From a virus: a DNA stretch of 43,380 bases. The DNA is taken from IMG/VR virus record IMGVR_UViG_3300002461_000266, positions 1 through 43,380 of that record; one strand, 5' to 3'. Both the position numbers and the translations under genes were made by a program. The notes beneath the pieces were generated by a model, which saw only the letters and a list, made by a program, of their open reading frames with translations, was not told the origin of the DNA and ran no database searches. Shown here in pieces: positions 1 to 43,380 of the stretch. How positions within the stretch are numbered: the first letter of the stretch is position 1; every line of letters begins with the position of its first letter.

Positions 1-94
1 AGCCGGTCGTCGTAGAACGTGCCGCAGCTCGGAAAGCCGGTCGTGTCCGACCACAACCCCAGCCGCCACGTCGCCTTGGCGTTGGTGTTGGTCA
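1..94. repeat. Terminal direct duplication, copy 1 (identical to 43287..43380); circular-closure overlap of a complete phage genome
   Basis: Read directly: agccggtcgtcgtagaacgtgccgcagctcggaaagccgg...cttggcgttggtgttggtca is present at 1..94 and again base for base at 43287..43380. It lies inside a minus-strand tail gene whose frame is continuous across the join. Confidence 0.95.
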
Positions 95-1037
95 GAGTGT
101 TCAGGACAGTCACTGTCACCACTGTCGTCGACGTGTGCCCGGTGATAAGCACGTAACCCCAAACCGATCCCTCACGAATGCGAATAAGCCGCCCCACGTC
201 GGTCGTGAGGAAGCCCTGCCCGCCGTTGATGCCGGTCGTGGCCGACGCGGTCAGTGTGACGCCAGAGCCGGTTGCGGCGCTAGGCGTAAGCGTCGTGCTG
301 GTCGTGTTGGTGGCCAGATACGGGCCGTCGACAAACGTGATGTCGGCCAGCGTCCACGACAGCGCGGAGTTCCGCACCAGCGTCTGCGGCGGGAAGTCCG
401 GGTGCAGAACGAACAGCGTGTCCGCGGACTGCACGATCCGGATGTCGGCCAGATCGGCTTCCGCAAACGTGGTCGTGACCTCGTAGATTTCGGCCACCGT
501 GCCGCCGGACGACCAGGCACCGTAGCCGGTGCTGTTGACCGCATTGCCGTCGCTGTCATACAACTCAAACGTATTGGCACCGGTGTTGACGTTGGTCACC
601 ACGAACTCGCGGTTGTTGACCTGCGTCATGCCGACCACACCCGAGATATAGACGCGGTCGCCATTGGCGTAGGTGTCCGAACCGCTGTAGGTCACGACAG
701 CCGTGGCCGCTTGCGTGATGCCGGTGATGTTCTGCGCGGCTTGAGTCAGGATGCCGTGGTTGGTGAAGAACCGGATGTAGTTCTCGCCAAACTCCAACAT
801 GTAGGTTTGGGTGATCGAGAACTGGAACGGGAACAGCCGGCAGGCTTTGTTGTGGTGCCGGGCTTGGTGCAGATACACCGAACCGGGGCGCCGCGTCCAG
901 CCGCCCTGGGTCAGTGGGATGGCGTTCTTGCAGACGAACAGGCCGCGGACATACTTGTCGATGTCCTGCCGCCCCAGCAGCAGAGGACTCAGTTCGCCAG
1001 CGTTTACCGCGTTCTGGATAAGGGCTGCGTTCGGCAC
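1..1037 (-). CDS. Tail tubular protein B-like (T7 gp12 position/size), N-terminal part; continues through the window junction into 42026..43286
   Basis: GTG at 1037 lies 6 nt after GGAGG. My translation VPNAALIQNAVNAGELSPLLLGRQDIDKYVRGL...GGWTRRPGSVYLHQ... stays open to the left edge. 1037 nt + 1261 nt (43286..42026) = 766 codons in one frame. It follows a gp11-sized gene, as in T7. It is absent from the ORF track because it is cut by the window edge. Confidence 0.75.
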   Translation of the reverse strand, partial: MPNAALIQNAVNAGELSPLLLGRQDIDKYVRGLFVCKNAIPLTQGGWTRRPGSVYLHQARHHNKACRLFPFQFSITQTYMLEFGENYIRFFTNHGILTQAAQNITGITQAATAVVTYSGSDTYANGDRVYISGVVGMTQVNNREFVVTNVNTGANTFELYDSDGNAVNSTGYGAWSSGGTVAEIYEVTTTFAEADLADIRIVQSADTLFVLHPDFPPQTLVRNSALSWTLADITFVDGPYLATNTTSTTLTPSAATGSGVTLTASATTGINGGQGFLTTDVGRLIRIREGSVWGYVLITGHTSTTVVTVTVLNTLTNTNAKATWRLGLWSDTTGFPSCGTFYDDR

Positions 1038-1040
1038 CGC

Positions 1041-1619
1041 CTACCTCCGCGCCGAGAGCCAGGGATCCTCGGGAATAGCGACCGCTTCCTTCTCGATGAA
1101 GCCGACGTTCTTGGCTTCCGCGATCGCAGTCTTGAAGTCGTCCTTGAGACTTTCCTTGTCCGTCGTGCTGTCCGTGACTTCCTTGGCGCACTCCATCGCC
1201 AGCTTGGCCGCGAACGCCTCGATGAACAGGTCGTCGTAGAAGTTCGGATCTTCGATGTCCGCAATGTATTTGATCTTGAGCGGCGACGCGGTCTTGGACA
1301 GGATGTGCTGCCCCTCGACCTTCCAGTCAACGTGAAAGCCTGATTCGTCATCGCGGGTCAGGCGCAGGTAGTCGTTCGGCAGGCTGTAGCGTTTCCAAGA
1401 GCCGCCGCCAATGTCGATGGTGTCCGTGCTGTCGGCCGCAATGGAGTCGCGCTTGATAGCGAAGCTCCACGCATAAGCGCGGATCAACGCGCGGCGCACC
1501 CGGATGAACGCTGCGTTCATCGTGCGCGCGTTTGGGGTGTCCTGATCGAGCGAGGAGACGCGTTTCGCGCCCAGTTTCTGCAGGGCGCGGTTGGCAATTT
1601 CGACATTGGAGACGGTCAT
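1041..1619 (-). CDS. Tail tubular protein A-like (T7 gp11 position/size; adaptor/gatekeeper)
   Basis: 192 aa (T7 gp11 is 196 aa), immediately upstream of the gp12-sized gene. The N-terminus (MTVSNVEIANRALQKLGAKRVSSLD...AYAWSFA) follows a pattern I recognise from podoviral tubular-A proteins. Assignment is by order, size and motif only. Confidence 0.7.
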   Translation of the reverse strand: MTVSNVEIANRALQKLGAKRVSSLDQDTPNARTMNAAFIRVRRALIRAYAWSFAIKRDSIAADSTDTIDIGGGSWKRYSLPNDYLRLTRDDESGFHVDWKVEGQHILSKTASPLKIKYIADIEDPNFYDDLFIEAFAAKLAMECAKEVTDSTTDKESLKDDFKTAIAEAKNVGFIEKEAVAIPEDPWLSARR

Positions 1620-1631
1620 TTACCGCCTCCT

Positions 1632-2207
1632 TTACTCGACCTCTAGATCGAGGGTGATCCCGAAGGTGTTGATGATTCCGGTCGGCGTCCACGCGGCCAG
1701 AGTACGGATAACAGCGGTCAAGCTGCGCTCGGACAACTTCAAGCCGCCAAAGTCGAACACGTAGCCTGCCGGGAACAGCACTTGCAGCTCCGGCGTCGCC
1801 AGCGGCTGCACGTAGTGCGCGCCGACAGCTTGACACTGCGACGTGCCGGCGGCGACAGTGCCCAGCGGGCCAGTCCAGCCGGTGTCGTCAAACCGGAAAG
1901 CCGCAACCGCCAAGGCGCGCGTCGCCGCGGCGATGGGGTGCGTGACGTTGTCGCCAACGGCTGCCGGCGCTTCCGGGGTGCGGAACAGCAGCAACTCGAA
2001 GTCGCTGGCGGTCGTCACCACGTCGCCGGATGCCGCGGTCAGGTCGATCTCCGCAGCCAGAATGCGGCCACGGGAAAAGCCGTTCAAGTCAAACGTCGCA
2101 CGGACCACGCTGCCCGCAGTCGCGCTGTTGCTGACTTCGTCGCCTGCTTGGTAGGCGGTGGTGTCCGCCGGCCGGGCGATGGTGCTGCGCATGCGCTTGA
2201 CTTGCAT
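1632..2207 (-). CDS. Hypothetical virion-module protein (191 aa)
   Basis: ATG at 2207 preceded by GGAGAAG; tight spacing within the capsid-to-tail operon; normal amino-acid composition. Confidence 0.7.
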   Translation of the reverse strand: MQVKRMRSTIARPADTTAYQAGDEVSNSATAGSVVRATFDLNGFSRGRILAAEIDLTAASGDVVTTASDFELLLFRTPEAPAAVGDNVTHPIAAATRALAVAAFRFDDTGWTGPLGTVAAGTSQCQAVGAHYVQPLATPELQVLFPAGYVFDFGGLKLSERSLTAVIRTLAAWTPTGIINTFGITLDLEVE

Positions 2208-2216
2208 GACTTCTCC

Positions 2217-2453
2217 TTACGAGCTGGAAGTGATCGGCCAGGCTTTCGCCGTGGAGATGCGATTCTTGAACATCTCGATCGCGGCCAGCAGCCGTTGTTT
2301 GCCTTCCAGGGTCGCGCCGAAAACGGCGTCGTCGAAATTCAGTTGAACCACGTTGCTGCTGCCCAGCGTGCCGCCGGAGGCGAAGCCGACCACGTCGCTG
2401 TTGGCGACTTGGATGCCGTCCGTCGCAGCGATCCCTACTCCTCGAACTGCCAT
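2217..2453 (-). CDS. Hypothetical small virion-module protein (78 aa)
   Basis: ATG at 2453 preceded by AAGGAGA; first gene after the strong terminator at 2467..2496. Confidence 0.65.
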   Translation of the reverse strand: MAVRGVGIAATDGIQVANSDVVGFASGGTLGSSNVVQLNFDDAVFGATLEGKQRLLAAIEMFKNRISTAKAWPITSSS

Positions 2454-2466
2454 GTCTTGTCTCCTT

Positions 2467-2496
2467 CAAAACCCCCGAGGGCCGAAGCCCCCGGGG
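2467..2496 (-). terminator. Rho-independent terminator after the capsid/decoration genes
   Basis: On the minus strand: CCCCGGGGGC-TTCG-GCCCTCGGGGG followed by TTTTG. That is a 10-bp GC stem (one G.U), a TTCG tetraloop and a U-tract, 10 nt after the stop of 2506..3009. Confidence 0.75.
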
Positions 2497-2505
2497 TATC
2501 GTGGG

Positions 2506-3009
2506 TTACTCGCCCTCGACGTAGGCCAGCTTGAGGAACACGGTCCCCGAGCCAGTGGCGGCGTTGCGGGTCACGGTGATGTCGTAGTCCACCCGCGGGT
2601 CGCTGGACAGGCCGAGCTGTTGCCACAGGGGCTTGGCGCGGTCGTCGATGGCAACCACAGCGGATTCGTAGGTGACATCCGTGAGCGCCACCGCAGCGGT
2701 GTCGGTGTCCACTGCCGACGCGAAGAAATCCGCGTCAACAACAGCGCCGCCATCCGCCGTGGTGCGATACAGCCCGATGTCGACCGTGCCGCCGGTGCCC
2801 AGGTCGTCTGACGCGAACTTGAGGCTGTCGACCAGCGCGGCCGAGTTGACACGAATGACCCGGGCGACACTGGTTGCGTCACTGGACGCAAACTCCGCGA
2901 CGCCAGCGGCAAAACGCAGCTTGCCGCCTTTTTCGAGCTGGTTGGTCTTGACGACCGGAGTTGCGTCCAGGTCGGTGATGATTTGCGATTTAACGTTTAC
3001 AACGGCCAT
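2506..3009 (-). CDS. Candidate capsid decoration/cement protein (167 aa)
   Basis: ATG at 3009 after GGGAGAA, 16 nt after the major capsid stop, and followed by the strong terminator, so it is co-expressed at capsid level. The function is inferred from position only. Confidence 0.55.
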   Translation of the reverse strand: MAVVNVKSQIITDLDATPVVKTNQLEKGGKLRFAAGVAEFASSDATSVARVIRVNSAALVDSLKFASDDLGTGGTVDIGLYRTTADGGAVVDADFFASAVDTDTAAVALTDVTYESAVVAIDDRAKPLWQQLGLSSDPRVDYDITVTRNAATGSGTVFLKLAYVEGE

Positions 3010-3024
3010 GATGTGTTCTCCCGA

Positions 3025-3918
3025 TTAGATCTGGTCGTCGCAGGAAACGCGAACCTGCTTGCCCAGTTGCGTGCGGGTGGCACCAAGCGTCATCGCCAGG
3101 TAGACTTGGGTCGCGTGACCTTTGTCATTCCGTTCGGTGATCTTGGCAGTGACGCCGTCCCACATGCCCAGGTGCATGCCGCTCTTGAGCCAGATCGGAA
3201 TCAGGCGGTTGCCGCTGGTGATCGTCAGGCGCTCGGTGATGATGAAGTTCACACCCATGAACTTCGCCACCTTGCCGTCGACCAGGACCGCGCTGTTGCC
3301 GTAGTCCTTGTTGACGATCTGCATTTCCTTGAGCAGCGCGTCGTGCTCGTAGCTGGAGATCGCGCCGTAGACCGGCTCCATCAGCTCGCCCTTGTTGGCG
3401 GTCATCAGGATACGGATGACGTTCTGCAGCTTGGCGACGTTGATGCTCGATGCCGTGCCGCCGACGTTCACGCCCACATCGTAGGTGCCGGAACCGACGG
3501 TGCCGAAGCTCTCGGTCGTGGTGCCGTTCTCGCCGGTGTAGTTGGTGCCGAAGATCGCGGCCAGAATCACGTCGTCCATGACGCGGTTCATGGCGGCTGC
3601 GCCGGCCATCGCATACGGGCTGGTAAGCTCGATGATGGTGCGCAGACGGTCCTGATTGTCGATCAGGCTCGCCCACTCGTAGTCCTTCGGGAACACCCAG
3701 CGTTTGTCTTGCGACAGATCCAGAAGCGGGGTGTCGGCGTGGCGGCTGGTGCGCTCGACGGCGGTCGCCTCGCCAAACTGTTCGACCACGCTCGCGGCCT
3801 TGCCGACGTAGGAGCCGACAGTGACGGCGTTGCGCAGCCGGGAATCCTGTTGCTGCAGGAGCATTTCGACATTGGCCTTGTACTGCTGGACCGATGCCGT
3901 GGTGATTGCGTCAGGCAT
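3025..3918 (-). CDS. Major capsid protein (297 aa)
   Basis: The track ORF 3025..3930 starts at TTG. The ATG at 3918 has GGAGGG 5 nt upstream. It sits after the scaffold gene. The N-terminal pattern (QQYKANVEMLLQQQDSRLRNAV...TSRHADTPLLD...ASLIDNQD) is one I recognise from podovirus HK97-fold capsid proteins. Confidence 0.85.
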   Translation of the reverse strand: MPDAITTASVQQYKANVEMLLQQQDSRLRNAVTVGSYVGKAASVVEQFGEATAVERTSRHADTPLLDLSQDKRWVFPKDYEWASLIDNQDRLRTIIELTSPYAMAGAAAMNRVMDDVILAAIFGTNYTGENGTTTESFGTVGSGTYDVGVNVGGTASSINVAKLQNVIRILMTANKGELMEPVYGAISSYEHDALLKEMQIVNKDYGNSAVLVDGKVAKFMGVNFIITERLTITSGNRLIPIWLKSGMHLGMWDGVTAKITERNDKGHATQVYLAMTLGATRTQLGKQVRVSCDDQI

Positions 3919-4075
3919 GATGCCCTCCAAATTGTTGATTTCAAGTCAGTTTTCACCGATCTGGCTGGTGAGCGCCGGCTTGTCTCAAAACTTCGAGGGC
4001 CAGTAAGGTTGCCGCTATGCGGGGGCTTTCACCTTGTCCGCGCGGTTCTCCTACAACACAATGATACCATGCTGC

Positions 4076-4255
4076 TTATTTTTTCCCGGGCAGCCCCAAG
4101 GTTCCTGCCTTTTGATTCGATTTTATCCAGTCGAACCAAAGAGTTGCATTTGCCAGCACGCCAGCGGCGAAGCCTTCGACGTGAACGGTCGGGTGCTTCG
4201 CCGCGGCTTCGATACACCGCAGTTTGATTTCTTGGTCAGGTGTCAGGTCGGCCAT
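4076..4255 (-). CDS. Hypothetical small protein (59 aa; below ORF-track cutoff)
   Basis: My translation: MADLTPDQEIKLRCIEAAAKHPTVHVEGFAAGVLANATLWFDWIKSNQKAGTLGLPGKK. The ATG at 4255 lies 7 nt after GGAG and 3 nt after the scaffold stop. Confidence 0.5.
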   Translation of the reverse strand: MADLTPDQEIKLRCIEAAAKHPTVHVEGFAAGVLANATLWFDWIKSNQKAGTLGLPGKK

Positions 4256-4258
4256 CGC

Positions 4259-5128
4259 TTACTCCGGATACATGACCTTGAACCAGGTCGTCTGCTTGGC
4301 GTGCGCCGCCTTGTGGCCGGGGTGCTGCGGATCCTTGAGCGCAGCCACGAAGTTCGGGTCGAGCTTGGACTGCTCCCACTGGGCTTTCGCCTCGGCCGGG
4401 GTCAGCATGCCGTCGAACTGCGGAGTCTTGCCGCCGTTGGTCACCAGCCCGTCCTCGCCCAGCTTGGCGCCGATCTCGGCCAGCAGCTTGTAGGTGCCGG
4501 CGTAGCCGACCGTCTTTTCGATGCCGTCGATCATCTCGGGCGTGAAGCCGAGGGTCTGCGCCGCGGCCTTGGCCTTGGTCATCATCCGGTCGTGCCCGCC
4601 CTTCCACTCGTCGAGCAGCGCGGCTTTGTCGGCCTGGACGTTCAGTTCGTAGTCCTTGGCTTGTTGCTCTGCAGCAGCGGTCAGCATTGCGTTGTATTTG
4701 CCCACCAGCACGTCGGCCTGGCTCTTGGTGACGTTGGCTTCGTGCAGGATCTGCTGCATGCCTTTGGCGAAGCCCTCGTCCACCTTGGCGTCCTTGGGCA
4801 GACCGAGCTTCATGTCGTAGGCGTCCGGCTTCTCGGGCATGCCGAGCTTCTGGAACACCTGCCGCATGCCGTCCGGGTCGTCTGCGCGGGGCATGACGAG
4901 CAGCTGATCCGGGCTGCGGCCAATCAGCTTCTCGGCACCCTGGTAGGACTTGATGACGTCGGCCGGGCCTTGCCAGCCCTTGTTCTGGATGTACTCAACC
5001 GCGCTCGGGTCGGTCAGGCCGTGCCACGGGGTTTCCGCGGTCGTCGCGGCAGTCGTGGTTGTGGCCGCCGCAGTGGTGGCGGTCGCGGCGGTGTCCGCCG
5101 TGGTCGTTGCAGTCGCTGCTTCGGTCAT
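4259..5128 (-). CDS. Scaffolding protein (289 aa)
   Basis: Located between portal and capsid as in T7 gp9. It is helical and charged (K/E/A-rich), with a low-complexity Thr/Ala N-terminus. No enzymatic motif was seen. Confidence 0.8.
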   Translation of the reverse strand: MTEAATATTTADTAATATTAAATTTTAATTAETPWHGLTDPSAVEYIQNKGWQGPADVIKSYQGAEKLIGRSPDQLLVMPRADDPDGMRQVFQKLGMPEKPDAYDMKLGLPKDAKVDEGFAKGMQQILHEANVTKSQADVLVGKYNAMLTAAAEQQAKDYELNVQADKAALLDEWKGGHDRMMTKAKAAAQTLGFTPEMIDGIEKTVGYAGTYKLLAEIGAKLGEDGLVTNGGKTPQFDGMLTPAEAKAQWEQSKLDPNFVAALKDPQHPGHKAAHAKQTTWFKVMYPE

Positions 5129-5283
5129 AAGCCTAACTCCTTTAAACCTTCAATAAAATCAAGAGGATGCAGGTGGTTCATGCACTTGGAATCGCCGTAT
5201 ATGCAATTCCGGAAATCGTGGTGAAAATGCAACACGAAGTTGCAGGTCGTCTCGGTCAGCAGCTCGATGCCGTCACGCCACAT
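5125..5283 (-). CDS. Hypothetical Cys/His-rich mini-protein (52 aa)
   Basis: Internal ATG of track ORF 5125..5358. The start overlaps the upstream stop (TGATG) and the stop overlaps the scaffold start (ATGA). Sequence: MWRDGIELLTETTCNFVLHFHHDFRNCIYGDSKCMNHLHPLDFIEGLKELGL. The DNA is visibly AT-richer than its flanks. Confidence 0.5.
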   Translation of the reverse strand: MWRDGIELLTETTCNFVLHFHHDFRNCIYGDSKCMNHLHPLDFIEGLKELGL

Positions 5284-5567
5284 CAGCCTTCCCTTCCGTC
5301 GTAGATGGCCCACAGCCGGTCCGGCGGCAGGTTCAGGTGATTGGCGATCCGCAGCCACACTTCGCGCCGGCCTTCCGCCATCGCGTGCGCCCGGTCGTCG
5401 ACGTGGAACGTGGACTGGTTGGCCCGGCAGAAGCGCGCCAGGTCGCGCAGCACTTCATCGGCCAGCGGCCCGCGGAACGTGGTCTGGTAGGCGTAGCGCC
5501 TGCGGAACAGCCAGCGTTTCGCCTGCTCGATAACCTCAGTCAAGGCTTGACGACTCGCATCGTACAC
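5283..5567 (-). CDS. Conserved podovirus head-module protein (94 aa; resembles the Bbp19-type small proteins between portal and scaffold)
   Basis: GTG start at 5567. The motif run FRGPLADEVLRDLARFCRANQSTFHVDDRAHAMAEGRREVWLRI resembles a family I recall from BPP-1-like phages. This is memory-based only. Confidence 0.65.
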   Translation of the reverse strand: MYDASRQALTEVIEQAKRWLFRRRYAYQTTFRGPLADEVLRDLARFCRANQSTFHVDDRAHAMAEGRREVWLRIANHLNLPPDRLWAIYDGREG

Positions 5568-5750
5568 TCGAACTCCATGATGATGTTGTTCAGGTGTTTC
5601 ATCTTCCAGGCAAGCTCGGGGTCGTTGGCGTCGACGCCCTCGTCGAAAAGATACTTTACACGGGATTCAAGGTAAAAGTCAACACCCAGATATTTCCAGA
5701 ACGGCGTCAGAATTTTGCCCTGCGCCCGCCACTACCAATGTTAAGCCGCA

Positions 5751-7388
5751 TCAAGCAGGCATCGCTTTCGCAAGTCCGGCCACGGCCGGCGCGGCTTCGA
5801 TCATCTGCTGCGCCTGCGCCTGCTCTGCGCGCTGCTCCCGGATTTTCATCACGTCCTCGATCGACCGGGTCCACGCGGTCGGCGCGCCCTGAATGTCGAG
5901 GATGTCCGGCATCGCCTGGTCGAAGTTGAAGAAGTCCAACGGCGCTGGGTCGCCCGTGTTCTTGGCGTAGTTCGCAGCCACGTCCAGCGCCCGCATGAAG
6001 CCCGCAGCCTTCTCGGACCGCTGCATGCGCGACATCGGGCTGTCGTACTCGATAAAGTATTCCGCCGCCTCGCTGTCCCGCAGGATGGCCGGCACCGGCG
6101 GCACCAAGCCCTGCTGGAACATCAAGTCCAGCTCGCGCTCGATCATCGCGCCCAGGAACTCGGCCTGCAGGCGGCCAGCGGTCGGGGCGATCAGCATGCC
6201 CTTCTCCCGCGCCCGCTCCAACACTTCGGTCGCCGTCATCTGCGGCGTGTCGATCAGGATCTGGAACAGCGTGATCAGGAACGCGTCGTTGATGACCGAC
6301 CGCTCCATCTCCATCAGTTTGTCGCCCACCGCGATGTTGCCTGTGGGAAGCACGTCCACCAGCCGCTTGCCTTCCGCGGTCATGGTGCCGGGGTTCAGGT
6401 GTCCGGGCTTCAAGCTGAACGAACCCAAATTGCCATCGTCGTGCGCCAGCAGGACCGGATCCACAACCCTATGGCCCTGCTTCAGGATCGTTTTCTTTTC
6501 CTCGTTCAGCACCTTGATGGCCGGCAGCACCCACTGCGCCGGGCCACGGCCGTACGTCTCGCCTGAGGCTTGCGTGTAGCGCGCGGTCGGCAACGGAAAG
6601 CTGTTGAAGCCGGATTCGCGCAGTTCGTCCTGCGTCTGCTTCAAGATGTAGAGCGAGGCAAAACGCATACCCTTGGCGTCCACACGCCGGGGGTCCGCGT
6701 CGTTCCTCGGATAGACGCAGTGCAGGACTTCCAGCTTCTGCTCGGCCTGCGTCGGGTTTTTCAGTTTCTCGCGCACATGCTCGGGCACGGTGTCGCCCGG
6801 CTTGTTGAACATCTGCACGATTTGCCTGGCAGACAGGAAGAACGCCCGGTAGAACGTGTCGACAATGCCAGCATGGTTCTCGACGAGATACACTTCGCCC
6901 AGATGGATGTTCCGATAACGCAGCCCCGGCATGTCGTCCGGCTGGTCAACGAACAGGCAGCCGGTGCCATAGACGCCGAGGCCAAGGTAGACCTGCTGGC
7001 TGTTGCCCACGAAGTTCGCCACCGGGCGATAGCGCAGGTTATAGAGTCGTTCGTTCAGTTCATCGAAGAACAGCCGCACTGCGCGGTTGCGCTTCAAGGT
7101 CTTGTCGGCGGGCACCAGCCGGTGCCAGTTCTGCGACTGCGGTGTGGCCAGCGACTCCATGACTGCGGAGAACCGCTGCGCGGCGATGCCGACCGTCGCG
7201 TCGTATTGCAGTTCGGTTTTCTTCTGTCCGCTCGCGCCGTGCGCGTTGTCCATGCCGTAGGACTGGAACGAGTTGCGGTGCGACGGCACGATCAGGGATG
7301 CCGCCTCCTCCCACTGCGCGTTCCAGTTGCCGCGGTCCTGCCGCAGCGAGTCGAGGCGCTGGATGTGGAATTGGGTCTTGTCGGTCAC
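5751..7388 (-). CDS. Portal (head-to-tail connector) protein, T7 gp8-like (545 aa)
   Basis: Size and position (after terL, before scaffold) fit. Overall sequence character matches the T7-type Head-tail_con family. The GTG start overlaps the upstream stop (GTGA). Confidence 0.9.
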   Translation of the reverse strand: MTDKTQFHIQRLDSLRQDRGNWNAQWEEAASLIVPSHRNSFQSYGMDNAHGASGQKKTELQYDATVGIAAQRFSAVMESLATPQSQNWHRLVPADKTLKRNRAVRLFFDELNERLYNLRYRPVANFVGNSQQVYLGLGVYGTGCLFVDQPDDMPGLRYRNIHLGEVYLVENHAGIVDTFYRAFFLSARQIVQMFNKPGDTVPEHVREKLKNPTQAEQKLEVLHCVYPRNDADPRRVDAKGMRFASLYILKQTQDELRESGFNSFPLPTARYTQASGETYGRGPAQWVLPAIKVLNEEKKTILKQGHRVVDPVLLAHDDGNLGSFSLKPGHLNPGTMTAEGKRLVDVLPTGNIAVGDKLMEMERSVINDAFLITLFQILIDTPQMTATEVLERAREKGMLIAPTAGRLQAEFLGAMIERELDLMFQQGLVPPVPAILRDSEAAEYFIEYDSPMSRMQRSEKAAGFMRALDVAANYAKNTGDPAPLDFFNFDQAMPDILDIQGAPTAWTRSIEDVMKIREQRAEQAQAQQMIEAAPAVAGLAKAMPA

Positions 7389-7564
7389 CGGCTGCTCCGG
7401 ACGCGGACTTCGTTGTTCTGCCGCGGCGTCACGCTGCCGCGCAACTGCTCAAGGCGAAAGTATCCAGCGGCCAGCGGAGCCACACCTTCGCCCGGATTCT
7501 CCGCGGGAACTGCGGCGGACAGCTTGGCTATGCGTGCCGCCACCCGCTCGTTGTGCTTTTTCAA
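7385..7564 (-). CDS. Hypothetical small protein (59 aa, TTG start; below ORF-track cutoff)
   Basis: My translation: (M)KKHNERVAARIAKLSAAVPAENPGEGVAPLAAGYFRLEQLRGSVTPRQNNEVRVRSSR. The TTG overlaps the upstream stop (TTGA) and its stop overlaps the portal GTG (GTGA). Confidence 0.4.
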   Translation of the reverse strand: MKKHNERVAARIAKLSAAVPAENPGEGVAPLAAGYFRLEQLRGSVTPRQNNEVRVRSSR

Positions 7565-7773
7565 CCCAGCAACTCTCGGGAGGCAAACCCCCGAAAACGA
7601 GGAGAGCGCACACTGCGATCTTCTTCCACCGGATCAGGTGTCGCCATCCGGTCCCGTTTTCGGGTAATGAATGTCGCCGCCCAGCTGCCGGACACGTCCG
7701 GCGCCGGCGCAGTAGTTTGCCGACCTTGCGTTGCGGCGCGATACCGCTCAGACCAATGCGTTCCGTTTGTCAT
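7561..7773 (-). CDS. Hypothetical small protein (70 aa)
   Basis: ATGA overlap with the upstream gene. Its C-terminus FASRELLG repeats the AASRELMG C-terminus of 7770..8009 using different codons, which argues for selection at the protein level. Confidence 0.6.
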   Translation of the reverse strand: MTNGTHWSERYRAATQGRQTTAPAPDVSGSWAATFITRKRDRMATPDPVEEDRSVRSPRFRGFASRELLG

Positions 7774-8009
7774 CCCATCAGCTCCCTTGACGCTGCTCGT
7801 TTTTTGGAGGCTGTCAGGCCGCGCATACGCTGCTCCTCCTCGGCCAGCAGGCCGCCACCCGCAATGGTCGACGCCCGACCTCGGGCCTTGGAATCCGCCA
7901 CCGCCGCGCGCTCGGCTTCCAGGCGCTGCGCTTCGGCCGCCGAATTGTCGGGGGCCACTGGCACCGGCTGCGGCGCAGGCATGCTGGGCTTGCTGAACAA
8001 ACCGCTCAT
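7770..8009 (-). CDS. Hypothetical small protein (79 aa), between terL and portal
   Basis: ATG at 8009 after GGAGGA. It has a Pro-rich N-terminus, a charged helical middle and the C-terminus ...KKRAASRELMG. Confidence 0.7.
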   Translation of the reverse strand: MSGLFSKPSMPAPQPVPVAPDNSAAEAQRLEAERAAVADSKARGRASTIAGGGLLAEEEQRMRGLTASKKRAASRELMG

Positions 8010-8040
8010 ATCGAACTTCCTCCTACAACCAGATTACCAT

Positions 8041-8103
8041 GTCACAAAAACCACCCTGTTTTTGTGACATGAACTGAAACAAAAGGCGCCCTGTTTTTGT
8101 TTC
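8041..8103. repeat. Two tandem, related AT-stem hairpins sharing the 12-nt core CCCTGTTTTTGT
   Basis: Hairpin 1 (8041..8068): gtcacaaaaa-ccaccctg-tttttgtgac, a 10-bp stem. Hairpin 2 (8076..8103): gaaacaaaa-ggcgccctgt-ttttgtttc, a 9-bp stem. Both lie in the 98-nt gap between the terL stop (8108) and the next start (8009). Confidence 0.85.
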
Positions 8104-8107
8104 AAAA

Positions 8108-9679
8108 TCAATCCACCCCCATCCAGTCGGACGTGCCCTCGACCTTCCGGGCCTGCGAGTGGCGCACGTCGTCACGCCGCGGCGGGTTGACCTCGAAGGT
8201 GCAGGCCAGCGCGTCCGCATCGTCCGGAGACGCCACGCCCCGTCGCTTCATCGCGTCCTTTGTCTCCAGGATTTTCTTGCTCTCCTCCCGCCCGCTCCAT
8301 GTCCAGCCCCGGTCGGTCAACTGCTGAGACAGGGAACCCTTCTCGCCCCCGTCGTTCTCGATCATCCCGCCCGGCAGCCAGTCCCGCACCATCGACCAGA
8401 GTTCGATCGCGTGGGTCGCGTACTCGGTGCCCGGCCGGTGCGCGGAATCCCCGAACTTGACGACGTGCAACCGCCCGTGGGTTTTCTTGCGCTTGACGAT
8501 GTCAATGACGCCGGTGCCCATGCCAAAGTCGATGCAGATCGCGTCGGGCCGATACTTCTGGTCGAGGTCAAGCACCTTCTGCGCGATTTGCACGTTGTCC
8601 AGCCCCAGCCAGTGTCCGTGCGTCGCCGTGCCGCAGCAGTCCCGTGCGTTGCGCCCCTGCCGGAATCGCCATGAGGTCTTGCCCCGCGGTGCCGGGTCGA
8701 TGCCGAGGATCAGCGGCTCGCCGTAGTCCCGCACCAGATCGTTCTGCTGCGCCGCACGAACCGCGTCCCACGGAATAAACTGATCTTCGCTTGTCCGCGG
8801 CGCCAGCCCCATGATCTCGACCCGCACGAAGTCCGAGTCCTCGCCATACCGCTTGATCTGGTCCTCGACGATGGTCTGGTCCACACCCTCCATACCGCGG
8901 GTCGACAGGGTGCGCAGATCCCAGCCGTGGCCCATCTTCGGGTCGTTGAACAACTCGAAGAAGCGACCCTGGCGGGAACGCATTTGCGACGCGGCCATCC
9001 AGAACCGATAGGGGTTTTGCTCGGTGAAGAAGCCCTCGGACACGTCCCAGATTTCACCGGGGATGCCGGCGGCCTCGTCCATCTGCAGCAGGAGGCCGTA
9101 GGGGTTGTGGACACCCGCGAAGGCGTTGGGGTTGTCGGCGGACCAGGTCTGCCCTTGGCAGAACCAGTACTTCGGGTCGATGCCAAGGCCGCCCTCCTCG
9201 GGGAGCTTGCGCACCAGGTCCAGCAGCCAGCCCTCCGGCACAATCCGCATCGTCTCGAGCGCGAACCAGTGGCTGTTGATGGCCGCACCGAACCAAACGG
9301 CAAATTCTGGAAACGTGCGGGAGCGCAGCTGCCCTTCGGTGTTCGCGGTGACGATGGTGGTCGACCCGATGTGGGTGCTCATGTGCCAATGGGCGGCCAT
9401 GCCGAACTTGGCGGACTTACCCGGACCGCGCCCTGAACTCCGGGCCTCGCGCCACATTTTTAACGGCATGCCGTTTTCGTGGCGGAAAACCTGTTCCTGG
9501 ACGTGGTCGGTGAGCCGCAGGAAATCGTCCAGCTGCCAGCGCCTCGGGGCCTTGTAGTTCTCGAAGGCGGTGCCCGGCCGTTGCCAGGGGTAGGCGTAGT
9601 GGACGAACTGGTAGGGGTCATCGCGCAACGCCAGTATCTGCGCCATGATCTCCGCTTCGTGCTGGGGTGAACCTCTCAT
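8108..9679 (-). CDS. terL: Terminase large subunit (523 aa; alternative start at 9646)
   Basis: Walker A-like SGRGPGKSA and Walker B-like LLLQMDEAAG, with a C-terminal nuclease-type region. The ATG at 9679 overlaps the endonuclease VII stop (ATGA). The ATG at 9646 has GGAGA 4 nt upstream. Confidence 0.92.
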   Translation of the reverse strand: MRGSPQHEAEIMAQILALRDDPYQFVHYAYPWQRPGTAFENYKAPRRWQLDDFLRLTDHVQEQVFRHENGMPLKMWREARSSGRGPGKSAKFGMAAHWHMSTHIGSTTIVTANTEGQLRSRTFPEFAVWFGAAINSHWFALETMRIVPEGWLLDLVRKLPEEGGLGIDPKYWFCQGQTWSADNPNAFAGVHNPYGLLLQMDEAAGIPGEIWDVSEGFFTEQNPYRFWMAASQMRSRQGRFFELFNDPKMGHGWDLRTLSTRGMEGVDQTIVEDQIKRYGEDSDFVRVEIMGLAPRTSEDQFIPWDAVRAAQQNDLVRDYGEPLILGIDPAPRGKTSWRFRQGRNARDCCGTATHGHWLGLDNVQIAQKVLDLDQKYRPDAICIDFGMGTGVIDIVKRKKTHGRLHVVKFGDSAHRPGTEYATHAIELWSMVRDWLPGGMIENDGGEKGSLSQQLTDRGWTWSGREESKKILETKDAMKRRGVASPDDADALACTFEVNPPRRDDVRHSQARKVEGTSDWMGVD

Positions 9680-10011
9680 TGCGACTCTCGGTGCCGGCGC
9701 AGATAGCCTACCGCAAGCAGCAGCGCGGCTTCGCTATCTCGAAAAAAGCCCAAGCCCAAATTACAAGCACGGCACAGCACGCCTCGAACGCGGCCTGTGC
9801 GGTGGTCGTGATCCCCGTGCCAGCCTTTTTCGCCCGGGCTGTCCGCGCCACACACCGCGCAGCGCCCGCCTTGCTCGGCCAGCAGGCGATCCCTTTCCGC
9901 ACGCGACAGGCCCGAGTGCCGGCTCACTCGCTTGGCTTTGGCGCGCAATCGTTGCGCGCGCACTTTGTCTGGATTTTCTTCGCGCCAGCGGCGCTGCGCT
10001 TCCCCACTCAT
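9676..10011 (-). CDS. Recombination endonuclease VII-family nuclease (111 aa)
   Basis: Signature CAVCG...(x12)...HGDHDHRTGRVRGVLCRACNLGLG matches the Endonuclease_7 pattern (C-x2-C ... DHDH-x-TG-x-RG-x-LC-x2-CN). Confidence 0.85.
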   Translation of the reverse strand: MSGEAQRRWREENPDKVRAQRLRAKAKRVSRHSGLSRAERDRLLAEQGGRCAVCGADSPGEKGWHGDHDHRTGRVRGVLCRACNLGLGFFRDSEAALLLAVGYLRRHRESQ

Positions 10012-10023
10012 GTAACCAGTCTA

Positions 10024-10106
10024 CCATCCGCGCACCGCCAGCCTTACGGCTTGGCGGATGCGGACGGATGGCGGCAAAACCGGATGAAAGCGGATGCGGA
10101 CGGATG
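10024..10106. repeat. CGGATG array (5 copies), a duplicated 17-mer and a long imperfect hairpin in the HNH/EndoVII spacer
   Basis: GCGGATGCGGACGGATG occurs at 10054..10070 and 10090..10106. CGGATG occurs at 10055, 10065, 10081, 10091 and 10101. The left arm ccatccgcgcaccgccagcc (10024..10043) pairs with ggcttggcggatgcggacggatgg (10048..10071), about 20 bp with 3 bulges and a ttac loop. Confidence 0.85.
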
Positions 10107-10107
10107 C

Positions 10108-10581
10108 CTAGGTCAAGCCGCGCGCCCTTATGCTGTCCGCAGCCGCGAGAATCCACTGCCGGACTTCGTTCGTGGAAAAAGCGTTCTTGGCGACGTTTGC
10201 CATGTGGCTTGTCCATTGCAGGTTTGTGATGTCGTGATCCCCGCCCAGCGACACCGGCAGTTTGTGGTCTAGGTGCGGCGTCCCCTCTACCGGCAGCCCG
10301 GTAATAGCACAACACCCCTCCTGCTTTTTCCAGAGAGTAAGGAGTTGCTCCAGCGAGGGCCGCGGGCCAGCACTGCGCTTGCGCAAAGATTTCCGCGCCT
10401 GCCACACCCAGTAAAGATCCTTGTCGAGCCACGCCGGCGGTTTCGCCGTCTTGCGATGTTTTCGCTCGTAGTCCTTGCGGCAGTAGTAGCACTTTCCTTC
10501 CAACGTGCGTTTGTAGGGATGCCCGTGCTTGCAAGGCTCACCGACAGGGTGGGTGTTTCCGTGGACTTTTTGCGGGGTCAT
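10108..10581 (-). CDS. HNH endonuclease (157 aa)
   Basis: C-terminal HNH motif: CCAITG...HLDHKLPVSLGGDHDITNLQWTSHMANVAKN. The N-terminus is Cys/His-rich (CKHGHPY...CYYC). Confidence 0.9.
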   Translation of the reverse strand: MTPQKVHGNTHPVGEPCKHGHPYKRTLEGKCYYCRKDYERKHRKTAKPPAWLDKDLYWVWQARKSLRKRSAGPRPSLEQLLTLWKKQEGCCAITGLPVEGTPHLDHKLPVSLGGDHDITNLQWTSHMANVAKNAFSTNEVRQWILAAADSIRARGLT

Positions 10582-10600
10582 GCCTTATTGTAGCGCCCCC

Positions 10601-10640
10601 TAAACTTTTTGCGTAATTATTTTTTTATAATTTTTAAAAC
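10601..10640. promoter_or_regulatory. Isolated AT-rich tract just upstream (minus sense) of the HNH gene; possible promoter/UP element or unwinding element
   Basis: taaactttttgcgtaattatttttttataatttttaaaac is striking in an otherwise GC-rich genome. On the minus strand, TTACGC-N18-TACAAT can be read, ending 6 nt before the HNH ATG. Confidence 0.4.
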
Positions 10641-10719
10641 ACGGTCGACGAGCACTACACCGAACAAACGCTCGCGGACGAAAACCCGACCCGTGCCGGG
10701 TGTGCGCCCCCGCCTCTGA

Positions 10720-10771
10720 AAAATCAAGGGATCGGCCGCGCACCAGGCTCTGCGCCCAGCAAAATCAAGGG
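10720..10771. repeat. 11-bp direct repeat AAAATCAAGGG x2, 41-bp period
   Basis: Copies at 10720..10730 and 10761..10771 in the 320-nt gap between terS and HNH. A second pair, TGTGCGTGC, lies at 10844..10852 and 10872..10880. Confidence 0.85.
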
Positions 10772-10901
10772 GTTAGCGATTTGACATAATACACGTTATG
10801 CGCGTTGCACCGCAGCAACATGAATAGAATCAATGAGTTAGGCTGTGCGTGCGGCTTGGGTGCGGGCTGAATGTGCGTGCTGCAGTGCGATTGCGCGCCA
10901 G

Positions 10902-11420
10902 TCAGTAGAGGTCAGCGGCTTTGAGGATTTCAGCAGTCAAGGCTTGCTGCGTGTGTGCGCGGATGTTGTCGTCGCCGGTATTACTAAAGGATCCCTCAAT
11001 GACTCTGCCCTGCTTTGCGGCCGCCAAACGCGCGTTAGCGTCCTGGATGATTTTGGTGAGGTCCACAGACTTCACGTTAATATCTGCCCTTGTGCGCTGG
11101 CCAAAGCGTTCGGGGTCGCGTTTCTCGGCAATCCATTGATAAGCCGCAATCTGCACACGCGCGGCCTTAGCGTCTTTGCCGGCATTCTCGGCAGCGTCTA
11201 AGGCTTTATCAAAAAAAGCCTCGGCACTTTCCTTTAACGCGTCATACCATTGCGCGCGGCGTTCGGGATCAAAGCTCCAGTATTGCCAGAGCTGGCCGCG
11301 GTTGATGCTGTAATGCTCGCAGGTGCGGTCCACACGCGCACCGTTGCGCACGCGCTCCAGAATGTCGGGCCAAGCCTCTGCGATGCGCTGGCGCGTTTCT
11401 GCGCCCATTGGAGTGCTCAT
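10902..11420 (-). CDS. terS: Terminase small subunit (172 aa)
   Basis: First gene of the late arm. It has an N-terminal HTH-like region and the motif AAYQWIAEKRDPERFGQRTRADIN, typical of small terminases (W-x-x-E-K-R-x-P-E-R/K-F/Y-G). Confidence 0.75.
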   Translation of the reverse strand: MSTPMGAETRQRIAEAWPDILERVRNGARVDRTCEHYSINRGQLWQYWSFDPERRAQWYDALKESAEAFFDKALDAAENAGKDAKAARVQIAAYQWIAEKRDPERFGQRTRADINVKSVDLTKIIQDANARLAAAKQGRVIEGSFSNTGDDNIRAHTQQALTAEILKAADLY

Positions 11421-11512
11421 GAGTCCAGATTACCACGACAGCGCGCGGCGCCCGGAACGACGCGCCACAATCAAACAGCGGCCAAGCCTCCGTTCGCTGG
11501 GTTTCCGCGGCT

Positions 11513-11558
11513 GTCCGGTTTGGGGAAGGACATTAGTCCTTTCCCCACCAATCCGGAC
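11513..11558. promoter_or_regulatory. Nested palindrome in the divergent early/late control region
   Basis: The inner element GGGGAAGGAC-atta-GTCCTTTCCCC (11522..11546; 10 bp, one bulge) is flanked by GTCCGG (11513..11518) and CCGGAC (11553..11558). There is no U-tract on either strand, so it is not terminator-like. Confidence 0.7.
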
Positions 11559-11561
11559 ACC

Positions 11562-11591
11562 TGACAGCCGCAGAATAAACCGTGCTATACT
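11562..11591 (+). promoter_or_regulatory. Candidate sigma70-type early promoter (extended -10)
   Basis: TGACAG (11562..11567) - N18 - TATACT (11586..11591), with TGC immediately upstream of the -10. It lies about 50 nt before the first + strand gene. Confidence 0.4.
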
Positions 11592-11642
11592 GTCTATTAG
11601 TAGTTTGAATCATCTATATAGACACTTGGATAAAGGATCGAC

Positions 11643-12011
11643 ATGCCCAACAAAATCGCTGTACCTGATCCGGATGCAAAGCTTGGCGAATACGTGCCAG
11701 GACTGGCGTTATATTTGCTGGATGCACGCGAAGAATATCCTCTGTACAGAGACGTAAAACTGATTGCAGCCACGCCTTGTCTGCTGGGGCGGCGCACTGC
11801 GCGACTGTCGTGGATTGTCCACGAACAGCGGTTCAAAAGAGGTGGCGCGGCTTGGGCACTCTCGCAGGATAACCCGGCCCTTATGGCGTGGTGCGCGGAG
11901 CAATGCGCCGAGTTTTTGACGCTGGAATACCTGCAGGAAATGTACGACTATACGGAACAAGATATAGCACGTTTGGTTGAAACAGAGACGGCCAAATACC
12001 GCAAGAAATAA
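11643..12011 (+). CDS. Hypothetical early protein (122 aa); first gene of the rightward arm
   Basis: ATG at 11643 after AAGGA; followed by a hairpin terminator. Confidence 0.8.
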   Translation: MPNKIAVPDPDAKLGEYVPGLALYLLDAREEYPLYRDVKLIAATPCLLGRRTARLSWIVHEQRFKRGGAAWALSQDNPALMAWCAEQCAEFLTLEYLQEMYDYTEQDIARLVETETAKYRKK

Positions 12012-12032
12012 TAAATCCTAAGTCATTGATTA

Positions 12033-12060
12033 AAGGGCGTTTCGGCGCCCTTAATTATTT
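12033..12060 (+). terminator. Candidate rho-independent terminator
   Basis: AAGGGCG-tttcgg-CGCCCTT followed by aattattt (an interrupted T-tract), 22 nt after the stop at 12011. Confidence 0.55.
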
Positions 12061-12086
12061 AAGCCGTAAATAATTAAACAAATCGC

Positions 12087-12116
12087 TTGACATCATCCAA
12101 ACTGTTATAGCATTAT
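12087..12116 (+). promoter_or_regulatory. Candidate sigma70-type promoter
   Basis: TTGACA (12087..12092) - N18 - CATTAT (12111..12116). Confidence 0.45.
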
Positions 12117-12161
12117 CCGAATCAGCAGCACTTGTACAACCCACTGAATGGAGACTTGAGA

Positions 12162-12362
12162 ATGAACGCTACCCACTGCAAATCCGGTAAATGCTATCAA
12201 GTAACGGCGCTGCGCAAACCTGAATATCTTGCCGTTGGCGAGGTTTACCGCGCCACTGGCGGCGGCGACGCGTTAGGCATGCACCGCGTCGCTGACGGCG
12301 CTGGCACGTACCTGCGCCGTTGGGATCAAACCTTTGTTGATGTTGTTGAGGTGCAATCGTGA
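12162..12362 (+). CDS. Hypothetical early protein (66 aa)
   Basis: The track ORF starts at TTG 12132. The ATG at 12162 has GGAGA 7 nt upstream. Confidence 0.65.
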   Translation: MNATHCKSGKCYQVTALRKPEYLAVGEVYRATGGGDALGMHRVADGAGTYLRRWDQTFVDVVEVQS

Positions 12363-12441
12363 CCCTTATCCTGATCGCCTGCACTATCACTGGTTGGTTT
12401 CTGGCCCAGCCTATAATTCACACGCTGCGGAGGATTTGAGC

Positions 12442-12792
12442 ATGTATTTCATCATTCGAGACTTACATAAGTTTGTCGAGGAAGATTCTTGGCAGGACGG
12501 CTGTCTGCCGGAAACCGGCCGCGCGTATTCGATTGGCGTCAGTTTCGAGGGCGCCACACCGGCCGAAGTAATCCGTAAGGCTTGCGAGTTTGTCGGCTGC
12601 GGTCCGGACGATATCGAGCGTGATGCGTGCGAGGAGACCGGCAGGGTTGATTTTTGCATCACTGAAAACGCCGACGGTCAACCCTTGACCGAATCCGAGT
12701 GCGAATCGTGGAAAGCCGGACAAAGCAAGGCGTATTGTGCGGTCTATTCCGGCTTCGTTGAATCCGTCGAGCGCGTAAGGCTTACCAAATGA
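12442..12792 (+). CDS. Hypothetical acidic, Cys-rich early protein (116 aa)
   Basis: ATG at 12442, 7 nt after GGAGGA (the track ORF begins at 12334). My hand count gives about 23 D/E versus 12 K/R, and 7 Cys. Confidence 0.75.
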   Translation: MYFIIRDLHKFVEEDSWQDGCLPETGRAYSIGVSFEGATPAEVIRKACEFVGCGPDDIERDACEETGRVDFCITENADGQPLTESECESWKAGQSKAYCAVYSGFVESVERVRLTK

Positions 12793-13004
12793 CGCCCCTA
12801 ACCAAACCCATCAAACGCAAGGCCGTCGGCAGGCACCGCGGCAGAGGCTTTGCCGTGATCCTCGAACCGGGCGACGTTATCGGCTTCAGGGTTGAGCGAA
12901 GCCGCACCGTGTTTTATACGACACTGGCGGCCTGCTTCGATATGGCAGTACGGCAACACGTGGCCGCCGAAAAGGCCGCGAAACGTAAACAGAAAGGAAA
13001 ATGA
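12789..13004 (+). CDS. Hypothetical basic protein (71 aa)
   Basis: ATGA overlap with the upstream stop; Lys/Arg-rich termini. Confidence 0.65.
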   Translation: MTPLTKPIKRKAVGRHRGRGFAVILEPGDVIGFRVERSRTVFYTTLAACFDMAVRQHVAAEKAAKRKQKGK

Positions 13005-13007
13005 GAC

Positions 13008-13463
13008 ATGACCAAGAAAGAGGCAATGCGCCGCACCATGCAGGACGACACTCTGCGCGCCCTGGGCTTCACTCAACAAGAGGCCGAGCAGCTGCGCCGC
13101 ATCAGCATGACGCTGCGACGCTGGCACGAGCTGGAATGCGGGGTCGATGGCGGCTGCGTCGAGCGGGACGAAAAAACCGGCAAAACCTACTGGCGCAGCG
13201 CGCACACCGGCAATCTCTGGCCGTATGCGGACCGCGAAACCGGCGCGCTGAAACGGTTGGCGGCGGTTGTTGAGCGGCGCAATTCGCACGGGGATGTTGT
13301 CGAGCGCAATAATGGCGGCTGCCCAATAGTGGCACGCGCGCCGCTTTCCACCTACATCCAAACGGATCCCCGCGGCGCCGCACTCTACATCATTCGCCCT
13401 GGTGACGTGCCGGAAGGAGCGGACGTTTCCGCGTATTACAACCGCGGCATTTGTGTTTATTGA
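13008..13463 (+). CDS. Hypothetical protein (151 aa)
   Basis: ATG after AGGAAA. It contains LRRWHELECG, a motif I have seen in other phage proteins of unknown function. Confidence 0.75.
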   Translation: MTKKEAMRRTMQDDTLRALGFTQQEAEQLRRISMTLRRWHELECGVDGGCVERDEKTGKTYWRSAHTGNLWPYADRETGALKRLAAVVERRNSHGDVVERNNGGCPIVARAPLSTYIQTDPRGAALYIIRPGDVPEGADVSAYYNRGICVY

Positions 13464-13539
13464 CCCTGCAGCCTCACGCCCCTGCGCACAGCGGGGGTGT
13501 CGGGATGCAATGTTGCATCATTTGAACATGGGAGTTTTG

Positions 13540-13728
13540 ATGATGGAAACCGTTAAAGTCTGGAGCATCACCAGCTACCGCACCAAACGCATAAAGCCGC
13601 ACGCTGGCCTCGTTACCTGCGGTACATGCGGCCGAACATGGGACGACACAATCAGCACGCAATGGACCCCGGCCCCCGCTGGTCGATGCCCTTTCGAGTA
13701 CCGCCGCGGGCACGGCCACGGCAAATGA
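13540..13728 (+). CDS. Hypothetical small Cys-containing protein (62 aa)
   Basis: Internal ATG of track ORF 13402..13728, 5 nt after GGAG. It contains CGTCG...C (zinc-ribbon-like). Confidence 0.55.
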   Translation: MMETVKVWSITSYRTKRIKPHAGLVTCGTCGRTWDDTISTQWTPAPAGRCPFEYRRGHGHGK

Positions 13729-13823
13729 CAGCCACGGACCGCATAGGCGAAGTCATCGCGGCCGCGTGCATCATGGCGCTGCCTTACATCCTGGCCTTTG
13801 TTGGCCTGGCATTGGGTTATTAA
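13725..13823 (+). CDS. Hypothetical single-TM micro-protein (32 aa)
   Basis: MTATDRIGEVIAAACIMALPYILAFVGLALGY; ATGA overlap with the upstream stop. Confidence 0.45.
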   Translation: MTATDRIGEVIAAACIMALPYILAFVGLALGY

Positions 13824-13842
13824 CTTTCGAGAGGATATGAAA

Positions 13843-14214
13843 ATGAACGCGTACATCTCTGAAACCATCGACACGAACGAACTTATTCACTATCACGCGG
13901 ACAAAACGCACCCGTTGTTCATTCAGCGAATCGAAGAATTGCAGGATGAAGCGGCCGAAAAAGAAAAACTTGACGAAACCATCGGCGGCATGTATTCCGC
14001 TTTGGAGGCTGCAGAAAAAGCCGCGGACGAGCTGGCCGCAATTCTGGATTATGCCGCCGACGGATCCGGATATCATCACGGCACAGATTACTTTGAATCC
14101 CTGCGCGCCAGCAAAAAGAAAGACCGCGAGGACTGCCTGGCGGAGTTTATCGAAGATCTGCGCGACAAACTGGGCGCCATTTACGCCCAGCTGCAGCAGG
14201 GTAAAGATCAGTGA
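13843..14214 (+). CDS. Hypothetical strongly acidic protein (123 aa; alternative ATG at 13837)
   Basis: GAGG lies 8 nt upstream of ATG 13843. My hand count gives about 28 D/E versus 13 K/R. The sequence is predicted helical (EELQDEAAEKEKLDE..., EAAEKAADELAAILDY...). Confidence 0.75.
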   Translation: MNAYISETIDTNELIHYHADKTHPLFIQRIEELQDEAAEKEKLDETIGGMYSALEAAEKAADELAAILDYAADGSGYHHGTDYFESLRASKKKDREDCLAEFIEDLRDKLGAIYAQLQQGKDQ

Positions 14215-14399
14215 CCGTCCTGGATCTTCTCCCGGCCACTGCCCCGGAGCTGGCCGCCGAGCTGGGTATAACGGTGCGCCTGGCCAATGCGCGATTGCAG
14301 TACTACGCGCAAAAAGGCCGGGCGCGCCGAACGGACCGCGAAGTGCCAAGCGGTAATCGCGGACGACGGCCGCACCTATGGGAGCGCGTGCCGCATTGA
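14211..14399 (+). CDS. Small winged-helix/HTH DNA-binding protein (62 aa)
   Basis: GTGA overlap with the acidic gene. TAPELAAELGITVRLANARLQYYAQKGRARR fits a helix-turn-helix plus wing pattern. Confidence 0.65.
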   Translation: MTVLDLLPATAPELAAELGITVRLANARLQYYAQKGRARRTDREVPSGNRGRRPHLWERVPH

Positions 14400-14698
14400 A
14401 AACCCTGCCCGAAACCTGGCCTTTCCCGCCGGCGGTAATCGCGCCCGAACGCAAGCCGACTCAGGGTAATGGGCCTGCGCAACCGAAGATCCACAAGAAA
14501 TGCCCGCCCGGTAATCGCGCGCCATCGCCCTCGAACTTCGAGGCGCCTTTCTGATCCTAGTAACAGCGTGAAAGTCAACCGGAGATAAAAATGGACACAT
14601 GGACTATGTAAAAATGCGGGTGCGGCGATAAAGCGTGCCGCTCGTACCGAATCAGCTCGCAAGACTCTGTTGGTTTTAAGGAGGAGGACGCACGCCTT

Positions 14699-14824
14699 GT
14701 GGTTGCGGCGCCGGATTTACTCAACGCCTTAGAGAGCACGCGCGGTTGGTGGTCAAGGAACGCCCCGTCGGATGTTTACGCGGTGTTTGATAAGGCTATC
14801 GCAAAGGCCAGAGAGGGGCGCTGA
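14699..14824 (+). CDS. Hypothetical micro-protein (41 aa, GTG start)
   Basis: (M)VAAPDLLNALESTRGWWSRNAPSDVYAVFDKAIAKAREGR. AAGGAGGAGGA lies about 10 nt upstream. The AAPDLL..AL motif is common in small phage proteins. The frame stays open upstream to a TAA at 14609. Confidence 0.45.
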   Translation: MVAAPDLLNALESTRGWWSRNAPSDVYAVFDKAIAKAREGR

Positions 14825-14922
14825 TGGGCAGAGACTTACTTGGCGTGGCGCTGTTTATTATGCTGCTGACTTCGGCGATAATGTTGTTGGCTTTTGTGGC
14901 TGGCCTGTTTTTGACTTTCTGA
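14824..14922 (+). CDS. Hypothetical single-TM micro-protein (32 aa)
   Basis: MGRDLLGVALFIMLLTSAIMLLAFVAGLFLTF. The ATG overlaps the upstream TGA (TGATG). Confidence 0.45.
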   Translation: MGRDLLGVALFIMLLTSAIMLLAFVAGLFLTF

Positions 14923-15010
14923 TCCTTATGCGCGATACCGTACAGAACCCCCGGTAATGGGCCTGCATGATTGGCCCGTCGCAATGTTGCGATACTTACT
15001 GGAGAGTCAA

Positions 15011-15556
15011 ATGAGCACCCTTAAAAACAACGCCCTGGCCAACGCGTTTGCGGTAATCGCGGCTGACAGCCAAGCCATCGAGTCCAAAGCCGATGGCGTC
15101 CTGTCCATTGTCCGTATGACTGGCATCAAGGACGAGAAGCAATTCAGCGAAGCGGTGAAAGCGGCCTACCTGGAAAACGGCTGGAACGCCACCCGCGGCA
15201 AGCCGGTCACGGGCAGCAAAGCGGAACCCGTGCCGGTGACGGTCAAGCAATACGTCTCTGGCATCCGGGCTGCGTTCCGGCTGGGGCTGAACGTCGGCAA
15301 GGCGGCATCCTTTACCGCACTGCGCAAGCAAATCAAGACCGCCCGAGCGGCCAAGCGGACCGTGGAGAAGCCCGAGGACGCCAGGGTTATGGGCCTGCGC
15401 CTGGTCCAGCCGTCCGTGCTGACCGGGGCGCCGTTCCATGACCTGCTGGTGACCTATCACCAGCTCGACGCCAAGCGTCAGGGGCTGCTGGTGGGGTCGG
15501 TAGGGCGCCTGCTGCGGGACTACAAGGTCGACGTGCCGCTGCTCAAAGCCGCGTAA
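15011..15556 (+). CDS. Hypothetical protein (181 aa)
   Basis: ATG at 15011 after GGAGAG. The track start at 14957 has no SD. It is followed by a strong terminator. Confidence 0.8.
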   Translation: MSTLKNNALANAFAVIAADSQAIESKADGVLSIVRMTGIKDEKQFSEAVKAAYLENGWNATRGKPVTGSKAEPVPVTVKQYVSGIRAAFRLGLNVGKAASFTALRKQIKTARAAKRTVEKPEDARVMGLRLVQPSVLTGAPFHDLLVTYHQLDAKRQGLLVGSVGRLLRDYKVDVPLLKAA

Positions 15557-15580
15557 TCGTTTCAGCGGTAAACCTTTCGG

Positions 15581-15611
15581 GGGGGCGCCTTCGGGTGCCC
15601 TTTTTATTTTT
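15581..15611 (+). terminator. Rho-independent terminator
   Basis: GGGCGCC-ttcg-GGTGCCC followed by TTTTTATTTTT. Confidence 0.85.
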
Positions 15612-15613
15612 GC

Positions 15614-15642
15614 TTGACAGGCTGTTTTTGCAGGAATACAGT
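15614..15642 (+). promoter_or_regulatory. Sigma70-type promoter
   Basis: TTGACA (15614..15619) - N17 - TACAGT (15637..15642), directly after the terminator. Confidence 0.6.
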
Positions 15643-15678
15643 CCGGTTATCGCAACCAAAAACGAAAGGGAAAATGCG

Positions 15679-15858
15679 ATGGACCGATACGATCTGCTGG
15701 CTGAATTTCTGCACGACATGGGGCGGGGCATCCTTTGGGGCCTCGCCATTTTGTTGTCCGGCATCGCGCTGGGCCTGCTGGCCAGCCTGACGCCGGCGGC
15801 GGACTGGGCGGCTGCGCTGGCCGACCAGTTCGTGTGGTTGGTGGAGTTCGTGCTGTGA
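15679..15858 (+). CDS. Hypothetical membrane protein (59 aa)
   Basis: ATG at 15679 after AAGGGA. It contains a hydrophobic stretch, ILWGLAILLSGIALGLLASL. Confidence 0.6.
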   Translation: MDRYDLLAEFLHDMGRGILWGLAILLSGIALGLLASLTPAADWAAALADQFVWLVEFVL

Positions 15859-16034
15859 CCCCAGTCGCCCTGCAGGAACGCTCCTGCCACCTGAAACGGC
15901 GCTACTTCACCGAGGTCGACGCGCTGGTGATGGCTGGCAAACGCCAGGTCTACGGGGCGCCGAAGCTGCGGGCCTACCGGTGTCAGTTCTGCAGCGGCTG
16001 GCATCTGACCAAGAAAATCGACAAGGGAGCGTAA
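15855..16034 (+). CDS. Hypothetical zinc-ribbon-like protein (59 aa)
   Basis: GTGA overlap with the upstream stop. It ends ...KLRAYRCQFCSGWHLTKKIDKGA, with an earlier Cys/His pair (SCH). Confidence 0.6.
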   Translation: MTPVALQERSCHLKRRYFTEVDALVMAGKRQVYGAPKLRAYRCQFCSGWHLTKKIDKGA

Positions 16035-16037
16035 AAC

Positions 16038-16241
16038 GTGGGCATGAAGAACAACGACCGTTTTCTGGCCAGCAGCAAGAAACCCGCCACCGTGGTTTTT
16101 GACAAGGGCCGGCGGGGCAACCCCCTGGCGGGCTGCGATTGCGTGCAGTGCTTCGGTTACTGCATGATTAACGGTGATGAAGCGGCCAGGGTGCGCTTCG
16201 CGCACTCGACCGTGCCAACTGACAAGGAGATACTGAAATGA
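16038..16241 (+). CDS. Hypothetical protein (67 aa; alternative ATG at 16044)
   Basis: GTG lies 8 nt after GGAG. It contains CDCVQCFGYC. Confidence 0.6.
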   Translation: MGMKNNDRFLASSKKPATVVFDKGRRGNPLAGCDCVQCFGYCMINGDEAARVRFAHSTVPTDKEILK

Positions 16242-16555
16242 GCGCGACGCCGAGGACGGATGAATTTGTCGGGAAAGTGTGGGACGCTGAACGGCTTAAA
16301 CATCCTGTTCGTGAATATAACGACTTGGCCGACTTTGCCCGCCAGCTAGAGCGCGCTCTTGAGAAAGCCGATCGCCGTGCTGCGGAGTTGGAGAGGGATG
16401 CGCGGAGGTATCGGTGGTTGCGGAACCAGATAGAGAAAGGCCCGTTGTGTATTTTTGAGTGCAACGATTTTGATGTGGCATCGTGGAGCGGTGATGATCC
16501 TGACGCCGCCATCGACGCCGCCCTCGAATCCGAGAAGGGAGAAAGCCATGAGTGA
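16238..16555 (+). CDS. Hypothetical protein, DARRYRWL-motif paralog 1 (105 aa)
   Basis: ATGA overlap with the upstream stop. It shares the DARRYRWL and AAIDAA...GE motifs with the next gene. Confidence 0.75.
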   Translation: MSATPRTDEFVGKVWDAERLKHPVREYNDLADFARQLERALEKADRRAAELERDARRYRWLRNQIEKGPLCIFECNDFDVASWSGDDPDAAIDAALESEKGESHE

Positions 16556-16775
16556 GCGCGAGGAACTGGTGAAGCTGACGGTGCAGCAGATTGAGGCGGA
16601 TGCGCGGCGGTATCGGTGGCTTGCCGGAAACGCCCCACAGCATTCCTCCCGTTGGCAAAGATGGAAGCTAGAATTTTGGAGCGGTTTTCATGGCGGTTGG
16701 CAGCCGCTCACTGACACCGAACTTGACGCAGCTATCGACGCCGCCATTGCGCGGGAGGGAGGGGAAGATGAGTGA
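16548..16775 (+). CDS. Hypothetical protein, DARRYRWL-motif paralog 2 (75 aa)
   Basis: Internal ATG of track ORF 16455..16775, with an 8-nt ATGAGTGA overlap with the upstream gene. Confidence 0.7.
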   Translation: MSEREELVKLTVQQIEADARRYRWLAGNAPQHSSRWQRWKLEFWSGFHGGWQPLTDTELDAAIDAAIAREGGEDE

Positions 16776-17049
16776 TGTTGAGCGGGCAGAAAAGATGCGA
16801 GTTTTAAACATTCAGCGGTGCGCCGAGGCTATGCAGTTGCTTTACCAAACTTACATCATCGACGCGCAAGCAGCATCGTTTCGCGGAACAGCAATAACGG
16901 CGATAAACGAACTTATTTTACGGCTTGGCGGCGAGGATACCGCGCAAAAGATTGAGGCCGCGCCGTGGTCAGCCAGAATGCGAGCGTCCGGAGAGCAGGA
17001 TTTGATTGACTTGGAAAAGTCTGTAAGAAAAGACGTGGGCCACGAATGA
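16768..17049 (+). CDS. Hypothetical protein (93 aa)
   Basis: Internal ATG of track ORF 16690..17049, with the same ATGAGTGA overlap junction as the previous pair. Confidence 0.7.
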   Translation: MSDVERAEKMRVLNIQRCAEAMQLLYQTYIIDAQAASFRGTAITAINELILRLGGEDTAQKIEAAPWSARMRASGEQDLIDLEKSVRKDVGHE

Positions 17050-17258
17050 AGCAAATACGGATCGCCGCATCCCCGATTAATGGCGATGTTTTTGCGGGGC
17101 ATTTGTCGAAGTGCGGAACTTATTGGCTGTCGAACAAACGCGATGTTACCGGAGAGGCATGCGCTGCAGTAGCGATGCATGTGATTGGTAAGGGCGGGGA
17201 AGTTGTTGTCACCGCTAACGGGAAGCCTAAATACGAAATAACGGTTAAGGAATTATGA
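17046..17258 (+). CDS. Hypothetical protein (70 aa)
   Basis: ATGA overlap with the upstream stop. Confidence 0.7.
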   Translation: MKQIRIAASPINGDVFAGHLSKCGTYWLSNKRDVTGEACAAVAMHVIGKGGEVVVTANGKPKYEITVKEL

Positions 17259-17413
17259 TCGCCTGCGCTGAATGGCTTGGCCGCAGCAGCGATACTTGCA
17301 CTCGCGGGAAATTTTGTGTTTGTAAAAATCTGGCTATGCGTGAAGTCGATTGCAACGATGATGATTCCCAGAGGGAATCGCAGCGCACGTTGATGCCCCC
17401 CGGATACGAGTAA
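17255..17413 (+). CDS. Hypothetical Cys-rich micro-protein (52 aa; below track cutoff)
   Basis: MIACAEWLGRSSDTCTRGKFCVCKNLAMREVDCNDDDSQRESQRTLMPPGYE; ATGA overlap with the upstream stop. Confidence 0.45.
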   Translation: MIACAEWLGRSSDTCTRGKFCVCKNLAMREVDCNDDDSQRESQRTLMPPGYE

Positions 17414-17435
17414 CCGGGTTAACAAGGAGAAAGCA

Positions 17436-18149
17436 ATGGATGAACTGGTAAAGCGGTTGCGGTCACTCAAGGTTCTGCTTGGCACAGACTCGCCAGAGGT
17501 TCGCGGATGGTCGTCAGCCGTTCAGCAAGCGGCACAAAAAACGGTGAACGACGCCATTGCCGCCCTTTCCGCGCAGCCGCAGCAGGAGCCGGTGGCGCGA
17601 GTAAAACGTAACTCCGGGTGCGGCGGGCGAGAATTCATTGGTGAGTCACTGGAATTCAGAGATTTGCCGGTCGGCACCAAACTCTACACCGCCCCGCCGT
17701 CAGGAGTGCGGGAGGGGATTGCGTTGCAGGAGTTGCAAAATATCGTTAATGCTAAACGGTTCGACGTTGATAAGTTTGACGATGACACCGATTTTGCAGA
17801 CTGGGCACAATCACGAGCGCGTCATGCCATCACCCGCGCAGCCGAGCAGGTCAATGCAGGGGGGCAGGAATCCGGTAAGCCCGTGAAGGCCGCTGATAAC
17901 CCGGCGACTGGAGGCATCCGCAGCCCTGCCCCCTCTGCACCCCTCACCGCGCAGCCCGCAGCGGAGCCGGTGGCGTGGATGCACTATCACAAGGGTGGCG
18001 GCTATTGTCCGCTACTCTACGATTGGGCAAATCCTCGGCTTGGCGACACTGTGCGTCCGATGTATTTCCGTGATGATAAGCCGGCCTATGCTTGCACACA
18101 TCCCGGCGACGCTGCCCCCGTTGCCGACAGAAAGGAAGGCGTGAGATGA
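17436..18149 (+). CDS. Hypothetical protein (237 aa)
   Basis: ATG after AAGGAGA. No motif was recognised. Confidence 0.8.
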   Translation: MDELVKRLRSLKVLLGTDSPEVRGWSSAVQQAAQKTVNDAIAALSAQPQQEPVARVKRNSGCGGREFIGESLEFRDLPVGTKLYTAPPSGVREGIALQELQNIVNAKRFDVDKFDDDTDFADWAQSRARHAITRAAEQVNAGGQESGKPVKAADNPATGGIRSPAPSAPLTAQPAAEPVAWMHYHKGGGYCPLLYDWANPRLGDTVRPMYFRDDKPAYACTHPGDAAPVADRKEGVR

Positions 18150-18391
18150 GCAATGTGACCTCAATGCCAATCTTCAAGAAAGGCTCAACAGCAGCAGAGT
18201 TTTTCTATGAAATGCACCTGTATGCGCTGGAAAAACCGCAGCGTTTTAGGAAGATGGCAATAGTGTTTGAAGAAGAACTGCCTAACAAATGCACTTTGGT
18301 TAGGCAGCTTTCGAACTTTTGCACAACCAGCGAGTTGATCGGATTACTTGAACTAGGCAAGCATCGTGTTATTCAGGAGACTGAAAAATGA
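18146..18391 (+). CDS. Hypothetical protein (81 aa)
   Basis: Internal ATG of track ORF 18092..18391; ATGA overlap with the upstream stop. Confidence 0.7.
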   Translation: MSNVTSMPIFKKGSTAAEFFYEMHLYALEKPQRFRKMAIVFEEELPNKCTLVRQLSNFCTTSELIGLLELGKHRVIQETEK

Positions 18392-18726
18392 CCGCCCCGA
18401 AGCCCGAAGCGCCGACGCTTCCTGACTGGAAAAATGCCCGATCCATCGATCAGCCGCATTTTGCTTTCTGGATGAGCGCACTCACCAGCGAAGGACTCCA
18501 CGCAAAGGCTGACATTGCCCGACTACTGGCGATGCTCACTCAAGAACTGGCAGAAAAGAATGAACGCCTCCTCGTCAACCACGCCGACGCGCTGGCGGGA
18601 CTGGTGCGGGCTGTTGCTGAGTATGAAGCGGAGTGCGCTAATCCCGGCGTTGACCTGATGTATCGCGCCAATCGCCGCAAGAACATGTTCGACAAACTCG
18701 CCGTCCTCAACGGAGCGGAGAAATGA
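18388..18726 (+). CDS. Hypothetical protein (112 aa)
   Basis: ATGA overlap with the upstream stop. Confidence 0.75.
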   Translation: MTAPKPEAPTLPDWKNARSIDQPHFAFWMSALTSEGLHAKADIARLLAMLTQELAEKNERLLVNHADALAGLVRAVAEYEAECANPGVDLMYRANRRKNMFDKLAVLNGAEK

Positions 18727-18938
18727 CCAGCAAAGCCGAGGAACTGTGGGAGAAATACGCCATTGATGAAATGATTGACCGTGCGCCATTCCTCGCCGCC
18801 CTCCGCGAGTACGGCGCAGAGGTCAGGAAAAAGGATGCGGAGATAGCGCGTGAGTTACATACCGGAGAGCAAGACGACATCACGCGAGACGCAAAACACA
18901 AAAGCGCCGCCGCCATCGAGCGGGAGGAGTTGCCGTGA
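18723..18938 (+). CDS. Hypothetical protein (71 aa)
   Basis: ATGA overlap with the upstream stop. Confidence 0.7.
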   Translation: MTSKAEELWEKYAIDEMIDRAPFLAALREYGAEVRKKDAEIARELHTGEQDDITRDAKHKSAAAIEREELP

Positions 18939-19411
18939 TTATCGGAATCGACCCCGGACTGTCCGGCGCCGTGTGTCTGTTGGACGGCGAGCGCCTGGAG
19001 GTGTTCGACCTGCCGACGACCGAGCGTGTGGTTAACGGCAAGACCAAACGGCAGCTGGACCTGCACAGCCTGGCGAACGATCTGCGCTGCTGCCCGCTGG
19101 CCCGGATCCGCTTCGTGCTGATCGAGCAGGTATCTGCCATGCCGGGCCAAGGCGTGACCAGCAGCTTCAACTTCGGCTTCACGGCCGGCGCCATACAGGG
19201 CGTGGCTGCGGCGTTGGGGTTCCCGCTGCGCACCGTCCACCCGCAGGTCTGGAAGCGCAAGTTCGGCCTCCTGGGGCAACCCAAGGACGCCAGCCGGGCG
19301 GAAGCCAGCCGCAGGTTCCCGGCCTACGCCGACCAGTGGCCGCTCAAGAAGCACGACGGTCGGGCGGAAGCGGCCCTTATTGCGCTTTTTGGTTCTATGA
19401 CGGATAATTAG
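18935..19411 (+). CDS. RuvC-like Holliday-junction resolvase (158 aa)
   Basis: GTG after GGGAGGAG. IIGIDPGLSGA (first catalytic Asp), VLIEQV (Glu) and HDGRAEAALIA (C-terminal acidic/His) fit the phage RuvC pattern. Confidence 0.85.
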   Translation: MIIGIDPGLSGAVCLLDGERLEVFDLPTTERVVNGKTKRQLDLHSLANDLRCCPLARIRFVLIEQVSAMPGQGVTSSFNFGFTAGAIQGVAAALGFPLRTVHPQVWKRKFGLLGQPKDASRAEASRRFPAYADQWPLKKHDGRAEAALIALFGSMTDN

Positions 19412-19425
19412 CCATGATGATCCAA

Positions 19426-19503
19426 CTGTGCGTAGCTCAGTCTGGTCAGAGTTCTCGGTTTGGAACCGAGGGGTCGTAGGTTCGAATCCTACCGCACAGA
19501 CCA
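19426..19503 (+). tRNA. tRNA-Pro(UGG): tRNA-Pro, anticodon UGG, CCA encoded
   Basis: Hand-folded cloverleaf. Acceptor: CTGTGCG/CGCACAG. D arm: GCTC-agtctggtca-GAGT. Anticodon arm: CTCGG-ttTGGaa-CCGAG. Variable loop: gggtc. T arm: GTAGG-ttcgaat-CCTAC. Discriminator A, then CCA. Confidence 0.9.
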
Positions 19504-19519
19504 TTTTAGTGAGGCAAAA

Positions 19520-20719
19520 ATGAACGTAATCAAAATTGACGGCGGGCTGCCAATCAAAGCGTGGACCGACGGCGTGCCTGTGGAAGATGCGGCCTTGAAA
19601 CAACTGCACAACCTGTCGCGGATGCCGTTCGCTTACTCACACATTGCGGTGATGCCCGACGTTCACTGGGGAATGGGCGCGACGGTAGGGAGCGTCATCG
19701 CCACGAAAGGCGCGATTATCCCGGCTGCGGTTGGGGTGGACATCGGTTGCGGAATGATGGCGGTGCGCACGAGCCTGCGCGCTTCCGATCTTCCCGACAA
19801 CCTGCACGGTGTGCGCAGCGCGATCGAGGTCGCGGTCCCGCACGGCCGCACCGACAACGGTGGGATCAACGATCGCGGCGCGTGGGGGCACGACAATTTT
19901 GGCCCGTGGTATGGCGCGTTGACGAAGATCGCCGCCAAGCACCCGAAGCTCGAACGCGCCGCGCAGCGAGCGCCCCGCCACATCGGCACGCTCGGCACCG
20001 GAAACCACTTCATCGAGTTGTGCCTCGACGAGTCGCAAGACGTGTGGATCATGCTGCACTCAGGCAGCCGTGGCATCGGTAACGCGATCGGCAGCTACTT
20101 CATCGAGAAGGCCAAGGAGGACATGCGCCGTTGGTTCATCAACCTGCCGGATATCGACCTTGCCTACCTGCCGCAGGGTTCCGAGAACTTCGGCGACTAC
20201 GTAGAAGCCGTGCATTGGGCGCAGGGGTACGCCCTGGCGAACCGCGAGGCGATGATGGACGCCACGCTCAACGCGCTGCGCGTGGCGCTCGACCGCGAGA
20301 TTGAACCGTTCGAGGAAGCCGTCAACTGCCACCACAACTACGTGTCGTGGGAGCGCCACTTCGGCGAGAACGTCATGGTGACGCGCAAGGGCGCCGTGCG
20401 GGCCGGTGAAGGTGATCTCGGCATCATCCCCGGCAGCATGGGGGCCAAGTCCTTTATCGTCCGCGGCAAAGGCAACCGAGACAGCTTTTGTTCCTGCTCC
20501 CACGGCGCCGGTCGGGCGATGTCTCGCGGCGAAGCCAAACGGCGATTCACCTTGGCCGATCACGAGGCGGCGACGGTTGGGGTTGAATGCCGTAAGGATG
20601 CAGAGGTCATCGACGAAACGCCAGCCGCTTACAAGCCAATCGACGCTGTCATGGCTGCGCAGTCCGATCTGGTTGAGGTTGTTCACACGTTAAAGCAAGT
20701 TGTGTGCGTAAAAGGCTGA
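19520..20719 (+). CDS. rtcB: RtcB-family RNA 3'-phosphate/2',3'-cyclic phosphate ligase (399 aa)
   Basis: Signatures HSGSRGIGN, NCHHNY, GSMG and SCSHGAGR. The true ATG is at 19520, after GAGG. The track start at 19460 is a TTG inside the tRNA. Confidence 0.95.
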   Translation: MNVIKIDGGLPIKAWTDGVPVEDAALKQLHNLSRMPFAYSHIAVMPDVHWGMGATVGSVIATKGAIIPAAVGVDIGCGMMAVRTSLRASDLPDNLHGVRSAIEVAVPHGRTDNGGINDRGAWGHDNFGPWYGALTKIAAKHPKLERAAQRAPRHIGTLGTGNHFIELCLDESQDVWIMLHSGSRGIGNAIGSYFIEKAKEDMRRWFINLPDIDLAYLPQGSENFGDYVEAVHWAQGYALANREAMMDATLNALRVALDREIEPFEEAVNCHHNYVSWERHFGENVMVTRKGAVRAGEGDLGIIPGSMGAKSFIVRGKGNRDSFCSCSHGAGRAMSRGEAKRRFTLADHEAATVGVECRKDAEVIDETPAAYKPIDAVMAAQSDLVEVVHTLKQVVCVKG

Positions 20720-20720
20720 C

Positions 20721-20858
20721 ATGCTCCACTACTGCCCGAAGTGCCCCGTCAAGAAGCTGCTGGTGTGGCAGCAAAGCAAGCTCCGCTACTACTGCCCGAA
20801 CTGCCATCGGAATTTCACGTTGCGCGAAGTCGTGCTGGTCAAAGGAGGGAAGGAATGA
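20721..20858 (+). CDS. Zinc-ribbon micro-protein (45 aa; below track cutoff)
   Basis: MLHYCPKCPVKKLLVWQQSKLRYYCPNCHRNFTLREVVLVKGGKE, with two CPxC knuckles. The ATG lies 1 nt after the rtcB stop. Confidence 0.55.
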   Translation: MLHYCPKCPVKKLLVWQQSKLRYYCPNCHRNFTLREVVLVKGGKE

Positions 20859-20986
20859 CCAATGATTTCGTTCTGATTCTGGTGGGCTACGGAGTAATGA
20901 TGATGGGGTTGCCCAAGCCTGTGCGTTTCTTCTGCGGTTTGATCCTCATGTTGGTCGCTGCGCTGGCGGCTTGGATAAAAGCATGA
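20855..20986 (+). CDS. Membrane micro-protein (43 aa)
   Basis: MTNDFVLILVGYGVMMMGLPKPVRFFCGLILMLVAALAAWIKA; ATGA overlap, after GGAGGGAAGGA. Confidence 0.55.
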   Translation: MTNDFVLILVGYGVMMMGLPKPVRFFCGLILMLVAALAAWIKA

Positions 20987-21192
20987 ACGATCCAGTCAAC
21001 CATCCGAAGCACTATACGTCGCACCCGAGCGGTATCGAGTGCATCCAGGTCACCGAGCACATGGGCTTCAACCTCGGCAACGCGTTCAAGTACATCTGGC
21101 GCGCGGACCTGAAACACGACGCCATCGAGGACTTGAAGAAAGCCGCGTGGTATCTGCAGCGCGAGATTGCCAAGCGCGAGGCGGCTAAGTGA
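20983..21192 (+). CDS. DUF3310-family (SaV-like) phage protein (69 aa)
   Basis: NHPKHYTSHPSGIECIQV...GNAFKYIWRADLK...DLKKAAWYLQREI matches the DUF3310 pattern (P-x-HY ... G-N-x-x-KY-x-x-R ... DL-x-KA-x-x-Y). ATGA overlap with the upstream stop. Confidence 0.75.
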   Translation: MNDPVNHPKHYTSHPSGIECIQVTEHMGFNLGNAFKYIWRADLKHDAIEDLKKAAWYLQREIAKREAAK

Positions 21193-21335
21193 CCCTCCTG
21201 CTCATTCTCGGCTTGGCCGCGGCTGCGGTGCAGGTTATGTGCGCGCACAACGAGCACTACGGCGCGGCCTCGGGATGGGGTGCGGTCCAGATGGTGCTGC
21301 TCTGGGTTTTCTTTTTGGTGAAGGAGATCGGATGA
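21189..21335 (+). CDS. Membrane micro-protein (48 aa; below track cutoff)
   Basis: (M)TLLLILGLAAAAVQVMCAHNEHYGAASGWGAVQMVLLWVFFLVKEIG; GTGA overlap with the upstream stop. Confidence 0.5.
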   Translation: MTLLLILGLAAAAVQVMCAHNEHYGAASGWGAVQMVLLWVFFLVKEIG

Positions 21336-21532
21336 ACTACATCCTCCTGCTGTTCCTGACCGGGCAGCCCGTGCAGCAGGTCGGGCCGTTCGACAACGTC
21401 TTCGCTTGCGAAAAAGCCGCGGAGCAGGCCAAGCTGGCCAGCGCCCGAGCGGTTTCAGCTAGGGCAGGCGTGGCGTGCGTGAATTTGAAGGCCAAGCCGC
21501 ACCACTGGAACGGGAAGCCGGTGCCGAAATGA
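21332..21532 (+). CDS. Hypothetical small protein with hydrophobic N-terminus (66 aa)
   Basis: MNYILLLFLTGQPVQQVGPF...; ATGA overlaps at both ends. Confidence 0.55.
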   Translation: MNYILLLFLTGQPVQQVGPFDNVFACEKAAEQAKLASARAVSARAGVACVNLKAKPHHWNGKPVPK

Positions 21533-22404
21533 GCGCCGCCAAAGAGTTGATACGCCAGTACGAACGGGAGCGCAAAGCAGAGTGGCGCGCAGTCAGCAAG
21601 GACTCCACCAAAGGCAACGTGCCTATGAACCCGGTGATCGACTTGGGCATCAAGGTGCCGAAGAACGGGTTGAAAATTGCGGTGATTCCTGACGTGCAGG
21701 CCATGCCCGGCGTCGATCTGAGGCACCTGACTTGGTGTGGCAAGTATCTGGCTGACAAACGCCCGGACGTGATCGTCTGTATCGGTGACTTTGGCGACTT
21801 TCCGAGCTTGTCCCAGTTCGGCCGCGGCAAGCTGGAGTTTGAGGGTCGGCGCTACAAGAAAGACCTGTCCGCTTTCCACGAAGCAATGGGCCTGCTGCTG
21901 ACCCCGATCCACAAGGCGCAGGGCTACAACCCGTACTTGATATTCACCCACGGCAACCACGAAAGCCACATCGAGCGCGCAGCCAACGAGGATCCCCGTC
22001 TGGAAGGTCTGCTGTCCTTGGGCGACCTGCGCCTGGCCGAGTATGGCTGGCAGGCGTTCCCGTTCTTGCAGCCGGTGGCCATCGGTGGCGTGGCGTTCTG
22101 CCACTACTTCCCCAGCGGCGTGATGGGGCGGCCGATCACCACGGCGGCGGAACTGCTGCGCAAGCTCCACATGAGCGCCTTTGCCGGCCATCAGCAGGGC
22201 AGAGACATCGCCTTCGGGCGCCGTGCCGATGGCGGGCACATGACAGCTATCATCAGCGGGTCGTTTTATCAGCACGCCTACGCTTACCTCAGTCCATTCA
22301 CGAACGCCCACTGGCGAGGCATGTATTTCCTGCACGAAGTCAAAGACGGGCACTTTGACGAGATGGCTTTGAGCATCAACTTTTTGCAGCGGAGGTACGG
22401 GTGA
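21529..22404 (+). CDS. Calcineurin-like metallophosphoesterase (291 aa)
   Basis: Motifs VIPDVQ (motif I, with Gln where His is usual), IGDFGDF (GDxxD), THGNHES (GNHE), FCHYF and AGHQQG. Internal ATG of track ORF 21475..22404, with an ATGA overlap. Confidence 0.85.
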   Translation: MSAAKELIRQYERERKAEWRAVSKDSTKGNVPMNPVIDLGIKVPKNGLKIAVIPDVQAMPGVDLRHLTWCGKYLADKRPDVIVCIGDFGDFPSLSQFGRGKLEFEGRRYKKDLSAFHEAMGLLLTPIHKAQGYNPYLIFTHGNHESHIERAANEDPRLEGLLSLGDLRLAEYGWQAFPFLQPVAIGGVAFCHYFPSGVMGRPITTAAELLRKLHMSAFAGHQQGRDIAFGRRADGGHMTAIISGSFYQHAYAYLSPFTNAHWRGMYFLHEVKDGHFDEMALSINFLQRRYG

Positions 22405-22625
22405 CCGACCACGACACCCGCGTTCTGGCGGCGACGTTCGCGGCCAGGGTGCAGTTGGCCAAACTGCCGGTGCATGAGGCGATTCAGCAGGCCGAGACGG
22501 AATGGCAAAAGACGCAAGCCTGGGTGCGATCCGAGAGCCGCAAGGAAGGGTCGTTCCTGTGGTTTTGCGATGAATTTGAACTGGACCCCGGCGCTGTCCG
22601 GCGGGCGATACAGGAGCGGGCGTGA
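22401..22625 (+). CDS. Hypothetical protein (74 aa)
   Basis: GTGA overlap with the upstream stop. Confidence 0.65.
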   Translation: MTDHDTRVLAATFAARVQLAKLPVHEAIQQAETEWQKTQAWVRSESRKEGSFLWFCDEFELDPGAVRRAIQERA

Positions 22626-22826
22626 ATGATTTGTCCGGATGAAATAGAAACCATAAAGACAGTGCAGGCGGCAGGGCTTTCAATACATGCGGAGCTTCAA
22701 ACCAGCCTTACCATAGCGGTTGTGCGCTGGCTTCAAAGGGAAAAGCTAGACGTGATGGCGTTGACAGAGCACGACATCATCGCCAGAACAAAAGCAAGCT
22801 GGGGGAAAGGCGCTCTGCGGTGCTAA
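22626..22826 (+). CDS. Hypothetical protein (66 aa)
   Basis: The ATG is contiguous with the upstream stop. Confidence 0.6.
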   Translation: MICPDEIETIKTVQAAGLSIHAELQTSLTIAVVRWLQREKLDVMALTEHDIIARTKASWGKGALRC

Positions 22827-24037
22827 CTCCCCGCCCATACCAAACAGAAGGCCGCGACTTCCTCGCCAGCCGCCGGCACGCTCTGCTCGCAGACGAGATG
22901 CGCGTAGGAAAGTCGTGTCAAGCCATCATGGCCGCCGACAAGCTGCAGCTGGAGAACGTGCTGGTCGTGTGCCCTGCCATCGCCGTGCCGCACTGGCACC
23001 GGGAGTTTACTCGCTGGAGCGAGGACCGCATCGGCCCCTTTGTGATGTCCTACGATCGCCTGCGCCGGGACTGGGACTTCATCAGTAAGCGGCAGACCTT
23101 CGACCTGGCCATCGTCGACGAGTGCCACTTTGCCGTAAACCCCGAAGCACAGCGCACTCAAATTATCTACGGCAAGAACGGGTTGGGCTGGATCAGCGAC
23201 CGCATGTGGGTGTTGTCCGGCACGCCTGCGAAAAAGCACGCAGCCGAACTCTGGCCCATGCTCCGCGCCTTCGGCGTGGTCAAGATGACCTACGAGGAGT
23301 TCGTCAATCACTACTGCGTGATTAACCGTTTTACCGAGCGGATAACCGGCACCAAACCGGACAAAATACCGGAAGTGCGCGCCCTCTTGGCGCAGGTCAT
23401 GCTGCGCCGCACCCGCAAGGAAGTGGCACCCGAGATGCCCGGCATCGACTTCCAGTTCCTCGAAGTGGAACCGGACATTAAAGCGGACATTCAACTGCCG
23501 CCCGGCCTGTCCGAAGCCGAGCTGGCCGACTGGCTGGACGCCAACCCGTCCGTCGACCGCGAGGACCGTATTGCTGTGGCGCAGGCCAAGGTTCTGCCAC
23601 TGGCCAAGCAGATCGACTTCGCCATCCAGAACGAACTCCTGAAGCAGACCGTGGTGTTCGGCTGGCACACCGAGCCGCTGGAGCACCAGGCCCGCCTGCT
23701 GAACGAGTGCGGAATCCGCACCGAACTCCTGACCGGCAAGACCACGCCGCGCCAGCGGGAGGTCATTCAAAATAATTTCAGAAACGGCTTGACGAAGGTA
23801 GTCGTCGGGAATATTCTTGCGGCTGGCACTGCGATTGATCTGTCATCCGCGAGCCACGGCTTTTTCCTTGAACTCGACTGGTTATCTGTCAACAATGTGC
23901 AAGCAGCCAACCGGCTTGTGAGCCTTGAAAAGAAAGAGCCAGTGACTTACGACGTGGTGACGTGGCCGGGCAGCGCAGACGACAAAGTGCAACGAGTATT
24001 GATGCGGCGAGTCCGCGAACTCTCACAACTCTACTGA
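22820..24037 (+). CDS. SF2 helicase (DEAD/DEAH or SNF2-like; 405 aa)
   Basis: Motif I LADEMRVGKS, motif II IVDECH, SGTP (motif III-like), and a C-terminal helicase domain (VVFGWH..., NILAAGTAIDL). Confidence 0.85.
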   Translation: MLTPRPYQTEGRDFLASRRHALLADEMRVGKSCQAIMAADKLQLENVLVVCPAIAVPHWHREFTRWSEDRIGPFVMSYDRLRRDWDFISKRQTFDLAIVDECHFAVNPEAQRTQIIYGKNGLGWISDRMWVLSGTPAKKHAAELWPMLRAFGVVKMTYEEFVNHYCVINRFTERITGTKPDKIPEVRALLAQVMLRRTRKEVAPEMPGIDFQFLEVEPDIKADIQLPPGLSEAELADWLDANPSVDREDRIAVAQAKVLPLAKQIDFAIQNELLKQTVVFGWHTEPLEHQARLLNECGIRTELLTGKTTPRQREVIQNNFRNGLTKVVVGNILAAGTAIDLSSASHGFFLELDWLSVNNVQAANRLVSLEKKEPVTYDVVTWPGSADDKVQRVLMRRVRELSQLY

Positions 24038-24044
24038 GGACAAC

Positions 24045-24626
24045 ATGATCCAAGTCACATTCAACTTCAAGACCATCGAGGAAGCCGTCGCCACCCTGGG
24101 CACGTTGCTGCAGCGTGGCGCCCCGGTGCCGAACGTGGACAAGCCTGCTGCCGACCCTTTCGGCAAGAGCAGCAACCGTAAACCGAGGGCCGACGCTGGC
24201 AAGAAGCGTGGCTCCTACAAGAACCCAGAGGCCAGCGCGACGCCAAACGGCGAGAAAACTGGCGACAGTTCAACCGCAGTAACGGATCCGGGCAAGGCAG
24301 CGGAGCAGGCCGCCAACCCGACATCGACGCCTGCAGACGCGCCCAAGGGGGTCAAAGCCCCTGCGACGAATGCCTCTGGCCCCGAAACCGCAGCACCGGC
24401 ACCGGAGGCCAATGCGTCGAGCGCGACGGCGCAGACTCCGGAGCCGGACGCTGCGGCCCCTGACGAGAAGGCCGTGCAGGCCGCACTGGACAAGGTGTTC
24501 GCGGCCAAGGGCTTGAAGCCGACGATGGCACTGCTGGCCGAGTTCGGCGTGGCCAAGGGGCGCGACCTGAAGCCGGAGCAGCGCGCGGCGTTTGTTCAGA
24601 AAGCCGAGGAGGCCGCCAATGGCTGA
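24045..24626 (+). CDS. Hypothetical protein with long Pro/Ala/Thr-rich low-complexity centre (193 aa)
   Basis: ATG after GAGGA. It has ordered N- and C-terminal segments flanking a PA-rich linker. Confidence 0.75.
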   Translation: MIQVTFNFKTIEEAVATLGTLLQRGAPVPNVDKPAADPFGKSSNRKPRADAGKKRGSYKNPEASATPNGEKTGDSSTAVTDPGKAAEQAANPTSTPADAPKGVKAPATNASGPETAAPAPEANASSATAQTPEPDAAAPDEKAVQAALDKVFAAKGLKPTMALLAEFGVAKGRDLKPEQRAAFVQKAEEAANG

Positions 24627-24728
24627 TTGCTTTTACTCACTGCATACTCTCTTAATTGGGGAAGGACTGACAGCGCCGCGCGAGCCGTGCTTTTGCTGCC
24701 TTTGCCTTCTGGCCAATGAGGAAAACCA

Positions 24729-25511
24729 ATGACCGGTCACGCTCGCCTGTCCGCCAGCGCGGCGCACCGCTGGATGCACTGCCCCGGCAGCATCAAACTG
24801 TCCGAGGGCTTGCCGAACCCGCCCACGATTCACTCGGCCACCGGAACCTGCGCGCACGACATCGCAGCCAAGTGCCTGACGGACAACGTGATGCCTGCGG
24901 ACTTCCTCGACCATAAGTTCACGGTCGATGGCTTCGAGATCATCTGCGATCAGGAAATGGTTGATGCCATAAACCTTTACCTGTCCGAGATCGAGTCCGA
25001 TGCGCAGCCGGGCGACGAGTCCTGGGTCGAGATGCCGCTGCTGAAAGCCCTGCAGGAACTCGACCCGGACTTCGGCGGCACGGCGGACTACGTGCGCTAC
25101 CGCCCGAGCACCAAGCATCTGCGCGTGACGGACTACAAGTACGGCAAGGGCACCTACGTCAAGGTGGAGGACAATGAGCAGTTGATGAAGTATGCGGTCG
25201 GTGCTCTGCTGGAAGTCGACCGACCCGTGGAGGAAGTCGAGGTCGTGATTGTCCAGCCGCGCTTTGATAAGGCGGCCAAGGTGCGCCCGTGGAAGTTCCG
25301 GGCCGTGGATCTGCTGGACTTCGTGGCCGACCTGCAGGCCGCGGCCAAGCTGACCCGCACGGACAACGCGCCGCTCAAGACTGGTAATTGGTGCAAGTTC
25401 TGCCCGGCAGCGCGGCTGCCCTGCCCGCAGCGGGTCAAGGAAGGCAAGCACAAACCCAAGATCAGCATTGAAGATTTCGACGTGATAGACGGCACGCCGA
25501 CTGCGCAGTAA
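24729..25511 (+). CDS. PD-(D/E)XK nuclease, DUF2800/Cas4-like (260 aa)
   Basis: MTGHARLSASAAHRWMHCPGS N-terminus, TADYVRY...VTDYKYGKG...EDNEQLMKYA core, and a C-terminal Cys cluster (NWCKFCPAARLPCP). Confidence 0.8.
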   Translation: MTGHARLSASAAHRWMHCPGSIKLSEGLPNPPTIHSATGTCAHDIAAKCLTDNVMPADFLDHKFTVDGFEIICDQEMVDAINLYLSEIESDAQPGDESWVEMPLLKALQELDPDFGGTADYVRYRPSTKHLRVTDYKYGKGTYVKVEDNEQLMKYAVGALLEVDRPVEEVEVVIVQPRFDKAAKVRPWKFRAVDLLDFVADLQAAAKLTRTDNAPLKTGNWCKFCPAARLPCPQRVKEGKHKPKISIEDFDVIDGTPTAQ

Positions 25512-25544
25512 CTTCGACCGTCATAAGCTAAGGAACCCAAGACC

Positions 25545-26123
25545 ATGTCCTATCGCATCGAGAACGTCCGCTTCAATTACACCAACTCCCTGTTCACCGC
25601 GCAGAAACCAAAGACCGGCGAAGGCAAGGAGAAGTTCTCTGTCGTCGCGCTGTTCCCCAAGGACCACCCCCAGGTCGCGGCCATCAAGGCCGAGATGCTG
25701 AAAGTGGCCGACGCCAAGTGGCCGGGCAAAGGCGCGGAAGTCCTGAAACAACTGGCTGCTGGCGACCGCCTGTGCCTGCACGACGGCGATGCCAAGGCTG
25801 ACAAGCCGGGCTACGAAGGCAATCTGTTCATCAACGCCAGCAACGAGCTGCGCCCGCTGGTCGTTGGCCCGCAGCGCGAACCGTTGGTGGCCGCTGACGG
25901 GAAGCCCTACTCCGGCAGCTACGGCAACATCATTGTCGAGTTCTGGGCACAGGACAATCAGTTCGGCAAGCGCATCAACGCGAGCCTGCTTGGCGTCCAG
26001 CACATCAAGGACGGCGAGCGCCTGTCCGGTGGCGGCGTCGCCGCAGCGGACGACTTCGACGCCATCCCGGTGCCGCAGGCCGAGAAAGCCGCCGCGGGCC
26101 AAGGCGCAGCCGGCCTGTTCTGA
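25545..26123 (+). CDS. DUF2815-type phage single-stranded DNA-binding protein (192 aa)
   Basis: Its position between the DUF2800 nuclease and the DNA polymerase is the usual module order. It has the N-terminal ...VRFNYTNSLFTAQKP... segment and an acidic/Gly tail. Recognition is by pattern only. Confidence 0.7.
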   Translation: MSYRIENVRFNYTNSLFTAQKPKTGEGKEKFSVVALFPKDHPQVAAIKAEMLKVADAKWPGKGAEVLKQLAAGDRLCLHDGDAKADKPGYEGNLFINASNELRPLVVGPQREPLVAADGKPYSGSYGNIIVEFWAQDNQFGKRINASLLGVQHIKDGERLSGGGVAAADDFDAIPVPQAEKAAAGQGAAGLF

Positions 26124-26141
26124 TCGACAACCTGGAACGGA

Positions 26142-26168
26142 GAACCCCGCTTCGGCGGGGTTTTCTTG
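26142..26168 (+). terminator. Rho-independent terminator
   Basis: GAACCCCGC-ttcg-GCGGGGTT followed by TTCTTG (T-rich), 19 nt after the stop at 26123. Confidence 0.75.
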
Positions 26169-26173
26169 CCTCG

Positions 26174-26320
26174 ATGAAAATGTGCAAACGCTGCGAAGCC
26201 CGCAAGGATGATGACAAGTTCCACCGGCTGCTGGTCAACGGACGCTTCTACCGGCAGACCTACTGCAAGCTGTGCCAGCGCGTGCTGAGCCGGGAACGAT
26301 ACAGGAAAGGGAAGGCGTGA
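26174..26320 (+). CDS. Zinc-ribbon micro-protein (48 aa; below track cutoff)
   Basis: MKMCKRCEARKDDDKFHRLLVNGRFYRQTYCKLCQRVLSRERYRKGKA (CxxC...CxxC). Its stop overlaps the polymerase GTG (GTGA). Confidence 0.5.
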   Translation: MKMCKRCEARKDDDKFHRLLVNGRFYRQTYCKLCQRVLSRERYRKGKA

Positions 26321-28344
26321 CCAAAGTCTGCCACCTTGACTGGGAAAGCCGCAGCGTCTTGGACTTGCGTGAAGTCGGCCTTTACAACTACAGCCGCCAC
26401 GCGAGCACCGACATCTGGTGTGGTGCTTACGCCTTTGACGACGAGGAACCTGAGTTGTGGACACCAGCGCGGCCGTGCCCGCCGCGTATTGCGCAGCACG
26501 TCGCCGCTGGCGGGCAGGTGCTGGCGTGGAATGCGCCGTTTGAGTTGGCGCTGTGGAATCAGATAGCCGCACCCCGTTATGGGTGGCCGGCGCTGCCGGC
26601 AGAACAAGCGGTGTGTGTGATGGCGCAAGGTTACGCGATGGGCCTGCCCGGCAGCCTTGAAGATGCCGCCCTCGCAATGGGCATCGACATGAAGAAGGAC
26701 ACCGAGGGCAGGGCGCTGATGCTCCGGATGTGCCGGCCGCGCAGCACGAAGGGCGGCGAGATCGTATGGTGGGACGACGATGACAAACTGGCCCGGCTCT
26801 ATGAGTACTGCAAGCAGGACGTGCGGGTCGAGCGGGAACTGCACAAACGCCTGATGCCGCTATCAGACCGCGAGCGCCAGGTTTGGCTCATGGACTACAG
26901 GATCAACCAACGCGGAGTCCAGGTCGATCTGCCGAGCGCGAACGCGGCAATCAAACTGGCCGACGCCATGAAGGTGCGCTATGACAACGAGCTTGCTGAA
27001 ATCACAAACGGGGCCGCGACTTCGGTCACGGCGCTTGCTCCGCTCAAGGAGTGGCTCAACGAACAAGGCTGCCACCAAGCACTCGCTGGCTTGGCTAAAG
27101 CGGACGTATCGGAACTCCTTGCCAACCCTGATGTGGGTGGACCGGCCCGCGCCGCGCTCACGGTAAGGCAAGAGGCCGGCAAGGCCAGCAACGCCAAGTT
27201 CAACGTGATGGCGTTACAGGCTGGCGAGGATGGCCGTCTGCACAATTTGGTGCAGTATCACGGCGCCGCCACCGGGCGCTGGGCGGGCAGGGCGGTGCAG
27301 GTTCACAACCTGCCCCGCAACATGCCGGACGCCGATGTGGTCGAGCGCGTTCTGGAACTGGTCAGGAACGGAGAACACGATGCGATCGACGCTATTTTTG
27401 GCCCGCCCCTCACGATGGTGTCGAGCTGTCTGCGTAGTTTTTTCACCGCAGCCAAGGGCAAGAGACTGGTTGCGGGTGACTTCTCCAACGTGGAAGGCCG
27501 CGGCCAAGCATGGTTTGCTGGTGAGGAATGGAAACTTCAAGCGTTCGTGGCTGCGGACGCGAAGGCCGGCCCTGGGCTTTATGAACTGGCGTATTCTCGA
27601 ATGTTCGGCGTCCCGGTTGAAAGCGTCAAGAATCCGTCAGAGGAACGACAGGTCGGCAAGGTGGCGGAGCTGGCGTTCGGATACCAAGGGGGTCGAGGCA
27701 GCTTTCACGTCATGGGCAAGGCGTACGGTGTGACGGTGTCGGACGCCAAGGCCGACGAGTTCAAGGACGCCTGGCGCGCAGCGCACCCCCGGATCGTGCG
27801 GACGTGGTACGACATCCAGGGCGCCGCCATCCGGGCCGTGGAAAACCCCGGCAACGTCTACGAGTGCGGCCATCCCGGCAGGCAGGCCAAGTTCCGCAAG
27901 GTCGGGAGTTTCCTCTGGTGCCTGTTGCCATCGGGCCGTGCCATCTGCTATCCTTATGCGAAGATCCTTCAAGGCGAGTTCGGGCCGCAGTTGACCTACA
28001 TGACCTCGCCATCCCCGGACGACCGCCGAAAGGGCAAGATCATTTACGACCCGCTGAACAGCAGCAACTGGGCGCGCGTCTCCACCTACGGCGGCAGCCT
28101 GTTCAACAACATCGTGCAGGGTATGTGCCGGGACATCCTGGCCGAGACGATGCTCAAGATGGAAGCCGCTGGCCTGCCGGTCGTGCTGCACGTCCACGAC
28201 GAAGCGGTGGGTGAAGTCGACCAAGCCATTGCCGAGGAGAAGCGACTGGTGATGCAGCAGATGATGCGCACCCCGCCCGCGTGGGCCAAGGGGTTCCCGT
28301 TGTGGGCGGACTGTTCAGTGATGGTGCGGTATGGCAAAGGCTGA
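26317..28344 (+). CDS. Family-A DNA polymerase with 3'-5' exonuclease domain (675 aa)
   Basis: Exo I HLDWESRS, motif A DFSNVEGR, motif B RQVGKVAELAFGYQGG and motif C VLHVHDEAV. The GTG at 26317 is coupled to the upstream micro-ORF. The track start at 26272 lies inside that ORF. Confidence 0.93.
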   Translation: MTKVCHLDWESRSVLDLREVGLYNYSRHASTDIWCGAYAFDDEEPELWTPARPCPPRIAQHVAAGGQVLAWNAPFELALWNQIAAPRYGWPALPAEQAVCVMAQGYAMGLPGSLEDAALAMGIDMKKDTEGRALMLRMCRPRSTKGGEIVWWDDDDKLARLYEYCKQDVRVERELHKRLMPLSDRERQVWLMDYRINQRGVQVDLPSANAAIKLADAMKVRYDNELAEITNGAATSVTALAPLKEWLNEQGCHQALAGLAKADVSELLANPDVGGPARAALTVRQEAGKASNAKFNVMALQAGEDGRLHNLVQYHGAATGRWAGRAVQVHNLPRNMPDADVVERVLELVRNGEHDAIDAIFGPPLTMVSSCLRSFFTAAKGKRLVAGDFSNVEGRGQAWFAGEEWKLQAFVAADAKAGPGLYELAYSRMFGVPVESVKNPSEERQVGKVAELAFGYQGGRGSFHVMGKAYGVTVSDAKADEFKDAWRAAHPRIVRTWYDIQGAAIRAVENPGNVYECGHPGRQAKFRKVGSFLWCLLPSGRAICYPYAKILQGEFGPQLTYMTSPSPDDRRKGKIIYDPLNSSNWARVSTYGGSLFNNIVQGMCRDILAETMLKMEAAGLPVVLHVHDEAVGEVDQAIAEEKRLVMQQMMRTPPAWAKGFPLWADCSVMVRYGKG

Positions 28345-30166
28345 CGCAGCTCTCGCGCTGGCGAAGCGCGGATTCAAGGTTTTCCCCATTGCCCCGAACG
28401 CCAAGTTTCCGCCGCTCTGGGAAGGCTGGCCGCAACGCGCCACAACCGACATCGCTGCGCTGCAGAACTGGCCGCAAGACGCCAACATTGGCGTGCATTG
28501 CGAAGGCATGCTTGTTCTTGACGTGGACGCCCGCAAGGGCGGCGACGAGAGCCTAGCTTACCTGCAGGCTGTCTACGGCCTGCCGGAAACCTTGACGACG
28601 ATCACACCTTCAAATGGCCGACACCTGTTCTTGCGTTTAGCCGAAGGGCATCCCGGCGTGCCGAACAGCGTGGAGCGTATAGCCAAGGGCATCGACGTGC
28701 GCTCCACGGGCGGATACGTCGTGGCCCCAGGCAGCGAGACGCCTTCAGGGAAATACCGCTTTTCAGCAGACGTTGAAATAGCACCGGCCCCTGAATGGCT
28801 CATAGCCAAAGCTGGCACAGTCGTGCCAAAAACGGGCACGAACGAACCCGTGCCGGACGCCCCAGACGCGGTGCTCCAGCGCGCAGCCGACTGGCTGGCG
28901 AAGGCGCCGCGCAGCGTAAAAGGGCAGGGCGGCGATCAGACGGCCTATGTTGTGGCCTGCACTCTGCGGGACATGGGTGTGTCCGAACAGCAGGCCGTCG
29001 AACTGATGCGTTCCGAACTCTGGGACTACGGCTGCGGCTGGCGCGCTGGCAGGCTGGAGGAAAAGCCGATCCACAGCGCCTTCCGTTACGCTCAAAACGA
29101 AGCAGGTATAAAAGCCGCGCTGCCCGAGGACTTCCCGGTTCATGTCGACACCGCCGACGTGTTAGCGGAACGTGTCGAAAAAGAACGCAAAAGCCGACCT
29201 GTTGTGCGCCGCCTTTCGCAATTCGCAAATAGCGAACACCGCGGCCCCGGCTACCTGATAAAGGGGCTTCTCCAGCGTCGGTCTTACGCTGAGCTGTTCG
29301 GTCAGCCCGGCGCCGGCAAGACCTTCGTGGCGCTGGACGCGGCCTATCACGTCGCCGCCAACCGCCCATGGATGGGCCGGAAGGTCCACAGCGGAGCTGT
29401 CCTGTATCTGGCCTACGAGGGTATCGGCGGCATGGTCAAGCGGGCGCAGGCGCTGCGGCAGAAGTACGGCGACGAGGATGTGCCGCTGTTCATCGCGGGC
29501 GCAGACTTCAATCTGCGGGAGCAGGCTGGCCGGCAGATCCTCGGCGGCATCATGGCCGAACTGCCGGAGAAGCCGGTGCTGGTCGTGGTCGACACATTTG
29601 CCAGGGCGCTCTGCGGTGGGGATGAAAATTCAGCGCAGGACGTGGGCGCTTTCAACGCGGCCATCGCCGCCCTGATTGAGAACACTGGCGCCTGCGTGAT
29701 GATTATCCACCACTCGGGCAAGAATAAGAACGCAGGCGCCCGTGGATCCAGTGCTTTGCTGGGCGCCATTGACACCGAACTGGAAGTGGACGAGAATCAA
29801 ATTACGGCCCGCAAGCAACGGGACGTAGAGGCTGGTGAGCCGATCGGCTTCAAGCTGGAACCGATGATCGTGGGGCTGGACGAGGACGGCGACGAGCTGA
29901 CCAGTTGCACGGTTGCCCCTGACGAAGTCAAGGCTGGCCCGAAGATGGGGCGGCTGACCGGCAACAACAAACGCGGGTTCGATGTGCTGTGCGAACTGCG
30001 GCCAACCAACGACCCGATTACGGATGTCGAGTGGAAGGAAGCCTGCAAGGAGTTCTTGGGTGATCGCTCCGTGGCCCAGCGGTTCCACGACATCAAGCGC
30101 AATCTCAGAACCAAGGGCTACATCGAAGTGAACGAGGAAGGCTTGATTACCAGGAGATGCGAATGA
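28331..30166 (+). CDS. Bifunctional Prim-Pol primase / RepA(AAA_25)-like helicase (611 aa)
   Basis: N-terminal Prim-Pol motifs (VLDVDARKGG, NGRHLFL, GIDVRSTGGYVVAPGS). C-terminal Walker A GQPGAGKT and Walker B VLVVVDTF. Confidence 0.9.
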   Translation: MAKADAALALAKRGFKVFPIAPNAKFPPLWEGWPQRATTDIAALQNWPQDANIGVHCEGMLVLDVDARKGGDESLAYLQAVYGLPETLTTITPSNGRHLFLRLAEGHPGVPNSVERIAKGIDVRSTGGYVVAPGSETPSGKYRFSADVEIAPAPEWLIAKAGTVVPKTGTNEPVPDAPDAVLQRAADWLAKAPRSVKGQGGDQTAYVVACTLRDMGVSEQQAVELMRSELWDYGCGWRAGRLEEKPIHSAFRYAQNEAGIKAALPEDFPVHVDTADVLAERVEKERKSRPVVRRLSQFANSEHRGPGYLIKGLLQRRSYAELFGQPGAGKTFVALDAAYHVAANRPWMGRKVHSGAVLYLAYEGIGGMVKRAQALRQKYGDEDVPLFIAGADFNLREQAGRQILGGIMAELPEKPVLVVVDTFARALCGGDENSAQDVGAFNAAIAALIENTGACVMIIHHSGKNKNAGARGSSALLGAIDTELEVDENQITARKQRDVEAGEPIGFKLEPMIVGLDEDGDELTSCTVAPDEVKAGPKMGRLTGNNKRGFDVLCELRPTNDPITDVEWKEACKEFLGDRSVAQRFHDIKRNLRTKGYIEVNEEGLITRRCE

Positions 30167-30360
30167 ACTACGACGAACTGCTCGGGATGTGCGCGAGGAC
30201 AGCCTGCATGTCTCCCGAGTTCCGCCCGACCTCGCTGCACACGGTCCAGGCTGCGCTTAATCGCCACGACCCCGAGAGCCGCGGCATCATCGCGGAGAAG
30301 ATCATGATGCTGCTGCTGGAGTACGTCGAGGCGCAGCAACCAGCGCAAGTGAGGCACTGA
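30163..30360 (+). CDS. Hypothetical protein (65 aa)
   Basis: ATGA overlap with the primase stop. Confidence 0.6.
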   Translation: MNYDELLGMCARTACMSPEFRPTSLHTVQAALNRHDPESRGIIAEKIMMLLLEYVEAQQPAQVRH

Positions 30361-30361
30361 C

Positions 30362-30613
30362 GTGCCTCCGCTTTATGATCTACTCTGCCCGACCTGCCAC
30401 CGGGTTGTGGAACGCCAGTGCAAAGTGGATGACCGCTTGAACCAGCGGTGCTACCACGACGGCGACCTGCTGACGGTCAAGATCAGCGCGGTCTACGGCA
30501 AGATGGCAGGTCAGGTCGTGAAAGGCGGCGGCCCGGATCGCTTCACGGCGGACATGATGGGGATTCCGCTGAAGGACTTACCGGACGATCTTAAGGCCGC
30601 GCCGCCCAAATAA
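30362..30613 (+). CDS. Hypothetical zinc-ribbon-like protein (83 aa); last gene of the rightward arm
   Basis: GTG lies 7 nt after GAGG. It contains CPTCH...C...C. Confidence 0.65.
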   Translation: MPPLYDLLCPTCHRVVERQCKVDDRLNQRCYHDGDLLTVKISAVYGKMAGQVVKGGGPDRFTADMMGIPLKDLPDDLKAAPPK

Positions 30614-30737
30614 ACCCGACGTTGGCCACGGCGTAGGCCGCAAAGGCCAGCGCCAGGCCCGGATCGCCGTTACCCAGATAACGCCACGACACCACGAAGT
30701 AGAGCAGGCTGGCCAAGGCCAGTTCCCATGGGGTCAT
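30591..30737 (-). CDS. Two-TM micro-protein (48 aa; below track cutoff); last gene of the leftward arm
   Basis: MTPWELALASLLYFVVSWRYLGNGDPGLALAFAAYAVANVGFIWAARP. The ATG overlaps the holin stop (ATGA). Its 3' end overlaps the convergent + strand gene by 23 nt. Confidence 0.45.
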   Translation of the reverse strand: MTPWELALASLLYFVVSWRYLGNGDPGLALAFAAYAVANVGFIWAARP

Positions 30738-31234
30738 TTGGGTTGGAGCAGGGCGTTCTTGGCGGTGCTGCCGGAGCTGGAGCCAAACCAGAAGTTCATG
30801 ATTTGCACTTGCGCTGCGGTCATGACGCCGAGCAGCGGCAACAGCAAGTCCCGATTCTGCAGGGGCACAACCAGTTCGCCGGTGGCAAACTGATACAGCA
30901 ATGCGAAGTAACCCACCGAATATATGGCCGACAATACCATCTGCGGTGCCATGTTAACCTTGGCCAGATCACGCGCGCTCTGCCGATCCTGTGCGGCGAT
31001 CTCTTCCGGCTTGATTTGCAGTTCGGCCAGCTTGGCTTTGAGTTCCAATTCGGCTTTCTTGAGCGCGGCAATCTGCTCCCCGGTCATGTTGCCGGACTGT
31101 AGCACTTCGTTGATGCGGTCGCCCGTGGCGTCGGACATTCCGAGCGCGGAGCCGATGGCTTGAACAGCCATACCGGCTAAGGGACCGCCAAGCACGGTAG
31201 CTACAGTAGGGGCTATTGTCTTTAACCAGTCCAT
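30734..31234 (-). CDS. Holin candidate, 3-TM (GTA_holin_3TM-like; 166 aa)
   Basis: It has an N-terminal TM (IAPTVATVLGGPLAGMAVQAIG), a coiled-coil middle with DRQSARDL, and two C-terminal TMs. It lies next to the endolysin gene. Confidence 0.7.
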   Translation of the reverse strand: MDWLKTIAPTVATVLGGPLAGMAVQAIGSALGMSDATGDRINEVLQSGNMTGEQIAALKKAELELKAKLAELQIKPEEIAAQDRQSARDLAKVNMAPQMVLSAIYSVGYFALLYQFATGELVVPLQNRDLLLPLLGVMTAAQVQIMNFWFGSSSGSTAKNALLQPK

Positions 31235-31258
31235 TGTCGTAGTCTCCCTACGATTTCT

Positions 31259-31618
31259 TCAATATGACCAAACGGTCGGCCGGCCTTCGGTCAGGGCGTC
31301 CAGATGGATGAACCGGCCGCCGCCCTTCTGCTGGACACCGATGCCGGTGAAACCCATGCGCAAAGCTGCAGACAGTACCATGTACGCCTTGCTGCGGTCC
31401 ACGGCAAGGTCGATGGCGCGGCCAGTGGTGTGCGGACCTGTGCGCCCTGTGCCGGACACCCGGGCGTTGTGCTCCGGGCAGCGTGCGGCAGACGACACGG
31501 TCAGCGGGAACCCCACGGACACCCGCAGGGCTTCGACCTTGTCCATGAAGTCCTGAGCCGGGAGCATGCCGCAGCCACACTTGCAGGTCAGTTCGGCCTT
31601 GGAGAAATGCGGCGTCAT
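31259..31618 (-). CDS. Endolysin, peptidase M15 (zinc D-Ala-D-Ala carboxypeptidase-like; 119 aa)
   Basis: FSKAELTCKCGCG N-terminus, with metal ligands in HTTGRAIDL (H-x6-D) and RFIHLD (H-x-D), typical of Peptidase_M15_3 phage lysins. Confidence 0.85.
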   Translation of the reverse strand: MTPHFSKAELTCKCGCGMLPAQDFMDKVEALRVSVGFPLTVSSAARCPEHNARVSGTGRTGPHTTGRAIDLAVDRSKAYMVLSAALRMGFTGIGVQQKGGGRFIHLDALTEGRPTVWSY

Positions 31619-31926
31619 ATCCGCTTCCCCACGGGCTTGAACGCGGCGATCGGCAGCGTGCCGCGGTCGCTCGTCTCGTCAATCAGGAACACCTGGGTAG
31701 GGTCCGAGGGGTCGACCGTCCAGCAAAGCGACAGCTTCACGCCCTCCCAGACGATCGTGCCGGCCCGGAACTGGCTCTGGAACTCCGGCTTAATCAGGCG
31801 GACAACCTTGGCCTCGGTGCAGGCTTTGTCGGACAACCGCACGACGCCCTTGCTCAATCGGATTTCGACCTCGGCCGCGTGAACGGTTGAGGCCACCAGA
31901 AGCAGACATGCAAGCAGGGTTTTCAT
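31615..31926 (-). CDS. Secreted (Sec signal peptide) protein of unknown function (103 aa)
   Basis: MKTLLACLLLVASTVHA|AEVE is a classic n-h-c signal with an AxA-like cleavage site. ATGA overlaps at both ends. Confidence 0.75.
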   Translation of the reverse strand: MKTLLACLLLVASTVHAAEVEIRLSKGVVRLSDKACTEAKVVRLIKPEFQSQFRAGTIVWEGVKLSLCWTVDPSDPTQVFLIDETSDRGTLPIAAFKPVGKRI

Positions 31927-32264
31927 ACGGATCCTTTCGGCCAGCCCATCTCGATTTCGATTGCACGGGCGGCCTCGATGAAGTCGGTGCCGTGCGCGTA
32001 GCTCGGGGGAACCTTGTCGTGGCCGAGCGCCACATGCAGCATTTCGTGAGCCAGAATCTGCAGCATCATGTCGAGGCTCTTGGTGTCCTGGGTATCAACC
32101 CAAATGCAGTGCTGACCGTCTATCGCGCCGTGGTAGCCGTGCGCCTTCAACGGCTTGGCCACGAACTCGACACTCTTGGCCGCGGGGAGACGGCGGTCGT
32201 TGTTGAACGCCAGCCGCTTGAGAAACGTGTAGGCCGCGCGCAGATCGTCGGACGTGAATCTCAC
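31923..32264 (-). CDS. SprT-like zinc metalloprotease-domain protein (113 aa)
   Basis: HEMLH (HExxH), followed by ...HG..F, as in SprT-like domains. Confidence 0.7.
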   Translation of the reverse strand: MRFTSDDLRAAYTFLKRLAFNNDRRLPAAKSVEFVAKPLKAHGYHGAIDGQHCIWVDTQDTKSLDMMLQILAHEMLHVALGHDKVPPSYAHGTDFIEAARAIEIEMGWPKGSV

Positions 32265-32554
32265 TTGCGTTCCCGTATCAGGTCGGCCAGGCGGTCGAAC
32301 TTGGCGTCGAAGTGGCGGTGCAGGCTGTCCACTTTCTCAAACAGATTGATCTCGGTTTCCCGGCGCTCCATTCGATCCTTGTCCGCACGGGCCACATACT
32401 CGTCAAAGGTTTTCTGGTTCACCTTGCCCTCCTCCAGCTTGGCGATGCGCCCCATCGTGGTCGTCCAGAGCCAGATGCCGACAGCCGCAATGCCGCCAGC
32501 CACCCAGGATAGGACTTGGCCAAGGAATGAATTCTCGTCGGTGGGGGTTGCCAT
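32261..32554 (-). CDS. N-terminal-TM, coiled-coil protein (97 aa); i-spanin-like architecture
   Basis: Internal ATG (32554) of track ORF 32261..32581, 1 nt after the upstream stop. It has a TM segment (VLSWVAGGIAAVGIWLWTTT) and then a charged helix. Confidence 0.65.
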   Translation of the reverse strand: MATPTDENSFLGQVLSWVAGGIAAVGIWLWTTTMGRIAKLEEGKVNQKTFDEYVARADKDRMERRETEINLFEKVDSLHRHFDAKFDRLADLIRERK

Positions 32555-32555
32555 G

Positions 32556-32897
32556 TCAGCAGTGCTTCCCTTTAGGATCAAATTGGTTTAACAGGTGCTC
32601 GCAAATCCAAGCCGCAGTTGCCTCGCGCCATGAGCCGGAGGGTTCCGTGTTCTGCATCCTCTTTAGGGTTCCGGTCAACAGCCAGTCACGCGGGAGACGC
32701 ATGAAAATCGCGCAGGCCAGCAGGTTCAGCACGGCGTCGAACACGTAGCCAATGGGCAGCACGATCAGGTAGGCGTTGAACTTGGCGAACGGGTGCAGGT
32801 CATGCCGCACGCGCGACAGGTTCATGATCGCCAGATACAGAATCCAGCAGATCACGAAAATCGCGTAGCAGGCGGCGATGACTGCAACGAGGCTCAC
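32556..32897 (-). CDS. Multi-TM membrane protein (113 aa)
   Basis: GTGA overlap with the upstream stop. It has three hydrophobic segments and a C-terminal Cys-containing tail. Confidence 0.7.
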   Translation of the reverse strand: MSLVAVIAACYAIFVICWILYLAIMNLSRVRHDLHPFAKFNAYLIVLPIGYVFDAVLNLLACAIFMRLPRDWLLTGTLKRMQNTEPSGSWREATAAWICEHLLNQFDPKGKHC

Positions 32898-33193
32898 AGC
32901 TTCGCCCGCTCCGCGCGAATGGCCTGCTCCGTTTCAAGAACGCGCTTGTAGAACACCGTCTCCTTGCCAGCGGGGAACGCCTCGCCTATGGTCTGGATCA
33001 GTTCGCGTAGCGCCCGGTGTGTGATCGGGTTCTCGCGTTCGATCTTCACGATGGTATCGACCGGCGTTTCGGGCGGGTCGATGAACGCCAGCACTTCCGG
33101 CGCGTCGTCGCGCTGTTCTTCCTCGGCCACGCCCGGCTGCTTTACGGCGTAGACGCCCTTGATTTTTCCCTGATCGTCGCGTTCAACAAACAT
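32894..33193 (-). CDS. Hypothetical protein downstream of the tail fibre (99 aa)
   Basis: The ATG at 33193 follows GAGGA. The track ORF 32894..33376 extends into the tail-fibre gene. Confidence 0.65.
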   Translation of the reverse strand: MFVERDDQGKIKGVYAVKQPGVAEEEQRDDAPEVLAFIDPPETPVDTIVKIERENPITHRALRELIQTIGEAFPAGKETVFYKRVLETEQAIRAERAKL

Positions 33194-33204
33194 GGCGATT
33201 TCCT

Positions 33205-34710
33205 CTACAGATTGTGGTCGATCCAGCCAAGCGTCGCGATACGCACGTGGACGTTGGCGTCCGACCCGCTGACGCGGGAGCGAATCTGCGCGGACGTGTT
33301 CGTGAACACCCGCTGCTGCGTGAAACTCTGCGCCGCGCCGCCCGCGCCGTTCGACCCGAGCGCGCCGTTCCCCCACAGCGGCGCAGCGGTTGCAGACGGC
33401 GCTTCGTCGTTAACGGCGAGGCTGCTCAGATAAAGCCCGCCCGAAACGCCGGTGCCGGAGTTCGTGTAGCCCGCGTTGACGATGGCCTCGACTACGACGT
33501 TCAGCGGCAGCGACAGCGTCCGAGTGACCGCCGCCGTTCCGGGGTTGTTGGCGTTGACGTCAAAAATCGACGCCTTGTAATTAAAGATGTTTTTGTTTTG
33601 GACGAAGCCGCGGATGGCGCCACTGGCCCGAACGATGGAGCCGACATAGCGCAGGTAGATGTAGTCCGCGCCTCCGGTTTCGGCTTGGAGTGCCGCCAGA
33701 ACAGTCGCCTCAGTTGCGCCGGGGTAAGCGTAGAAGTCCGCGTCTGCCCCGTTGGCCTTCCACACCATGAAGATGTTGTAAGTCGTGTCGCTTATCGCCG
33801 CGCCCGAGTAGCGCATCCCGTTGCCGGTGCCGGGCGACCAGTTGGCGTCGAGGAGCTTAGTCCTGGCGTCGATGTTCGCGCGGCTTACCCGCGTCGAGTT
33901 CCACCGAGCGCCAGCCGTGAAGTCGATGTCGTTGGTGGCGTCAGAAGCGTTGTTCGATAGAATGACGCCGAACTCGGGACGCAACGCAGGCAGCAGGCTT
34001 TGCACGTAAGTCGCGCTTGTAGCTTCGTTGCCGGATGGTGTTGTGACGGGCAGAATGGGCTTGCTGCTGAAAGTCTTTACGCCACCTACCGTTTCGTTTC
34101 CCGTAAGACCCACGGCGCCCAGCGTGGTTCGGCCATCGGCTGCGGAAGTGTCGTCCAGCAGCGTTTCCATGAAGCTTGAAACCGGCACCGCCCCTGGAGT
34201 GCCCGAACTGGCGATCATTTCCTTGTTGGCATCAAAGGCCAGGAACTTGCTGGCCCGATCGAACGGTAGCACGGTCAGCGCATCGGAAGCCGTTTCCACA
34301 GCGGGGATGGCGACGCCTCGGCCAGAGGTTTCGCTGATCTGCTGCGCGATCATGGTCAGCTTGTCCAGCGCAGTCTCGGAGACTTCGGCGTCGTTGATAT
34401 TGCCGTTGACGAAGTCCGCATCCTGCCTCAGCGGCAGGATGCGCCGGATCAGCAGAGTCGTGCCAACCGCCGGAGCACCGTATGGCGCGAAGCCGCCCGC
34501 TAGGTTGACCGTGCCCGTGGCCCCGGTGGACGAGCCGCCTGACACCGTGTATTGCGTGCCTTCCGTCAGCGTAGTCGCCACGCCAGCGGTGCTGAACACC
34601 TGAACCACCAGATCCGTCGACTCGTAGAACACGACAGGGCTGGTGCCGAAGCTGGTCGTGACGCCATCTCCGGAGAAGGACTTTCGGTTGGTCGTGCTCG
34701 CTACGGTCAT
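33205..34710 (-). CDS. Tail fibre with T7 gp17-type N-terminal adaptor domain (501 aa)
   Basis: The N-terminus (FSGDGVTTSFG...VVFYESTDLVV...LLIRRILPLRQDADFVNG...ALDKLTMIAQQISE) fits the Phage_T7_tail pattern. The C-terminal half is Gly/Ala/Asn/Thr-rich and receptor-binding-like. Confidence 0.85.
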   Translation of the reverse strand: MTVASTTNRKSFSGDGVTTSFGTSPVVFYESTDLVVQVFSTAGVATTLTEGTQYTVSGGSSTGATGTVNLAGGFAPYGAPAVGTTLLIRRILPLRQDADFVNGNINDAEVSETALDKLTMIAQQISETSGRGVAIPAVETASDALTVLPFDRASKFLAFDANKEMIASSGTPGAVPVSSFMETLLDDTSAADGRTTLGAVGLTGNETVGGVKTFSSKPILPVTTPSGNEATSATYVQSLLPALRPEFGVILSNNASDATNDIDFTAGARWNSTRVSRANIDARTKLLDANWSPGTGNGMRYSGAAISDTTYNIFMVWKANGADADFYAYPGATEATVLAALQAETGGADYIYLRYVGSIVRASGAIRGFVQNKNIFNYKASIFDVNANNPGTAAVTRTLSLPLNVVVEAIVNAGYTNSGTGVSGGLYLSSLAVNDEAPSATAAPLWGNGALGSNGAGGAAQSFTQQRVFTNTSAQIRSRVSGSDANVHVRIATLGWIDHNL

Positions 34711-34734
34711 TTTGATCTCCTACTTTCTATGGTA

Positions 34735-37260
34735 TCACTGGACGGAATCGGTCGGCGGCAACCAAAACGTCTGGTTGTTGTCGCGCTCGACCTGCCGTTC
34801 GTAACGCCTTAAATATCCGGGGTTTAGGGCTTCCATGACGCCGTTCAGGACAAGGTAATCCAGCGCCGTGCGGGCATAGAAGATATTGGCAAACGGGGTG
34901 CTGCCGACCACAGCGCGGACTGCCTTGGCCCGTGGATCGTCGCCATCACGCGCCGCTTGCAGGACACCGACGTATTGCTCCAGCAGTCCTGCGGCCGGGC
35001 CAGCCAGCGTGCCGACCAGACCGCCGCCGAACCGATTGGCTTCCGCAAACAGAAAGTCGCCGTAGAGGCCGAAGCCGCCACCCTGCATCATGGACGCCAT
35101 CACCATCTTGCCCCAGTCGCCCGCATCCTCCATCTCCCGAGGGTTGCGCCCCTTGGCGAATTCCTTGGCGGTCAGCGCCACGTAGCCCAGGACCGACGTG
35201 CCGACAATCAGGTTGGCAAAGGCCGCGGCGTGCATCGTTTCGTTGCGCTTGAACTCGCGGCCAAAGTGTCGCACCAAATAAGTAATCGGGAACTGCTTGA
35301 ATTGCATCACGTAGCGCACCGCTTCACCCAGCGGCGTGCCAGCCGAACTGCCGCCCGTGGCCAAGGCGCGTTCCCGCGCGCCAGCGAAGGTCATGGCTTC
35401 ACGAACTTGGTCCGTGTAGTAAGCGCCCAGCGTGGTTTTCAGGTTCTCGCGGGCTTCCTTGACTGCACGGGCGGAAGCGTCGGCCTTGCCGAGATAGGCC
35501 CGGATGTCCGCGTCGGTCAGCGTGTTGACCGCGTCCGGGGTCAGGTAGGTCTTGCCGTCCGCCTCGAAACCTTGCGCTTTGCGCAGCAGGTTCCAGGTCG
35601 GTTCGTTGATGCCGTATCGGTTGAGCGTAGATTGCAGCAGCCGGTCGAGTTGGCCGAAGGCTTTACCCGCCGCCATCTGCGCCGACATATTCCGCGCCAG
35701 CATGATGCCGACGCCACGGGACATCGCGTCCGTCCACCACGTCAAGCCTGTCGCCTTGAAGAACACGTTGCTCATTTTCGTCAACGTGCCCGGCACGCTG
35801 TCAGTCGCGTGGAATCGCTCGAACACGCTGCCCAGCATCCCGTCAATACCTGCGCCCAGCAGGTCGCCCACTTCCCGCTGCGCGGTGCCTCGGAAGTTGC
35901 CGAACAGAGAGTCCAGCGAGTTGCCGTACGCCTCAAACAGATTGACGCCGTTGTGCCGCAGCACCGACGCCCGGATGGCGATGTCCGGAATGGACGACAG
36001 GACGACGCCGCCCAGCTTGGCCATCGAGATCACGGAGCGCACGCTGCCGTTGATGGCCGCTGCTGTCGGGCTGCCTTGCTGCAGGACGCCGCCGCTGATC
36101 TGGTCGAACTCGGCTTGCACCAGCGGGCTTTGCAGTTTCTGCACGTCCTTGATGTCGGATTTCTTCTGCGCGGCCTTGATGCCTTTGTCGATGTCAGCAC
36201 GGAACGCAGCTTCCGGGTTCGTGCCAAAGGTGCGCATCAGCGCGGTGTTGCGCGCGGCGAAGCTGAGTCCGTCCAGCACCGATTCGTAGAGCGACGCGCG
36301 GCCGAACTCGTTGTTGTAAGCCAGCCACTCGTCCGGCCCCTTGAAGATCAGGACACGCTCTTGGCTGACCCGCTTCGCCAGATTGCCGGAGCCTTTGAAC
36401 CCGCCCATTGCGTCCGAGCCGCCGTCGGCTTTCATGTGCCGCCCGCTGGCTAGGTTGACGTAGGTCATGCGCAGGAACTCGTCGCGGTCGAAGGCGTCGT
36501 CAAACGTGCGCTCGTCCAGCAACGGCAGTATCTTAGCCTTCCAGACCTCGAAGTGCCGCGGGTCGCCGGTCGGCACGAACATCCCGGCCGCTTTCGCCAC
36601 CTTGATCTGGTCATGGCTTTGGCGGGCAACGTAACCTTCCAGCTTGCGAATGAAGGCGCCCGCGTCGTTCTGTAGGACACGGGCCGCCTCGGTGTACTTG
36701 ACGAAGATTGCTGCGACCGCCTTGGCGTTCGGGTCGCCGGTCGGCTGCACGTTCTTGGCGCCGTTGACAATCGCCATCTCTCGGGCGATGCTGCGCTCGA
36801 ACTCGGGGTTCTTCATCAACGCCACGTCCAGCAGCCCGGCGCGTTGCAGTTCCGCGGTCATGGGACCAATCAGTTGCGTTGACTCGATGGAGTGCTTGAC
36901 AGCGTCCACGCTGCGACCAGCGCCTTCCCACGGGCCTTCACGGCCCACGGTCAGCATCCGGATAGCCTCGGAACGCTTGACGCCCTTGGCTTCCATCTGC
37001 TTGTAGAAGTCCTCGCGCACCGCCGTCCGGGCTTTGTTGATCGCCTCGTTGCGGCGCTCAATCAGCGCAGCCAGTTTCTTCTCCGACGCCAGATTCTCGG
37101 CAGCCGCAATCATGGCCTGCTCTTGGCTCATGCCGGGATTGTCGCGCAGCTTGGCTTTGGACCGGCGCTCCAGCAACTCGAAAATATCCTCAAGTTGCTT
37201 GGCCGTGCCTTCCTCGCCCAGCACTTCCTTGACCGCGTTGATGCAATCTTGCGACGCCAT
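34735..37260 (-). CDS. Large internal virion/ejection protein (841 aa; T7 gp16 position, part 2)
   Basis: The ATG at 37260 overlaps the upstream TAA (TAATG). The track start at 37299 lies inside the upstream gene. Assignment is by size and position only. Confidence 0.7.
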   Translation of the reverse strand: MASQDCINAVKEVLGEEGTAKQLEDIFELLERRSKAKLRDNPGMSQEQAMIAAAENLASEKKLAALIERRNEAINKARTAVREDFYKQMEAKGVKRSEAIRMLTVGREGPWEGAGRSVDAVKHSIESTQLIGPMTAELQRAGLLDVALMKNPEFERSIAREMAIVNGAKNVQPTGDPNAKAVAAIFVKYTEAARVLQNDAGAFIRKLEGYVARQSHDQIKVAKAAGMFVPTGDPRHFEVWKAKILPLLDERTFDDAFDRDEFLRMTYVNLASGRHMKADGGSDAMGGFKGSGNLAKRVSQERVLIFKGPDEWLAYNNEFGRASLYESVLDGLSFAARNTALMRTFGTNPEAAFRADIDKGIKAAQKKSDIKDVQKLQSPLVQAEFDQISGGVLQQGSPTAAAINGSVRSVISMAKLGGVVLSSIPDIAIRASVLRHNGVNLFEAYGNSLDSLFGNFRGTAQREVGDLLGAGIDGMLGSVFERFHATDSVPGTLTKMSNVFFKATGLTWWTDAMSRGVGIMLARNMSAQMAAGKAFGQLDRLLQSTLNRYGINEPTWNLLRKAQGFEADGKTYLTPDAVNTLTDADIRAYLGKADASARAVKEARENLKTTLGAYYTDQVREAMTFAGARERALATGGSSAGTPLGEAVRYVMQFKQFPITYLVRHFGREFKRNETMHAAAFANLIVGTSVLGYVALTAKEFAKGRNPREMEDAGDWGKMVMASMMQGGGFGLYGDFLFAEANRFGGGLVGTLAGPAAGLLEQYVGVLQAARDGDDPRAKAVRAVVGSTPFANIFYARTALDYLVLNGVMEALNPGYLRRYERQVERDNNQTFWLPPTDSVQ

Positions 37261-38933
37261 TAAGATTTCCTCATTCCGCAGGCTGCCGCCGCTTTCCATG
37301 CGCGGGCGAACAGGTTGGCTTCCTTGGTTGCGTCCTTGACGGCCTGGCTCGGCTCCGTGCCTTCCGGCAGGTAACTCTCCAACTCATTCACTTCCTGCTC
37401 CACGCGGGAGACTTCGTCGTCAATGTCGACCGTCTTGGACTCCGCGGCCACTCGGGCCTCGGCTTCCGCCATGCCCTTCTGGTCCACCGGGTCGACGTAG
37501 GCTTCGTGCGCCTTGTCGACGGCTTCGCGCAGGCGGGTGTCGCGCTCTCCCGTGAACGCTTCGACCGCCCGACCCTGCACGCTGGCAGAGCGGGTGTCGA
37601 TGGCGAACTCCTGATCGTAGACGCCCTCGGCCACGGCGCGCACGGCTTTGTCGACCGCTTGCTGCCGGACTTCCGGAGTCGCGCCTTCCAAGCCCTGCAG
37701 CGCCTCGTCGACCTTGCGCACCACGTTGTCCTTGCCCGCCCGGACGACTGCCATCTGGGCGGCTTCCGCGAAGTCCTTGGGCGCTTCGTCGTTGGCGATC
37801 TTGGCAAGTATGGCCTGCGCAGCAGCACGGGTTTCCGGAGCGATGTCGTCGGCTTCTTTCAGTCCGGACAAGAAGATGCGATCCTCGGCAGTGCGCATGA
37901 AGCCCGGTTTGCGCAGGACTTCGACCGCCCGCTTCATCTCCGGCGGCAGCTTGCCGGCAGCGTCAATTGTGGCCGTCGCGTCACGCAAGGCCAGGATGTC
38001 CTCGGCAGTGCGCAGGAACGCCGGCGTCTGCCCGATCTCGGCCAGTCGCAATTGCGCTTCCGCCAGCTGGGTCGCCCGCGTCAGCACTGCGGTCGTGCGC
38101 TCCAGCACCGGCGCGATGTCCACCGGACGGCCCTCGACGATCTGCGCGACGGCGGTGCGCAGCAGCGCGGCTTGGTCCTGCACCGGCAGGTCGTCGATCA
38201 GCTTGGGCAGCGCTGGAGCTTCCGCCCGTGCCCGCAGCCGGTCGCCCACGAAGCCCGCGCCAAAATGCAGCCCACCGCCGATGGCCGTGCCGAAGGCAAT
38301 GTTGAGCACGCTGTCAACGGCGGTGTAGTCGGCTTGTTCCTCGCGGGCCACAGAAAGCACCAGCGGCTCGATCAAGGCGGCACCCACAGCGCCCTCTATC
38401 GCGCCCGTGGCCGCCCGGCCTCCGCCTACCCCGAGACGGGCCGCCAGCGCAGCCTGCCGCGCTTGGCCCACGACAGGCACGAAGGCCAGCCCGATGTTCA
38501 GGGGATCCAGTAGCGACCCTAGAACGCCCGCCGTCAGCGCAGTGCCAATGCCCGCATTGGCGCGGCGGCGAATGTCCTGCAGTTCGATCTCGCGCTGTTT
38601 CAGGCGGAACAGTTCTTCGGCCACCGGTTCGGGCGTTTCCGCCTCGAACGTCAGCCGGCCCTTGATGCCGTAGCGACTGTTGGCCTCCTCCGAGGACAGC
38701 ATCGGCGCTTTGACGGCCGGGGCGACCTGCTCGTTGCCGAACTCGTCGACGTAGCGCCCCTCGCGGTAGCGGGCGCGGCCCATCGCCCGGAGCGCGGACG
38801 GCACCGGGTTTCGGGTCAGCGTCTCCTCAAAGGCTGCGCCGAAACCCTCGCCAAAGGTGGCAGGCAGGATGTCCAGCCCGAGCGCCTGCGCCCGGACGTT
38901 GCCTTGTGCTTCGGGGAAGAAAAGGTCAGACAT
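37260..38933 (-). CDS. Internal virion/ejection protein with Gly-zipper membrane segments (557 aa)
   Basis: The 1-nt TGATG overlap indicates translational coupling. Hydrophobic Gly-rich stretches are present (GIGTALTAGVLGSLL, AFGTAIGGGLHFGAGFVG). Confidence 0.7.
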   Translation of the reverse strand: MSDLFFPEAQGNVRAQALGLDILPATFGEGFGAAFEETLTRNPVPSALRAMGRARYREGRYVDEFGNEQVAPAVKAPMLSSEEANSRYGIKGRLTFEAETPEPVAEELFRLKQREIELQDIRRRANAGIGTALTAGVLGSLLDPLNIGLAFVPVVGQARQAALAARLGVGGGRAATGAIEGAVGAALIEPLVLSVAREEQADYTAVDSVLNIAFGTAIGGGLHFGAGFVGDRLRARAEAPALPKLIDDLPVQDQAALLRTAVAQIVEGRPVDIAPVLERTTAVLTRATQLAEAQLRLAEIGQTPAFLRTAEDILALRDATATIDAAGKLPPEMKRAVEVLRKPGFMRTAEDRIFLSGLKEADDIAPETRAAAQAILAKIANDEAPKDFAEAAQMAVVRAGKDNVVRKVDEALQGLEGATPEVRQQAVDKAVRAVAEGVYDQEFAIDTRSASVQGRAVEAFTGERDTRLREAVDKAHEAYVDPVDQKGMAEAEARVAAESKTVDIDDEVSRVEQEVNELESYLPEGTEPSQAVKDATKEANLFARAWKAAAACGMRKS

Positions 38934-41062
38934 CAGGGTGCCGTCACCGCTGCGCCGCCGGGGGTCTGCGTGAAGCCACGCGGGAGGCTGCCGCGGCGAG
39001 GCGCGTTCGGCATGTTTTTCAGGTCATCAAAGAACAGGCGCACCGGCTCGCCTTCGCCCAGAATGACCGGCGTGCCGTCCGCGCTGCGCCATTCGATTGC
39101 CAGTTTGTTGTCGACCGTGACGTTGGCCCAGTAGCCCCGACGTGCGGCGTCCGCCACCGCTTTGCGGCGGTAGTCCTCGGACAGGGCCGGATCGCCACCT
39201 GGGGCCGGCGGGAATTCGCCGTCCTGCGTCGTCCGCATCAGCTTGTTGGCTTCGCGTTGGGCTGCGCCCAGCATACCCTTCGGGGCCAGGAACGTCTCGC
39301 CCATGTCGTAGCGATTGAAGATCAGGCTGTTCGCTGCGTTCTTAGCCGCCGTCTTGGGGTTTTCGCCCCGGGCGACCATCTGGTAGGCCAGCGCGCGGGC
39401 AGCCGCCAGTTCCTCGGCCAGCACGCGCTGCGACCCCGGCCCGGCTTGCGACAGGATGCGCGAGTACGGCAGCATATTCTGGTCGACCAGATTGTCGACA
39501 TCCTTGGCGTCGGCGTCCGGAATGTTCTTGCGCAAGTCCTTGCCCGCCTTGAGCGCGTTGGCCAGATCGACGCGGGTGTGCGCGTCCGGGCCGGTCGTCA
39601 GACGCCCCAGGGTCGTATAGCCGGGCGGCAGCTTCCCGCCCATCTGGGACAGAATCTCTCCCCACAGCGGGCCGTATTGCTTCTGCAGCGATTCCATGCG
39701 GTTCGCCACCTGCTCGGGCGGCAGGCTGCCAACTTCGGCCAGAACCTGATCGACTTGTGCCTTGGGCAACAGCCGTGCCGAGAATCCGGGGCCGCCAAGG
39801 TCGCGTTGGGCTTCCGCAGACACGGCAGCGTAGCGGCTGACGGCTTTGGGGTCGAACTGCGAATTGACCATCGCCTCGTAGGCTTGCTTTACCGGCGTCA
39901 CGTTTTGTATTGCGTAGCCTGCCGAATCTTGCGCCAAGGCACGGCGTCGTTCGTTGTCGGCAGCCAACACCGCTTCCGCATAAGCTCTGTCTTGCGTGTA
40001 ATCGCCTGACGTAGCGAGTTGAGTTAGCGCTTTCTGCACTATGACCGCAACTTCGTTTGCCGGCAACGACTTAATATCCTGCCGCGCCTTGCCGATGGCG
40101 AGCGCGCCGTTGATGGCGCGAGTCAATTTCGGGTCGCCGCCCGCTTCGCGCACGGACAGTCCGTTCGGAATTCCTGCTGCGGCCTCGTTGATGCGCTCCT
40201 GCACTTGCGCGACGTAGGCTGCCCGCTCGGCGTTGGCAAAAGTCTTGATGTCCTTGGTCAGGGTGTTCAGCGCCCTCGCATACTGCTCACCGGACAGTAG
40301 CTCCTGCCATCGCTTGTTACCTTCGAGTTCTGCCTTGAGTGCCTTGGCGTCGCGGCTGGTGTTGACGGCGGCGATGCGGGCGCCAACGGCTGCGCCCGGC
40401 AGCACATGGCGCCGATCCTCATAGAGCGCCTGGGTCTGCGCGTAAGTCAGCCCCGGCAGCTTCAAGTCACCGATCAGCTTTTTCTCGTCCGCCAGCAGCT
40501 GCTCCAGCAGCGCCGGGCTCTTCTGCACCGCAATCGTGTTGTTACTGAACACGTCCCGCAGGGCAGACGACGCGGCGACACCCGCGCGCTGCGACTGCGC
40601 CCGCATGGCGTTGTCGATAAGGCCCGCGCGCATACGGGACAGCCCAATCTCCAGTTCCTGCCGGGCTATCGGGTCCGTCTCCTGCTCGATCGCTTTGTTG
40701 CGGAAGTCGTCGAACTTCTGGTTGAAGTCCGCGACCATGTCCGGCATTTCGTTGAACGGCTTTTGCGCAGCTTGGTTCTGGTAGTCGAGGAACTGGTTGG
40801 TGCCGTCCGCAATGACCTGCGCCCGACGCAGCGCGGCTTCGCGCTCTACTTTGGCTTCCTGTTCCTTGCGCAGCCGTTCAGCTTCCCGCGCTTCGCGCTC
40901 TCGATCGGTCGCTATCTGGCCGGCGATAGCCAGTCCTGTTTTCTGCACTTCCCGCACAGCCGGGATCAGGTCAACCGCGCCTGCATCCTCGGCTGTCGCT
41001 CGACGGCCACCGCTGGCGCCGCCGCCTTGGATGTTCGCGGAATAGGTCGGGAGCTTAGGCAT
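38933..41062 (-). CDS. Internal virion/ejection protein (709 aa; T7 gp15 position and size)
   Basis: TAATG coupling with the upstream gene. It is long, helical and Ala/Gln/Arg-rich. Confidence 0.7.
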   Translation of the reverse strand: MPKLPTYSANIQGGGASGGRRATAEDAGAVDLIPAVREVQKTGLAIAGQIATDREREAREAERLRKEQEAKVEREAALRRAQVIADGTNQFLDYQNQAAQKPFNEMPDMVADFNQKFDDFRNKAIEQETDPIARQELEIGLSRMRAGLIDNAMRAQSQRAGVAASSALRDVFSNNTIAVQKSPALLEQLLADEKKLIGDLKLPGLTYAQTQALYEDRRHVLPGAAVGARIAAVNTSRDAKALKAELEGNKRWQELLSGEQYARALNTLTKDIKTFANAERAAYVAQVQERINEAAAGIPNGLSVREAGGDPKLTRAINGALAIGKARQDIKSLPANEVAVIVQKALTQLATSGDYTQDRAYAEAVLAADNERRRALAQDSAGYAIQNVTPVKQAYEAMVNSQFDPKAVSRYAAVSAEAQRDLGGPGFSARLLPKAQVDQVLAEVGSLPPEQVANRMESLQKQYGPLWGEILSQMGGKLPPGYTTLGRLTTGPDAHTRVDLANALKAGKDLRKNIPDADAKDVDNLVDQNMLPYSRILSQAGPGSQRVLAEELAAARALAYQMVARGENPKTAAKNAANSLIFNRYDMGETFLAPKGMLGAAQREANKLMRTTQDGEFPPAPGGDPALSEDYRRKAVADAARRGYWANVTVDNKLAIEWRSADGTPVILGEGEPVRLFFDDLKNMPNAPRRGSLPRGFTQTPGGAAVTAP

Positions 41063-41601
41063 TATCCGTAGTTCCTTGGCGTGTAGCCGGAGACAAAGTC
41101 GCTGTATCCGCTGTTGGTCGCGCCGCCCGTGCGCGAGAGCCGCGTGTAGGAGTTGTAAGCCGCAGCGCCGCCGCTCAAGAGTTCAGTGCCCGCGCGCATG
41201 TAGCTGGCCGACCGCGCCTGCCGTCCGCTGTAACGGTCCAGTTGCGCCGTGTTTGTGAAGCCGCGGGCACGTTGCTCGCCCTGGTAGATCACGAACTGCC
41301 GTTCCAGTTCGCCCTGCGCGGCCACGTCGCCCAGCACGTCGAGCACGCTGCCTTCGCCCGCAGCGCCACCGGATGCGCCTTGATTCGCCCGGATCGCGCC
41401 CAGCCGCAGCGCATTCTCGCGCTGAACCTGCGTCGCCTCCATCGCCGCGTCGGCGCGGGAAATCTGGGCGTTCTGCTCGTTGATGGTTGCGTTGTAGTTG
41501 GCCGAAGCTTGCGCCGCGCGGCCCTGCTGGATGACGCTGATCGCGCCCACCACTGCGGCGGCGGCTTGAATATACGGAAGTGCTACTGCCATGAAAGCCA
41601 T
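41062..41601 (-). CDS. Internal virion protein with N-terminal TM (179 aa; T7 gp14 position and size)
   Basis: MAFMAVALPYIQAAAAVVGAISVI TM segment, then a Gln/Ala/Arg-rich region. Confidence 0.65.
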   Translation of the reverse strand: MAFMAVALPYIQAAAAVVGAISVIQQGRAAQASANYNATINEQNAQISRADAAMEATQVQRENALRLGAIRANQGASGGAAGEGSVLDVLGDVAAQGELERQFVIYQGEQRARGFTNTAQLDRYSGRQARSASYMRAGTELLSGGAAAYNSYTRLSRTGGATNSGYSDFVSGYTPRNYG

Positions 41602-41604
41602 AAT

Positions 41605-42033
41605 CTACCTCGCGTTCATCCGAACGTAGCCGACGTGGTCCTCTGCGTCCGGGCCGTAGGCTTTCAGCACCGGCGTCTCCACTTGGAAACCCAGCAGCTT
41701 CGCCCACCTGTGGCCTTTGTCAAAGTCCCGTCGCACCGTCAATTCCACCCTGCCCTCCACCTTCTCCAGCGCGGCCTTTACCGCCCGCGTGATGAAGCCC
41801 ATATGCGGGCCGGTCTTGCTGGTCAAATACATCCAAGCCGTATGCCGCCCGCGCCACTGCGCAATCGTCCCGCCACACGCCAGCGGCTCGCCGTCATACA
41901 CCGCCGTCCAACTGTTCTGCCGCTCCAGTTCCATCAACGCCCCGATATCCATGGGCATCGACCCTTGCAACGACTCCTCCCCCATCAACCAGACCAAATG
42001 CCATCGCCGAAATGGCACGATGCGCTTAGTCAT
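41605..42033 (-). CDS. Small protein at the T7 gp13 position, acetyltransferase(GNAT)-fold-like (142 aa)
   Basis: 8-nt overlap with the tail tubular B stop. The pattern ...WTAVYDGEPLACGG...AWMYL...RVELTVRRDF.KGHRWAKLLGF resembles the gp13/DUF2833-type family as I recall it. Confidence 0.6.
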   Translation of the reverse strand: MTKRIVPFRRWHLVWLMGEESLQGSMPMDIGALMELERQNSWTAVYDGEPLACGGTIAQWRGRHTAWMYLTSKTGPHMGFITRAVKAALEKVEGRVELTVRRDFDKGHRWAKLLGFQVETPVLKAYGPDAEDHVGYVRMNAR

Positions 42034-43380
42034 TGACCTTCACTTCCGGCATGATCGCCAGCACCGTCGCCGGGAACGGCCCGTCCGCGCGCCAGTAGAC
42101 CTGCCCCAGCAGATCGTAGTCCGCCTCGAAGCGTTCCTTGACGACGCCTGTGAACAGGGGCGTGGCCTCGCCAAAGTTGTCACCCCACTGCTTGTTCAGC
42201 AGTTCGGTCAGGCTGGTCGCGCTCGGGCCATACTTCAAGCCAAGGGTATCCATCAGCCAGAAGCCGACCGAGTGGATGCGCTTGACCTTGCCCTGCGCCG
42301 TCCCGTTCTGTGACCCGCCTTCGACCGGCATCGTCTGCCCGTCGCTCTCGAAGCCGTAGCCCAGCGACACGACCGTCGCCGTGTTGTTCAGCGTGATCGT
42401 GCCGTTCGTGACGGTCACTGCCGGATGCTTGGCGCCGTCCGGGTAAGGCGCAACAGACTCGCCCTCCAGATGCCACAGCCCGGTCACGGTCGCGCTCGGG
42501 CTGCCGTTGACGACGGTGTACGCGCAGTCCAGATGCAGCGCGTCCTCCTGCTCGTCGCCGGACTCCCAAATCTTGCTCATGTATTCGACGTAACGCTTGA
42601 CGCCGCCGTTGATGTATCGCTTGACGACCATGTAGAGTTCGTCGCGCGTCGCATCCGGCGCGGGAACGGCAGCGATGCTCTCGACCAGCGCGCCGGCCGT
42701 GCCGCCGGAATTGCTGAACCCGCCCAGTTGGTGCCGGTGCCAGGCCACCACGTCCTGATCGCGCTCGTAGGTGAAGCCCAGCAGGACGCCATCGGAGCGC
42801 ACGGCCCAGACGATCGCCTGCGGCTGCTCCTGATAGGCCAGTTCGATCATGGCCGGGCGCGTGATGTGCTCGGCCAGCAGGGTCATGTCGGGCGCCTTAA
42901 AACCGTCCGCCTCGAACACGTAGGCCATCTCGCGCAGCTTGCGCGCGGCGCGCTGGACGAACAGCACCGCCTTGCCAGAGGAAACCGGGGCCACGTCCGC
43001 GCTGCCGTGGCGCGTGGCGGGCTTGCCGGTGATGTTGGTCGGGGTTATGGCCTCGTTCTGGGTCGAGGGCCGGATCTGCCACTCGCCTCGGGACGTGCCG
43101 GCCAGCAGTCCCTTCTCCGCAGACACCAGCCACTTGATCGCGTTGACGTCGTCAGCGTTGAGGGTAAAGGCCACGGCGTTGTCTGCCGCCACGGTGCCGT
43201 CCGTGGCGCTCGGGGAAAAGGCAGTGTACAGCCCGGTCTTGGAGCCGTCAAGGCGTTGCGGGGCCGTCGCCGCGCCAGCCAGGAATAGCCGGTCGTCGTA
43301 GAACGTGCCGCAGCTCGGAAAGCCGGTCGTGTCCGACCACAACCCCAGCCGCCACGTCGCCTTGGCGTTGGTGTTGGTCA
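42026..43380 (-). CDS. Tail tubular protein B-like, C-terminal part (unique sequence ends at 43286; 43287..43380 duplicates 1..94)
   Basis: Same frame as 1..1037 through the terminal duplication. The track start at 43342 is a TTG inside the duplicated segment, not a real start. Confidence 0.75.
   Translation of the reverse strand, partial: TNTNAKATWRLGLWSDTTGFPSCGTFYDDRLFLAGAATAPQRLDGSKTGLYTAFSPSATDGTVAADNAVAFTLNADDVNAIKWLVSAEKGLLAGTSRGEWQIRPSTQNEAITPTNITGKPATRHGSADVAPVSSGKAVLFVQRAARKLREMAYVFEADGFKAPDMTLLAEHITRPAMIELAYQEQPQAIVWAVRSDGVLLGFTYERDQDVVAWHRHQLGGFSNSGGTAGALVESIAAVPAPDATRDELYMVVKRYINGGVKRYVEYMSKIWESGDEQEDALHLDCAYTVVNGSPSATVTGLWHLEGESVAPYPDGAKHPAVTVTNGTITLNNTATVVSLGYGFESDGQTMPVEGGSQNGTAQGKVKRIHSVGFWLMDTLGLKYGPSATSLTELLNKQWGDNFGEATPLFTGVVKERFEADYDLLGQVYWRADGPFPATVLAIMPEVKVND
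43287..43380. repeat. Terminal direct duplication, copy 2 (identical to 1..94)
   Basis: See copy 1. Confidence 0.95.

Follow-up and report, generated by a model that had tools for sequence, protein, structure and literature searches.

The window analysed here is the whole of IMG/VR virus record IMGVR_UViG_3300002461_000266 (43,380 nucleotides) and represents a complete podovirus-like genome of about 43.3 kb. Its early/middle (replication) gene block contains a cassette of a tRNA gene and rtcB, which follows a RuvC-like resolvase gene (Table 1). This tRNA gene is the only one found by ARAGORN in the complete genome, and it is also the only Rfam match. Among deposited phages we found neither a close DNA relative of the window nor a match across the tRNA-rtcB junction. 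RpY1 is the closest relative in culture and shares the backbone leading from the RuvC-like gene to a helicase gene, but lacks the tRNA-rtcB cassette. Relatives such as RpY1 are temperate, and Ralstonia is the host of the nearest ones. Pfam and PHROG matches in the window comprise replication and structural genes, a metallophosphoesterase, an endonuclease VII and a weak HNH-like match.

Table 1. Features of the tRNA-rtcB locus (positions refer to the window).
Feature	Position	Strand	Evidence and details
RuvC-like resolvase gene	18935..19411	+	TAG stop 19409-19411; PHROG 1770 Holliday junction resolvase (E=8e-34); also RuvC-like phrog_159
5' leader, 14 nt, from resolvase stop to tRNA	19412..19425	+	sequence
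tRNA-Pro(UGG), 78 nt, CCA encoded	19426..19503	+	ARAGORN; Rfam RF00005
Anticodon loop UUUGGAA	19459..19465	+	anticodon UGG 19461-19463; position 37 = 19464 = A
Spacer TTTTAGTGAGGCAAAA, 16 nt	19504..19519	+	U-rich trailer directly after CCA; SD GAGG 19511-19514, 5 nt before ATG at 19520
rtcB, 399 aa, predicted RNA 3'-phosphate/5'-hydroxyl ligase	19520..20719	+	PF01139

An earlier inspection of the letters alone (the sequence-only reading) had placed a tRNA with encoded CCA directly behind the resolvase stop codon, and its boundaries proved exact. The gene matches the tRNA covariance model RF00005 over its full length and with all stems paired, at 66.4 bits against a gathering score of 29 (E=2e-12), and ARAGORN calls the anticodon as TGG. 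The discriminator A and the encoded CCA can be read at 19500-19503. Comparison with the identity set of bacterial prolyl-tRNA synthetase (ProRS; PMC9976931) revealed all determinants in the sequence of the phage tRNA, namely C1-G72, A73, G35, G36 and G15-C48. In bacterial tRNA-Pro, m1G37 is conserved (PMC9643105). The phage tRNA carries A37 in place of G37, the site methylated by TrmD. In this respect it differs from cellular tRNA-Pro, a difference that does not speak against its function as a tRNA.

The identification of the adjacent reading frame as rtcB from three signatures was likewise confirmed. The protein matches PF01139 along the entire profile (1-426 of 426; E=2.4e-130, 436 bits versus a cutoff of 27), and the motifs HSGSRGIGN, NCHHNY and SCSHGAGR are found at residues 180-188, 269-274 and 325-332. 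Residues D74, C77, H163, H180, H272 and H328 align with D95, C98, H203, H234, H329 and H404 of RtcB from P. horikoshii. All six catalytic residues are therefore kept: the predicted metal ligands, with N162 beside H163, and H328 as the predicted GMP-carrying histidine, roles which we take to be those described in the published structures of the P. horikoshii enzyme. RtcB of the phage shares 70-77% identity with RtcBs encoded on the chromosomes of Alpha- and Betaproteobacteria. With the model for PrfH-linked RtcB (TIGR03073) it reached 136.2 bits, below the cutoff of 271.8, and no PrfH was found among the rtcB neighbours in the gene table of the replication block. Judged by these features, both the tRNA and RtcB look functional.

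The 16-nt distance between the tRNA and the rtcB start codon, with the GAGG Shine-Dalgarno (SD) sequence inside it, stood as described before. On the plus strand we found no promoter-like or terminator-like site between the two genes, and folding of 19400-19570 revealed no regulatory structure beyond the tRNA (z=-0.62). Spacers of 13-24 nt that hold an SD sequence alone also occur in six related loci (L003, L021, L026, L029, L041 and L050), and the tRNAs flanking rtcB in related loci lie on the rtcB strand rather than on the opposite one by 41 to 3. Because the spacer contains only the SD sequence, lacks promoter-like and terminator-like sites and belongs to a pair with such a consistent co-orientation, co-transcription of tRNA and rtcB is the simplest reading, in agreement with the shared transcript context that had been proposed.

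To see how often the two genes are neighbours, we compared 161 dereplicated rtcB loci, in which a tRNA within 150 nt of rtcB was counted as flanking. Such a tRNA is present in 25 of the 161 loci, and Rfam backs nearly all tRNA calls of the related loci. Proline tRNAs make up 16 of the 32 flanking tRNAs versus 9 of the 200 remaining tRNAs of these loci (Fisher p=3e-10, without phylogenetic correction). Second commonest is tRNA-Lys (7/32), the classic target of anticodon nucleases. Loci with an adjacent tRNA-Pro occur at no fewer than 11 places on the RtcB tree. The pairing was also found in two further clades, whose seeds were chosen because it is present there and whose statistics are likewise uncorrected for phylogeny: in clade B (RtcB 39% identical) Pro accounts for 6 of 10 flanking tRNAs versus 1 of 28 others (p=5e-4), and in clade C (28% identical) for 3 of 8 versus 3 of 75. 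Where a single tRNA touches rtcB it is always Pro, and where a single tRNA lies away from rtcB it is never Pro (Ile, Phe, Val or Cys). Thus, the adjacency at the locus is not due to chance; it recurs far above background in related loci.

The surroundings of the pair are not conserved. When rtcB was masked, the flanks of 5 kb on either side of 19 tRNA-Pro/rtcB loci had no or one ORF in common. The three to eight shared ORFs that a six-frame comparison had suggested were an artefact, caused by shadow ORFs over the conserved rtcB DNA. Two neighbours in the window were rejected as further partners: the 45-aa zinc-ribbon ORF directly 3' of rtcB has no homolog adjoining rtcB elsewhere, and homologs of the metallophosphoesterase lie near rtcB in two loci only (L037 and L070). 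As far as sequence comparison can tell, tRNA-Pro and rtcB have been conserved as a unit of two genes across three RtcB clades, in genomes that are otherwise unrelated, which argues that both genes act in one process. RtcB itself does not need the tRNA, since its closest relatives, in L203 (89%) and L206 (80%), have no tRNA at all and about 80% of the related rtcB loci lack one as well. Neither is there a tRNA beside rtcB in five cultured RtcB phages (PHB04, pf16, phiCbK, RP12 and Lacusarx). The number of tRNAs also varies: L043 has an array of 29 and L204 one of six, and the window represents the minimal form. L204 also carries a TROVE/Ro60 gene.

The classical explanation of phage tRNAs is codon compensation, and a tRNA gene may also be left behind at an attachment site; in either case the neighbourhood of rtcB would be coincidental. 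The second possibility gains some appeal from the temperate lifestyle of relatives such as RpY1, but the tRNA is full-length and canonical and no integrase domain was found in the complete genome by the Pfam table, PHROG and profile scans of the ORFs. A 611-aa ORF proved to be a Prim-Pol with an AAA_25 domain in the profile scan, without an integrase domain. The lack of an integrase in the complete genome rules out that the tRNA is the leftover of an attachment site, as had already been argued. Codon compensation may be set against the reading that we prefer, repair and replacement of tRNAs, and the combined share of CCA and CCU is indeed 23% in early genes of the plus strand versus 12% in structural genes. 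However, the codon tally that had been proposed, carried out for the phage genes, gave no particular reason for a UGG decoder. At 8% of its Pro codons, CCA is the rarest proline codon of the phage, which makes simple codon compensation a weak explanation, and other A-ending codons that have no tRNA in the phage are at least as rare. Together with the strongly non-random adjacency, this leaves codon supply or an attachment site as the sole reason for the tRNA highly improbable.

More weight has to be given to a historical or mechanical origin of the linkage without a proline-specific function. rtcB might once have bordered a mobile tRNA array on its proline side, a piece of which was then retained by small phages, or the widespread phage tRNA-Pro might serve as portable homology which moves rtcB between genomes by recombination; the tRNA would then add to the supply and RtcB would act in general RNA repair. 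Traces of this kind are present. In L043, L219, L224 and L229 the order Pro(cgg)-Val-Val-...-Arg-Arg-Arg-(Leu)-Lys-Thr is found in whole or in part, with rtcB at either edge, and L277 has the order Pro(cgg)-rtcB-Pro(tgg). Just downstream of rtcB, L034 has a decayed tRNA-Pro relic, of which 45 nt match the tRNA-Pro upstream of rtcB in L062 with 95.6% identity. Also, the tRNAs upstream of rtcB resemble a single family of 77-78 nt with the loop YUUGGAA, and tRNA-Pro genes of the A37 type abound in viral contigs that lack rtcB. On the other hand, the partners include RtcBs only 28-39% identical and occupy many separate positions in the tree, the split between sole tRNAs that touch rtcB and those that are distant from it is complete, and the tight spacing and co-orientation have been kept, which is unexpected for a neutral relic. 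We regard a purely historical linkage as unlikely.

The nucleotide at position 37 was followed through the related loci. A37 is present in 15 of the 17 rtcB-adjacent tRNA-Pro genes, and in nine of nine from two distant RtcB clades. It is not a mark of rtcB-linked tRNA-Pro, as it is abundant in viral contigs: more than 115 viral tRNA-Pro genes have A37, and only 5 of 115 sampled (about 4%) are near rtcB. It is not universal in phages either, as excluded by G37 in tRNA-Pro of T4.

We hold with about even confidence that the tRNA gene and rtcB form a co-transcribed two-gene accessory module which sustains translation in infected cells whose tRNAs are being cleaved. A long plus-strand transcript would be cut by RNase P at 19425/19426, and RNase E or exonucleases would act in the U-rich trailer behind the CCA end, so that the cuts would yield a mature tRNA and, separately, an rtcB mRNA whose leader is short. 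Host ProRS would charge the phage tRNA. Provided that its U34 carries the modification known from bacterial tRNA-Pro(UGG), it could decode all four CCN codons, and a single gene could thus replace the whole proline codon box. A37 would free the tRNA from the need for methylation by TrmD, conceal it from a nuclease which recognises the anticodon loop, or do both. Cleavage by metal-independent anticodon nucleases and toxins yields 2',3'-cyclic-phosphate or 3'-phosphate and 5'-OH ends, which RtcB would reseal with GTP, Mn2+ and a His328-GMP intermediate. The cleavage would most probably be due to a host defence system or a toxin.

A more specific version of this proposal makes tRNA-Pro(UGG) the selected partner of RtcB. 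An undiscovered nuclease, widespread in Proteobacteria and other hosts and active in defence or as a toxin, would cut host tRNA-Pro and leave cyclic-phosphate ends; the phage would answer with a replacement for the CCN box whose A37 makes it nuclease-immune, TrmD-independent or both, and with a resealing ligase. Pro(UGG) is the only essential proline isoacceptor and decodes all four CCN codons (PMC9643105), so that in this nuclease reading proline would be a weak point of translation. In E. coli, deletion of ybaK, which encodes a Cys-tRNA-Pro deacylase, induces the rtcBA operon. The literature that we searched contained no nuclease targeting tRNA-Pro and no experiment on any phage RtcB, and we put the specific version forward tentatively, as a rather unlikely one. 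For the repair-and-replace module of the sequence-only reading this means that its functional-looking parts and the conserved pairing hold up, while its concept was already in print and its tRNA-directed nuclease has no counterpart for proline in that literature.

Repair and replacement might also be required because of damage that the phage itself brings about, either by general degradation of host RNA and tRNA in lytic infection or by a phage-encoded nuclease. Lytic phages have been suggested to acquire tRNAs because host tRNAs are degraded, which would fit this reading, as would the position of the module in the early/middle gene block. However, no candidate RNase was recognised among the Pfam and PHROG matches in the window, and the choice of proline would be left unexplained. 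We therefore consider phage takeover as the source of the damage to be quite unlikely.

The substrate of RtcB could also be an RNA other than tRNA, either mRNA or rRNA cut by toxins similar to colicin E3 or MazF. The tRNA would then mainly be a processing or stabilising element which sets the 5' end of the rtcB mRNA, with some supply of tRNA-Pro in addition. Bacterial RtcB re-ligates 16S rRNA after cleavage by MazF or colicin E3 (PMC9304027; Temmel 2017, as cited in PMC10272220). In many loci the tRNA abuts the ribosome-binding site of rtcB, and most rtcB-bearing phages have no adjacent tRNA. Yet punctuation of a transcript needs no particular tRNA and Pro dominates, and in several loci the tRNA is downstream of rtcB or on the opposite strand. 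The low TIGR03073 score and the lack of PrfH in the replication block also speak against this role, which we judge to be improbable.

The tRNA-rtcB module is real, and the recurrence of the pairing points to a set of tools with which protein synthesis may be maintained despite cut tRNAs. Cleavage of tRNA is emerging as one of the commonest anti-phage routes of bacteria, used by PrrC, PARIS, retrons, HEPN proteins, Cas13, Cas12a3 and Schlafens. Phages have so far been found to give two answers: resealing of the cut tRNA, as in T4, and its replacement, as in T5 and others. The locus unites both in the smallest possible package, and the tRNA with which this package recurs is a particular one. Should the proline specificity prove functional, it would predict a new class of tRNA-Pro-directed nuclease, and the cassette could serve as a genomic marker for finding it. 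The proposal, if true, would provide a first defined role for the approximately 700 RtcB genes annotated in sequenced phages. Methylation by TrmD normally guards proline codons against frameshifting, and A37 raises the question of whether phages avoid dependence on this essential activity of the host. If the linkage is merely historical, the locus is an ordinary accessory cassette.

The concept of repair and replacement by phage RtcB and tRNAs is already published; the minimal, proline-specific form is the new part. RtcB together with tRNA clusters has been interpreted as repair of RNase-cut tRNAs plus resupply in jumbo phages (Iyer et al. 2021, PMC7824862), Sphingobium phage Lacusarx (PMC5648845) and Rhodococcus Cluster CB phages (PMC13313380). 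As in the window, an RtcB-family ligase accompanies phage tRNAs, and in both cases the repair/resupply reading is an inferred one. These phages have genomes of 94-300 kb and 11-30 tRNAs which are loosely linked to rtcB (that of Lacusarx has no tRNA within 2.5 kb), whereas the window of 43 kb has one tRNA at a distance of 16 nt. tRNA-Pro(UGG) as the specific partner across many lineages is a feature of the window-type loci, and the literature that we searched held no earlier description of it.

In bacteria, RtcB is encoded in rtcBA or rsr-yrlBA-rtcBA operons, which are controlled by RtcR and linked to tRNA halves with cyclic-phosphate ends (PMC7790460). The enzyme belongs to the same family as that of the window (the 70-77% identity given above). 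The gene table around rtcB contains no RtcA, RtcR or Ro60/TROVE, and Rfam detects the tRNA alone and thus no Y RNA. Whereas the Rtc operons are under RtcR, rtcB of the window presumably follows the phage programme. In Anabaena, long tRNA arrays are co-regulated with rtcB under translational stress and have been proposed to maintain the tRNA pool during toxin RNase activity (PMC8421152, PMC10272220). Here as in the window, spare tRNA genes are associated with rtcB, in Anabaena by neighbourhood and regulation. These arrays are cellular, comprise up to 43 tRNAs and have the repressor TrcR; the viral locus has one tRNA in a shared transcript context. With a single tRNA in the genome, it is not a tRNA array, which would consist of several to dozens of tandem tRNAs.

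Replacement alone is known from T5, where tRNA-Tyr rescues infection from the tRNA-cutting defence system Retron-Eco7 (PMC11555353), and for mycobacteriophage tRNAs changes in the anticodon loop have been proposed to evade nucleases (PMC10264068). These phages resemble that of the window in supplying a tRNA of their own, which an altered anticodon loop (A37 instead of G37 in the window) could turn into a poor substrate for nucleases. Their tRNAs have no linked ligase; that of the window is linked to rtcB, and the target would be proline.

Resealing is known from T4, in which Pnkp and Rnl1 repair tRNA-Lys cut by PrrC. Like the proposed module, this phage system reseals a break in the anticodon loop and so rescues translation. 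The enzymes, however, are unrelated: T4 uses healing by a kinase-phosphatase and an ATP-dependent ligase for 5'-P/3'-OH ends, whereas RtcB seals 3'-P/5'-OH ends directly with GTP. Neither a Pnkp-type kinase-phosphatase nor an ATP-dependent RNA ligase was found in the Pfam table for 9.5-29.2 kb or in the scanned ORFs, a set that covers part of the small ORFs. The T4 repair genes are not fused to a tRNA gene. Repair in T4 is experimentally proven, and the module of the window is known from sequence comparison. The likeness to T4 is thus one of proposed function and not of enzyme families.

The only tRNA gene that ARAGORN finds in the 43,380-base window is tRNA-Pro(TGG), which matches the full Rfam tRNA model with every stem paired (score 66.4 bits, gathering threshold 29, E=2e-12). 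The coordinates and the adjacency that a sequence-only reading had claimed for the tRNA, leader, spacer, GAGG and rtcB are accurate to the base, and no intervening signals between the tRNA and rtcB were found in the window. Comparison with the ProRS identity set for bacterial tRNA-Pro (PMC9976931) revealed the determinants C1-G72, A73, G35, G36 and the G15-C48 pair. Judged by these features, the RNA is a tRNA of proline identity, differing from cellular tRNA-Pro at position 37.

Features of the tRNA-Pro/rtcB region of the window
Feature	Position	Strand	Basis or remark
RuvC-like Holliday junction resolvase, upstream ORF	18935..19411, TAG stop 19409-19411	+	PHROG 1770, E=8e-34
Leader, 14 nt	between resolvase TAG stop and tRNA	+	sequence
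tRNA-Pro(TGG)	19426..19503	+	ARAGORN
Anticodon of tRNA-Pro	19461-19463	+	sequence
Discriminator A73 and encoded CCA	19500-19503	+	sequence
Spacer, 16 nt, TTTTAGTGAGGCAAAA	between tRNA and rtcB	+	sequence
GAGG in spacer	19511-19514	+	5 nt ahead of rtcB ATG (19520)
rtcB ORF, 399 aa	19520..20719	+	Pfam RtcB, E=2.4e-130
45-aa ORF, two CxxC pairs	20721-20858		zinc ribbon, weak Pfam matches; 1 nt past rtcB stop
DUF3310 ORF	20971-21192		three genes after rtcB
Calcineurin-type metallophosphoesterase	21475-22404		phrog_221, E=5e-43; 750 nt 3' of rtcB

The rtcB product covers the whole Pfam profile. In an alignment to the RtcB structures solved for P. horikoshii and T. thermophilus, its residues D74, C77, H163, H180 and H272 stand opposite D95, C98, H203, H234 and H329, the metal ligands, and H328 stands opposite H404, the guanylylated residue. 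By profile and alignment the phage protein is thus a member of the RtcB family, as had been read from its signatures. It is not of the PrfH-linked type (TIGR03073 score 136 bits, below 271.8), and the gene table around rtcB rules out membership in an RtcR/RtcA or Ro60 operon. An identical RtcB protein is present on two metagenome contigs, one of them from an activated-carbon metagenome.

Bases 1-95 of the window recur exactly at 43286-43380, which indicates a circular assembly overlap and hence a complete phage genome of ~43.3 kb (about 43,285 bp; G+C 61.6%). The structural genes (portal, capsid, terminase, tail, internal virion proteins) occupy the − strand, and a long + strand block, at about 11.6-30.6 kb, combines small early genes with replication genes (RuvC-like resolvase, SNF2 helicase, PD-(D/E)XK nuclease, ssDNA-binding protein, PolA, Prim-Pol/AAA_25 primase-helicase). 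Deposited phages include no close DNA-level relative; at the protein level, the portal shares 49-52% identity with its counterparts in three Ralstonia podophages of ~42-43 kb, RpY1, DU_RP_II and C22. In RpY1, the RuvC-like gene is separated from the helicase by about 530 nt without tRNA or rtcB, whereas the corresponding 3.4 kb of the window contain the tRNA, rtcB, small ORFs and the metallophosphoesterase, so that the cassette sits within an accessory insert.

A homolog of the 45-aa ORF adjoining rtcB is found beside rtcB in none of the other fetched loci, and metallophosphoesterase homologs within 5 kb of rtcB were seen in two fetched loci only (L037 and L070); a role of this enzyme in RNA end healing is speculative. 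Part of the DUF3310 ORF (about 20995-21148) matches hypothetical genes from about 19 records of Mycobacterium phages (among them OkiRoe, Gengar and Larva) with 82-86% DNA identity along roughly 140-154 nt, unexpectedly high for phages whose hosts are so distant.

To place the pair in a wider context, rtcB loci were gathered irrespective of tRNAs (80 viral contigs, five closest-relative loci and 80 bacterial-genome loci; 161 after dereplication). A tRNA lies within 150 nt of rtcB in 25 of the 161. The 32 flanking tRNAs include 16 for Pro, seven for Lys and three for Glu, and the Pro share of 16/32 compares with 9/200 among other tRNAs of the same loci (Fisher p=3e-10, uncorrected for shared ancestry). 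Where a locus has a single tRNA and this touches rtcB, it is always Pro (four loci and the window); single tRNAs away from rtcB are Ile, Phe, Val or Cys. All tRNA calls were confirmed by Rfam at 38-70 bits, with one doubtful exception (L061). Two distant RtcB clades, whose seeds were picked because the pairing had already been seen and are therefore biased, gave flanking Pro(UGG) in 6/10 against a background of 1/28 (clade B, 39% identical, p=5e-4) and in 3/8 against 3/75 (clade C, 28% identical, p=0.01).

The tRNA-Pro lies 14-54 nt upstream of rtcB or 0-64 nt downstream, occasionally on the opposite strand (flanking tRNAs overall: 41 same strand, 3 opposite). On the RtcB tree, Pro-adjacent loci occupy at least 11 scattered positions, the Lys/Glu arrangement being confined to one subclade. 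Comparison of 19 paired loci after masking of rtcB showed 0-1 shared ORFs in the ±5 kb flanks, leaving the tRNA-rtcB pair as the sole conserved unit, and seven loci have a spacer of 13-24 nt with nothing but a ribosome-binding site.

The pairing is a recurrent option, not a necessity. Neither of the two nearest RtcB relatives (89% and 80% identity) has a tRNA, and in each of them rtcB overlaps the ORF before it. An adjoining tRNA is missing in about four in five related rtcB loci and was found in none of five cultured RtcB phages examined; conversely, a tRNA-first pattern scan found rtcB in the fetched stretch for only 5 of 115 viral tRNA-Pro(UGG) genes. Clearly, each gene can exist without the other.

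Several loci show related arrangements. In L034 (6180-6256), a decayed tRNA-Pro begins 2 nt past the rtcB stop (Rfam 23.6 bits, threshold 29); its 5' two-thirds are intact, the T arm is gone, and over 45 nt it is 95.6% identical to the tRNA-Pro upstream of rtcB in L062; hence the linkage was formerly wider and can decay. One RtcB subclade (L023, L026, L027, L060) has tRNA-Lys(CUU)-rtcB, with tRNA-Glu(CUC) next in three of the four. Both are C34 isoacceptors; the U34 members of these families are classic anticodon-nuclease targets. A viral contig (L043) and Alphaproteobacteria MAGs (L219, L224, L229) carry, whole or in part, the array Pro(cgg)-Val-Val-...-Arg-Arg-Arg-(Leu)-Lys-Thr with rtcB at either edge. 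In the Acidobacteriota MAGs L242 and L277 (Terriglobales, Candidatus Sulfotelmatobacter), tRNA-Pro(tgg) lies 33 nt 3' of rtcB, the order in L277 being Pro(cgg)-rtcB-Pro(tgg).

At position 37, the window tRNA has A, while bacterial tRNA-Pro has G37, methylated to m1G37 by the essential TrmD (PMC9643105). A37 occurs in 15 of 17 rtcB-adjacent tRNA-Pro genes of a first sample and in 9/9 from clades B and C. It does not, however, distinguish the rtcB module: A37 is also common among viral tRNA-Pro genes away from rtcB, and in the viral comparison loci L003-L202 it outnumbers other bases in Leu(UAG), by 39 to 8, and in Arg(CCG), by 6 to 1. Most Pro(UGG) and Pro(CGG) genes of these loci likewise have A37; the Pro(UGG) count carries a bias from the pattern with which L083-L202 were collected. 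In E. coli, m1G37 is present in Leu(UAG) and the other Leu/Arg isoacceptors of the m1G37 class (PMC9643105), and T4 tRNA-Pro has normal G37. A large subset of environmental phage tRNAs thus has A37. Across viral m1G37-class tRNAs it may reflect TrmD independence or nuclease evasion, and it fits the proposal that phage tRNAs alter the anticodon loop to escape nucleases (PMC10264068). We found no literature description of A37 across these families.

It is highly improbable that the tRNA lies here by coincidence, serves codon supply alone or is left over from an attachment site. Domain searches of the window found no integrase, bearing out the sequence-only reading. Among 12,686 codons of the likely genes, proline is encoded by CCG (59%), CCC (24%), CCU (9%) and CCA (8%). 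The cognate codon CCA is the rarest, but no rarer than other A-ending codons without a phage tRNA; judged by phage codons alone, simple codon compensation therefore fails to account for Pro(UGG) as the single tRNA. With a modified U34, the E. coli Pro(UGG) decodes every one of the four CCN codons, and no other proline isoacceptor is essential there (PMC9643105), so a single gene would cover the whole proline codon box.

Both genes have intact functional features, their layout is tight and co-oriented without intervening signals, and the pair is conserved. We propose that tRNA and rtcB would be co-transcribed inside the early/middle block; RNase P and cleavage of the U-rich trailer past CCA would free the tRNA, and the latter cut would also yield an rtcB mRNA with a short leader. 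If RtcB instead acted on a substrate other than tRNA, the tRNA would serve as a processing element, which we regard as very doubtful. In the repair-and-replace function proposed by the sequence-only reading, host ProRS would charge the phage tRNA, and RtcB would seal 2',3'-cyclic-phosphate/5'-OH breaks of the kind made by metal-independent anticodon nucleases. The evidence supports the sequence-only interpretation in part, and we give this function an even chance. That the linkage is historical or recombinational and has no proline-specific function is an unlikely alternative. The same mechanism aimed at phage-inflicted rather than host-inflicted damage seems quite unlikely. The literature yielded no anticodon nuclease specific for tRNA-Pro. 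The module leads to a testable prediction, namely that something cuts tRNA-Pro. In E. coli, deletion of ybaK, whose product deacylates mischarged Cys-tRNA-Pro, is listed among mutations inducing rtcBA (PMC9650030), which may loosely connect Rtc with the quality control of tRNA-Pro.

Among 50,697 deposited phage records, 704 contain an RtcB homolog, and our literature search turned up no experimental work on any RtcB from a phage. RtcB near tRNA genes has been read as tRNA repair and resupply in jumbo phages (PMC7824862), phage Lacusarx (PMC5648845) and Rhodococcus phages (PMC13313380), so the concept is reasonable and already in print. Long bacterial tRNA arrays are co-regulated with rtcB during translational stress (PMC8421152). 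In the literature searched, a proline-specific module of this minimal kind, with tRNA and rtcB presumably co-transcribed, appears not to have been described, nor does its recurrence in different RtcB clades. The bacterial Ro60-RtcB association has a viral counterpart in L204 (1-12400), a different phage (RtcB 82% identical) with an integrase, RecT/YqaJ, a TROVE/Ro60-domain gene and a six-tRNA array, Pro(UGG) first, starting 495 nt past rtcB. The module of the window, as proposed, resembles T4 Pnkp/Rnl1 in how it works, but the enzymes are unrelated.
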